A stretch of DNA of 27,971 nucleotides from a virus (lineage: Duplodnaviria; Caudoviricetes): positions 1-27,971 of IMG/VR virus record IMGVR_UViG_3300032332_000642; one strand, given 5' to 3'. Numbering within the stretch: position 1 is the first letter of the stretch; each line of letters opens with the position of its first letter. A program made the position numbers and the translations under genes. Below the pieces are notes generated by a model. That model was given only the letters and a program-made list of their open reading frames with translations, did not search any database and was not told where the DNA came from. This document shows positions 1 to 27,971 of the stretch, piece after piece.

Positions 1-622
1 CCTGGGGATTGGCCAAGGTGCGACCAAAGTGAGCGACCACATCAGCCACCCTATCGAGCAGCTGTTTGTGAGCGTCAGCCAGTCGGGCTGAGATCGCCTG
101 CTGGGCACGAGCCTGCAGTCGGGGGTCGTTGAGGTCGGTCTCCCGAGGGAATGCCTCAGCGTCGAAGGTCACCTCGAAGCGGGAGCGAAACTCGCTCGAG
201 CTGGAGGGGTACTCCGATGCGTTGAACAATCCGTTCAACCTGACCTCGGCCTCGTTCCTGATCTCGTCGTAGCGGGCACAAAGATCGTCGGCGAGTCGGT
301 TGAACTCATCGACCAGTCTGTTGTGTGCCTCGGTGAAGGCTTGGAACTGAGAGATCGGGAGAACCCGACTCTCGCCCCGCCACGGGAGGGTGAACTTGTA
401 GAAGTTCTCCCTGATCCGAGAGGCAACCTGATTGACCGACTTCAAATAGTCGGGTCGGATCAGTGCCTTGACGAATCGCCCGCCCTGACCTGCCGAGATC
501 GAGTGATTGGCCTCGACCTCGCTGGTGGCTTTACGATCCTGTCTGCCACCGATGAAACGCCTGATCGATAGATCGACCAGTCGAGCGTAGCTGTTGAGTT
601 GCGTTGTTGTTATGTTGTTCAT
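1..622 (-). CDS. Phage early protein, DUF3150-like (runs off the left edge of the window)
   Basis: Not in ORF track. ATG at 622 follows AGAAGGAG SD. Open to the window edge: MNNITTTQLNSYARLVDLSIRRF...KATSEVEANH...GRFVKALI...FTLPWRGESRVLP...RLNGLFNASEYPS..EFRSRF. The TLPW / LNGLF..EYP pattern resembles DUF3150-type phage proteins (recalled, not searched). Confidence 0.7.
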   Translation of the reverse strand, partial: MNNITTTQLNSYARLVDLSIRRFIGGRQDRKATSEVEANHSISAGQGGRFVKALIRPDYLKSVNQVASRIRENFYKFTLPWRGESRVLPISQFQAFTEAHNRLVDEFNRLADDLCARYDEIRNEAEVRLNGLFNASEYPSSSSEFRSRFEVTFDAEAFPRETDLNDPRLQARAQQAISARLADAHKQLLDRVADVVAHFGRTLANPQ

Positions 623-727
623 TGTCTGCTCCTTCTGCCCTTGCGGGCGTTTTGTTTTTGTTGTGTGCCCCCTGATCTCAGGGATCACTGCAACCCTCGG
701 GGCATTCCTCCCGAGGGCTGAGGGTGA

Positions 728-901
728 TCACTGCTTTCGCAGCCACTCCGCTGGGACTGACATTTGCAGTCCTTTCGGGAGTGGGATGACCACTGCCTTG
801 TCACCGCCAAGGAATCCCCTGAAATTTACAAGGGTATCCTCGTTGGTGAAGGGCGAGTGCATCACCAAAGTCTCATCGACTTGGAATCGCTCTTCGTCCA
901 T
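728..901 (-). CDS. Small hypothetical early protein (57 aa)
   Basis: ATG at 901 with AAAGGAGG SD; MDEERFQVDETLVMHSPFTNEDTLVNFRGFLGGDKAVVIPLPKGLQMSVPAEWLRKQ*; below the ORF-track cutoff. Confidence 0.75.
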   Translation of the reverse strand: MDEERFQVDETLVMHSPFTNEDTLVNFRGFLGGDKAVVIPLPKGLQMSVPAEWLRKQ

Positions 902-917
902 GTGTTCCTCCTTTCTG

Positions 918-1178
918 TTAGTATGACCCTTCTCCGTTGAACTTGCCCCACCGATTGACCTCTTTCTCGGTGGGAACTCTGCCTCCGAACTCCTTGATCT
1001 TTTCTTTATACTTTTCTGCGATCAATTCGTTCTGGTGTGCCTTGCCGTGACCACCGCATGCCTTGGAAGTGTATCTGGCGTTGACATAACAGAACCTGAG
1101 TTCCTGCTCGTATAGCTCAATCTGCCATTCGTGCAGTCCCTCGGCTTTTAGTTTTAGTAGTTCGTGTGTGTCGCTCAT
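918..1178 (-). CDS. Hypothetical early protein (86 aa)
   Basis: ORF track; AAAGGAGG SD upstream; tandem with the 728-901 gene. Confidence 0.8.
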   Translation of the reverse strand: MSDTHELLKLKAEGLHEWQIELYEQELRFCYVNARYTSKACGGHGKAHQNELIAEKYKEKIKEFGGRVPTEKEVNRWGKFNGEGSY

Positions 1179-1620
1179 GTTGTCTGTCCTCCTTTTGTTG
1201 TTTTTGTATTGAACCCAGCACTCAGTGCCGAATTCATTACTGCACCCCGAGCCGACATAGGCCAGAGGTGCAGTGTATGAATTCAGTTCTTAAATTTTAA
1301 TCAGCCGAGTCAACTTGCTCCCGCTAGTCGTGACCCGCTCGGGTGATTGCCCGAGGCCGTCCAGTTTTTCCAAGAATCAAAGTGCCCTCTGGAAGTTTCC
1401 CGCATCCCTGCAGGTCACCGCCAGCTGATCTCGTTGCAAATTTTAGACTCGGTAGTTTCTGGGTGACTGATCATAAAAGATCATCATCACCTGTTTGTTA
1501 CTCGGCTCGAGTTTTGCGGGGAGTCTCCGATATGTGGGGAGAATTTCCCTCGAGGAACGCACTCTGAAGCGTCGAACGACTTAGTATCGCCTGTAGAAGT
1601 TGTGGTGAGAACTGTCACCA
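1179..1620 (-). ncRNA. Putative long structured leader RNA of the early operon
   Basis: Nested helices 1305-1311/1446-1452, 1323-1327/1421-1425, 1330-1338/1410-1418, 1338-1343/1350-1355, 1360-1364/1389-1393 and 1230-1284. Plus-strand C/A mismatches read as G-U pairs on the minus strand. Confidence 0.5.
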
Positions 1621-1648
1621 CTTTGCACCATAATGATTATCCTGTCAA
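1620..1648 (-). promoter_or_regulatory. Sigma70-like early promoter
   Basis: Minus strand TTGACA (1648-1643), 17 nt spacer, CAAAGT (1625-1620), pointing into the early genes. Confidence 0.55.
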
Positions 1649-1661
1649 CTGCTTTGTAGTT
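1647..1661. promoter_or_regulatory. Operator-like palindrome AACTG-N5-YAGTT overlapping the -35 box
   Basis: aactgctttgtagtt; related copies at 2187, 10055, 12613 and partial copies at 13588, 20863, 21565. Confidence 0.45.
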
Positions 1662-2186
1662 AATTTATCTGCTTTATGACACAGCACAGAGGAAGGCACG
1701 GATCACCATTACACAGCCCAAAATATCGCACGAGGATGCCCGAGGAATTGATTTGATGGTCGGGGTAGTATGGGGACAGCGGGTAGCTTTCACTGTAGGG
1801 CAGGTCTCATGCACGGATCTTGCGAACCATTTATTTTTATAAGCAGAAAGGGTTCGCATGGTTTCGATTAAGTATTTCTTGCGAGTGATTCTCGGATGGA
1901 TTCCAGAGGGGAGAGAGTTGTCATAGGGAGAGAGCTTACTCATCGATGGGTTTATCTCGTGAGCAGTAAGCCTCCCCGTAAGGGGAAAGGCTTGTGAGTT
2001 GTCACCGATTGGGAAATTCGCTCACAGGAAAATTCTTTTCATGCTCGGGTTTGACCAGCCCTCACGCTCGAATGATCGAGTATTTTCGCCGTTATTTATT
2101 ACGAGCTGGAGGAGTTCACGAGTGCCAGCTCTCGAGATATTCGCAACCCACACGGCTCTATTCGATCTTTCATCCGCTGGGAGGAC

Positions 2187-2244
2187 AACTGCTTAACAGC
2201 TGAAAGTGGTCGACAGATTAAAGATTGCAATTAAAAACTGATCT
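2187..2244 (+). promoter_or_regulatory. Operator-like site plus putative terS promoter
   Basis: aactgcttaacagct (2187-2201); TCGACA (2210-2215), 16 nt, TAAAAA (2232-2237), 7 nt, GTG 2245; no SD. Confidence 0.4.
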
Positions 2245-2868
2245 GTGCCGAAAGAATTAATGCGTAGAAAGCGGATCAAGAAAGTTGAGCCAGCAAAAGA
2301 CCTGAGCGTCGAGATGGTGAACGGCTCACCAGTTGTCACGATGCCAGAAAAGATTCCTGATCCTGATCCTGTTCCTGTTCCAGTCGTGCAAAAAAGAGGA
2401 CGAGGAAAGCCGAGGACAACATTTGAAAACTTCAGTCAGACGAAAATCAAAGAGCTGTATCGACTCGCTCGTCTCGGGATGAGTCTGAAAACTATGGCGG
2501 GTGCTGTGGGCATTGGGATCGGGAAGCTGATCGAGATGAAGGAGCAGAGCAGGGAATTTGCCGAGAGGCTAGATGCTGAGCGAGAGAACTTCATCGCCGA
2601 CAACCTCACAAAGCTCAGGAATCACGCCCAATCATCGCCTCAGTCAGCCCAATGGCTACTCGAGAGAGTAAGACCAGAGGAGTTCAGCCAGAAGTCAGAG
2701 CTAAGAGTCTCAGGTGGAACGACTAACACTCTCTCACTGGATGTATCATCTGCCATCTGTCAGAGATTGAGTGAGGCACGATTGCAGACCATAGATGTTA
2801 TTCCGTTAACAGACCCACCACCACAGCTTATGGAAGTACCTACCACTGAACAACAATGTTCATCATAA
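2245..2868 (+). CDS. terS: Terminase small subunit
   Basis: RGRGKPRT followed by an HTH-like segment (LARLGMSLKTMAGAVGIG) and SAQWLLERVRPEEF, typical of TerS; lies upstream of terL. Confidence 0.75.
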   Translation: MPKELMRRKRIKKVEPAKDLSVEMVNGSPVVTMPEKIPDPDPVPVPVVQKRGRGKPRTTFENFSQTKIKELYRLARLGMSLKTMAGAVGIGIGKLIEMKEQSREFAERLDAERENFIADNLTKLRNHAQSSPQSAQWLLERVRPEEFSQKSELRVSGGTTNTLSLDVSSAICQRLSEARLQTIDVIPLTDPPPQLMEVPTTEQQCSS

Positions 2869-2947
2869 AAGATTAGAGCATCAAATCTTTCTTCTTCTTT
2901 TTTTGAAAATCAACGACTTACATCAGCTCCTCAGGATTCTCCAGATA

Positions 2948-3058
2948 CCCCGTACCACCACCCCACCCCCCATGCGTCACACTAAATATATAGAGACGAG
3001 CAACCTACCACCCCCCTGCATTATCGGCTACACCCCCACCCCCTAAATTTCCTACCCC
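2948..3058. repeat. C-rich (minus-strand G-rich) low-complexity tract, candidate packaging/terminus signal
   Basis: Repeated ACCCC(C)/CCACC runs in the gap after terS. Confidence 0.4.
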
Positions 3059-3289
3059 ATGCCTTGGAATTACACCGAACACAAAGCCCGCCTTCACTCC
3101 GATGAAGCCTACAAATTACAGTTCTACGCCAAGTGCCGAGAATGGCTTAAGCGCAGGGTTCGCAACGATCCAGACTACGCACTCATCCACCGAGTCAAAC
3201 GGCGCATACAAGCCCGCAGGCGACGAAAGAAGGCCAAGCTGGAGGCGAAGCGGTTAGCCAAGGAGAAGTCAAATGTCCCAAATGAATGA
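3059..3289 (+). CDS. Small highly basic hypothetical protein
   Basis: 76 aa, R/K-rich and helical-looking; overlaps the terL start. Confidence 0.55.
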   Translation: MPWNYTEHKARLHSDEAYKLQFYAKCREWLKRRVRNDPDYALIHRVKRRIQARRRRKKAKLEAKRLAKEKSNVPNE

Positions 3290-4697
3290 ACTGCAGAAGC
3301 TAAAGTTCCTGTCCACACTGGCGGGGTTCTCCAGCCACTACCTTGGAATGGACAGCCTCTACCCTTGGCAGATCCAGTGCATGGATGCTCTTGATGCTGG
3401 TGGCAGAGTAGCTGTCAGGGCACCCAACGGATCGGGCAAGTCCAGCTTCTTAGTGGTACCAGCCATCATCTGGCACTGCGCTGTATTCCCTAACAGCTAT
3501 GTGATCGTAACTTCTAACGTAGGCAGACAGATTAAGTCAGGCTTGTTTGCCACCGTACACAAGTATGCCTCCAAGCTGAAGGGCTGGACGGTTAACTCCA
3601 ACGAGCTGATCAGCCCGATTAACGGGAGGGCAGTGGCGTTTACCACGGACGAACCCCAGAGGATGGAGGGGTGGCATCCAGAGGGCAGCACCACGGGTGG
3701 CAAGGGCAACCTGATGCTGATCTATGACGAGGCCAAGTCCATACCTGCAGAGATCTGGCATGCAGGTGAACGCACCCAACCTAACCGCTGGTTAGCTATT
3801 AGCAGCACAGGTTCAGCAAACAGCTTCTTTGCCAAGTGCTTTAGGGAACATGCTAAGTTCTGGAAGACTTTCACTATTCCTATCGGCCAGTGCCCACATA
3901 TTACGGACGAGTCGATTAGAAGACTTAAGGAGCTGTATGGGGACGATCACCCGCTGGTCAGGAGCATGATCCACAACGAGTTTGTGGATGAGGCTGATAA
4001 CGAGACCGTCATCTCGGAAACCAAGATCCATGACTGCAGGGCTACACCCCCAACTCACTTTCCGATGGATAGGGTGGCTTTTATCGACTGGGGTGGGGCA
4101 GGGGTTGACGAGACTGCCGTGGCCATCATGGACGGGAACAAGCTGTTGCCTCTAATCATCATTAAGGATCGGGACGAGATGCGTACCGTCGGACGGGTAA
4201 TCAGGGAGCTGCGGGCGTTTCAGGTTAACCCCAAGCTGGTCTGGGCTGACAACGGGGGTATCGGGTCGCCCATGATCAGGCGCATGGACGAGCAGGGGTA
4301 CAGCGTCAACCGTGTGAACTTTGGTACGGCTGGGTTGGCTGGGTACGCCAACAAGGCTTCCGAGATGCTGTTTACGGCTGGCAAGATGATTGAGGACAGG
4401 GGAGTGATCCTGCCCAAGGACGACATCATGGATGGTCAGCTGTGTACCCGCAGGTTCTTTTGCACATCTAACGGAAGCATTAAGCTGGAGTCCAAGGCTG
4501 AATATAAGCAAAGGACAGGTGGAAGCAGTCCAGATCGTGCGGATGCAGCTGCGGGAGCCATCTGGGCTTATGTCAAGACCAGACCGAGCTTGACCTCAAA
4601 TGATGCTGGTGGTAGTCATTTGCAGACAGATGTATTCGGCAATACCATCCAAACTAACTTTGAAGATGCCAGAAGTGGCTTCGACGCTGGGGACTAA
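3273..4697 (+). CDS. terL: Terminase large subunit
   Basis: YPWQ Q-motif, Walker A APNGSGKS, Walker B LMLIYDEA, RNase H-like nuclease acidic motifs FIDWGG, ADNGGIG and SPDRADA. Confidence 0.95.
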   Translation: MSQMNELQKLKFLSTLAGFSSHYLGMDSLYPWQIQCMDALDAGGRVAVRAPNGSGKSSFLVVPAIIWHCAVFPNSYVIVTSNVGRQIKSGLFATVHKYASKLKGWTVNSNELISPINGRAVAFTTDEPQRMEGWHPEGSTTGGKGNLMLIYDEAKSIPAEIWHAGERTQPNRWLAISSTGSANSFFAKCFREHAKFWKTFTIPIGQCPHITDESIRRLKELYGDDHPLVRSMIHNEFVDEADNETVISETKIHDCRATPPTHFPMDRVAFIDWGGAGVDETAVAIMDGNKLLPLIIIKDRDEMRTVGRVIRELRAFQVNPKLVWADNGGIGSPMIRRMDEQGYSVNRVNFGTAGLAGYANKASEMLFTAGKMIEDRGVILPKDDIMDGQLCTRRFFCTSNGSIKLESKAEYKQRTGGSSPDRADAAAGAIWAYVKTRPSLTSNDAGGSHLQTDVFGNTIQTNFEDARSGFDAGD

Positions 4698-6536
4698 ATG
4701 ACCACGCAAGAGCTGTACGATGCTTTTTGCGATGACCTTAAAAAGCGAACCACTTGGGAGGATCGGCAGAAGGTTTGGTACACCATGTGCAATGGTGGAC
4801 TTCGCAGGAAGCGGAAACCTTGGCCGAACGCAGCCGACCTTCACTACCCTTTAGCGAACTCGATCATCAATAAGTTCGTACCGTTTTACATAAACCAGAT
4901 TTACTCAGCTGAGAATCTGGCCAGCTTTACCCCACGCAAACCTCAGATGCAGTCTCTGCGCTACGCAGCAGAGAGCTGGTTTAACTACATGTTGCGTGAG
5001 CGTTCTAATTTTGAAACCGAGATGATGGTCTATGTGTCGGCCATGCTCCGTTGCGGGATCTCGTTTATGAAGACCTCTTGGGATGAGGCCAACAGGTCGG
5101 TCAAGTTTGATGCCGTCAACCCGATGTACCTTGTGTTCCCGTACTACACCAAGGACATGGAGAGCTGTGATCGGATCTGCCACATCATGGAAATTTCTGA
5201 AGGCCAGTATCGTCGCAACGAGGCGTACAAGCAGGACGATGATTTTATCAAGCGGATCAAAGGCGAGGGGAACTCGGCTGGTGCTGGGGTTCGCTCGTAT
5301 GATCAGCACAAGCTAGGCAAGCAGGGTCTGACCGAGGGAAGCATGCGGGATAACATCATTATCTGGGAGTGCTACTATCGGGATGACAAGGGCAAGATCA
5401 TCGTGGAGACCTTTAGCCCGCAGGCTCCTGACGAACCTATTCGCCCGAAGTTCGAGCTTCCCTATGCACACGGGCAGATGCCGTTTGTGCCGTGCATGCT
5501 GGAGTTTACTCCAGACAAAGGTTTTTATTCCAGCCGTGGAGTTTGTGAAACTGTTGCAGCGTTTGAAGCTGCGTTGACCAAGACCATGAACGCCAAGGCC
5601 GATGCGATGAGCCTGTACAACTCACCGATGTTTTCCTCTGATCAGGACATACCCAATGTGAACAATATCAAATTCGGCACAGGGGTTCTCTTGCCCACGG
5701 GAGTTAAGCCAGTACTCATGCCCCAGCCTCCGATCAGCTTTGATCAGGAGATGGTGCAGATGCGTCAGGTCTCCGAGTACTTGGTGTCGATGCCTGACTT
5801 CGGCCTGACGCAGGGAAGACTCGGAAGCTCAAAGCCCCGCACGGCTACCGAGGTGCAGAATATCGGACAGCTGATGGGCGTGAACACAGATCTCCGCATT
5901 AAACTTTTCAGGCTGGCGTTGAGCGAAATCTACAAGCAGGCATATGCAATCCTAGTTGAGTACGCCCACGACCAGCTTCTCTTTGAATACCAGAACCAGT
6001 TCTCGGCTGTGCCCGCAGAGGCGATCATCTTTGATTACCAGATCAAACCTTCGGGCAGTGCTGACGGTGTGAACCGAGTCATGCAGTACCAGAAGGCTTT
6101 GGTGCGGTTCCAGACCCTCCGTAACGATCCGTACATTAACCAGCCAGAACTCCGCAAGGATCTGCTGGAGGTAGACGATCCCCACCTTGTCAACCGCATG
6201 CTGATCGATCCGCAGCTCAAGAAGCAGATGCAGGCTGAAGAAGCTGGAAGCGAGAATCTGTTGCTCGACCAAGGCTTCGGTGCTGTGGCTGTTGAGCCTG
6301 CCGACGATCACGAGGTGCATGTTCAGATCCATATGGATCGGTTGCAGTTGGCTGGTCAGCGTGGACAGCAGCTGGCTCAGGACAGCGGTGCTGCTTACAC
6401 CCAGCACTTACAGCAACACATCCAGTTCCTTTCGCAGACTAACCCGAACCTAGCCAAGCAGATCGGCGCACAGATTATGAAGGCTATGCAGACTGAGACC
6501 AAGAATGCTCAGTTCCAGCAGATGTTACCTCAATGA
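4698..6536 (+). CDS. Portal protein
   Basis: 612 aa directly after terL; KPWPNAA, RTATEV and DDHEVHVQIH motifs and a Q-rich C-terminus as in P22-like podovirus portals. Confidence 0.88.
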   Translation: MTTQELYDAFCDDLKKRTTWEDRQKVWYTMCNGGLRRKRKPWPNAADLHYPLANSIINKFVPFYINQIYSAENLASFTPRKPQMQSLRYAAESWFNYMLRERSNFETEMMVYVSAMLRCGISFMKTSWDEANRSVKFDAVNPMYLVFPYYTKDMESCDRICHIMEISEGQYRRNEAYKQDDDFIKRIKGEGNSAGAGVRSYDQHKLGKQGLTEGSMRDNIIIWECYYRDDKGKIIVETFSPQAPDEPIRPKFELPYAHGQMPFVPCMLEFTPDKGFYSSRGVCETVAAFEAALTKTMNAKADAMSLYNSPMFSSDQDIPNVNNIKFGTGVLLPTGVKPVLMPQPPISFDQEMVQMRQVSEYLVSMPDFGLTQGRLGSSKPRTATEVQNIGQLMGVNTDLRIKLFRLALSEIYKQAYAILVEYAHDQLLFEYQNQFSAVPAEAIIFDYQIKPSGSADGVNRVMQYQKALVRFQTLRNDPYINQPELRKDLLEVDDPHLVNRMLIDPQLKKQMQAEEAGSENLLLDQGFGAVAVEPADDHEVHVQIHMDRLQLAGQRGQQLAQDSGAAYTQHLQQHIQFLSQTNPNLAKQIGAQIMKAMQTETKNAQFQQMLPQ

Positions 6537-6772
6537 ATATCATAGACGTTGACATGTCAGATATCAGGGAACGGCTCGCAAGAATGGAAGAGCGTCAGGT
6601 CGGCCTGTGTTCCATGCTTGAGCGGAGCCTCTCTAACTACGGGGATCTGGTGAATCGTGTGACGGCACTCGAGAAACTTAAGGGACATTTCTACTTAGCA
6701 GCTGCCATCGTCGGCACGGCTGTCTCCATATCTTGGGAGTTGATCAAGACCAAGTTCTTTAACAAAGGATAA
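6533..6772 (+). CDS. Small coiled-coil protein with C-terminal TM helix (XhlA/holin-like)
   Basis: IRERLARMEERQ...RVTALEK followed by hydrophobic FYLAAAIVGTAVSISW; ATGA overlap with the portal gene. Confidence 0.65.
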   Translation: MNIIDVDMSDIRERLARMEERQVGLCSMLERSLSNYGDLVNRVTALEKLKGHFYLAAAIVGTAVSISWELIKTKFFNKG

Positions 6773-6776
6773 TACA

Positions 6777-7637
6777 ATGCCCAGCCATAAAGAGTTTTAC
6801 GATGCACTAAACAATATATCGGTAAACGCCGATACGCTTAATCTCAATACCGATCAGGTGGAGAGTAAGCTCGACACGACAACTGGTTTACTGACTACGC
6901 TTTCTGCGGATACCGCAATTATTAAGAATGACTTAGCAAACGGAGTTCTTTCAGACGTAAGAGATGGAACGGGCAACGCACTAACGTCTGCAACAAGAGG
7001 ATCTCAACGTGCTTTGTCGGTGCAGATTGTGGACGGATCTGGAAACCAAGTAACCTCATTCGGAAGTGCTTCAGTTAGCGTTAGCAACTTTCCAGCAACT
7101 CAACCAGTATCTGGAACCTTTTGGCAGGCTACACAGCCAGTTAGCGGGACTGTTACTGCCAACGCTGGAACTGGATCGTTCACTGTTACCCAAGCAACAG
7201 CCACCAATCTTAATGCCAGCGTAGTACAGGGTACGGCCACAAATCTCAAAACGCAGGCTGAAAACTATCAGGGTGGATCTGCCGTAGGCTCGGCAAATCC
7301 ATTGCAGGTGACGCTTGCAAATACTGGTGCAAATACAACGGCACTGCAGGTACGCCCAAGAAACGGAGCGTTTACTGTTACGTCTGGATCTACCTCTGCA
7401 TCTGCCAACACATCAGCGCAAGCCTTAGCCTCCAACTCAAGTCGCCAATATCTTCTGATTCAGAATGTATCTGACACAGATATGTATTTTAACTTTGGAG
7501 CAACTGCGACAACCGATCACCTATTTATTGCAAAAAGCGGAGGTGGTATTGTATTTGAATCTGGCTTTGTTCCAACGGATGCAGTCAATGTTATCTGTTC
7601 TTCTGCCAGTAAAAAATACTATATCCTAAGCTCATAA
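6777..7637 (+). CDS. Putative virion structural/decoration protein
   Basis: S/T/A/G-rich; internal ATQPVSGT repeat; beta-rich C-terminus (RQYLLIQNVSDTDMYFNFG); AAAGGA SD. Confidence 0.65.
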   Translation: MPSHKEFYDALNNISVNADTLNLNTDQVESKLDTTTGLLTTLSADTAIIKNDLANGVLSDVRDGTGNALTSATRGSQRALSVQIVDGSGNQVTSFGSASVSVSNFPATQPVSGTFWQATQPVSGTVTANAGTGSFTVTQATATNLNASVVQGTATNLKTQAENYQGGSAVGSANPLQVTLANTGANTTALQVRPRNGAFTVTSGSTSASANTSAQALASNSSRQYLLIQNVSDTDMYFNFGATATTDHLFIAKSGGGIVFESGFVPTDAVNVICSSASKKYYILSS

Positions 7638-7638
7638 C

Positions 7639-8439
7639 ATGGCTTTGCTTGCACCAAGCGGAATAATGAATCGGCGGGGGTTTCGCTCCGCATCAGTTGT
7701 TCCGACACCACAACCCAGTGGAATTGCGTATGCAGACGCACCCGCAGTAGCTATTAGTGTAATCAATTTTACACTATTCAAGGAAAATACATTTGGAGAC
7801 GGAAATATCTTATACCAATTCGATCAATCTTATGGCACACCGCCAAACCCAGCCAATTACTATGCCTTTAGCGATTACAATTTTGAAAGTGGAAATGGAA
7901 ATAGAGCAATTCTGGCATTTAATACATCAGCGACAACATATTATTCTAATCAATCCTCCTTTGCGCCAGATGTTTCGTTATCACAAAATGCATGGATTTT
8001 AATAGTATTTTCTGCTGGAACATATGACGATGGTACAACGCCTCCTGTTCCGACTTCGATTTATGTAAATAATTCTAGCGGTCAATCTGCAAATTACATT
8101 CCCACAACTGGGTGGTCGCCAACGCTTACGATAAAGAATGGTGCGTATGCGTCTGATATGAATCTTTTCTTTAATTTTTCTTTTGCAGGATTTGGAGAGC
8201 AACTTCCTAAATACTCAAATACAAATTGGGCAAACAACTTTGAGGAAGGAGGATTTTCATTAACTTGGAATAATGCCGTTGCAAGCCAATGGGCATTAGA
8301 TTGCGATGGAAGCGGAACGCTGCCAGCCGCAAGAGCAACAAGCACAAATGGATCAAACTCATCAATCATTCCTCTGGATGGATGGAGCTATACGATTGGC
8401 TCTGGTCAGGCAATTACTCTTTCACCATTTATACCGTAA
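7639..8439 (+). CDS. Hypothetical AT-rich protein, possibly a variable virion surface protein
   Basis: 266 aa, N/S/T/aromatic-rich; internal duplication IPTTGWSPTLTI / IPLDGWSYTI. Confidence 0.65.
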   Translation: MALLAPSGIMNRRGFRSASVVPTPQPSGIAYADAPAVAISVINFTLFKENTFGDGNILYQFDQSYGTPPNPANYYAFSDYNFESGNGNRAILAFNTSATTYYSNQSSFAPDVSLSQNAWILIVFSAGTYDDGTTPPVPTSIYVNNSSGQSANYIPTTGWSPTLTIKNGAYASDMNLFFNFSFAGFGEQLPKYSNTNWANNFEEGGFSLTWNNAVASQWALDCDGSGTLPAARATSTNGSNSSIIPLDGWSYTIGSGQAITLSPFIP

Positions 8440-8579
8440 TGAATATTACAATCATCATCCTCTGCCTTGCTTTTGCCTCCTGCTCCCAAAAGCAAACGGA
8501 CAACAACGTGCAACCACCCACAAAATATCCAAACGTACCGACTATGGGATCGGCTCATGATGCAATGAACGCAAAATGA
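8439..8579 (+). CDS. Small lipoprotein (46 aa)
   Basis: ATG 8439 coupled to the upstream TAA; MNITIIILCLAFASC lipobox. The ORF-track start at 8289 is probably too far upstream. Confidence 0.6.
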   Translation: MNITIIILCLAFASCSQKQTDNNVQPPTKYPNVPTMGSAHDAMNAK

Positions 8580-8749
8580 ACACCGACGATCAAGTAATCA
8601 AAGCCCTTCAATACCTACTCGACGAAGGTTTTATTTCGCTAGGGTATATCGATGGGAAGCCTTCTGTATATTTAACTACCAGCGTATCGGAGGCTCAGAA
8701 GGCAATTAAATCTCTTGCAAAAGATTCAGCAGACTGGTGGAAAAAATGA
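8576..8749 (+). CDS. Small hypothetical protein (57 aa)
   Basis: ATGA overlaps at both ends; MNTDDQVIKALQYLLDEGFISLGYIDGKPSVYLTTSVSEAQKAIKSLAKDSADWWKK*. Confidence 0.7.
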   Translation: MNTDDQVIKALQYLLDEGFISLGYIDGKPSVYLTTSVSEAQKAIKSLAKDSADWWKK

Positions 8750-9003
8750 ATTGGATAGTTAAGGCTGTCATCTGGTTCTTCCTGCCACACCACGACAGGA
8801 ATATCTTTCTTGAGGCTTGCAAGCTGGCATCCATGCAAATCGAGCAGCAGGACGAAACAGAGTACTACGGTGGAACCAAGCATGCCATTGCCTATGAACG
8901 CATTCGGACGATCCTAGTAAAAAGCGGTTACGCCAAGTCAGACATAACTGGAGCAGTCATTCATATGGCTATTGCACTAAGATATCTGCAAAGCATCCGA
9001 TAG
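8746..9003 (+). CDS. Hypothetical protein
   Basis: ORF track 8737-9003; likely start ATG 8746 (ATGA coupling). Confidence 0.65.
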   Translation: MNWIVKAVIWFFLPHHDRNIFLEACKLASMQIEQQDETEYYGGTKHAIAYERIRTILVKSGYAKSDITGAVIHMAIALRYLQSIR

Positions 9004-9006
9004 TAG

Positions 9007-9040
9007 TTGACTCGCCCCCGACCAGTCTTACATTACCTAC
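9007..9040 (+). promoter_or_regulatory. Sigma70-like promoter, leaderless geometry
   Basis: TTGACT, 16 nt, TACATT, 6 nt, ATG 9041; no SD. Confidence 0.55.
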
Positions 9041-9208
9041 ATGAACTGGATTACCGAAAACTTCGCAAATATCATGGCTGTGGTCGGTGCTGTTGTCGTG
9101 TTGGCTCGCATCATTGTTAAGCTGACACCTACGCCTGCGGATGATGGCGTTCTTGAAAAGATCGTCTCCGTCCTAAAGACCCTCGGCCTTCATATCAACG
9201 ACAAGTGA
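9041..9208 (+). CDS. Putative holin (55 aa)
   Basis: MNWITENFANIMAVVGAVVVLARIIVKLTPTPADDGVLEKIVSVLKTLGLHINDK*: TM helix plus TPTPxDD; first gene of the lysis cassette. Confidence 0.65.
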   Translation: MNWITENFANIMAVVGAVVVLARIIVKLTPTPADDGVLEKIVSVLKTLGLHINDK

Positions 9209-9366
9209 TTCGACTTCTCGGAGCCGTCATTGACCTCGTCTTGAGGCTGATGCCGACACCGAAGGAACAAAAGGATTCGGCATCCAAGAAAAAGAGGGAT
9301 GAGAATCAGGATAGAATCAATCGTGCTTTCACTGGCACTAGCGGTATCCCTTGGTGGGTGCGCTAG
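9205..9366 (+). CDS. Putative i-spanin (Rz-like, 53 aa)
   Basis: GTGA coupling; hydrophobic N-terminus IRLLGAVIDLVLRLMP followed by a charged helix; overlaps the lipoprotein gene in another frame. Confidence 0.5.
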   Translation: MIRLLGAVIDLVLRLMPTPKEQKDSASKKKRDENQDRINRAFTGTSGIPWWVR

Positions 9367-9532
9367 TACAGGTGCGAGATATCTCCCTCCAGACACAGTA
9401 ACTTTCCTTACAACCGACTATCGGTTTAAGGCTGTGATGAATAGTGGGGAGGATGTGAAAGGATGGGCAAGAGATGCAATCTCAACAATCAATGAGCTTC
9501 AATACCAGCTCGAACTCGAGCGAAACAAGTGA
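9299..9532 (+). CDS. Putative o-spanin (Rz1-like lipoprotein)
   Basis: Signal peptide with lipobox SLALAVSLGG-C; overlapped arrangement next to the endolysin. Confidence 0.6.
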   Translation: MRIRIESIVLSLALAVSLGGCASTGARYLPPDTVTFLTTDYRFKAVMNSGEDVKGWARDAISTINELQYQLELERNK

Positions 9533-10053
9533 TCACTCGTGCGAAGATAGAGTCCATATATCAGGATATCCTCAAGGGATTAGAGCCTACCTTCGCAGCT
9601 CGGGTGGCTGCATGGAGGGATGCGGTTATTGCGGGCGGTGTGATTCCGTATGTTTACTGCGGTCACAGGACACCACAGGAGCAGCAGGATCTGTATGAGC
9701 AGGGTAGGACAAAGGCTGGGCGCATCGTCACAAATGCGATGGGCTTGCCTGTGCCCCAGAGCTTTCATTGCTACGGAAGGGCGATTGACTGGGTTCCCGT
9801 ATTAAAGGTTAAAGAGGACGGATACGAGGCAGACTGGGGAAACATCCATAAGTACGGCATGGGGATTGAGAACGGGAAACTCTATAACCTTCAGGCACTT
9901 ACATGGGAGCGTCCCCATCTGCAGGACGGGTACTTCAAGGATTGGAGAGATCTGGCGAGGCTCGAGCGAAACGAGCCAAAGCAGGAGCCAGTCGTACAGA
10001 AGACCCAAAAGAAAACTAAGATAAAAGCAGGGCTGATACCCCGCCAAAAATAA
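9529..10053 (+). CDS. Endolysin, M15 family L-Ala-D-Glu peptidase-like
   Basis: GHRTPQEQQDLYEQGRT, VTNA, SFHCYGRAID and WERPHLQ zinc motifs as in CwlK/Ply500-type peptidases. Confidence 0.9.
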   Translation: MITRAKIESIYQDILKGLEPTFAARVAAWRDAVIAGGVIPYVYCGHRTPQEQQDLYEQGRTKAGRIVTNAMGLPVPQSFHCYGRAIDWVPVLKVKEDGYEADWGNIHKYGMGIENGKLYNLQALTWERPHLQDGYFKDWRDLARLERNEPKQEPVVQKTQKKTKIKAGLIPRQK

Positions 10054-10054
10054 T

Positions 10055-10104
10055 AACTGTTTAGCAGTTGACAGTAGCCAGTTGAGCTGTAGCACTTTCC
10101 ACAA
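10055..10104 (+). promoter_or_regulatory. Operator-like palindrome overlapping TTGACA promoter
   Basis: aactgtttagcagtt (10055-10069, perfect AACTG-N5-CAGTT); TTGACA at 10068-10073; -10 box degenerate. Confidence 0.5.
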
Positions 10105-10449
10105 GTGGCGACACTATACAAATTCATCAGGGCTTTTTCCGCAGCTTGGCGTGTCTTTTCTTTTTCTAATTCATGGCAAGCGAAGTGGATCGATGAAGAC
10201 CGTACCGCACTTGTTCAATTTCTAAACTCTAGGTCTGGCGCAAGACTGAAAATACTTTTGCTTGGATACTGCGCTCTTCGGGATGCCCGAGCCTGTATGG
10301 CTGGTGGCAATCCGTTTGAGGCTGGTAAGTCGATTGGCTGTCGAGAGATGGTCAGTTACCTAGACTATCTAGGTGCCAGTGATCTGAGTAAAGATTCCGA
10401 GCCTGCCAGCGAAGGGGACATGGCAGATCTCGGTCATTTAGTCCCCTAA
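10105..10449 (+). CDS. Hypothetical head-module protein
   Basis: 114 aa helical ORF directly before the scaffold gene. Confidence 0.7.
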   Translation: MATLYKFIRAFSAAWRVFSFSNSWQAKWIDEDRTALVQFLNSRSGARLKILLLGYCALRDARACMAGGNPFEAGKSIGCREMVSYLDYLGASDLSKDSEPASEGDMADLGHLVP

Positions 10450-10474
10450 ACTTCGGGAAAGAAAGGACTCCGTT

Positions 10475-11443
10475 ATGTCCAATGAAGCAGTATTAACCGA
10501 ACCAGCAACGACACCTCAATCGGGTGAAACGAGCGGGGCAGGTAAGAGTATTGATGCTGAGTTACAGGAACTCGGGAAACTAGCAGCACAGGTCGATGGC
10601 TTTTCCGAACCCAAGGTCGAAGCACAAGCTCCCCGTAAAACAGACGGACTCCCGTCTGCGGGTCAGAAGGAAACGGCTGAAAAAGCCACTCGTCGCACAG
10701 CATCCGCAACAGATTCTGAAAGCGAAGATCCAATCACCAAGGAAATCAAAAGCCTTGATGTTGGTGAAGAACGCCAGAAAAGTCGGGATCGTCTCGGCAA
10801 TCTCTGGGAGCAGTTCAATCAAAAGCAGAAGGAGTTTGCGGAGCAACGGGCAAAACTGGAACAGGAGGTTGAGCAACTTAGAGCTGCTCCTCCTCGTAAT
10901 GCCCGTGAAGCCTACACACCAGACGAACTCCGTCAGTACGCTAAGGACTGGGAGAACGAAGGTCGTGATGATCTAGCTGCCGAAGCTCGCAAAAAAGCAA
11001 ATACTATCGAGGAGGATGACCTTCGCAGGTCTCGTCTCCAAGCCGATCAGCAAGCTAAATTCGAGAGTCGTGTACGCCAGAACTGGGACAGTCTTGTAAA
11101 AGAGAACCCAGACCTAACGGATAAGTCTTCTGATCTATATCAGACCACTATGTCCTATATGGGACATCAAGATCCTATGGTGAAGGACTTCCTGAATCGT
11201 CATCCAGACGGTCTTGTCCTTGCCAATGCGCTGGCAAAGCTGCAACTCGCTGGGGAGTCTGCTGCGGATGTTGTGAAAGAGAACGAGCGGTTAAAGGCCG
11301 AAAATCAAAAACTGAAAGGAAGAATGTCACTTGGATCTTCCAATCCTTCTGCGCCTATGGGCGACAAGAAGATTACTGATATGACCACAGCGGAAGCTGA
11401 GTCTTATGTCAGGAACTTGGCGATGCAAGCTGACGGCTTCTAA
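10475..11443 (+). CDS. Capsid scaffolding protein
   Basis: Acidic, coiled-coil, disordered N-terminus; directly upstream of the major capsid gene; AAAGGA SD. Confidence 0.8.
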   Translation: MSNEAVLTEPATTPQSGETSGAGKSIDAELQELGKLAAQVDGFSEPKVEAQAPRKTDGLPSAGQKETAEKATRRTASATDSESEDPITKEIKSLDVGEERQKSRDRLGNLWEQFNQKQKEFAEQRAKLEQEVEQLRAAPPRNAREAYTPDELRQYAKDWENEGRDDLAAEARKKANTIEEDDLRRSRLQADQQAKFESRVRQNWDSLVKENPDLTDKSSDLYQTTMSYMGHQDPMVKDFLNRHPDGLVLANALAKLQLAGESAADVVKENERLKAENQKLKGRMSLGSSNPSAPMGDKKITDMTTAEAESYVRNLAMQADGF

Positions 11444-11467
11444 TCAGTTCTATTGAGGTAAAACAAT

Positions 11468-12520
11468 ATGGCTATGATGACTCAAAGTAACCCAGCTTCG
11501 TTGGGCGATCAGTTTCAGGCTTTGTTCTCCAAAAAACTTCTGGACGGCGTTGCTGAAACGCTCGTTCTGAACAATTACGGAACGAAGTATGACCTGCCCA
11601 CCAACACTGGGAACAACAGCATCACCATGTTCCAGTGGAATACCACAGCCGATGGCACTAATGTGAGCAATCTGACCGAAGGAACCCCGATTTCATCTTA
11701 TCGTGAAGTTGGACTCCGTAAGATCAATGTTCCCCTTACGCAAGTCGGTGAAGCACTCAAGGTCACAGATATCCTTAACTACAGCCAGCTGTTCTCAGCC
11801 CTGCAGGAAGGTATCCGTGCCTTGACGCTTGATGCGTCTCTCCACTTGGACACCGTTGTTCGTAATGCCCTTCAGGGTGTGACCGCAGCTGCTGGTATCG
11901 CAAATACTATCGCAGCAGCCCGCACTCAGGACATCTACGGCAATACCGTCAGCAAGATCTATGCTGGTGCAGCGACTGATTTCGCTACACTCGCAACCGC
12001 TGGTGCAAGCTCTACCCCTGTTTACCTGACCCCTTCCGACCTTTTGGATGCAGCTACGCTCATCCGCTTGGATAAGAATGTCAGCTTAAACGAAGAGTTT
12101 AACGCTATCGTTGATCCGACTGTCGCTGGTGATCTGCTCAAGGATTCTACCGTTGTTAACATCGCACAATACAATACCAAAACTGGTGTCTCTGACATTG
12201 TCAAAGGCCAGCTCGGTCAAATCTATGGTGTGAATGTGCAACAGCACACGAATGCTTGGAAAGAATCCACTGAAGGAACTTATTCTTCATCTGGACACAC
12301 GGTCTCGACATATGTTCTTACGAATGGTGCCTTTGGTACGGTCAACTACGGTGGCCAGTCCCCTTACGCTCCTTCCGTTGTTATCGTGGATAAACCCGAT
12401 AAATCTGATATTCTCAACCAGAATATCTATGCTGGATGGAAAGCGCATTGGGCTGTTCAAGTGTTGAACGCTAAGAAGGCTCGTGTTCTAAAGAGCAGAA
12501 CTCGCACGATCAGCTCGTAA
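11468..12520 (+). CDS. Major capsid protein (N4-gp56-like family)
   Basis: 350 aa; DLPTNTGNNSITM, LTEGTP, GQLGQIYGV and DKSDILNQ..YAGWK motifs; GAGG SD; followed by a terminator. Confidence 0.9.
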   Translation: MAMMTQSNPASLGDQFQALFSKKLLDGVAETLVLNNYGTKYDLPTNTGNNSITMFQWNTTADGTNVSNLTEGTPISSYREVGLRKINVPLTQVGEALKVTDILNYSQLFSALQEGIRALTLDASLHLDTVVRNALQGVTAAAGIANTIAAARTQDIYGNTVSKIYAGAATDFATLATAGASSTPVYLTPSDLLDAATLIRLDKNVSLNEEFNAIVDPTVAGDLLKDSTVVNIAQYNTKTGVSDIVKGQLGQIYGVNVQQHTNAWKESTEGTYSSSGHTVSTYVLTNGAFGTVNYGGQSPYAPSVVIVDKPDKSDILNQNIYAGWKAHWAVQVLNAKKARVLKSRTRTISS

Positions 12521-12568
12521 CTCTTTAACTAGAGTCGTGACTTGGGGTACGTCCCCGCAAGTCTAGAG

Positions 12569-12598
12569 AACCCCCCAGAAATGGGGGGTTTTCTATTT
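12569..12598 (+). terminator. Rho-independent terminator after major capsid gene
   Basis: AACCCCCCA-GAAA-TGGGGGGTT then TTCTATTT; a second hairpin (gacttgggg...cccc..caagtc) lies just upstream. Confidence 0.85.
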
Positions 12599-12630
12599 AC
12601 AGGATTAGCTATAACTGCTAAACAGATGGC
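12596..12630 (+). promoter_or_regulatory. Sigma70-like promoter with overlapping operator-like site
   Basis: TTTACA, 17 nt, TAAACA, 6 nt, ATG 12631; aactgctaaacagat at 12613-12627. Confidence 0.5.
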
Positions 12631-12918
12631 ATGCCAGCATACGAATATCGTGAGGCTGACGGGTCTAAGACCATCAGAGTTCTTCCAGTGGAAGACAGGG
12701 ACAAGTTCCCCAACAGGGTTACCGTACCCTCTAGCATTGCTTTTATCGGGACTGCCTATGACCCCACAATTACCGCAAACAAGATCAGGGCAGGATACAA
12801 GGCCATCGAATCCAAGGGTGGATTCATCAAGACCCCAAGGCGTGTGTTTGAAAAGGCTTGGGGTAGCCACGACACTAAGACGGTTATGCGTAAGGGGACG
12901 GCAGTAAATGTCGTATAA
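12631..12918 (+). CDS. Hypothetical protein (FmdB-like N-terminus lacking Cys)
   Basis: MPAYEYR start resembles MPxYxYxC FmdB-type phage proteins. Confidence 0.65.
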   Translation: MPAYEYREADGSKTIRVLPVEDRDKFPNRVTVPSSIAFIGTAYDPTITANKIRAGYKAIESKGGFIKTPRRVFEKAWGSHDTKTVMRKGTAVNVV

Positions 12919-13174
12919 AAGCCCAGCTTGGCAGCGCAAGGAGGGCAAAGATCCATATGGTGGACTTAACGAGGCTGGCAGGCGTAGCTACAATCGGGCT
13001 ACAGGAGGCAATCTAAAGGCACCAGCACCTAATCCAAAGACCGACAGCGATAGAGAAAGAAGAAAGGCTTTTTGCGCCAGAATGCTTGGCATGAAGAAAA
13101 AGCTGACATCTAGCTCGACGGCCAAAGATCCAGATTCACGAATCAATAAATCGCTGAGGGCTTGGAACTGCTAG
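12908..13174 (+). CDS. Conserved basic phage protein (DUF6321-like)
   Basis: AWQRKEGK.P.GGLN..GR.SY...GGNLKAP...RRKAFCARM.GMKKKLTS..TAKDPDSRINKSLRAWNC; family recalled, not searched. Confidence 0.8.
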   Translation: MSYKSPAWQRKEGKDPYGGLNEAGRRSYNRATGGNLKAPAPNPKTDSDRERRKAFCARMLGMKKKLTSSSTAKDPDSRINKSLRAWNC

Positions 13175-13576
13175 GTGAAAGAGGGCAAGAAGTTCGGCGA
13201 GCTGGCCGAACAGATGTTCTGTATTGAGGTTCTCAAGAGGGGCGGGGTGCCCTGTAAGCCTATCGGAGACTCACAGCCATACGATTGGCTGGTTGTTTCA
13301 AAGGGTAAGATCTACAAGGTTCAGGTTAAAAGTAGCTGGATGACAGTGTTAAACAGGGTTGGATCTAGGTCTACAAGTAGGTGCAGGGTATGCGTAAGCC
13401 ATAAGACATCCAAGAAGGCCATATATAAAAAACATGATATTGATCATATGGCCATATGGCTTGAGCCGTTTGGCTCTTGGATGATTATGCCAATAGCTAA
13501 ACTGGGGCGAAAGAAGACCATGCAGGTACGGAGGGCTGATTGCGAAAGCCCCAGCTGGTCTCTTTTAGGTTTATAA
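13175..13576 (+). CDS. PD-(D/E)XK endonuclease (PDDEXK_5 / I-Ssp6803I-like)
   Basis: GELAE...PIGDSQPYDWLV...YKVQVKS...Y...DIDHMAIW. Confidence 0.8.
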   Translation: MKEGKKFGELAEQMFCIEVLKRGGVPCKPIGDSQPYDWLVVSKGKIYKVQVKSSWMTVLNRVGSRSTSRCRVCVSHKTSKKAIYKKHDIDHMAIWLEPFGSWMIMPIAKLGRKKTMQVRRADCESPSWSLLGL

Positions 13577-13585
13577 TAACTGCAC

Positions 13586-13622
13586 TTGACTGCTAAGAAG
13601 CTACCAATAGAGTACCCAAGAG
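13586..13622 (+). promoter_or_regulatory. Sigma70-like promoter
   Basis: TTGACT, 16 nt, TAGAGT, 9 nt, ATG 13623. Confidence 0.5.
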
Positions 13623-14588
13623 ATGCCGAATTTTACCAAAGGGAAGACATTTACCTCAACTGAGGAGCTGACAAACACGAAGCTCCATCAGCTTGTTGAA
13701 GATGCGAGCATGAACGTGACGGCCATAACAAGCCTCACAGCTCTTGCCGATCCAGTTGCAGATACCGATACGCTTCCAATCGCTGATGACAGCGCAACTG
13801 CGATTCGCAAAGTTGCTGCTTCCAATTTTCTAAAGAAGAACGCCTCGGCAGTCTTTGATGCGGGTACGACAAGAATTACTGGAGTGGCCACGCCAACAGT
13901 TGGTTCAGATGCAGCAACCAAAACATATGCCGACACAAAGGTTTCCAAGACTGGCGATACCCTGTCTGGTTCGATTGACATGGGTTCCAACAAGATTACT
14001 AGCCTTGGCACTCCAACTGCTGGCACTGATGCTGCAACTAAAACATATGCAGATACGAAGGTATCCAAGTCTGGTGACACCATGTCTGGTGTCCTCGACA
14101 TGGGTTCAAGCAAGATCACAAACCTTGGGACACCAACCGCATCTGGAGATGCAACTACAAAAGCGTATGTTGACTCGATTGCTGTAGTCGCTGGGAATCT
14201 TCCAAATGTAAACGCATCAAATAATGGTTCGCTGTTAAGCGTAAGCGGTGGTGCTTGGTCTACGGTTGCAACAGATGCTGTAAGCACGGCACAGATTCAG
14301 CCACTAGCTGTAACTGGTGCAAAGATGGAGAACAGTGGCGTGGCAGCTGGAACTTACGGTGGTTCTGGTGCTATTCCGCAGATTACGATTGATGCCAAGG
14401 GTCGGATCACAAGTGCGCTCGCCTTTTCTGTTGGAGCTGCTGGTGGCATGTTTTTCGAGAACGATATTACGCTCAACTCAAACTACACTATAACGGCAAG
14501 TAAAAATGCAATGACTGCTGGTGCGATTAATATCGCAGACGGCGTAACCGCAACAGTTCCAAGCGGGTCAACTTGGACAATAGTTTAA
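13623..14588 (+). CDS. Tail fibre protein (proximal)
   Basis: Three ITx[LV][GA]TPTxxxDAxTKxY[AV]D repeats; AGTYG..AIPQITIDAKGRITSA; C-terminal NAMTAGAINIADGVTATVPSGSTWTIV. Confidence 0.85.
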   Translation: MPNFTKGKTFTSTEELTNTKLHQLVEDASMNVTAITSLTALADPVADTDTLPIADDSATAIRKVAASNFLKKNASAVFDAGTTRITGVATPTVGSDAATKTYADTKVSKTGDTLSGSIDMGSNKITSLGTPTAGTDAATKTYADTKVSKSGDTMSGVLDMGSSKITNLGTPTASGDATTKAYVDSIAVVAGNLPNVNASNNGSLLSVSGGAWSTVATDAVSTAQIQPLAVTGAKMENSGVAAGTYGGSGAIPQITIDAKGRITSALAFSVGAAGGMFFENDITLNSNYTITASKNAMTAGAINIADGVTATVPSGSTWTIV

Positions 14589-14589
14589 T

Positions 14590-15681
14590 ATGCCAATCTC
14601 AATTAACGGAACTGGAACGATTTCTGGAATCTCTGCTGGGGGGCTTCCGAGCGGTATTGTTACGGGAGACACAATTTCAAACGGTTCTATTTCCACAGCA
14701 GACATTGCTGACGGATCTATTACCGCACCAAAGCTGGGATACCAAAATTTTAATTTCCGCAACCGCATCATCAATGGTGATATGCGGATCGACCAGAGGA
14801 ATGCGGGAGCGAGTTCTGTGCCAGCAACTGATAGCTATACATACACCTCGATTGATAGGTATTTTACAAGCGTAAACACACCCGCTACATCAACTGCAAC
14901 TCGATCAACAAGTGCGCCAGCAACATTTTTATATTCATTAAAAATAGGAAGAAGTGGGTCAGGAACCGCTGGATTAAATACACTTGGGCAAGTTATTGAA
15001 ACAGATAATTCTAAAGACTTGGCTGGGTCTTCAGTCACATTATCCTTTTGGGCGAAAATTGGTGCTTCTGCAACTTTTTCCTCACTAAATGCCTATGTTT
15101 ACAGCGGGACAACTACGGATCAATCAGCATCATCGCTTCGAGGCGGGTGGACAGGACAAGCTACTGTTGCAAGCACAACAGTAACATTAACTACTACTTG
15201 GACAAAGTTTTCAGTTACTGGAGCCGTAGGATCTTCCGCATTACAATTAGCTGCTCAATTTGTTTTCACAACAGTAGGTGCTGCTGGTGCAGACGACAAT
15301 CTCTACATCACAGGAGTCCAACTCGAAGCAGGCTCAACCGCAACCGACTTCGAGCGCAGGCCGATTGGTACGGAGTTGGCTTTGTGTCAGAGGTATTATG
15401 AGCAAGTTGGTGGTAATACTGGAGACTTAAACTCTATAGCGTTGAAGGGCTATCAGCTTGTTGGGTCGTATTTAGCAAATCAATATATGTTCCCAGTTCA
15501 AAAGCGAGTTGCCCCAACAGCGACCGTAAGCGGAACATTTACGGCTGTAAATTGTGGGCAACCTACTGTATTAAATAGTGATACGAAAACTTGGTCATTT
15601 CACACGCTGGTTTCTGCTACTAACGCAATAGTCTTATACTCAAATAATTCTGGTTTAATAACATTTTCTGCGGAGCTATAA
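14590..15681 (+). CDS. Tail fibre/receptor-binding protein with carbohydrate-binding-like module, copy 1
   Basis: [16 protein letters not shown]...VTLSFWAK...[31 protein letters not shown]...SAEL. Confidence 0.8.
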
Positions 15682-15682
15682 T

Positions 15683-15838
15683 ATGTATAAACTAACGCAA
15701 TATAACTCTGTTGTCCGATTGCTAGACAACGCCTTCATCCCATTCGACCCAGCCAACACCGACTACCAAGCCTACCTAAAATGGCTTGCTGAGGGCAATA
15801 CACCCCTCCCAGCTGACCAAGAAGGAGAAACAAAATGA
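15683..15838 (+). CDS. Small tail-fibre-associated (chaperone-like) protein, copy 1 (51 aa)
   Basis: [51 protein letters not shown]; not in ORF track. Confidence 0.8.
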
Positions 15839-17223
15839 GCCTACTAAAAGCCAATGGCGTACAGTTTGGCCAATCTGGCACAGCTACAAACAACTTAACG
15901 CTCTCTGTACCAGCCTCACCCGATGGCACGATCAAGCTGGCGAGGGGCAATAGCGGTGCGACAACAGCTGATATTCTTAGTGTTAATTCGAGTGGTCAGG
16001 TTGGGATTGGGACTGCTTCTCCAACCGCAAATCTTCACGTTGTAAAAACAACATCTCAAACGGATATTGATTCGGCAACGCAAGCTGTTTCGATTATAAA
16101 CACAGCATCAGACACAAGCGGTAATCTTACAGGAATTAGGCTCAGGCAAGACAATGTAACAAATGTGGCTCAAGGCTATATTGGATTATCAAGCACAGGA
16201 AATCTTGCAACAAGAGCAAACTTAATTATAGCCACCCCAAATACATCTGGAAATTCCACAGAACGCCTCCGCATTAATTCGAGTGGGCTGGTTGGGATTG
16301 GGACAACGAGTCCTGCGAATTTACTACATGTTCGTAAAGCAAGTGGCGGTGATACTGCTCAATTTGAGGGACAAGGCGCATCTGATTCTAAAATTAATAT
16401 AACTAATACAGGAGTATCAAATACATATCTTGGCTTCAATAATTCTGGTTCTACAAACGCTGAAGGCATTGCAACTGGTGTGTCGTATCTTGCAAATGCC
16501 AATGGTTTCCCATTGGCTTTTAGCACATCCAACGCCGAACGCCTCCGAATTGATGCGAGTGGGAATTTGTTGGTTGGGAAAACATCACCAAGCACATCAA
16601 CTATTGGATTCCAGTTTGATTTAGCTAACCAGAAGATTGCTTCTGGGGCTAATGGGGGTGCATCAGCGTTTTTTAATAGAAATGGTGATGATGGAATGAT
16701 AGTTCAAATTGCACAAGATGGAACTGTTGAGGGAACAATATCAGTAAGTGGAACAACTGTTTCATATAACGGAGGACATCTTTCAAGGTTCTCGCAGTTG
16801 CCATCTGGACAGCGAGATCCAGCAATTAAAAAAGGAACTGTATTATCCAATCTTGACGCAATGTGTGAATGGAGAGATGCGGATGGGAACCTTCTCCCTA
16901 ACGAGCAGTTAAACAAAGTTAAAATTTCAGACGTTGAAGGCGATTTGAATACAGCAGGCGTGTTTGTTAATTGGGACGATGACGATCAAGACAATCCATA
17001 CGATCTGAATATGGCAATGACAGGAGATATGATTATCCGTATTGCCCAAGGGACAAGCGTTAATCGTGGTGACTTGTTAATGTCTGCTGGCGATGGAACT
17101 GCCAAACCTCAAGGAGATGATATTATCCGATCCAAGACCATTGCTAAAGTAACCTCAACTAATGTTACCTGTACATACGAGGATGGAAGTTATTGCGTCC
17201 CCTGTGTGTTGATGGCCTGCTAA
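15835..17223 (+). CDS. Tail fibre with putative C-terminal intramolecular chaperone domain
   Basis: Repeats of ERLRIxxSGxVGIGTxSP; C-terminal [30 protein letters not shown]; AAGGAG SD. Confidence 0.8.
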
Positions 17224-17249
17224 ATGAACCTAACCGCACTGGAGAACAA

Positions 17250-18365
17250 ATGAGCATCTCAATCAACGGCACGAACGGCGTAACCTTCAATGACGGCAGT
17301 CTACAGAAAACCTCTGCTTTGACTGGCTTCCGCAACCGTATCATCAATGGTGATATGCGGATTGATCAGAGGAATGCTGGGGCGAGCATTACACAAACAA
17401 CTGCAAATGACTTTGTTGTTGATAGGTGGAGCGTGACTGGATCTATTGCATCAAAATTCACGGCACAAAGAAATGCTGGTTCAGTAACTCCTCCATCTGG
17501 ATACACGAACTATATTGGGATAACCTCTCTTTCAAGTTATAGCGTGGGAGCAGGCGACTATTTTAGAATAATGCAACCAATAGAAGGATTTAATGTATCT
17601 GATTTTAGCTTTGGGACAGCCTCTGCATTGCCAATAACACTATCTTTTTGGGTTAGGGCATCAATTACTGGAACGTATGGTGGGGCTATATCAAACGCAT
17701 CCCAAGTACGAGGATACGCATTTACATATTCAGTAGGCAGTTCTAATACATGGGAGAAAAAGACAATTACAGTTTCTGGCGATACATCTGGAACATGGTC
17801 GACTGACAATGGTGTTGGTATATATTTAATAATTGGACTTGGTGCTGGGTCAAATTTCTCCGCAACAAGTGGATCTTGGTTAACTCAAAATTATATAAAT
17901 ACGGCCACAGGAGCAACCAGCGTTGTCGGCACAAACGGAGCAACCTTCTATATCACAGGTGTCCAACTCGAAGCAGGCTCAACCGCAACAGATTTTGAGC
18001 GTAGACCGATTGGGACGGAGTTGGCGTTGTGCCAGAGGTATCTACAAACTTGGGGAGGCAATACACTTTACGAACGAGTTGCATTTGGCTATGCAGTATC
18101 TTCCGTAAATGTGGAGGTTTTTTTACCTCGTTTCTCTGTTCCAATGCGCACGGCTCCTTCTTTGAATGCAAACTCACCATCAAATTTTAGAGTTTCTGAT
18201 CCTTCTGGCAGCATTGTCTGTACTTCTATTTCTATTTTGCAATCAGCACCAAATTCTTGTGGAATCCTAGCACAAGTTGCATCTGGGCTAACAACATACA
18301 GGGCAATGTCCCTAGACACCAATAATACATTGTCAGCACTTCTTAGTTTAGGAGCAGAACTATGA
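17250..18365 (+). CDS. Tail fibre/receptor-binding protein, copy 2 (paralog of 14590-15681)
   Basis: Start MSISINGT at 17250 with GGAG SD (compare MPISINGT); same anchor motifs; ends GAEL. Confidence 0.8.
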   Translation: MSISINGTNGVTFNDGSLQKTSALTGFRNRIINGDMRIDQRNAGASITQTTANDFVVDRWSVTGSIASKFTAQRNAGSVTPPSGYTNYIGITSLSSYSVGAGDYFRIMQPIEGFNVSDFSFGTASALPITLSFWVRASITGTYGGAISNASQVRGYAFTYSVGSSNTWEKKTITVSGDTSGTWSTDNGVGIYLIIGLGAGSNFSATSGSWLTQNYINTATGATSVVGTNGATFYITGVQLEAGSTATDFERRPIGTELALCQRYLQTWGGNTLYERVAFGYAVSSVNVEVFLPRFSVPMRTAPSLNANSPSNFRVSDPSGSIVCTSISILQSAPNSCGILAQVASGLTTYRAMSLDTNNTLSALLSLGAEL

Positions 18366-18535
18366 TAATTACTTATAGACTTTGCAAAAACATTTACGGA
18401 GTCATTGAAACAGTATTTCGTTCTGATGGTTGGTCTATCCCTTTCGACCCAGCCAACACCGACTATCAAGCCTACTTAAAATGGCTTGCCGAAGGCAACA
18501 CTCCGCTTCCTGCTGACGAACCCAGCGAGGGATAA
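18362..18535 (+). CDS. Small tail-fibre-associated protein, copy 2 (57 aa)
   Basis: [57 protein letters not shown]; ATGA coupling. Confidence 0.8.
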   Translation: MIITYRLCKNIYGVIETVFRSDGWSIPFDPANTDYQAYLKWLAEGNTPLPADEPSEG

Positions 18536-19246
18536 ATGACCCTCGACCAGATCGCCAACCAAGTCTGCATCAAGACCCACGACACCTCCGTTGGTGCCGT
18601 AGCTGCTGTAAAAACATTCTGTAAGAACCGCTACCAGATGATCTGGGACAGCCAGCTCTGGGCAAACAGCATGGCCGTGACAACTCAGGCCATCAGTTCT
18701 GGAAGTTCCATTGTCACAATCTCTGACACGAACATGGATCTCCCTGTCGCAGTCAAGATCGGCACAACCGCAATCGACCCAGCCAACTACGGGTCGGCAT
18801 TTATGATGTCACCAAGTTCTTTCACTGATTCTGGAAATACAACATCTTTCGTGATCCTTTCGAGATCTGACGCTGGTAATATAAGGCTACAGCTTTTGAG
18901 TGCTTCTTCCGAAGCTGGAACACTCTCTGTTCTCTGCAAGACCAAGATCCGTGTAACAAACAACGGGGTGTCTGCCTACCGCTCGATGGAGCTAGATGAT
19001 GATGTGTGTGTAATCAATACCGCAGAGCAGGCACTACTTACACTTGTCGAGGCCGACATGCTGGAATACAAACAGGCTTACGCCAAGGCTCAGGCCAAAC
19101 AGTCCGAAGCCCTCACTCTTTTGTCATTAGCCCGCAACGTCGAGCGTTCTCAGGGTGCATCCCGCTTTGAGGTCTCAGCTGCGTTTAACGGTGAGTGGAG
19201 CCGTGATGACTGGGACTACGGGGGAAGCACGATCAGCTTCCAATAA
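18536..19246 (+). CDS. Head-to-tail adaptor (T7 gp11/P22 gp4-like)
   Basis: MTLDQIANQV...KTFCKNRYQMIW...W helical N-terminus; size and position before the nozzle-like gene. Confidence 0.65.
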   Translation: MTLDQIANQVCIKTHDTSVGAVAAVKTFCKNRYQMIWDSQLWANSMAVTTQAISSGSSIVTISDTNMDLPVAVKIGTTAIDPANYGSAFMMSPSSFTDSGNTTSFVILSRSDAGNIRLQLLSASSEAGTLSVLCKTKIRVTNNGVSAYRSMELDDDVCVINTAEQALLTLVEADMLEYKQAYAKAQAKQSEALTLLSLARNVERSQGASRFEVSAAFNGEWSRDDWDYGGSTISFQ

Positions 19247-19249
19247 GCC

Positions 19250-20854
19250 ATGCCTATTATTTTTGACGAAGCCCTAGACACGCCTCTGGTCTTCGACGGG
19301 CAGAGGCAGTTCAGCGGTGGGGAAGACTCTAACACTCAGGCGAGGATCTTGGGTGAGAACCAGTGTACAAGTCTGGTCAATGTCGAGTTAGACGAGAACG
19401 GGCTTGTTCATACTAGGCTTGGCCTTGTTCTCACTCCTTCCACTGGGGTTAACTCCTATATTAGCGGTCTTGCTTCCTACCGAAACACAAGCACAACGCA
19501 GATGGTTGCATTCTTTGGTGGCAATCTTAAGTACCTATCAACTTGGGCTACTGGATGGCAGACTGGGGCATCATCTGCATATACATCTGGCAACAGGGTC
19601 TATACGGCTACGGTAGCAGATAAGCTCTACTTTATCGACGGATCTGCGGGTGGTCAGCTTAAGTTCTGGGACGGTTCTGCTGTCACTACCGTGCCAACCA
19701 CTGGAGCAGTATCAGCCCCTGCTGGAATTAATAGGTTAATCAGCACGAGGGGTAGGCTATTTGCCGTAACCGCAAGCAACCCAGACACCCTTTATGTGGG
19801 AGATTTCCTGACATCAAACTTTGATACCGTAACAAATGCAATTAGGATAGGTGGAGACTCTTCTCCAATTACTGCAATCGTCGAGTGGACGGGTGACCGT
19901 ATCGCAGTATTTAAGGAGAACAGGGTATTTGTTGTTAGCGGAATTACCCAGACATCTGCTGGTGGTTTCTCAGTCGAAACAGTTGAAAACGCCAACGGTG
20001 CCCTGAGTCAGTCGGCCACGCTTAGGGTTGGATCTGATGTTATGTTTATGTCTCGTGACGGGGTGCGCTTGTTAAGCCGAACCCTACAGGGGCAGGAGCA
20101 AGCGGTAAGCCTTCCAATATCGATGCCGATTGAAGGCAAGATAAAGCAGATCGATATTTCACAGCCGAGCGAGATCTCTATGGCATTCCACGAAAATACG
20201 GTGATAGTTTCAGCTAAGACATCTTCTGGTGGGACTATTACCCTTTGTTTTGACACCGCAAACAAGTGTTGGCTTGGTGAGTGGTCTGGGAGGTTCTATC
20301 CATATACAGGCATTCAGGCAACTAATGGAATAACCCTGCCAAACAATGTTGCTTCAACAGCCTTATTTACTGGTCTTGTAATAGGTGATAGGTCGGGTCG
20401 TATTTACCTTTGGAGGCGTGGGCATAACTTTGGATCTTCTACTGCGCTTACATATGCAGACGATGGTTCAGCAACTGCGGATGGATCTGTCGGCATACCA
20501 ACATCGATTGCATCTCGTGGGATGACATTTTCGGAGGCTGGATCTAGGAAGCTGGGGAACAGGTGTGAGATTGAGTTTTATGAATCAGACACAACGGCAC
20601 TCATAGAGTATATTTTGGATAATGATTATTGGGAGACGCTGGCAACAATAGCAACATCAGCAGCACCTCTTACACTTCCATTTAATCTTCCCAAGTATTT
20701 GTCTGGATTCCCAGCCCTAAAAAACAAGGGATATACAATCATAGATCAAGACTACTTCAGGGAGATCATACTTCGGGTAAGCTCTTCATCTGGCTATCTG
20801 GCAGTCCGTGGGATGTCTGTATCAGCCTACCTCCAGCCCTACCTAGTCACTTGA
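19250..20854 (+). CDS. Tail nozzle/stabilisation protein (P22 gp10/T7 gp12-like)
   Basis: FSGG, NVELDENG..TRLG, RGRLFAV and RIAVFKEN propeller-like motifs. Confidence 0.75.
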   Translation: MPIIFDEALDTPLVFDGQRQFSGGEDSNTQARILGENQCTSLVNVELDENGLVHTRLGLVLTPSTGVNSYISGLASYRNTSTTQMVAFFGGNLKYLSTWATGWQTGASSAYTSGNRVYTATVADKLYFIDGSAGGQLKFWDGSAVTTVPTTGAVSAPAGINRLISTRGRLFAVTASNPDTLYVGDFLTSNFDTVTNAIRIGGDSSPITAIVEWTGDRIAVFKENRVFVVSGITQTSAGGFSVETVENANGALSQSATLRVGSDVMFMSRDGVRLLSRTLQGQEQAVSLPISMPIEGKIKQIDISQPSEISMAFHENTVIVSAKTSSGGTITLCFDTANKCWLGEWSGRFYPYTGIQATNGITLPNNVASTALFTGLVIGDRSGRIYLWRRGHNFGSSTALTYADDGSATADGSVGIPTSIASRGMTFSEAGSRKLGNRCEIEFYESDTTALIEYILDNDYWETLATIATSAAPLTLPFNLPKYLSGFPALKNKGYTIIDQDYFREIILRVSSSSGYLAVRGMSVSAYLQPYLVT

Positions 20855-20889
20855 CATCTGCCAACTGCTAGGCATACAGAAGCATATAT
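20851..20889 (+). promoter_or_regulatory. Possible promoter
   Basis: TTGACA at 20851 with half-site AACTGCTA at 20863; -10 box weak. Confidence 0.35.
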
Positions 20890-21156
20890 ATGGGAGGAGG
20901 AGGATCACAGCCAGCACCAGCACCAGACCCTTACGTTGATGATCGTGCAGATCAAAAGAGGCGTAGAGAGGCTTACGAGAAGGAGCGTCAAGAGGTTTAC
21001 ATTCCTAGAACTAAAGAGATGATTGAGTCCTCCGATGCCCAGCGCAACGAGTGGTACAAGATGGTTAATCAGTACTACCGTGATACCAACCCCCTTCGTA
21101 AGACTGCTATAACAGATTACTCGGTTCCAGAGGATCAGCGTGGCCTCGGGGTTTGA
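20890..21156 (+). CDS. Small virion protein (MGGGG/Pro-rich N-terminus)
   Basis: MGGGGSQPAPAP start, typical of podovirus tail-assembly/ejection-region proteins. Confidence 0.65.
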   Translation: MGGGGSQPAPAPDPYVDDRADQKRRREAYEKERQEVYIPRTKEMIESSDAQRNEWYKMVNQYYRDTNPLRKTAITDYSVPEDQRGLGV

Positions 21157-21583
21157 GGAAGACTTAGACTCGATTCAGTCGTTCGTTCAGGAACACTACA
21201 GCCCCTCAATGTGTTGGGGCGACTTCAAGCCTTGGATGCGGTGGTACCGTGAAAACAAGCTGCTTGGCTACATTAAGGGCAAGGACGGGATAGAGGCTAT
21301 GGCTATGGTCAGGTTTGTTGACACCGTCCAAAGGGCTATAGAAGACCCATACTACAGCGACCCCTACTGCGACATATGCTGGATCGAGCTGGTCATAGCC
21401 CCGAAGGCAGAGAACCTTGCTAGGCTCATAGACCTACTTCTTACCGTTTGGGGTGATAGGCCAAAGTTCGCTGCAAGAAGGAATCACCTTGGTGGGGTTA
21501 TAAAAGAGTACCCATTTTCAGTCCTATCCAGACTCTCTTATAAAGGCTTGACCCGACTGCTTTCGTCTTCTAAACAGTTATAG
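21140..21583 (+). CDS. Hypothetical protein, possible GNAT-fold (P22 gp14/T7 gp13 position)
   Basis: 147 aa between nozzle and ejection genes; CWIELVIAP strand; based on synteny only. Confidence 0.55.
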   Translation: MASGFEEDLDSIQSFVQEHYSPSMCWGDFKPWMRWYRENKLLGYIKGKDGIEAMAMVRFVDTVQRAIEDPYYSDPYCDICWIELVIAPKAENLARLIDLLLTVWGDRPKFAARRNHLGGVIKEYPFSVLSRLSYKGLTRLLSSSKQL

Positions 21584-21596
21584 ATAACAAACTAAT
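21548..21596 (+). promoter_or_regulatory. Sigma70-like promoter with half operator
   Basis: TTGACC, 17 nt, TAAACA (21571-21576); CTAAACAGTT half-site. Confidence 0.45.
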
Positions 21597-22625
21597 ATGG
21601 GTTCACCTCCTTCACCTCCTCCTGCACCACCGCCCCCGCCCTCAGTGTCTCCCGCAGACACTGGAGCTGCGAACAAGGAGACGATGGAATACTACGCAAC
21701 GACAGGGTATCCATTAACACTAGAAGCATATAGGAAAGGCAAAGAAGCCAGCATACCCACAGATATTGATATCATGCGTAAGACCTCGGACGCACAGGTC
21801 GAAAACGTAATGACACTTTCAAAGAAATACGGCACCGATGCCGTAGCAGAACAACGCAGAATCTTGGAGATGGCAGACCCCGAGAGGTTTAAGGCCAACC
21901 AACAGCTCGGTGAAAAGATCTCTAGCGAACTTGCTTTGGGATCTAGCCTATCAGCCGATCAGGCTCGCACAGCGGAACAGGATATCCGTTCTTCTCAGGC
22001 AGCTCGTGGAAACATGTATGGCAACGCAGCCAGTGCTGCCGAAGTTCTCGCTAAGTTTAACGTGGGTCAGCAACTCCAACAGCAACGTATCGCCAATACC
22101 CAGAGCTATCTTGGACTCTCCCCGATTGCCAACGGACAGATTGGTAGCCCTTCGACTGGTGCCTCTGGCTTCTCGCCTAACACAATGCAACCCATGCAGA
22201 ACGCAGCTTTCTTGGGGGGTCAGCAATACATTCAGGGTCAGGGTATCAACGCACAGAACTATTCGACAGCGATGTCTGGCTATAACGCACAGCTTGCCTA
22301 TCAGGCTTCCACCTACCAGCCAATGGGCGCACAGATTATTGGCGCAGCTCAAGGTATTGCTGGGTTGGGAATGGGTATCGGTGGTCTTGTGTGCTGGGTG
22401 GCTCGTGAGGTGTACGGTGAAGACAATCCTGAGTGGATGATCTTTAGGGAATGGATGTTGAGCATGGCACCGAAGTGGATGCTGAACGGATACATCAAGC
22501 ACGGGGAACGGATCGCTAATTACATCAGTGGTAAAGCAACCCTCAAGGGATGGATCAAACGCTGGATGGATACAAAGGTAAAACAAGTTCGCAGGGCTAA
22601 GGCCATCTGCGGATACGGAGCTTAA
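21597..22625 (+). CDS. Ejection/pilot protein with C-terminal CFI-box-CTERM-like domain
   Basis: Pro-rich start, Q/A/G-rich body, glycine-rich hydrophobic helix, then CWVAREVYG...FREW...AP.W...Y.KHGERIA. Confidence 0.7.
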   Translation: MGSPPSPPPAPPPPPSVSPADTGAANKETMEYYATTGYPLTLEAYRKGKEASIPTDIDIMRKTSDAQVENVMTLSKKYGTDAVAEQRRILEMADPERFKANQQLGEKISSELALGSSLSADQARTAEQDIRSSQAARGNMYGNAASAAEVLAKFNVGQQLQQQRIANTQSYLGLSPIANGQIGSPSTGASGFSPNTMQPMQNAAFLGGQQYIQGQGINAQNYSTAMSGYNAQLAYQASTYQPMGAQIIGAAQGIAGLGMGIGGLVCWVAREVYGEDNPEWMIFREWMLSMAPKWMLNGYIKHGERIANYISGKATLKGWIKRWMDTKVKQVRRAKAICGYGA

Positions 22626-22626
22626 T

Positions 22627-23553
22627 ATGCCAGATTATTACGGAGGAGTAGCACAGGCTGGGGCGTACATGATGAACTCTGGTCTGGATGCGATTACATC
22701 GCAGAGGAAGCTGGACGCAGAGAAAGAGATGCAGGCTCAAAGAATTGCAGCTCAAGAAAGAATGCAGTCAGCTAGGTCTAGTGGCGGTGGTGCTTTCAGT
22801 GGCAACGATCCAGTTTCAAAGGGTGCTAGGTCTTTTACGGCAATCACGGCAGCACTTAACGCACACTCAGATGAACAGATTAACCTTATGGGTGAAATGT
22901 CGAAGCTGGACAAGATGATGCAGGAGCGTGGCTACGGTACAGATGAAGATAACACTGCAAAGCAAAGGTTACAGGCACGACTGCAGAACAGTGACTATGC
23001 AATGAAGATGATGACAAAGTCTCTTGGTGGCGGGAAGTTCGAGTACAACACGACAGATGCAGACGGATCAACTGTTAAGGCAGTATTTGATTCCGCTGCA
23101 GATCTTGAGGCTTACAAGTCCATGTTTAAGGGCAACGCCCCAGAGATCGCAGCTGAGAAGAACTCAAGCATTCTTGGTGGTATCTTTGGTAGTAAGGCAA
23201 CTGCACCAAGACAAGCAGCCCCAACTGGCGCAGATATGAGTCCAGTACCAGTTGAGAGAACCAAGCCCATGTCAACTGGCGATCAGGTTGACTCTATGAT
23301 GCAGGAAAGTGGAGTTGCTGAACCAGCTGAAAACCCAGCAGCAAGAGGTGGTACTGGTCGCCGAGTTCGTAGCAAAGAAGATATTGCGTCTGAAAGTGCG
23401 AACGCCAGCAAGATGAAAATTGAAGCACTCAAAAAAGAATTTGAATCAGTCAAAGGGCAAAAGAACGCAAAAGGAAATGTGAACACTGCAGCCATGCGTA
23501 GAATTGCAGCAGACATTATCGAGGAAGAAAAAAAGCTGAAGTCTGGTAACTGA
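22627..23553 (+). CDS. Internal virion (ejection) protein
   Basis: Helical, A/S/G/M-rich; lies between the pilot gene and the giant ORF. Confidence 0.65.
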   Translation: MPDYYGGVAQAGAYMMNSGLDAITSQRKLDAEKEMQAQRIAAQERMQSARSSGGGAFSGNDPVSKGARSFTAITAALNAHSDEQINLMGEMSKLDKMMQERGYGTDEDNTAKQRLQARLQNSDYAMKMMTKSLGGGKFEYNTTDADGSTVKAVFDSAADLEAYKSMFKGNAPEIAAEKNSSILGGIFGSKATAPRQAAPTGADMSPVPVERTKPMSTGDQVDSMMQESGVAEPAENPAARGGTGRRVRSKEDIASESANASKMKIEALKKEFESVKGQKNAKGNVNTAAMRRIAADIIEEEKKLKSGN

Positions 23554-23555
23554 TC

Positions 23556-26500
23556 ATGGCGATCACACCTTGGGATGACATAAAAGCCCAAGTAGGGTAC
23601 GACGAATTACCCACAGAGGGTAAAGTAGATACGATCAACAAGTACTCCCAGTACGTTCAGGAGTATTACACGCAGGTTGAGCCAAGAGATGCAAAGGAGG
23701 TTGGTCAGGCTTCTGATGAGTTTGTAAAGATTGCATCGCAGGATGCTCTGGGTGACCTCGGTGCGGTTGAGCGTGGATCTGCATTCCTTGGCAATATCTA
23801 CAAGGGCGCATCTGGAACTTTCACATCAGCATTTAAGGCAGCTGCCCTAGCGCAGCAAGCCATTGGCGAGTCTCTCGGAAACTACGATGACAACACTCCA
23901 GTCACTGAGCGTGATATCTATAAGATCGCACAGGATATCGACGAGAGTGTTAAGCAGACAACTGGCATCGAAGATCCCCGTCTACGCAATGACTTCATTA
24001 ATACCCTACTACCCCAAGGTCTTGGCAGTGCGCTTGGGTTCTTTGGTGTAGCTGCAGCTGCAGCAGCAGCTGCGCCTGAAGCAGCCGTTGGTGCTGTCGG
24101 ACTTGGTACAGCAGCTGTGCTTGGAGCTGCAACAAACGCTGGGTCTACCTACGAGGAGGCAAGGCAGGCTGGGGCAAACGAGTTTACGTCGAGGGCATCA
24201 GCCCTAGCTGGCGGTGCTATCGGACTGACAGAGGCAATACCTCTCGGTGGTCTTGCTGGAAGATTAACGGCTGGAATTGCCAAGAGATCCATCCTTCGTG
24301 GTGTGGTCGAGGGAGCTACCGAAGAGTTCTTGCAGGAGACTGGTTCTCAGATGGCCAACAACTTCGTTGCCTCTAAGTTTGCTGGGTACGATCCGAACAG
24401 GGGAATCATGGATGGGGCACTGCAGTCTGGTGCGGTAGGACTCGTAACTGGAGGACTGATCGGTGGCGGTGTGAATGCAATCACCCGTGATAACGAGGCT
24501 TTCTATGCTGAGAAACTATCCGACGAGCTTAAGAGCAAAGCAGACCTAGCTGCATCACTAACTCCAGAACGACTGACGCAGATTACTGAGGCAGCAAGAA
24601 ACGCTAACACAACCACACAGCAGAGGATTGATATTGAGACTGGGGAAACTGAGACAACCTCAACCCCCAAGACTGTGTTCGGGGATCGGCTTGCTGGAGA
24701 AGTGCCAGACATTGGCCAGAACCCTGCGATCAATAGCGTACCCCTTGGTCGTAGCGTTAGTCAGGATGAGGATGGCAACAATACAGAGACATTTACTTTC
24801 CATACCCCTCAAGGTCTTTTGTGGGAGGCAGAGTTCAGGACGGGTGAGCCAGTCAGGGTTCGTGACGTAACCGATGACAGCCCCCTTCTAAACCCAATCA
24901 CTAGCCCAGCAGATCCGAGGACTGCGACACGATCCCAATTCACGGGTCGCATCATCTCCCCAACCAGCAGTATCGCAAAAGAGTTCGGCTTGGAGACAGA
25001 GCAGGAGATGGATCGCAGGTTGATCGCAGAAGCCCAGCGTGAGATGCAGCTTGGCAGGGTTACAGATCAAACACTTCTCCCAGACAATCAGATCATCCCA
25101 GAATCCGTGTCACGAGATGATCGTGGTGTGGCTCGTCAGGTTGTCCTGAACAATGAGATCGAAAGGCTTTACAAGATCCGTGAGGGTGTACTCGCAAGGC
25201 AGATCCTTGTCGGCGAAAACCCTAACGCTGGCACAACCGAGTACGATCCTAACACGGCTAGAGAAGTTATCAGGTACGACTCAGAGGGTAACAAGATCGA
25301 GAATAAGCAGGAGACCTCGCAGAGGGTCGCCCGACTTAATCGCATGATCGGGATGCGGGAGACTGAGCTTCGTGGACTAACGGCAAGACCAGAGGGATAC
25401 ATCCTAGCCTCCGAGCGCAACACACCGCCAAGCGCATCTCAGAAGCTCTCGCTTGTCCAAGGTTTCCAGAACCTGTGGAACAGCATCTCATCTCCAGCCC
25501 TACGCAATGCCATCACTTTTGAGGTGGGTGACATCACTCCTTTAATTGAATCAGGTCAGGTTCCAAAGGGTGCTGTTGCCTACTACAAGCGGGCTTCGGA
25601 CGGCAGGAAGGCCATGATCTTCTTGTCGGACAAGCTCGCCACGATGCCTATGGCTCGCAGGGAAATGATCCATGAGCTTGGCCACGCCTTCTGGGACACG
25701 CTCCCAGCTGGTGTACAGGCTGAGATCAGGGGTCTATGGAGGGCAGAGACAGAGTCTAGGACAGGTGCTTTGTTCGATGAGTTTGGTGGACTGAAGGCCG
25801 AGGTGAGTCCTCGTGTCATGGAGTCAGTACAGGAGTTCTTCTCCGAGCGTTTGGCTTGGACAAACGACCAGTGGGCTAAGGGACTCAGCGAGCAGAACAG
25901 TGTCATGGACAAAGCTGGTCGTGCTTTCAGAAACCTGCTCGACAGGTTCCTTCGATACACGGGTCACGGGGAGAGGCTGAACCTAGAGTTCAGATCATTC
26001 CTAGACCAAGGTGACAGGTTTAAGGGATTACGGACAAGGGTCGAGCGGGCTGTTCGGGCTGGCCGTGCTGGCATTAACGAGGAGCCACAGACTTCGATCC
26101 GTGGCCTCGCCAAGTATGAGCAGCTGTTTGATTACACAAGGAACAACCCAGATGGATTTACTGTTGACCCCGTGTCATTCAGGGTTCCAACGACTGGCTA
26201 CATTGTAGCACCGTCCAAGAACACAGAGGGTATTATGCCCGTAAACATGAGCAGGGAAGAGGGCATCAAGGCTTTCAGATCCTACCTTCTCAGCAACGAC
26301 GATATCTTCAGGGCTTTCGGTATTGGCCAGAGGTTGGCGAATGTTGAGGGGGCGGGTGCGTACTTTGGTGGATGGATGAAGACCACAGAAAACAACGAGC
26401 CACTACCTGTAGATCAGCGTCAGTTTGTTTATGATATTTCTTTCGTTCTCGACAATAAGACCGATGCGCTTTATGTTGCTGAAAATGGCAAACAAGATGC

Positions 26501-27971
26501 AATCTTCGACATCTCCGCTGGGCAAACAATCGACACAGCCCCAGCAGTCAGAGACCTACGAGCCAGTGGCCTTTACACGCCCTCAGACAGGGGAAGACTA
26601 CAAGAGCTGGGTGGAAAAGTTGATTACCTCGCTGGACGAAAAGGGAGTCTTCGGACAGCGGTTGAGTCCGTTAGACGAGCCGTCAACCCAGCTGTCCAAG
26701 CGGGACGAATCCAGTCTCAAGGCAGAAGCCTTCAAGAAGCAGGGTCGCCAGAAGTAGTAGCCTCGACACGGGGCGCAGTATCCGTCGAGTCGGTGCCGTT
26801 AAGGCGTGATGGTGTAAGGCTTGAGAAGCCTTCAGTAAAAGAAGTAGCCAATTTCCTTCAGCAAAGAAGTATTGATCGAATCCAAAAGCCACTCACTAAG
26901 GATACTCCAGCCGATATTAGAATGGCTCAGTACCTTATAAACACATGGTCTGAGGTATCCTATCAGCTCCAGCAGGAAGACACTGGCATGACTTGGTACA
27001 GTCAGGATATCGAGCAGATGGAGGCAGACCTTGCCCAGCTGTACCCAGAGTCGATTGATTCCATTCCAGAAAAGATGGTCTTGTTCAAGGCCATGCTTGT
27101 TGGCAATTCATTCAGCCAGACACCCAAGGCAGAGACGCTAACCACAATGCGGATCTGGGATTCCTCCAACCAGCAGTTCCCAGTTAAGCCAAGACAGGAT
27201 GACGGCAAGGGATGGACTGTCCGTGGCGGGACGGTGGAGATTTACCTGAATAGGATTAATAGGCTGGTTGCGGAGAAGGGTGAGAAGGGTGCTGCCGACT
27301 GGTTGTTGTCGAAACATCCAATTAAAGAACTCAGGGAATACAACCCAAACGTGGGTGGCAAGCAGGATGATCTTAAGTATGGGTCAATGATCTTCGGCCA
27401 GAAGGGTGGCGCATATCACCTCAACATGAACGGCAACTATGACGTTCTTACTGCTGATCTTCACTTTAGCCGTATGTGGAATAGGATGATGGGCACGGTT
27501 CTTGACGCTAACGGTGAGATCATTCAGGCACCCACACCAGCGGAACTTAAGATTCAGGATGAAGCAGTTAGATTTGCAGCCGATAAACTTGGCTTGAGTG
27601 TTGCTGAATTACAGGCAGTATCGTGGGTATATGAGATCGGACTTTGGAAAGACCTCGGGGCAAAAATCGGATACTACAAGCACTCCGATGGAACAGCCAA
27701 GCTCCTCCAAGAGCGAGGCATTCAGCGCAGAGAAGTTATACCAGACAGTCGAGCGATTGAGGAAAGAAGGCAGACTGCCCTCAGTCGAGCAAACGCTCTC
27801 AGTGATGGACGAGACACGCAGCAAGTTTTACCCGAAGAAGTAAGAGCCTCCACTCGTGGGGCACAGCCTCGTAACGAGGTAATCCAGCAGGCAGCTAACG
27901 ACTTCTTTGATGGCAGGATATCCAGAGAAGAACTAAACAGACTCTCTGAAGAACAGAAGCCAGCCCGTCCA
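23556..27971 (+). CDS. Giant polyvalent internal-virion/ejection protein (truncated by window end, at least 1472 aa)
   Basis: Hand-translated, no stop from ATG 23556 to the end. Gly/Ala hydrophobic helices and EGATEEFLQE (~24000-24480); zincin HELGH (25671-25685); GFT/GY.VA/GGW/YDIS/QDAIFD domain (~26110-26550); WY/FGQK/TADLH/ELQAVSW domain (~26780-27700). Confidence 0.9.
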   Translation, partial: MAITPWDDIKAQVGYDELPTEGKVDTINKYSQYVQEYYTQVEPRDAKEVGQASDEFVKIASQDALGDLGAVERGSAFLGNIYKGASGTFTSAFKAAALAQQAIGESLGNYDDNTPVTERDIYKIAQDIDESVKQTTGIEDPRLRNDFINTLLPQGLGSALGFFGVAAAAAAAAPEAAVGAVGLGTAAVLGAATNAGSTYEEARQAGANEFTSRASALAGGAIGLTEAIPLGGLAGRLTAGIAKRSILRGVVEGATEEFLQETGSQMANNFVASKFAGYDPNRGIMDGALQSGAVGLVTGGLIGGGVNAITRDNEAFYAEKLSDELKSKADLAASLTPERLTQITEAARNANTTTQQRIDIETGETETTSTPKTVFGDRLAGEVPDIGQNPAINSVPLGRSVSQDEDGNNTETFTFHTPQGLLWEAEFRTGEPVRVRDVTDDSPLLNPITSPADPRTATRSQFTGRIISPTSSIAKEFGLETEQEMDRRLIAEAQREMQLGRVTDQTLLPDNQIIPESVSRDDRGVARQVVLNNEIERLYKIREGVLARQILVGENPNAGTTEYDPNTAREVIRYDSEGNKIENKQETSQRVARLNRMIGMRETELRGLTARPEGYILASERNTPPSASQKLSLVQGFQNLWNSISSPALRNAITFEVGDITPLIESGQVPKGAVAYYKRASDGRKAMIFLSDKLATMPMARREMIHELGHAFWDTLPAGVQAEIRGLWRAETESRTGALFDEFGGLKAEVSPRVMESVQEFFSERLAWTNDQWAKGLSEQNSVMDKAGRAFRNLLDRFLRYTGHGERLNLEFRSFLDQGDRFKGLRTRVERAVRAGRAGINEEPQTSIRGLAKYEQLFDYTRNNPDGFTVDPVSFRVPTTGYIVAPSKNTEGIMPVNMSREEGIKAFRSYLLSNDDIFRAFGIGQRLANVEGAGAYFGGWMKTTENNEPLPVDQRQFVYDISFVLDNKTDALYVAENGKQDAIFDISAGQTIDTAPAVRDLRASGLYTPSDRGRLQELGGKVDYLAGRKGSLRTAVESVRRAVNPAVQAGRIQSQGRSLQEAGSPEVVASTRGAVSVESVPLRRDGVRLEKPSVKEVANFLQQRSIDRIQKPLTKDTPADIRMAQYLINTWSEVSYQLQQEDTGMTWYSQDIEQMEADLAQLYPESIDSIPEKMVLFKAMLVGNSFSQTPKAETLTTMRIWDSSNQQFPVKPRQDDGKGWTVRGGTVEIYLNRINRLVAEKGEKGAADWLLSKHPIKELREYNPNVGGKQDDLKYGSMIFGQKGGAYHLNMNGNYDVLTADLHFSRMWNRMMGTVLDANGEIIQAPTPAELKIQDEAVRFAADKLGLSVAELQAVSWVYEIGLWKDLGAKIGYYKHSDGTAKLLQERGIQRREVIPDSRAIEERRQTALSRANALSDGRDTQQVLPEEVRASTRGAQPRNEVIQQAANDFFDGRISREELNRLSEEQKPARP
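26449..26484 (+). promoter_or_regulatory. Internal sigma70-like promoter for nested ORF 1
   Basis: TCGACA (26449-26454), 17 nt, TATGTT (26472-26477), 7 nt, ATG 26485. Confidence 0.45.
26485..26757 (+). CDS. Nested +1-frame ORF 1 (90 aa), candidate antidote/regulator
   Basis: MANKMQSSTS...FTRPQTGEDYKSWVEKLITSLDEKGVFG...; amphipathic helix; the host frame here is an R/G-rich linker. Confidence 0.5.
   Translation: MANKMQSSTSPLGKQSTQPQQSETYEPVAFTRPQTGEDYKSWVEKLITSLDEKGVFGQRLSPLDEPSTQLSKRDESSLKAEAFKKQGRQK
27631..27843 (+). CDS. Nested +1-frame ORF 2 (70 aa; alternative start 27688), candidate antidote/regulator
   Basis: TATCGT (27619-27624), 6 nt, ATG 27631, with TTGAGT 19 nt upstream of the -10 box; core AFSAEKLYQTVERLRKEGRLPSVEQTLSVMDETRSKFYPKK looks helix-turn-helix-like. 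Confidence 0.5.
   Translation: MRSDFGKTSGQKSDTTSTPMEQPSSSKSEAFSAEKLYQTVERLRKEGRLPSVEQTLSVMDETRSKFYPKK

Follow-up and report, generated by a model that had tools for sequence, protein, structure and literature searches.

Conserved small genes in the +1 frame behind two enzyme-like modules of a giant phage protein: candidate silencers of their own domains

Each of two consecutive enzyme-like modules of a giant phage protein is accompanied, in the +1 frame, by a small conserved gene, and the account that we hold to be marginally more probable than its opposite is that each small protein binds and silences its own domain during phage assembly. The broader question addressed is how host-directed enzymes can be made and packaged without harm to the producing cell.

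Two nested frames in a modular polyvalent protein

The window, which is the whole stretch of 27,971 nucleotides analysed here and makes up one complete contig, ends inside a giant gene that is the last of a podovirus-like structural cluster, behind genes for terminase subunits, portal/adaptor, major head, tail fibre and internal-virion-like proteins. The relevant features are as follows.

23556..27971, + strand: giant polyvalent, putatively ejection-type protein, 1472 aa, 3'-open at the window end
25476..26060, + strand: module predicted to be a zincin-like metallopeptidase (MPTase), with HELGH at aa 706 (nt 25671)
26091..26105, + strand: upstream boundary motif in degenerate form, TSIRG (relative P0012 has ASVRG)
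26112..26594, + strand: domain 1, alpha/beta, weakly SAM-lyase-like, with invariant GFT, G-x-W (aa 938-940), D960 and Q980
26449..26477, + strand: promoter-like TCGACA-17-TATGTT before ORF1, unproven
26485-26757, + strand: nested ORF1, a divergent F1-family member of 90 aa in the +1 frame, with its selected core at about 26560-26668
26751..26777, + strand: boundary motif EVVASTRGA, module exchange point, holds the ORF1 stop
26835..27722, + strand: domain 2, all-helical, DUF7178/phrog_3842-related, predicted HhH DNA-glycosylase-like, with invariant K1283 and D1301
27631-27843, + strand: nested ORF2, an F2-family member of 70 aa in the +1 frame, with a selected core of two helices at about 27721-27840
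27837..27863, + strand: boundary motif EVRASTRGA, module exchange point, holds the ORF2 stop

By its sequence, the giant protein is a modular phage polyvalent protein, with a full length of 2343-2555 aa in close relatives. A single polypeptide carries the MPTase motif, the alpha/beta domain 1, the helical domain 2 and an exchangeable third module, all of these activities being predicted. Residues 60-364 give a weak match (E 1e-4) to the virion RNA polymerase family phrog_2206, and the MPTase module falls short of the cut-off against Pfam Peptidase_M78 (E 0.035). Window-related sequence is present in lake-water runs. Elsewhere in the window lie two paralogous tail-fibre genes (14590-15681 and 17193-18365, both phrog_4492), and the stretch 15700-15835 resembles 18400-18536, the first preceding the gene at 15835 and the second that at 18536; together, the paralogs and the similar upstream stretches suggest a duplicated tail-fibre block.

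Both nested frames lie on the same strand as the longer open frame that wholly encloses them, and both stop within EV[VR]ASTRGA, as a preliminary description of this DNA had reported. When the synonymous codons of the giant gene were shuffled 2000 times, 79% of the trials yielded a pair of +1 stretches with lengths of 90 and 70 codons or more, and the ORF1 and ORF2 regions remained open in 5% and 27% of shuffles, respectively; since the ORF lengths are at chance level in the window alone, the case for the genes rests on relatives. This chance level, together with the presence of a conserved domain-1 helix in the main frame over ORF1, is what can be said for regarding the ORFs as side effects of a conserved main frame and of codon bias in the linkers.

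Several further features that the preliminary description had put forward proved less telling. Amphipathic cores do not discriminate, the hydrophobic moments of 0.56 and 0.73 comparing with 0.42-0.80 in 10 other +1 stretches. The placement of the ORFs over the linkers holds in part, the first 25-35 codons overlapping the last helices of the folded domains, and the shared end point is a local feature, with the stop lying within the ASxRG motif at 6 of the 53 distinct domain-1 loci. In composition, Cys and Trp together account for 0-0.3% of residues in five small-protein families vs 4.7% in 10 other +1 stretches.

Conservation of the nested genes in relatives

Within the window clade (6 and 4 sequences), variants were counted at main-frame codon positions 1/2/3 as alleles per column, with relatedness not modelled. 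On this basis the counts were 11/2/4 in the ORF1 core vs 42/38/104 in domain 1 (Fisher p 0.001, relatedness not modelled) and 9/4/1 in the ORF2 core vs 41/25/121 in domain 2 (Fisher p 7e-5, relatedness not modelled). Within the cores, variability is lowest or close to lowest at the third positions of the main frame, and the +1 protein is conserved better than the main frame. The N-terminal part of ORF2 (first 28 codons; 4/2/13, p 1) varies as the main frame does, so that protein-level selection would act on the core alone; among its ATGs, that at 27631 alone is shared by every one of the 6 clade members, L007 having ACG in place of the inner one at 27688. Three other clades tested display a shift from main-frame position 3 to position 1 (p 1e-4 to 7e-18), the signal being weak or saturated in the clade of Limnohabitans phage DC33 and, within the L030 clade, in the C-terminal part. 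The check that the preliminary description had proposed, conservation and selection of the +1 ORF in homologs, came out positive, in that core substitutions follow the +1 frame for both ORFs, and selection on the nested ORFs as proteins is supported.

For domain 1, a search of 50%-identity representatives returned 106 proteins, many of them 2000-4000 aa long, and an alignment-based scan confirmed 104 viral stretches, the best 80 of which were taken to give, with the window, 81 rows. The anchor motif is present in 69 of the 81 rows, which collapse to 53 distinct sequences, and a +1 ATG ORF was found at all 53 of these motif-anchored loci, starting -3 to +27 codons from the motif. Eight of the 12 rows without the motif carry F1 from an ATG, and the remaining 4, which have no ATG, match the F1 HMM (E about 1e-12). 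The +1 frame of L238, L240, L245 and L248 contains an intact F1 with no ATG at the usual place, and TTG is the likely start. A single +1 family, F1 (consensus roughly LTxVKPxMSxEEIxxNLxxxLKxQGIxV), sits at the domain-1 end in all of the best 80 of 104 loci, down to 27% identity.

Frequent +1-frame stops, named beforehand as the mark of a spurious frame, were not found in domain-1 homologs: across 35 representatives at 90% identity, codons +20..39 contained no stop among 700 and codons +40..59 contained 7 among 698, vs 18-76 per bin elsewhere, and +2-frame stops were unchanged across the ORF slot in the same representatives. At the level of clusters (60% identity), 20 of 20 hold a +1 ORF in the slot vs a background of 0.08 at random positions in the same loci, the slot having been chosen post hoc with the data already seen. 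Window ORF1 matches an F1 HMM built without its own clade (E 7e-5), a match that is not independent of main-frame homology. The F1 proteins predicted by gene callers form 22 clusters, and a search starting from the F1 protein returned 4 loci, all already in the domain-1 set.

For domain 2, two scans confirmed 225 and 344 stretches, of which 80 and 79 loci, respectively, were taken; together with earlier loci, these gave 166 rows (3 without anchor, 136 distinct) and 27 clusters, 25 of them with a main frame open long enough to test. The slot holds a +1 ATG ORF of at least 44 codons in 24 of these 25 clusters vs a background of 0.18, and a +2-frame ORF in 0 of 25. At least four different small-protein families occupy the slot, and a few of the 24 (L011, L029 and L086) resemble no small-protein family.

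One of these families, F2, also occurs as a separate gene. In 8 viral loci, F2 lies downstream of a terminal or near-terminal domain 2, in frames 0, +1 and +2, and several of the free-standing genes are preceded by GGAG or GAGG sites. An HMM built from 5 free-standing F2 genes matches window ORF2 (E 4e-8) and not ORF1, and F2 is nested again in L312, a locus found by its domain alone and with 29% domain identity. The free-standing form is decisive for ORF2 as a gene family. Set beside the low main-frame third-position variability and the better conservation of the +1 protein over the cores, these non-overlapping F2 homologues largely refute the explanation of the ORFs as by-products of the main frame, and on comparative evidence it is very probable that the nested ORFs are real genes.

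Expression, module exchange and candidate function

In the preliminary description, each nested gene was assigned an independent leaderless promoter with the same geometry as the intergenic promoters of this genome. The hexamers are present as described, TCGACA-17-TATGTT-7-ATG before ORF1 and TTGAGT-19-TATCGT-6-ATG before ORF2. Those of ORF1 are retained as TCGACA-17-TACCTT in a 53% identical relative, a retention that conservation of the underlying L-D and Y-x codons can explain; L010 lacks the -10 box of ORF2. A promoter consensus scan of 23300-27971 gave 1 hit vs 2.6 expected. The likeness to intergenic promoters is thin, as a TAnnnT box ending 6-9 nt upstream occurs at 4 of 25 other start sites in the window, with a matching -35 at one only (13623). 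TTGAC-type -35 elements are also visible at 13586-13613, 10067-10095 and 20851-20889, upstream of the genes at 13623, 10105 and 20890, and in a pattern scan only that of 13623 has a TAnnnT box at standard spacing.

Across representatives, TAnnnT boxes at 5-8 nt were found in 2 of 20 for domain 1 and 5 of 26 for domain 2 (background 9% and 5%), whereas anti-Shine-Dalgarno pairing of -5 kcal/mol or lower was found at 15 of 20 and 20 of 26 (14% and 19% of other +1 ATGs), the score being the best of several ATGs per representative, which inflates the domain-2 figure. These proportions run against independent leaderless promoters, and a conserved leaderless sigma-70 transcript for the nested genes finds no support, the -10 box being present in few representatives; a local promoter for ORF1 in the window clade is possible. 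Because Shine-Dalgarno sites are present in most relatives, internal initiation on a long mRNA would be the general rule; such a site is absent at both window ATGs.

That absence from the window-clade ATGs, the N-terminal parts that are not clearly selected and a few F3 matches fused to other proteins are the observations on which a role of the +1 frame in translation control could draw, either through a frameshift-shortened polyprotein with a helical tail or through the tuning of downstream modules. Such a role appears highly improbable: F2 also exists as free-standing genes, in each of the three frames, several of them with ribosome-binding sites of their own, and Shine-Dalgarno-like sites are found at 15 of the 20 domain-1 representatives against a 14% background.

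Another line of evidence concerns module exchange at the boundary motif, which had been claimed from the window alone and which the relatives bear out, different modules following ASTRG or ASARG in L001, L009 and L177/P0012. Beyond the second boundary, relatives carry a gp82-like module (L001) or a zincin-like module (L009) or pass directly into the C-terminal region (P0002-P0004, L010), and contigs of two RNA runs diverge from the window at 27856 into that region. At the first boundary of L177/P0012, ASARG is followed by a different helical domain in slot 2 and then, in this one lineage, by a distinct +1 ORF preceded by a GGAAGGAG site; since the replacement domain brings a different nested ORF, the exchanged unit would be the domain together with its nested gene. 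This L177 ORF spans about 3826-4056 (76 codons), and its domain, P0012 aa 1105-1560, is helical and glycosylase-like-looking. In P0002-P0004, aa 1430-1445 consist of tandem boundary motifs, an empty slot, where other relatives have the third module. No convincing nested gene was found at the third module (gp82-like or zincin-like) of close relatives, nor at the MPTase.

The coupling of small genes to domains is loose, and the statement that each small family follows its domain across very distant phages is supported by sequence comparison. A metagenome search from the free-standing F2 alignment gave 35 loci, of which 7 were removed as spurious and 28 kept; in 17 of the 28, domain 2 or its tail immediately precedes the small gene, some of these matches being duplicates or coming from contigs already used for training; 4 have too little sequence upstream, and in 7, among them L295 and several loci in bacterial-looking contexts, no domain 2 is seen there. 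Family F3 (PGLTRE family; 18 loci) is found behind domain 2 in 13 cases, behind another domain in 1, nested in an unrelated protein in 2 and fused in 2. In a quick tree of 54 domains, partner families clustered, and all F2 loci, nested or free, except L020 share one branch (support 82) that also holds L028; as kin share labels, the tree shows co-inheritance, not co-evolution.

The two domains themselves resemble known enzymes to different degrees. The domain-2 AF2 model (pLDDT 91) retrieves EndoIII/OGG/AGOG glycosylases in all of its top 15 Foldseek rows, with prob up to 0.98 and E 0.29 or worse, which is not significant, and 10-17% identity. DUF7178 is detected in 25 of 45 members, and K1283 and D1301 are invariant in 45 of 45. 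Domain 2 is predicted to be HhH-glycosylase-like, its helical fold and its invariant Lys and Asp within G-x-K-x-G and T-x-D-x-H/W motifs being putatively shared with HhH glycosylases (EndoIII, OGG, AGOG) and DUF7178; the two invariant residues may correspond to the hairpin Lys and catalytic Asp of HhH glycosylases.

Domain 1 is weakly SAM-lyase-like. A weak fold match would give it the alpha/beta sandwich of the SAM lyases T3 SAMase and Svi3-3, and its G-x-W, D-x-S and Q can be likened by eye to SAM-lyase Gly56-x-Tyr58, Glu69-x-Ser71 and Gln104 as given in passages of PMC7877911 and PMC12255297. The invariant G, D and Q follow, again by eye, the order of Svi3-3 Gly56, Glu69 and Gln104, with Asp replacing the expected Glu, and the first spacing of these residues is 11 in short domain-1 homologues, as in the SAM lyase of the same passages. 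According to a passage of PMC7877911, phage SAM lyase is highly toxic upon expression, so a domain of such kind would need control. Stand-alone short domain-1 proteins are represented by P0030, P0031 and P0044, which retain the C-terminal helix that in the window overlaps ORF1; two of them have hydrophobic, signal-peptide-like N-terminal segments.

A protein that is made late yet acts in the next cell needs a removable brake, and the events may be pictured as follows: ribosomes would start internally on the late structural mRNA and make the small partner; inside the cell that produces the phage, this partner would keep its domain inactive; packaging and ejection of the giant protein would proceed without the partner; and the domain, perhaps released by the MPTase at ASxRG, would act in the next host. 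As to origin, a two-gene unit of domain and small gene may have been captured into the middle of the polyprotein, whose frame was then extended over the small gene, giving the R/G/Q-rich linker. The overprinting of the preliminary description, in which the small gene was laid over the linker, probably ran in the reverse direction, since the small gene is also free-standing and is the better-conserved reading over the core, which makes the polyprotein linker look like the newcomer frame.

A small, fast-replaced partner behind an enzyme-like domain, in the same exchange unit and with orphans elsewhere, amounts to an effector-immunity layout. We judge it probable, by this analogy, that the small proteins act on the upstream domain, and put at an even chance the more specific proposal that they inhibit it. 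A role as acidic DNA mimics was rejected, the small proteins being neutral to basic. The wider generalization, in which polyvalent proteins are strings of swappable effector and antidote cassettes, every toxic module having a +1 inhibitor in the following linker, is tentative and falls slightly below an even chance.

The same positional and tree evidence would also suit domain-specific helpers, that is, folding or packaging chaperones or activating subunits, as the sign of the interaction is not given by the data. We consider helpers unlikely: several different small families serve domain 2, and short domain-1 proteins of 145-200 aa exist, seen as proteins alone. Turnover of partner families is typical of antitoxin or immunity proteins.

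Quite unlikely, too, is the possibility that the small genes encode independent phage proteins, engaged in host takeover or regulation, which are cassette-mates of the domains by descent and co-expression and do not act on them. In its favour are the orphan F2 genes in bacterial-looking contexts, the intact downstream F2 gene of L295, where domain 2 has apparently been deleted from the polyvalent protein, and the nesting of F3 in an unrelated protein (L267, L268). However, F1 accompanies domain 1 in all of the best 80 of 104 loci, and the retention of a long dual-coding stretch suggests a functional tie; orphan immunity genes, moreover, are common. The orphan F2 genes in bacterial-looking contexts are those of L294, L296, L297, L298, L301 and L304, and in L296-L298 the F2 gene begins exactly where another small, conserved ORF ends. 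In L267 and L268, the F3-like +1 ORF lies after a small domain inside an unrelated phage protein of more than 400 aa.

Significance and relation to known systems

Standard annotation misses such nested genes. In phage DC33 (L012, PQ492659), GenBank lists only the giant gene over two +1 ORFs, one at 5133-5348 (the F3 gene after domain 2) and one at about 5979-6170 behind another domain, presumably acetyltransferase-like (no family hit). The second of these ORFs has 14 distinct relatives with ribosome-binding sites. The taxonomy line of PQ492659 gives Inoviridae for a phage of 39 kb whose giant gene measures 9.4 kb, and looks mislabelled. With its named host, DC33 lends itself to ribosome profiling and to virion proteomics.

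Each domain now has a named, clonable candidate partner, which makes a direct test possible. If the small proteins are inhibitors, otherwise unclonable effector domains would become tractable and several new small-protein families would be gained. Should the tentative cassette generalization hold as well, R/G-rich linkers would map a large unannotated set of small inhibitors and mark toxic modules, and the targets of these inhibitors would be DNA glycosylase-like, SAM-lyase-like and acetyltransferase-like enzymes.

Polymorphic toxin effector-immunity pairs and type II toxin-antitoxin systems consist of an enzyme-like domain followed by a small, variable partner gene, with exchange at junctions and orphan partners. 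The domains and nested genes described here have the same layout, with the partner directly behind the domain; unlike in effector-immunity pairs, several domains share one frame and the partner is embedded out of frame, the likeness being one of layout. Embedded out-of-frame genes are represented by lambda Rz1 in Rz and Bacillus comS in srfAB, in each of which a small same-strand gene lies wholly inside a longer one. These are single, fixed cases, whereas here nesting recurs per module and alternates with a free-standing form.

A further parallel is offered by the Rpn intragenic antitoxins, which, in the passages of PMC10327210 drawn upon, are inhibitors produced from within the gene of their target, as the candidates here would be. 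The Rpn antitoxin is the target's own C-terminal domain translated separately, whereas the nested genes encode unrelated proteins in another frame, one per module. The giant protein in turn shares with the polyvalent proteins (Iyer et al. 2017, PMC5512222), as passages of that paper present them, a multi-domain make-up, a place in the virion gene cluster and the combination of an HExxH MPTase with unrelated enzyme-like domains, and the same passages raise cassette-like recombination and MPTase self-processing. The words 'overlap', 'linker' and 'glycosylase' are absent from the main text of PMC5512222, and nested partner genes are not described in the passages drawn upon; neither domain 1 nor domain 2 matches a named polyvalent-protein family in Pfam.

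A search of the open literature returned no paper joining embedded genes, effector-immunity cassettes and polyvalent proteins, and there is a real chance that the arrangement is a general, undescribed design rule. Each of these three elements is known separately; what is added here is the pairing of domain with nested partner, together with the free-standing form of that partner.
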